Positions 1 through 13,070 of a DNA stretch of 13,070 nucleotides are shown in pieces. A program made the translations under genes and the position numbers. Position 1 is the first letter of the stretch. Each line of letters opens with the position of its first letter. Source of the stretch: an uncultured archaeon. Lineage in GTDB: Archaea; Iainarchaeota; Iainarchaeia; Iainarchaeales; 1-14-0-10-31-34. The notes below the pieces were generated by a model that was not told the DNA's origin, ran no database searches, and saw nothing but the letters and a program-made list of their open reading frames with translations. The stretch lies in NCBI GenBank assembly GCA_964608675.1, contig CAZSOZ010000010.1, positions 1-13,070 on the forward strand. The letters are read 5' to 3'.

Positions 1-21
1 TGCCAGCTTATTTCCAGTCGC

Positions 22-126
22 TCACTTGTCCCACGAAAATGGATAAGAGCGTTCGACAAAAGGGGGAACATTCCTCAAGAGGGTGATTTGCCGGGATAGC
101 TGATCCTCGGAGGATGATGAACCCAT
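22..126 (-). CDS. Putative 34-aa small ORF (MGSSSSEDQLSRQITLLRNVPPFVERSYPFSWDK); a peptide or a truncated gene remnant
   Basis: Manual minus-strand translation: ATG at 126, TGA at 24-22. AAGGAG (ctcctt at 133-138) lies 6 nt upstream. Too short for the ORF track. Confidence 0.4.
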   Translation of the reverse strand: MGSSSSEDQLSRQITLLRNVPPFVERSYPFSWDK

Positions 127-174
127 TCCGATCTCCTTGCTCTCACCAGTTGGTCAGTCAAAATTTGGCAGAAG

Positions 175-250
175 TTAACTAGAACACAGTGTCTCTGTGT
201 TGTTAAGTATAGATAGCTCCCGCTGGCTATGGTATCATAGTATAAAATAA
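175..250. promoter_or_regulatory. Divergent promoter region with inverted repeats and an extended -10 candidate
   Basis: TTAAC-tag-AACACAG-tgtct-CTGTGTT-GTTAA (175-206); CTATG-gtat-CATAG (227-240) overlapping TGgTATCAT (230-238); AT-rich tract 240-257. Confidence 0.45.
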
Positions 251-304
251 TATTAAAGGCAAGCGCCGTTGTAGCTATTATTCGAGTTAGAGGTAGGCAA
301 TAGA

Positions 305-667
305 ATGAATACGTTTACCTGGTTGTTGATGGGGCACTTGATAGGAGACTGGGTGCTGCAAAATGACTGGATGGCGAAGGACAAGCGACGGGGATGGGTC
401 ACGCCGGGCGGCCTGGCCCACTTCGCGATCTACACAGCGACCAGTTTCGGCGCCCTCGTCGTTTCTGGGCAGAACGATCCGTCTTTTTGCCTCGCGCCAG
501 GGCTCGTCATTTTCGTCTCTCACTGGCTGATCGACGCCGGGGACGTCGCCGGGCGCTGGATGCGCCTCTTCCGGCAGAGCGATCTGACGTGGGTGCGCGT
601 GGTGGTCGATCAAACACTCCATCTCCTGGTGTTGATGGTGCTGGCCATGTTTTCCTTCGGGATGTGA
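305..667 (+). CDS. DUF3307-family small membrane protein
   Basis: Motifs GHLIGDWVLQxxxMAxxK, H(F)AIY, SHWLID and DQTLH in a hydrophobic 120-aa protein; AGAGGT/AGG RBS-like sequence upstream. Confidence 0.88.
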   Translation: MNTFTWLLMGHLIGDWVLQNDWMAKDKRRGWVTPGGLAHFAIYTATSFGALVVSGQNDPSFCLAPGLVIFVSHWLIDAGDVAGRWMRLFRQSDLTWVRVVVDQTLHLLVLMVLAMFSFGM

Positions 668-703
668 GGAGGGAGCATAACTTCCAAATAGGGAGGTTGT
701 CAG

Positions 704-1855
704 ATGGCTTACGATAGAGAGATACGAGGCAGAATATCGAAATTGATGAGAGGTCTGCGAGCGAGGGCAGCGCCTCAACAGTTTGATCATAATCGAATCG
801 CCGGCCACGACGTTCGCATTGGACACTTGAATGGGACACGAGTCGAGCGATTCATCGTCCATTTCCGTTCCAATGGCTGTTTGTGGTGTAAAGCGAACGG
901 TGGTTGCACGATGTGTGGCTTTTGGAACGAGACAGCCCAAGGACACGAGGTGGTAACTGGGAAAGAGTTCGTCAATCAGTTCAAAGACGTGTTACATCGT
1001 TTTGACTTGCAAGAGTATCCGGTCCTGGGATTGTATAACGCCGGTTCCTTTTTGCAGGAAGAAGAGATCCCTTTTACAACGGTGGAGGAGATATTTCACC
1101 TCATAGCCGCGTACCTGCCGCATTTGAGGCAAGTGACTATAGAGAGTCGCGCGGAATACATCGGCAAGCAGAAACTCAGGAGCTTGCAGAACATCCTGGG
1201 GGACGATATCCAACTGGCGGTCGGGATGGGGTTCGACTCCGAGAATCACACTGTATGCAACCTAATCATCAACAAGGGAGTATCCAAGAAAGGGCTGGAG
1301 CGGGCGATAGAAATAACCAGGCAGCTAGATGTTCGATCCATTGTCTACGTGCTGCTCAAGCCTCCATTTCTGACTGAACGGGAGGCGATTGTGGACGCGG
1401 TCGAGAGCACCAGGTACGTCAGCGGGGTCGGCCCGACCGAGATCCACTACGAGACAGTGACCGTCGAGGCTGATACGCTGGTCGATCAGTTATACACGAG
1501 CGGTTTGTACAGACCAATGTGGCTGTGGAGTATCATCGAAATTCTGAAAAGGGTGCGTTCATTTGCTATGCCCTATATGACCCCTCTGCGGTACGTTGCT
1601 CAGGCGGTGGATGTGCCGCGCAACTGCCCCGCCTGCACGGAGATAGTGACAGATAGGATTTATAATCGGTACTGTTCGGACTGGGATTTGGCCCACTTCG
1701 CCGGTCTGGATTGCCCTTGCCGGGCGGAGTGGCTGGAGGCCGTACGCGAGGAGCCCTTGCTATCATTAGAGGAACGGGTTTGGGAGAGGGTGGAGGGGTT
1801 GGCGAAACGTAACTTGACGACATCAAGGGCTCTACCCGTGGTAACCCGAGGGTAG
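704..1855 (+). CDS. Radical SAM protein, TIGR01210 / archaeosine-synthesis RaSEA-like family
   Basis: GCLWCKANGGCTMCG (non-canonical cluster motif, nt 878-916), NAGSFL..EEI, IESRAEY, INKG, LLKPPFLTEREAI.D, YRPMWLWS and C-terminal RNCPAC...CPC.AEW, all matching the RaSEA/MJ0486-type pattern as I recall it. GGAGG RBS. Confidence 0.85.
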   Translation: MAYDREIRGRISKLMRGLRARAAPQQFDHNRIAGHDVRIGHLNGTRVERFIVHFRSNGCLWCKANGGCTMCGFWNETAQGHEVVTGKEFVNQFKDVLHRFDLQEYPVLGLYNAGSFLQEEEIPFTTVEEIFHLIAAYLPHLRQVTIESRAEYIGKQKLRSLQNILGDDIQLAVGMGFDSENHTVCNLIINKGVSKKGLERAIEITRQLDVRSIVYVLLKPPFLTEREAIVDAVESTRYVSGVGPTEIHYETVTVEADTLVDQLYTSGLYRPMWLWSIIEILKRVRSFAMPYMTPLRYVAQAVDVPRNCPACTEIVTDRIYNRYCSDWDLAHFAGLDCPCRAEWLEAVREEPLLSLEERVWERVEGLAKRNLTTSRALPVVTRG

Positions 1856-1937
1856 AGACCCTGCTTGGACAAGCACATCGTCAACAACGACGGATACGCG
1901 GACAGGTCGACACATCTTCCCTCTCTTGAGGAGATGT
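1827..1937 (+). terminator. Cluster of three hairpins at the 3' end of the radical SAM gene (no U-tract; possible terminator or RNA-stability element)
   Basis: CTCTACCC(1830-37)/GGGTAGAG(1850-57) spans the stop codon; TGCTTG-ga-CAAGCA (1862-1875); ACATCT..CCTC-tctt-GAGG-AGATGT (1912-1937). Confidence 0.3.
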
Positions 1938-1977
1938 CATTTAGAGCATAGAACACTCTTTGTAAAGGAACCAGCTT

Positions 1978-2235
1978 ATGCCATACGATGCTATTTACTA
2001 CTTGTTTTTGTTATTTTTGCTAATCACAGCCGTTATTGGAATCGCACTGGTTGTACTGGTTATCGGCGCATTCGTTCTTGGTCTGGCATCAACTATAGGG
2101 GGCATCATTGCCTACTGGCGGAGTAACAGCGGGACCATGCGTGTTCTCAGCGCAATTGCTGTTGGCTGTGGTATGACTTTGCTCTTAGCCATCGGTTTGT
2201 TTTTGTTATTTCTGGTTTACGCCTATGCATTTTAG
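1978..2235 (+). CDS. Small hydrophobic membrane protein (2-3 TM helices), hypothetical
   Basis: 85 aa, almost entirely hydrophobic; AAGGA RBS upstream. Confidence 0.7.
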   Translation: MPYDAIYYLFLLFLLITAVIGIALVVLVIGAFVLGLASTIGGIIAYWRSNSGTMRVLSAIAVGCGMTLLLAIGLFLLFLVYAYAF

Positions 2236-2354
2236 GAACGATGTCTGATTCAGAGGTTCACTACACTTGCTCGACCGCTTACTGTAGTTTGCTAAAAATT
2301 CGATTGCCAGTCTCAGCAGACAAACTCTCGTCATTTAAAGAGAAGGGAAAGCTT

Positions 2355-3434
2355 ATGTCCGAGAATAACTTGAAACGAGCCTATCAGTTGGTGCGGAAGA
2401 ATCCAGATGACCCAGAGGCTTGGATAAACTTGGGTAACTTACTGCAGGCCAGTGGAGACAAAGAGAAAGCAGCCCAGTGTTTTCAGCACGCACGACAATT
2501 GACCATTGCTCAAATCCCATCTCCGCCAACCCAGCCGGAAGAAACTATTTATTGCTCTCAGTGCGGCCACGCCAATCCGCCTGTAGCGAGGTTTTGTGGC
2601 GAGTGCGGTGCAACACTTGTAAGTGATAAATATTCATCTCCATCGCCGCCACCTTCTGTATCACCTCGAAAAAAGGAAAAAGGGGGTTCGTTGCCGAACT
2701 TCAAAACTACTGTTGGAAATCTGCCAGAGCCACTCGATTCTATGACTTCAACAGATCTTATCAAAATTCTCATCGGCGGTGGCATACTAGCGATCATCAT
2801 ATTGTTCTCGATTTTGCATGAATTTGTTGCCTTGATATTCGCACCGCTATATATAATCCCCATAGGATATGCTCTTACATTCGCCAAACAGGTGATTGAC
2901 ACTGATCAATATTTCCCCTTACCGCTCTGGACCAACTGGCGTGATATAGCTCGAAAGGGCGCCATTTTCTTTTTAATCCACGTAGCATATCTTGTACCTA
3001 GCCTTCTCCTACTTGGCATAACTGCCTTGCTGATATGGGGTATTGATACCCTTTCCTACGAGTTATCAGTTGAAGCGTTATCAGAGATCACAATCATGAT
3101 CGAAAATTTTGTGGAAACAATAGGTCCATTTATATTGGGGTTACTTTCCCTTCTGTCATGGGGGCTGGCTGACATGGCCACTTGCAATTACCTGCGGAAG
3201 GAAAAACTGGCTGCTGCCTTCCGCGTTATAAAAGTGTTTGGATACTTCAGGCGTGCTATACTTCGCCTTATACCAGGCTACTTACTTTACATTGTAGTCT
3301 TCTTGATCCTACAGGCTGCTGGCTGCGTACTATGTGGCGTGGGAATATTTGCCTCTCTGTTCATCGCTTTACTGCTCTATGAAGCCTTCTTGGCACATAT
3401 TTATCGAAGGGCCGAAATGTCTATCGAGAGATAA
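2355..3434 (+). CDS. TPR + zinc-ribbon + DUF4013 membrane protein
   Basis: Start moved to ATG 2355 (GAAGGGA RBS). TPR motif NPDDPEAWINLGNLLQASGDKEKAAQCF; ribbon CSQC-x10-CGEC; Pro-rich linker; DUF4013-like KILIGG...IPIGY...LPLWTNW...KG..Y with several TM helices. Confidence 0.82.
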   Translation: MSENNLKRAYQLVRKNPDDPEAWINLGNLLQASGDKEKAAQCFQHARQLTIAQIPSPPTQPEETIYCSQCGHANPPVARFCGECGATLVSDKYSSPSPPPSVSPRKKEKGGSLPNFKTTVGNLPEPLDSMTSTDLIKILIGGGILAIIILFSILHEFVALIFAPLYIIPIGYALTFAKQVIDTDQYFPLPLWTNWRDIARKGAIFFLIHVAYLVPSLLLLGITALLIWGIDTLSYELSVEALSEITIMIENFVETIGPFILGLLSLLSWGLADMATCNYLRKEKLAAAFRVIKVFGYFRRAILRLIPGYLLYIVVFLILQAAGCVLCGVGIFASLFIALLLYEAFLAHIYRRAEMSIER

Positions 3435-3539
3435 AAGCTCCCGATAGAAGTCAAGATTATCGCAAGCAAAAATCTGAGACTGTAACGTGAAATCCCAAAA
3501 GCCACTTTCATTTGGTAAAATAGTTGAGGAGGTGCGAAG

Positions 3540-4868
3540 GTGTCAGGTAAATTACAGCAGGCTATCAATGCCATACAGACAAATGACAAAGCAACCGCCG
3601 AGCGGTTGCTAACCGAAATACTGCAAAGTAACCCCCGTAATGAAGAGGCCTGGTTGTGGATGGCAAGGGCTACGGATTCCGATGACTATCAACAGCAGTG
3701 CTTCCGTAATGTGCTAAAGATTAACCCAGACAATGAAGCTGCTCAACAGGGTATAGCTGCACTGCAATCTGACAGATCTATCGTTGCCACACAACCACAG
3801 GAACCTGCTGTTGCGACAACGAAGGAAAAATTCCCAGATTTGAGTTACAGAGCCTTCCAACATCCATTGGATCGGGAAGCATTAAAGGCTCTTGAGAAGG
3901 TCAGGTTTCTGGATACTGTAGTCAGAAAATTCAGTGAGTGGTTCAGCGAGAAGAACTTTCGACTTCTCAGTGTTTCCAACAATATCCGGTTGGGTTCCAG
4001 GCAGTGTCCTAGTATTTACAACAAGTTTATTGAGGTTGCTACCATTTTGGATATGCCCAAGCTGCCAGAGGTATACGTTGACAGCACTTACACCATCAAT
4101 GCTTATGCATACGGCATGGAAAACTATACCATTACGTTATGTTCTGGATTGATCGATATGTTGACTGAGGATGAACTATTAGCTGTAATTGGACATGAGT
4201 TAGGGCACATTAAGTGCAATCATATGTTATACAAGACTATGGCTTTCATTCTGGCCGAGTTTGGCTCTGATCTGCTGAACAGCTTATTGCCAATGGGTAT
4301 CGGAATGGCCGCCACTATGGGAATTCAACTAGCTATCTATCAGTGGTATCGCATGGCCGAATATTCGTGTGACCGGGCAGCTCTGCTAGTGGTGCAAGAT
4401 CCGTCAGTTGTTGCCAATGCCTTAACCAAATTGGCCGGATATTCACGCAAGATTTTACCTGAACTCAATATGGAGGAGGTTTTACTTCAAGCAAGCGAAT
4501 ACGAGGAAACGAGTGGTGCGTTGGAGAAGACTATGAAGCTTTTTCAAATAGTTGGTCGTACCCATCCTATGCCTGTCGTAAGGGCAAAAGAAATCATGCA
4601 GTGGTCCCAGTCCGACGAATATCAGGAAATATTGGCAGGTAACTATCTTACGATGACGGATGAACTATCGCCCCGACAAACAGAGCAGCCAACCGGACCG
4701 GTTTGTCCTAATTGTAATACTGTCAACCCTGAGGGATACAAATTCTGTTACAAATGTAGGACCAAAGCTCCGCCAGAGGGCCAATGTGGAGGTATAACGT
4801 GTCCTCAATGTCATACAGTTATCCGAGCAGGGGCCAAGTTCTGCTTTAAATGTGGCGCTCAACTATAA
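3540..4868 (+). CDS. M48-family zinc metallopeptidase with an N-terminal TPR-like domain and a C-terminal double zinc ribbon
   Basis: GAGGAGGT RBS with GTG start. INAYAYG, ELLAVIGHELGH (HExxH at 4194-4208), AEYSCDRAA and THP. N-terminal NPRNEEAWLWMA..INPDN repeat; C-terminal CPNC/CYKC and CPQC/CFKC. Confidence 0.9.
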   Translation: MSGKLQQAINAIQTNDKATAERLLTEILQSNPRNEEAWLWMARATDSDDYQQQCFRNVLKINPDNEAAQQGIAALQSDRSIVATQPQEPAVATTKEKFPDLSYRAFQHPLDREALKALEKVRFLDTVVRKFSEWFSEKNFRLLSVSNNIRLGSRQCPSIYNKFIEVATILDMPKLPEVYVDSTYTINAYAYGMENYTITLCSGLIDMLTEDELLAVIGHELGHIKCNHMLYKTMAFILAEFGSDLLNSLLPMGIGMAATMGIQLAIYQWYRMAEYSCDRAALLVVQDPSVVANALTKLAGYSRKILPELNMEEVLLQASEYEETSGALEKTMKLFQIVGRTHPMPVVRAKEIMQWSQSDEYQEILAGNYLTMTDELSPRQTEQPTGPVCPNCNTVNPEGYKFCYKCRTKAPPEGQCGGITCPQCHTVIRAGAKFCFKCGAQL

Positions 4869-4889
4869 ATAACGTTGGAACGTGAAAAT

Positions 4890-5047
4890 TGGACTTTGGA
4901 CAAATCTTATTTGACCTTCCCGAAAGCTTTCAAGTGCGATGAAACTAGCTGAGAATTGCCTGAAAGCGAGCTTTTTTGACCTTTTAGGCTGTTCTTTTCA
5001 GCTTTCGGAGGATTGTTGGCGAAAATCTGAGCTTTATCCAAAGTCCA
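4890..5047. mobile_element. 158-bp MITE-like element / internally deleted IS remnant
   Basis: Terminal inverted repeats 4890-4909 TGGACTTTGGACAAATCTTA vs reverse complement of 5028-5047 TGGACTTTGGATAAAGCTCA (17/20, first 11 identical). Inner IR CCGAAAGCT (4920-28)/AGCTTTCGG (5000-08). No credible ORF. Confidence 0.6.
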
Positions 5048-5082
5048 GTAAAAAATAAGCTAGCGATTAAAAGGGAGAGATC

Positions 5083-5769
5083 ATGCTTTATTGTCCTGAA
5101 TGTGGTACAGCTAACCCAGAACAAGGAGTCTTTTGCACTGAATGCGGCACCGAACTGCCGCAGCCAATAACTTCGCAAACTTCTCGATCCATTACCAGTC
5201 GATCCTCCACATCAGCGCCTCAGTCACAATCACAAGGGGAATCCTGGTGGCAGCGGCTTGGGCCTGATTGGAAAGCGGCGATTTTGGTCTATTTGGGCTG
5301 GCTTGTTATGGAATCACTGGTAACTGTGACAGGCGGAGCAGGTTGTCTCTTTTCCTATCCTATTCTTGCGCTCATTGGCCTGGGTCAAGGGGTGCTTGTA
5401 ATGTACTATGCTTCTCGCGACAACCGCTACACCTCGGCAGACTGTTTCCGACTAGGAGCACGTTCGGCGCTATGGACTGTGATAGTGACAAAAGTGGGCG
5501 CTGTATTAGTCGCAGTGCTTTTTTCGGGAATGACTCTGGGGATGGCCCTGGCCATATTGCCAATTGTTCTTGCAGCCCAATTGGGGGGTACTGTGATCCA
5601 AACAGTGGCGATCATCCTGGGTTCCTGGCTCAGTGGTCAGTATAGAGGCAAAAAATTGATCGGTATACTAGTAGGTGTGGGGTGTAGTGCTGCTGTCATT
5701 CTTGGCATTTTGACTGCTATTCTGGTTGCTGTCTTGGGGGCGTTGGGGATTCCTTTGCTGCAGCAGTAG
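5083..5769 (+). CDS. Zinc-ribbon domain multi-pass membrane protein
   Basis: AAGGGAG RBS; N-terminal YCPECGTANPEQGVFCTECGTEL; S/Q/T-rich linker; about 5 hydrophobic segments. Confidence 0.85.
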   Translation: MLYCPECGTANPEQGVFCTECGTELPQPITSQTSRSITSRSSTSAPQSQSQGESWWQRLGPDWKAAILVYLGWLVMESLVTVTGGAGCLFSYPILALIGLGQGVLVMYYASRDNRYTSADCFRLGARSALWTVIVTKVGAVLVAVLFSGMTLGMALAILPIVLAAQLGGTVIQTVAIILGSWLSGQYRGKKLIGILVGVGCSAAVILGILTAILVAVLGALGIPLLQQ

Positions 5770-5804
5770 GCCCCTAGTCAATGCTTGGAGGAAGAAGTAC
5801 AACG

Positions 5805-6363
5805 ATGAATGTCTCAACCATCGGGCAAGATGCCTGTACTGATGGAACATCCTACTGTCCACAGTGCGGCTCGGAGATGGAAGCGCTAGCTTGTTACTGT
5901 TCCCAGTGCGGGACAAAAGTGCCCGGGGAATATGCCGCGCAAGCCCAAAAGCGACTATCGGTGGAGCCGGTCACGTTGTTGCCAGCCCAGATGTTGGGTT
6001 CCCGTTTTCACAGCAAATACTACGGGCGACTCATCTGCGCGGACAACGCGCTCTACTTCATTCAGGGGTGCGAGGTGTCGGTTACGGTCTTGGGTGGGCT
6101 TGCCGTTTATTCTTTGGAAAGAGCGACGAGCCAAGAAAGGCCTTGCCGGTATCACGCACTTGTCGCCCGCGAAATAGGCGCAGATGATGCCTGGCTTGTT
6201 CAGGCTAGCGATCTCCGAGATCGCCAGCTATGACATCTTTCTCAACGCCATAGACCTGCGTCTCAAGAACAGCCGAAAGATACGGTTCGCTGTAGGTGTT
6301 CACAAGTTGAAGGTCGAACTGTTTTTACAACAGCAGGGCGTACTATGTGAAGAAAAGGGGTAA
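5805..6363 (+). pseudogene. Zinc-ribbon protein, probably frameshifted near 6175-6230 (frame-3 ORF ends at 6233; a frame-1 continuation ends at 6363)
   Basis: GGAGG RBS before ATG 5805; YCPQCG..YCSQCG ribbon; YYGRLICADNALYF. An overlapping open frame 6178-6363 (..PGLFRLAISEIASYDIFLNAIDLRLKNSRKIRFAVG..) stops 3 nt before the next gene. Confidence 0.55.
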
Positions 6364-6366
6364 AAG

Positions 6367-9300
6367 ATGAACAAAAAACAATGGCTGATCCTTGGCATGC
6401 TCGGCGCGTGCAACTTTGTCGTCTGTTCCTTACTCGCTATCCTAGCGATCGTGGATTTGCCCTTTCCCGGTGCAGAAACGCCAACGCCTGCGCCCACTAT
6501 TGCACAATCAGGTTACCAGGGTCCCGAAGCCGAGAGCGTACGTCAGTTTGCTGAGGACCCCAGTCTGCAGCTTGAAGACCGTGGCGTAGAAGACTATCCA
6601 TTCGGACAAACCCGTCGGTTGGTGACAAGCGGTGGTCAAGATAGAACGAGCTATGAGGTGGACATTGAGACCGGCGAGGTTCGAAAGATGTTCCACTACG
6701 GCCAGCAATCGGAGACGGTAGAAATCAGTCGCGAGCAAGCGCGCAATTTGGCAGTGGATTTTGCCCGTTCCCACTACTCCGACTTCGACACATTAGGCTT
6801 GACGTTGGTGACTGATCAATTGGTGGACCATGGGGACCAAGCTGATAAGTTCTACTCCTTTCGATGGGTGCTCTTTGACGCTGATTCCGGTGCAATCTTG
6901 CCTTTCATGGTTCGCATACGGGTCAACGCTGTCACGGGGCAAATTGCCAGCTACAGCAACCTCCGCCAAGAGGTGATAGTATCCACTCAACCTCAGATTG
7001 ACAGGGATCGGGCCCGAGAGATCGCTGTAGCAACCGTTGCGGAACAGATGCCTGATGTCCAGGCGCAGAGCGTATCGTTGAGTGTCACAACTCTGCCGAG
7101 GGAGGAAGGATATAGTGAGCAGATGCTGCTATGGCAGGTCGTCGTAACTGGACAGTCCGCCGAGATGGATTCGACACCTGGAGCTGTAGTCTACATCAAC
7201 GCCCACACAGGAACAATGGAGAGAATGGCCCCCTTTGTTGGTACAGCTTGGCCGGCGCCTTTGGCACAACAGCGAAGAGACAGCGTCTATCCGCTCTCAG
7301 AAAGCACTTCGTACAGGATTGACATCTATCAAGGTGTACGCGCCGGCGATGCCGGCGACAAGTTCGACTATCTTGCCAATGAAGCCGGTTATGAACTGAG
7401 GCATTACCTTGAGGACCAAGGCTATGACTGCATTACCGAACCACGATTGTACCACGATGCCGACGATAACTTCGTACTGAACAACCTGCCAAACGATGTC
7501 ATTTTCATGTTTGTGGGTCACAGTAATCCTCTCTTGATTCAACTTGAACGTAACGATGGATCGATAACTAGATTGAGTTCATCCCAGATTCGAGACCTGC
7601 AAAGCGTCAACTCCCCAATGCCTCTTAGTAACCTGCAATTGGCTATTTTTGTGGGCTGTAACTCGGGTCGCGATTACGAAGAGTTTACAGAAGAGGCCTG
7701 CCCTAACGGTTTAGCCGACTGCGGTTTACTCCCAGCAACCCTAGATGCAGGCACTCGTGCAGCAATCGGTTTTGCCAACTACATCATGCCCCGTCAAGTG
7801 AAGGTTTGGAATAGCAAGTTTTGGGATTATCTGTTGAATGATGGGGTGAGTATTGAGGACGCCGCTTTGAGTGCAGCCGAAGGCTTCGCCTTCTATCAGT
7901 TTGACATTAATTTCGATCCGATCGACGGGTCTTGGGCAGAAATCATCCCTGCGTTGAACAGCGACACCGTCGTCGTAAGAGGGAATGATGGGGCTGAAAA
8001 CGAGCCCTTAGATTTGGGCTCTTTGTGTGCTTCTCTTCCGCGACTCGAAACGTACACAGCCAACGTAAGTGTAGAACCGGATCTAGCTTGCCCCGGTCAA
8101 GTGTTGCATCAAGACGGCACAGGATTTGCGCCCGGCCAACCAGTGGAGCTGACCTTTACCCACGAGAGAACCGGCCAAACGTGGACCTACACGATCCCGG
8201 CAGAGAACGTGCTGGACGACGGGACGGGCAACGGCAACTACATCCACGAGTTCACTATGACCACGGACTTCCCCGCCGGACGGTATCACTACACCGCCTA
8301 CCAGCCGGCCAGCGGGCGCGAGAGCAACTCCGTCCAGTATTGGCTCTCCAACCCCCAGGTCACCAACCCCGGCGTGGGCTGGCCGGGGGCGACAGTGGAC
8401 GAAAGCGGCACGGGGTTTGGCCCAGGCGAAGATGTCGAGTTGGTGTTTACCTATCCCGACGGCAGCCAGCATACCGCACAAGAGACTACAGACGAGCAGG
8501 GTGCTTACCAGCACCTCTATCCGATACCGGCATCGGATGAGGTGCTGCCGGGCTGGTATACGTATTCGGCGCGTGGATTGACCAGCGGGTGCAGCAGCGC
8601 ACCGGTCCGTTTCTGGATCACCGACCCACAGGTCGCCGTTTCCCAGGACGATTACGTGTGCCAGGTCTCTGGAACAGGATTTACACCGGGAGAGCAAATC
8701 GACATTCAAATGGTTCGCGAGAGCGTTCTCACGTCTGGGGAGGCCGACAATCGCACGCTGAATGACACGACCGGTGCGAACGACGCGGGCGAGTTCACCT
8801 ATCAGGCCCGCCTGGACCTGGCCGGCAAGACCTACGATTCGTTGCGCTTCATCGTTACGGACAGCCGCTCTGGGTTGACGATGGCACCCGAGACCACGTG
8901 CGAGCTGGTGGAACTCCACGGGCTGGAGGAGCTGCCCACAGAGGGTTTGGTGGCGTATTATCCCTTCAACGGCAACGCCAACGACGAAAGCGGCAGCGGA
9001 AACGACGGGATCGTCGAAGGCGCAACGCTGACGGCGGACCGCTTTGGCCATCCGAATAGCGCGTATGCGTTCAATGGGCAAACGGACTACATCGTCTCAA
9101 GTCGCACTGACTCGCTCGAGACTGATTACACAGTCTCTTTGTGGTTCAATCATATAGAGTCGAATGGCATCTTATTTCACAGAGGCAGAAGTAATGAATG
9201 CGAATATGAACCAAGGCTGGCTGTCGAGTATCAGGTGTTGCATGGGATGGTTTCGGGTTGCAGCGGTGGAGGAAGGTTTGGAGCAGTAGATGTAGCTCCT

Positions 9301-9960
9301 GGTGCCTGGCACCACGTTGTAGAGATTGTTCGAGGAAGATCACAAGAGCTTTACGTCGATGGTCAGCTTGTGGCGACGGGGAATAAAACTCCAGCAAGCA
9401 CTTCCTCCAGATTCTTCATAGGAGTAGTAACGCCAGATGGCAGCAATCCAGGCGTAGCCACATCCTTTTTCCATGGCATCATAGACGACGTCCGCGTCTA
9501 CAATCGCGCTTTGAGCGAGACGGAGGTCCAGGCGCTGTACCACGAGGGCGATTGGGAACCGGAGCCCGTATCCTCTGAAGAACTAGAGGTTCCCTTCAGT
9601 GGTGGCCCAAATGCAGTTACCACCCAAAACAGCTACCGTGGGCGAGTGCTGATCACCGTTTCTGGCACAGGTAGAGCGGCAGGCAGGCAACTGAGTGATG
9701 CCTTCTATCTCTTCACCGACGGAGCGGGCAACACCACGTCACCGCGCCACCCGACCGACCGGTACAACTGGCTCCTGTGGATCAACGGCGCCCACGCAGA
9801 GCGATTTATCGTCGGTGGGCAGGTGCCGGCCTACCGCGAAGACCACGTCTACACCTTTGAGATTGAGGCACCTGGCGGTCCATTGACGTTCGGGATAGGC
9901 GATATTGGAGGAAGGGATAATCAGGGAAGCTACCAAGTGCGTATCCAACGTATCCCATAA
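6367..9960 (+). CDS. Large exported/membrane-anchored multidomain protein: PepSY-like repeats, caspase/gingipain-fold (clan CD) peptidase-like domain, 3 Ig-like repeats, LamG domain, C-terminal LecA-like domain
   Basis: N-terminal KK plus hydrophobic helix; V(D/N)xxTG and I(S/D)RxxARxxA repeats; IFMFVGHS (H385) and LAIFVGCNSG (C431); GTGFxPG three times; GLVAYYPFNGNANDESG...IDDVRVYNRALS; C-terminal DNQGSYQV. Confidence 0.85.
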   Translation: MNKKQWLILGMLGACNFVVCSLLAILAIVDLPFPGAETPTPAPTIAQSGYQGPEAESVRQFAEDPSLQLEDRGVEDYPFGQTRRLVTSGGQDRTSYEVDIETGEVRKMFHYGQQSETVEISREQARNLAVDFARSHYSDFDTLGLTLVTDQLVDHGDQADKFYSFRWVLFDADSGAILPFMVRIRVNAVTGQIASYSNLRQEVIVSTQPQIDRDRAREIAVATVAEQMPDVQAQSVSLSVTTLPREEGYSEQMLLWQVVVTGQSAEMDSTPGAVVYINAHTGTMERMAPFVGTAWPAPLAQQRRDSVYPLSESTSYRIDIYQGVRAGDAGDKFDYLANEAGYELRHYLEDQGYDCITEPRLYHDADDNFVLNNLPNDVIFMFVGHSNPLLIQLERNDGSITRLSSSQIRDLQSVNSPMPLSNLQLAIFVGCNSGRDYEEFTEEACPNGLADCGLLPATLDAGTRAAIGFANYIMPRQVKVWNSKFWDYLLNDGVSIEDAALSAAEGFAFYQFDINFDPIDGSWAEIIPALNSDTVVVRGNDGAENEPLDLGSLCASLPRLETYTANVSVEPDLACPGQVLHQDGTGFAPGQPVELTFTHERTGQTWTYTIPAENVLDDGTGNGNYIHEFTMTTDFPAGRYHYTAYQPASGRESNSVQYWLSNPQVTNPGVGWPGATVDESGTGFGPGEDVELVFTYPDGSQHTAQETTDEQGAYQHLYPIPASDEVLPGWYTYSARGLTSGCSSAPVRFWITDPQVAVSQDDYVCQVSGTGFTPGEQIDIQMVRESVLTSGEADNRTLNDTTGANDAGEFTYQARLDLAGKTYDSLRFIVTDSRSGLTMAPETTCELVELHGLEELPTEGLVAYYPFNGNANDESGSGNDGIVEGATLTADRFGHPNSAYAFNGQTDYIVSSRTDSLETDYTVSLWFNHIESNGILFHRGRSNECEYEPRLAVEYQVLHGMVSGCSGGGRFGAVDVAPGAWHHVVEIVRGRSQELYVDGQLVATGNKTPASTSSRFFIGVVTPDGSNPGVATSFFHGIIDDVRVYNRALSETEVQALYHEGDWEPEPVSSEELEVPFSGGPNAVTTQNSYRGRVLITVSGTGRAAGRQLSDAFYLFTDGAGNTTSPRHPTDRYNWLLWINGAHAERFIVGGQVPAYREDHVYTFEIEAPGGPLTFGIGDIGGRDNQGSYQVRIQRIP
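8060..8910 (+). repeat. Three tandem ~90-100-aa Ig-like repeats (protein level)
   Basis: GTGFAPGQPVELTFT (8116), GTGFGPGEDVELVFT (8407), GTGFTPGEQIDIQM (8671); the first two end in WLSNPQV / WITDPQV. Confidence 0.75.
9589..9945 (+). repeat. LecA-like domain, copy 1
   Basis: Gapless 119-aa alignment with 12514-12870; 72/119 identical by hand count. Confidence 0.9.
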
Positions 9961-9963
9961 GCC

Positions 9964-12900
9964 ATGAGACGCCCTGCCGTTGGCCCCAGCCTGTTGGAGG
10001 ACGACGTCGATCACTCCACCGTGCAGAGCAACACCCTGACCCACCAGAGCACAGGCGTGGAATTGTTCTCCAGCCACCACAATGCCATCCTCAGCAACAC
10101 GCTTTCCAGCGGACCGGCCGGCAACGAGACCCAGCAGAACAGTTGCTGGGGCGTCCGGCTCTACACCTCGACTCACAACCTGATTCAGGGCAACCAGGCC
10201 GATTACGTGGACCGCGAACGGTACGGGTTCTCCAGCGGTGACTCGGCCGGCATCCTGCTCGTCTACCATTCGGACGAGAACCAGGTCATCGGCAACTCGT
10301 TCACCCACAGCGGCGACGGATTTTTCATCGGCAATGAGAACGGCGCGCCCAGCAACCACAACTACATCGCGGACAATGATGGCTCCTACTCGCCGCACAA
10401 CGCATTCGAGACAACCTTCTCCGATGGGAACGTCTTCGAGAATAACGTCGCCTCCCACAGTCACTATGGATTCTGGCTAGGGTATTCCTACAACACCCAG
10501 GTGATCGGCAACGAGATCAACGACAACAGCGCGGTGGGCGTCGCCATTGAGCACGGCCACGATAACGCCATCATCAGCAACACCATCGCCAGCAACCCAA
10601 CCGGCGTCCGTCTCTGGGATGACGCCGCCGGCAATCCGTCCACGGACTACACCATCCGAGGCAACACGCTGATCACCAACACGACTGCTATCGCTATTGA
10701 GGACACCGACCGGGTATCCGTCGCCTACAACCAGATCGCGGACAACACTCAGCGCGGGGTCTGGGTGCAATCTATGTCCAACGGCGTGAACCTGGCCCAC
10801 AACGACATCACCTGCCAGGGCGTCGCCTGCACCTACGCCGTGGTCAACGGTATGCCGGATGGGCGATATGTGACCGCCCATCATAACTGGTGGGGGACCG
10901 CCACCAGCGGCGGGATCGAATCCGCCATCTACGACCATGTGGACGATTCAGCCAAGGGATACGTCTACTACGCGCCTTTCCGCCAGGAACCGGTGGGTAC
11001 GTCAACGTACCAGCCCGACTATATTCCGCTGACCGATGCGGCGATCAGCGGCCCGACGACGGGCGCCGCCCAGACGTATCATACATTCATCACCGCGGCT
11101 GGCCCCAGCACCACCACTCGACCGATCACCTACGTCTGGCAGACCGTCGAGCAATCCCCCATCACCCACACCAACGACCTGAGCGATGTCGTGAGCCTAT
11201 CCTGGAATACACCCGGCGCCCAAACCATTGCCGTCACTGCCACCAACGCCGCGGGAACAGTCGCCAGCACGCACGTCATCACCATCAGCGGCGATGGCGA
11301 CTCGCGACCACCGGCGTGCGGCCCGGAGATAGACACCTGGTCAGAGACGACCGCCTTACCTCAGGCGATGGGAACGCCCTTTTTGGGCGCCGGGCGGCAG
11401 CTCATCACCCATAACGGATACGTTTACTTTTTCAGCAACGGATACGACCACGACCCACGACCGACCACGGCTTACTACAGCCCCATCGACGCCGACGGCG
11501 CCCTGGGCACCTGGACCGAGACGACATCGCCGCCGGGCGAGTACTACGACCACGCCGTGGTGCGCGTCGGGGATTACGTCTACTTCATCACCGGGGCCGC
11601 CAATTCCACCGCCGTCTACTACGCTTCCATCAACGCCGACGGCTCGCTGGGCGCGTGGGCCAGCACCACCTCCCTGACTCCCTCCCGGCAGAACTTTGCT
11701 GCGGTCGCTTACGGGGAACACGTCTATGTCTCCGGCGGCAACGCCACGGGGACCCGCGACTTTGTCAAGGTCACGTCTGTGAACGCGGACGGATCGCTCG
11801 ACACCTGGGCGGACACCACCCCGCTGCCAGAAGTGATGGAGGGGCACACGATGGTCGCTCACGATGGACGCCTCTACGTCCTGGCCCCCAACAGCGCCGC
11901 CTATCACGCCCCCATCAACGCCGATGGTACGGTGGGCGATTGGGCTGCGACCACCGCGATGCCCCAGGCGATGTCCCGCTACGCCACGGTGGAATGCAGC
12001 GATCACCTGTATCTGTTGGGCGGCGGCTCTGCCTCCGTCACCTACGCGCCCGTGATGGACGGCGGCGCGCTGGGACAATGGCGGACGACCACCCCGCTGC
12101 CGGAACAGCGCAACCGTCTGCGGGTCGGCGCGCATAATTGCGCCCTCTACGCTGTCGGTGGATACGACGGCAGCAGCTACCAGGATACCGTCTACTACAC
12201 CCAACTGCCGGTGGCGCCGACCGGGGTGACCATCAGCGGGCCGGACGCCGGCGCCGTGCAGACCGAGCACACCTTCACCGCCACAGTTAGCCCGGTCACA
12301 GCGACGAAGCCTATCACCTACACCTGGCAGGCCACTGGTCAGCGCGAGGTGCTCACCGCCACGGACGATCTGGATCATAGCGTATCCTTCGCCTGGGACA
12401 CGCCAGGGACAAAAACCATCAGCGTGACCGTATCCAATGGCTGGCATTCGGTCACTGACAGCTACACTGTCACGATCTCATCGGGAATCGTGTGTGAGGA
12501 AGAGACGGTGGTCGTCCCCTTTGCTGGCGGCCCCTCCGCCGTCACCACCTCCGGCGCATACACCAACGACGTGATGCTCATCGTCTCTGGTATGGGACAA
12601 GCGGCCGGCGCGAAGTACAGCGACGCTTTCTACATCTTCACCGATGAGGATGGCAACCCCATCACGCCCTGGCACTCGACGTACCAGTACAATTGGGTGA
12701 TGTGGATCAACGGACAGCACGCCGAAAACCTGATCCTTGACCAGCAGACACCGGCCTACCGCGGCGATCATATCTACTCCTTCCCCATCGAGGCGCCGGG
12801 CGGGAATTTGACCTTCGGCGTGGGAGATACCGGCACGGGGGATAACACAGGCAGCTACACCGTCACTATCCGCTCGAACTGTCAGTTGACGGGGACTGTC

Positions 12901-13070
12901 ACCAAAGCGGTCAGCGAGGGGGTAGCAAATCCAGGCGACGTGCTCACCTATACCATCACGCTGAACGTCGCCGGGAACACCTTCGCGATCACCGATACGG
13001 TTCCCGAGCACGCCACTTACGTGCCCGGCAGCGCCACAGGAGGCGCCACCTACGTCACCGAGACCGACAG
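9964..13070 (+). CDS. Large surface protein, open at the 3' end and apparently 5'-truncated: parallel beta-helix (NosD-like), PKD, six-blade Kelch, PKD, LecA-like, DUF11
   Basis: Manually translated frame +1 has no stop from 9964 to the window end, so it is missing from the track. Beta-helix repeats (DSAGILLV..GDGFFIG..YGFWLGYSYNTQVIGNEI), NWWG motif, ISGP..PITYxW..WxTPG twice, Kelch repeats, TKAVS...PGDVLTYTITL...ITDTVP..TYVPGS. Strong GC3 bias. Confidence 0.88.
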   Translation, partial: MRRPAVGPSLLEDDVDHSTVQSNTLTHQSTGVELFSSHHNAILSNTLSSGPAGNETQQNSCWGVRLYTSTHNLIQGNQADYVDRERYGFSSGDSAGILLVYHSDENQVIGNSFTHSGDGFFIGNENGAPSNHNYIADNDGSYSPHNAFETTFSDGNVFENNVASHSHYGFWLGYSYNTQVIGNEINDNSAVGVAIEHGHDNAIISNTIASNPTGVRLWDDAAGNPSTDYTIRGNTLITNTTAIAIEDTDRVSVAYNQIADNTQRGVWVQSMSNGVNLAHNDITCQGVACTYAVVNGMPDGRYVTAHHNWWGTATSGGIESAIYDHVDDSAKGYVYYAPFRQEPVGTSTYQPDYIPLTDAAISGPTTGAAQTYHTFITAAGPSTTTRPITYVWQTVEQSPITHTNDLSDVVSLSWNTPGAQTIAVTATNAAGTVASTHVITISGDGDSRPPACGPEIDTWSETTALPQAMGTPFLGAGRQLITHNGYVYFFSNGYDHDPRPTTAYYSPIDADGALGTWTETTSPPGEYYDHAVVRVGDYVYFITGAANSTAVYYASINADGSLGAWASTTSLTPSRQNFAAVAYGEHVYVSGGNATGTRDFVKVTSVNADGSLDTWADTTPLPEVMEGHTMVAHDGRLYVLAPNSAAYHAPINADGTVGDWAATTAMPQAMSRYATVECSDHLYLLGGGSASVTYAPVMDGGALGQWRTTTPLPEQRNRLRVGAHNCALYAVGGYDGSSYQDTVYYTQLPVAPTGVTISGPDAGAVQTEHTFTATVSPVTATKPITYTWQATGQREVLTATDDLDHSVSFAWDTPGTKTISVTVSNGWHSVTDSYTVTISSGIVCEEETVVVPFAGGPSAVTTSGAYTNDVMLIVSGMGQAAGAKYSDAFYIFTDEDGNPITPWHSTYQYNWVMWINGQHAENLILDQQTPAYRGDHIYSFPIEAPGGNLTFGVGDTGTGDNTGSYTVTIRSNCQLTGTVTKAVSEGVANPGDVLTYTITLNVAGNTFAITDTVPEHATYVPGSATGGATYVTETD
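11026..12477 (+). repeat. Two PKD-like domains (11026-11286, 12214-12477) flanking six Kelch-like repeats (~11338-12207)
   Basis: Both PKD copies share ISGPxxGAxQTxHTF..PITYxWQ..WxTPG..I.VT..N. Each Kelch blade begins WxxTT and most end I/V-(N/D)-ADG-x-L/V-G. Confidence 0.8.
12514..12870 (+). repeat. LecA-like domain, copy 2
   Basis: VPFAGGPSAVTT...SDAFYIFTD...YNWVMWING...PAYRGDH...IEAPGGNLTFGVGD...DNTGSY; paralog of 9589-9945. Confidence 0.9.

Follow-up and report, generated by a model that had tools for sequence, protein, structure and literature searches.

Our study revealed that the RaSEA-like gene of the analysed window (the whole stretch of 13,070 nucleotides) lies on a mis-binned bacterial, Anaerolineae-like (Chloroflexota) contig inside an archaeal bin. 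Its product is a member of clade B, as we call a large, uncharacterised group found in bacteria and archaea that is sister to the canonical archaeal RaSEA proteins (clade A). The window copy is rare and stands alone, as an accessory gene that has spread horizontally, and the DUF3307 gene in front of it is a separate gene. The enzyme probably carries out radical C–N or C–H chemistry on an amino-acid-derived small molecule, rather than archaeosine synthesis, as judged from the context of its relatives. Taken as a whole, we regard this explanation as reasonably likely, and ahead of the alternatives weighed below.

Features of the region

The following features were assigned in the window.

53..126, minus strand: start of a Crp/Fnr-type regulator gene, divergent from the DUF3307 gene and shortened near the contig end
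210..238, plus strand: sigma-70-like promoter match upstream of the DUF3307 gene (TAGATA and TATCAT separated by 17 nt, the second hexamer preceded by TG)
305..667, plus strand: DUF3307 small membrane protein, 120 aa (PF11750 match)
668..703, plus strand: intergenic gap of 36 nt, with the ribosome-binding site GGGAGG at 691–696, 7 nt before the ATG
704..1855, plus strand: radical SAM enzyme of 383 aa, RaSEA-like and of clade B (TIGR01210, trees, AF2 model)
1824..1863, plus strand: hairpin with 14-nt arms over the radical SAM stop codon, with no U-tract after it
1978..2235, plus strand: hydrophobic ORF of 85 aa that follows the radical SAM gene (unmatched in Pfam and NCBIfam)

Translation from position 126 downwards gave a match to the first ~25 residues of the cNMP_binding and HTH_Crp_2 protein of locus L012, a near-copy of the window locus, before diverging and reaching a stop at codon 35; DNA similarity to L012 begins at window position 53. 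An earlier note, made from the sequence alone, had described the pair as bounded by a promoter-like region and hairpins. The promoter did not stand out from chance, as three sigma-70-like sites were found in 1–2400 against 2.2 ± 1.6 in shuffled sequence. A stable hairpin is present at 1824–1863, and the region 1815–1975 has a folding energy of −53.9 kcal/mol (z = −3.35; 0 of 200 shuffles equally stable), but a terminator scan, which did not list this hairpin, found no terminator-like site where the radical SAM gene ends. The 36 nt spacing was as the earlier note had given it, and so was the lack of tgt, arcS or que genes: none of the nine large ORFs of the window matched the TGT, ArcS or Que families in Pfam and NCBIfam profile searches. 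The DNA of the hydrophobic ORF is common to locus L011 as far as the end of the L011 contig (window position 2216).

Family membership and predicted fold

The protein encoded by 704–1855 is homologous to RaSEA over about 300 residues, matching TIGR01210 with 202.7 bits (E 8.2e-60; residues 49–350 against model positions 15–306 of 313). This score fails the RaSEA equivalog threshold, the curated cut-off of the model being 212.15 bits, and no Pfam family, including Radical_SAM (PF04055), matched the protein at E ≤ 0.01. Relationship to RaSEA is therefore upheld, but the earlier description of a clear family member was too strong. The neighbouring ORF at 305–667 was above the gathering cut-off of 23 bits for PF11750 (59.7 bits, E 3.8e-16, residues 4–117).

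A cluster motif, C59-x8-C68-x2-C71, is present, and its three cysteines are invariant in a 43-sequence alignment. The C-terminal cysteine site comprises C308, C311, C337 and C339, the last three of which are invariant in both clades (43-row alignment). Both the C-x8-C-x2-C SAM-cluster motif and the C-terminal site are held in common with RaSEA. The AF2 model (pLDDT 88.7) has an Elp3-like radical SAM fold, and Foldseek returned Elp3, PFL-activating enzyme, queuine lyase and viperin at a probability of 1.00. The three-cysteine motif and the predicted partial TIM-barrel fold place the protein in the Elp3-like branch of the radical SAM superfamily. The radical SAM domain of Elp3 (PDB 8asw_C, 5l7j and 6ia6) was matched best by fold, with E-values from 3.9e-7 to 1e-5, although identity is only 11–14 %, the query-normalised TM-score only 0.38–0.49, and the window protein has no GNAT/KAT domain. 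Queuine lyase of Clostridium spiroforme (PDB 6p78), also a radical SAM enzyme, was the only sequence match in the PDB (E 2.1e-6, residues 47–203) and ranked fifth by Foldseek, where its identity of 20 % exceeded that of the other top matches. It is, however, much shorter (230–251 aa), lacks the C-terminal cysteine-rich part and aligns to the N-terminal half only. Clusters in the ESM Atlas were named RaSEA or hypothetical protein, and nothing else. Weak matches to TIGR01211, a further point in common with Elp3, were seen in clade-A relatives.

A sister clade of canonical RaSEA

The split between clades A and B was recovered with a support of 100 (FastTree, 119 rows), 99 (FastTree, 162 rows) and SH-aLRT 99 (IQ-TREE quick, 55 rows). 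In all three trees the window protein lies on the clade-B side, outside the clade of ArcS-linked archaeal proteins, and its own subclade within clade B comprises 33 rows. The comparison with archaeal RaSEA that the earlier note had called for thus shows a related protein that is not nested within canonical RaSEA, with 99–100 % support for the split. TIGR01210 scores follow the same division, being 290–380 bits in seven of seven clade-A proteins tested and 184–234 bits in 16 of 16 from clade B; the window protein is 90–180 bits below the tested canonical members, and 10 of the 16 clade-B proteins pass the NCBIfam cut-off.

According to the available text of PMC11298593, Euryarchaeota make archaeosine with a complex of ArcS and its radical SAM partner RaSEA. 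Gene contexts were compared for the best 80 loci from each scan, out of at least 581 and at least 466 relatives, using a simple custom ORF caller on flanks of 4–6 kb. ArcS (DUF5591 with PUA) was seen at 30/82 clade-A loci and none of the 80 clade-B loci, 23 of which had fewer than four neighbours in view; the GCD14 tRNA methyltransferase was likewise seen at 30/82 and 0/80 loci in this sample. The window protein also differs from RaSEA in having no ArcS nearby and in its bacterial host. DUF5591 was not found above its cut-off in any of four bacterial genomes, of unknown completeness, in which close homologues occur, and the absence of ArcS remarked upon earlier extends beyond the window. Judged from these profile searches, the window enzyme is probably not an archaeosine enzyme, since the partner gene was found neither in the four related genomes nor at the clade-B loci. 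In each of the genomes of L011–L013 a single strong PF01702 match was found, lying in an open frame of 375–480 aa; these frames were judged by length alone to be bacterial Tgt, and a fourth genome (G004) gave no strong match to PF01702.

Both clades can occur in one organism. Four of five Methanoculleus-group genomes carried a copy scoring 310–318 bits and another scoring 217–238 bits, with the canonical copy of one (G008) in two pieces. The complete genome of Methanoculleus palmolei (G005) had the clade-B copy only at E ≤ 1e-20, and there the clade-B enzyme might perform the task of RaSEA.

Clade-B neighbourhoods and the proposed chemistry

Among the best 80 loci per scan, NRPS or AMP-binding genes were found at 15/80 clade-B loci, compared to 0/82 clade-A loci. 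Class I/II aminotransferases were found by phmmer at six of the same 80 clade-B loci and additionally at L039, B12 radical SAM genes at five and additionally at L101, B3_4 at four and alanine racemase at two. Amino-acid-sensing regulators and PLP aminotransferases belong to this context. Gene fusions were also seen: L118 encodes an aminotransferase–radical SAM fusion of 889 aa, and protein P0008, which shares 53 % identity with the window enzyme, carries a fused ACT domain. This context of NRPS, PLP aminotransferase, alanine racemase, B12 radical SAM and B3_4 genes suggests amino-acid-derived small molecules as the most likely substrates of clade B. For the window enzyme, the suggestion is borrowed from more distant clade-B members (29–40 % identical), because the window and its closest relatives have no neighbours that point to a substrate. 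Two loci (L107 and L112) showed a context of a carbamoyltransferase and a SPASM radical SAM gene.

In the RaSEA reaction a lysine adduct loses the carbon skeleton of the lysine by radical C–N cleavage. By analogy, the window enzyme would reductively cleave SAM and then abstract a hydrogen adjacent to a nitrogen in an adduct of an amino acid or amine, and a C–N bond would be broken or rearranged. The logic of the ArcS–RaSEA pair is that an amino acid is attached via its amine and its carbon skeleton is then removed radically, leaving the nitrogen behind. A tentative and rather unlikely extension is that clade B consists of widespread radical C–N lyases that carry this logic into the secondary metabolism of bacteria and archaea, NRPS products among it, with the window gene as a free-standing member whose adduct substrate would come from another pathway of the cell.

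A nucleic-acid substrate is also possible. The closest relatives of known function by structure and sequence, Elp3, MnmL/YtqA, queuine lyase and RaSEA, all have nucleosides or tRNA as their substrates, and the window enzyme could be a bacterial enzyme of tRNA or nucleoside modification or salvage like the first three. The best fold matches, to Elp3 and queuine lyase, are in keeping with this, as are weak secondary matches to TIGR01212 (MnmL/YtqA) in several family members. A stand-alone gene would fit too, because such enzymes need no clustered partners, and the close subclade has no conserved neighbours: none was shared among the window, L011–L014 and L098–L102. A methyltransferase directly downstream in L013 and L014 was considered as a partner and rejected, since neither the window nor L011, L012 and L098–L101 have it. 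The gene was, however, found in only two of 41 genomes around the Anaerolineae metagenome-assembled genome G002 (E ≤ 1e-20), which is not the distribution of a housekeeping tRNA enzyme. Clade-B genes are found amid NRPS and PLP-enzyme clusters, with the fusions to aminotransferase or ACT domains described above, and tRNA-modification genes adjoin none of its 80 loci, compared to ArcS or GCD14 at 60 of the 82 clade-A loci (best 80 per scan). We consider a tRNA or nucleoside enzyme doubtful, and prefer the small-molecule substrate.

DUF3307 and its pairing with the radical SAM gene

The earlier note had proposed that DUF3307 and the radical SAM gene form a two-gene module. The two genes are on the same strand, 36 nt apart with a good ribosome-binding site between them, and the pair is kept in L012 at 92 % DNA identity, also on one strand. 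Because of this arrangement co-transcription is probable and some local functional tie is possible. Recurrence, on the other hand, failed: DUF3307 was near the radical SAM gene at two of 162 family loci (best 80 per scan), namely the window and L012, and a radical SAM relative was near one of 80 DUF3307 loci. Searches by phmmer with P0002 and with a DUF3307 HMM built from 29 Chloroflexota-type proteins, which remote forms may escape, did not find the pair at other radical SAM loci, and Pfam searches of the small upstream ORFs of L013, L014, L098 and L099 did not find DUF3307. A pairing that does not recur is what the earlier note had named as a refutation of its proposal. The two genes are on separate contigs in genome G001, and around G002 DUF3307 occurs in nine of the 41 genomes, compared to the two with the radical SAM gene. 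The blastn match of L011 to the window begins at 693, which marks a synteny breakpoint inside the intergenic gap. The adjacency looks like a local accident in the arrangement of one lineage.

DUF3307 itself has another usual partner. A total of 121 homologues were found, mostly from Chloroflexota where the source was named, and their invariant His, Asp, Trp and Gln residues include H11, D15, H39, H73, D77, D102 and H106. A Crp regulator recurs beside the gene at 43 of 80 DUF3307 loci, with Crp domains confirmed in five of five tested, and in the window it is the divergent gene at 53–126.

The most specific form of the module proposal is that the two proteins are dedicated to an unusual substrate, for example in 7-deazaguanine or DNA modification or in defence chemistry at the membrane. 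Queuine lyase, the sole sequence relative in the PDB, works on a 7-deazaguanine nucleoside, and weak DpdA-like TGT paralogues (27–59 bits) are encoded elsewhere in G001 and G002. Set against these points and the close spacing are the rarity and unlinking of the pair, the breakpoint, the recurrent Crp partner, and the lack of any tgt or que gene in cis. The DpdA-like paralogues were rejected as hidden partners, being on other contigs and in two of four genomes only. No link to 7-deazaguanine, DNA modification or defence was found, the family context being that of amino-acid and peptide secondary metabolism. A dedicated module is thus improbable, more so than the tRNA or nucleoside enzyme, and we retain the reading of two separate genes.

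Origin of the contig

The window has a GC content of 53.8 %, compared to 29–32 % in the ten large contigs of the archaeal bin. Positions 53–1787 are 92 % identical in DNA to contig C111 of G002, and positions 10002–13070 are 96 % identical to the same contig. The contig was assigned to Anaerolineae because of this identity and the difference in GC; it is not archaeal, and the bacterial context that had been read from the sequence was correct. As the contig is foreign to the bin, this context holds although the assembly gave no sign of it, its rRNA being archaeal (1408.6 bits with the archaeal model compared to 1113.5 with the bacterial model). For the same reason, searches of the bin for TGT, ArcTGT, DUF5591 and QueC are irrelevant, and the absence of tgt and arcS there is uninformative. 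The reading as a true archaeal RaSEA, encoded by a contig of the archaeon, for which the bin rRNA and the TIGR01210 E-value might speak, is already contradicted by the GC content, the Anaerolineae identity of both contig ends, the clade-B placement, the TIGR01210 score under the cut-off, and profile searches of the bin (94 % completeness) that gave no match to TGT, ArcTGT (TIGR00432) or DUF5591, and is extremely unlikely. A mis-binned contig can mislead both tests of absence in its own genome and the assignment of a domain of life.

Relation to published work

We know of no characterised member of this family other than RaSEA. No mention of TIGR01210 was found in the literature, and a mention of DUF3307 was found in the available text of a phage genome paper. 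The available text of the literature on RaSEA as a radical SAM enzyme, including PMC11298593, held no treatment of bacterial homologues, and that of PMC11888242 deals with dpd islands and not with the RaSEA-like family. In our sample clade B is as large as the canonical clade (80 compared to 82 loci, best 80 per scan), yet it probably stands outside the archaeosine pathway; it occurs in bacteria and archaea, often inside peptide or amino-acid biosynthetic clusters. The window adds little handle on the chemistry, which could be approached more easily in culturable hosts such as the Paenibacillus strains of L037 and L091 and the Oceanirhabdus strain of L053, in which the clade-B copy is part of an NRPS cluster. 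Some bacterial members of the family are named 'archaeosine biosynthesis radical SAM protein RaSEA' in their sources, and this naming is probably wrong.

Gene content of the locus

The two adjoining genes described in the earlier note are real: both ORFs, the DUF3307 profile match and a gap of 36 nt on the same strand were all seen, and GGGAGG lies 7 nt upstream of the ATG of the radical SAM gene.

Features at the 5' end of the window
126 to 53, −: start of a Crp/Fnr-type regulator; first ~25 codons kept, diverging near the contig end
210–238: promoter-like site
305–667, +: DUF3307 ORF (120 aa; PF11750 59.7 bits, cut-off 23)
704–1855, +: RaSEA-like radical SAM ORF (383 aa; TIGR01210 E 8.2e-60, 202.7 bits)
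1824–1863: hairpin with 14-nt arms, spanning the stop codon of the radical SAM gene

The profile check upheld DUF3307, but the radical SAM protein scored below the curated TIGR01210 (RaSEA) cut-off of 212.15 bits in the NCBIfam profile search and matched no Pfam family at E ≤ 0.01, and so to call it a clear family member was an overstatement. The same applies to the promoter said to bound the genes, as promoter-like sites occur at chance level (three found, 2.2 expected from shuffled sequence). The region at the 3' end of the radical SAM gene does fold stably (z = −3.35, surpassing 200 of 200 shuffles). The hairpin has no U-tract after it and is missing from the list of the terminator scan. 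As claimed, Pfam and NCBIfam profiles assigned none of the window's nine large ORFs to a TGT, ArcS or Que family.

Origin of the contig

The window is an entire contig (C10) of an assembly of 1.21 Mb in 53 contigs, rated 94 % complete, whose rRNA operon is archaeal (SSU 1408.6 bits with the archaeal model vs 1113.5 with the bacterial model). An archaeal origin of the contig itself was nevertheless contradicted by GC content and by identity to an Anaerolineae contig, G002:C111. GC content is 53.8 %, against 29–32 % in the ten large contigs C1–C9 and C11; the radical SAM protein has its nearest relatives, at 88 % identity, in two Anaerolineae/Anaerolineales MAGs; and G002:C111 has 92 % DNA identity to the window over 53–1787 and 96 % over 10002–13070, with a differing middle segment. 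These data make C10 a contig of Chloroflexota origin that was binned by mistake with an archaeal MAG, and the bacterial context originally proposed holds. Because the contig is foreign to its bin, searches of its 'own genome' are uninformative on the true host: TGT, ArcTGT and DUF5591 had no match anywhere in the assembly. Of four bacterial genomes with close homologues (genome completeness not given), none had DUF5591 over cut-off, and three each had a single strong TGT match whose length fits the bacterial enzyme.

The bin is a genome of ~30 % GC with an archaeal rRNA operon and foreign contigs, in which around three dozen contigs of 1–5 kb have 40–68 % GC; its quoted contamination of 0.64 % fails to reveal the foreign contigs. 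Window positions 1788–10001, 8.2 kb of genes between the flanks common to G002:C111 at 92–96 %, are a variable cell-surface segment encoding an 85-aa membrane ORF, a TPR, zinc-ribbon and DUF4013 protein, a zinc-ribbon-bearing M48 peptidase, a further two zinc-ribbon proteins and a Laminin_G_3 protein of 1197 aa, where G002:C111 has a single 1959-aa CARDB/PKD/cohesin/dockerin protein. Positions 1–52 have no match to the otherwise collinear G002 contig and a stop there breaks the Crp-like frame, which may reflect either misassembly at the contig end or truncation of the gene.

A sister clade of RaSEA

Homologues of the window protein numbered 303 at E ≤ 0.001 among 3814 candidates, with at least 581 relatives in the species-genome collection and 466 in a set of 600 metagenome stretches that matched; the loci analysed were the best 80 of each of two scans. 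Unrooted trees divide the family into two clades, and the branch between them has support of 100 (FastTree, 119 rows), 99 (FastTree, 162 rows, 82 vs 80) and an SH-aLRT of 99 (IQ-TREE quick, 55 rows). Clade A, the canonical archaeal RaSEA branch, is hosted by Thermoplasmatota, Asgard groups, Hydrothermarchaeota and Methanocellaceae and scores 290–380 bits against TIGR01210 (7/7 tested), whereas clade B contains the window protein, many bacterial phyla, the Methanoculleus group and some DPANN archaea and scores 184–234 bits (16 tested, 10 over and 6 under the cut-off). Within flanks of 4–6 kb, in which neighbours were called by a simple longest-ORF routine, ArcS (DUF5591+PUA) was found in 30 of 82 clade-A loci and a GCD14-type tRNA methyltransferase in another 30, compared to none of 80 clade-B loci for either. 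The tree position, together with the absence of ArcS from clade-B loci and of DUF5591 from the four bacterial genomes, places the window protein outside canonical RaSEA and without ArcS; it belongs to an unstudied RaSEA sister clade and not to RaSEA proper.

Both kinds of copy (310–318 and 217–238 bits) occur together in four of five Methanoculleus-group genomes, which fits paralogues with different roles. In genome G008 the canonical copy (L262) is split into two adjacent frames (77 and 217 bits), suggesting a frameshift or assembly error. However, the complete Methanoculleus palmolei genome (G005, L022/L261) has no canonical RaSEA at E ≤ 1e-20, only a clade-B copy of 231 bits, and this difference from the four related genomes counts against a clean functional split.

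The two clades have cysteines in common: C59, C68 and C71 (C-x8-C-x2-C, the cluster cysteines) and C-terminal C311, C337 and C339 are invariant, and C308 nearly so, in a 43-row alignment of both.

Pairing with DUF3307

The proposed two-gene module did not recur. An HMM of 29 DUF3307 proteins, run against six-frame translations at E ≤ 1, found DUF3307 near the radical SAM gene in only the window and L012, its counterpart at 92 % identity, among 161 loci and the window; phmmer on the first 82 loci gave the same two. Reciprocally, a radical SAM relative lay within 4 kb of DUF3307 in one of 80 DUF3307 loci, on L012's contig. The recurrent neighbour of DUF3307 is instead a divergently transcribed Crp/Fnr-type regulator (43/80 loci), with cNMP_binding and HTH_Crp_2 domains in all five regulators tested and in that of L012. 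In L011, the other close relative, similarity to the window starts at 693, within the intergenic gap, and an HTH/AAA_16 gene stands upstream in place of DUF3307. Among G002 and 40 related genomes, DUF3307 is present in 9/41 and the radical SAM gene in 2/41, and in genome G001 the two are on separate contigs. Taken together, these results describe a rare, accessory radical SAM gene that came to lie next to a Crp–DUF3307 pair in one lineage, where co-transcription with DUF3307 is likely; a dedicated partnership is not supported by these gene neighbourhoods.

In DUF3307 proteins (window, L178–L257), a number of His, Asp, Trp and Gln positions within hydrophobic segments never vary, including H11, D15, H39, H73, D77, D102 and H106. 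These residues and the divergent regulator suggest a regulated, metal-binding membrane protein. No work on DUF3307 function was found among the literature matches listed.

Likely substrates and possible chemistry

The window's own neighbours give no direct hint of a substrate, and its 33-row subclade (support 99) has no neighbour common to its loci. Beyond this subclade, clade-B contexts are consistent: NRPS/PKS or AMP-binding genes occur in 15/80 clade-B loci (clade A, 0/82). A class I/II aminotransferase adjoins the clade-B gene in seven loci and is fused N-terminally to the radical SAM domain in L118; two clade-A loci also have one, farther off.

Neighbours and fusions of clade-B genes
Window's subclade
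L013, L014: methyltransferase
L099: fatty-acid desaturase
L101: PALP enzyme, B12 radical SAM gene
L102: UbiD gene
L098: unknown genes only
Clade B
L039, L040, L053, L060, L068, L081, L128: adjoining class I/II aminotransferase
L118, 507–3176, +: 889-aa aminotransferase–radical SAM fusion
L049, L051: alanine racemase
Four loci: B3_4 proteins
Five loci and L101: B12 radical SAM enzymes
L060: PALP enzyme and Orn/DAP decarboxylase
L109: Lrp/AsnC regulators
L107, L112: carbamoyltransferase and SPASM radical SAM enzyme

The NRPS, aminotransferase, racemase, Lrp/AsnC and related neighbours point to amino-acid-derived small molecules as substrates, and the 7-deazaguanine and defence ideas of the earlier note find no support in them. 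The second natural fusion seen, besides that of L118, is P0008, a 494-aa member of the window's subclade with 53 % identity to the window protein, which carries an A9CJY8-like_N+ACT_7 domain.

The window protein may alternatively act on a nucleoside or tRNA, as its fold relatives do. Its AlphaFold2 model (29 close relatives; pLDDT 88.7, pTM 0.89) best matched the Elp3 radical SAM domain, PFL-activating enzyme and queuine lyase in the PDB, the last being the sole entry also matched by sequence (E 2.1e-6); a RaSEA structure was absent from both searches. RaSEA strips the lysine moiety from preQ0-Lys (PMC11298593); by analogy, for a substrate derived from an amino acid, our most economical guess is that radical chemistry would occur at a C-H adjoining the nitrogen of an amino-acid adduct, followed by C-N cleavage.

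Annotation of the family

Some bacterial members are already named 'RaSEA' in source records, which, given the split between clades, is probably over-annotation for clade B. No literature report was found on bacterial or NRPS-linked RaSEA relatives.

In the L012–L097 test set, the 212.15-bit 'equivalog' threshold is exceeded by 10 of the 16 clade-B proteins, which score 214–234 bits, including the NRPS-cluster members L037, L043 and L053, and canonical members score at least 290 bits. Enzymes that do not make archaeosine probably receive the name RaSEA under this threshold.

Genomes G001 and G002 also encode short TGT-family paralogues (317–341 aa), weakly DpdA-like (26–59 bits, far under cut-off), on contigs other than that of the radical SAM gene.

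Weakly DpdA-like TGT-family paralogues
L018, 15–968, −
L019, 1390–2415, −
L020, 1360–2385, −

In L019 and L020 the paralogue belongs to a run of four genes on one strand; the other three encode two unknown proteins and a sigma-70 region 4 protein, which in L020 carries a HARE-HTH domain.
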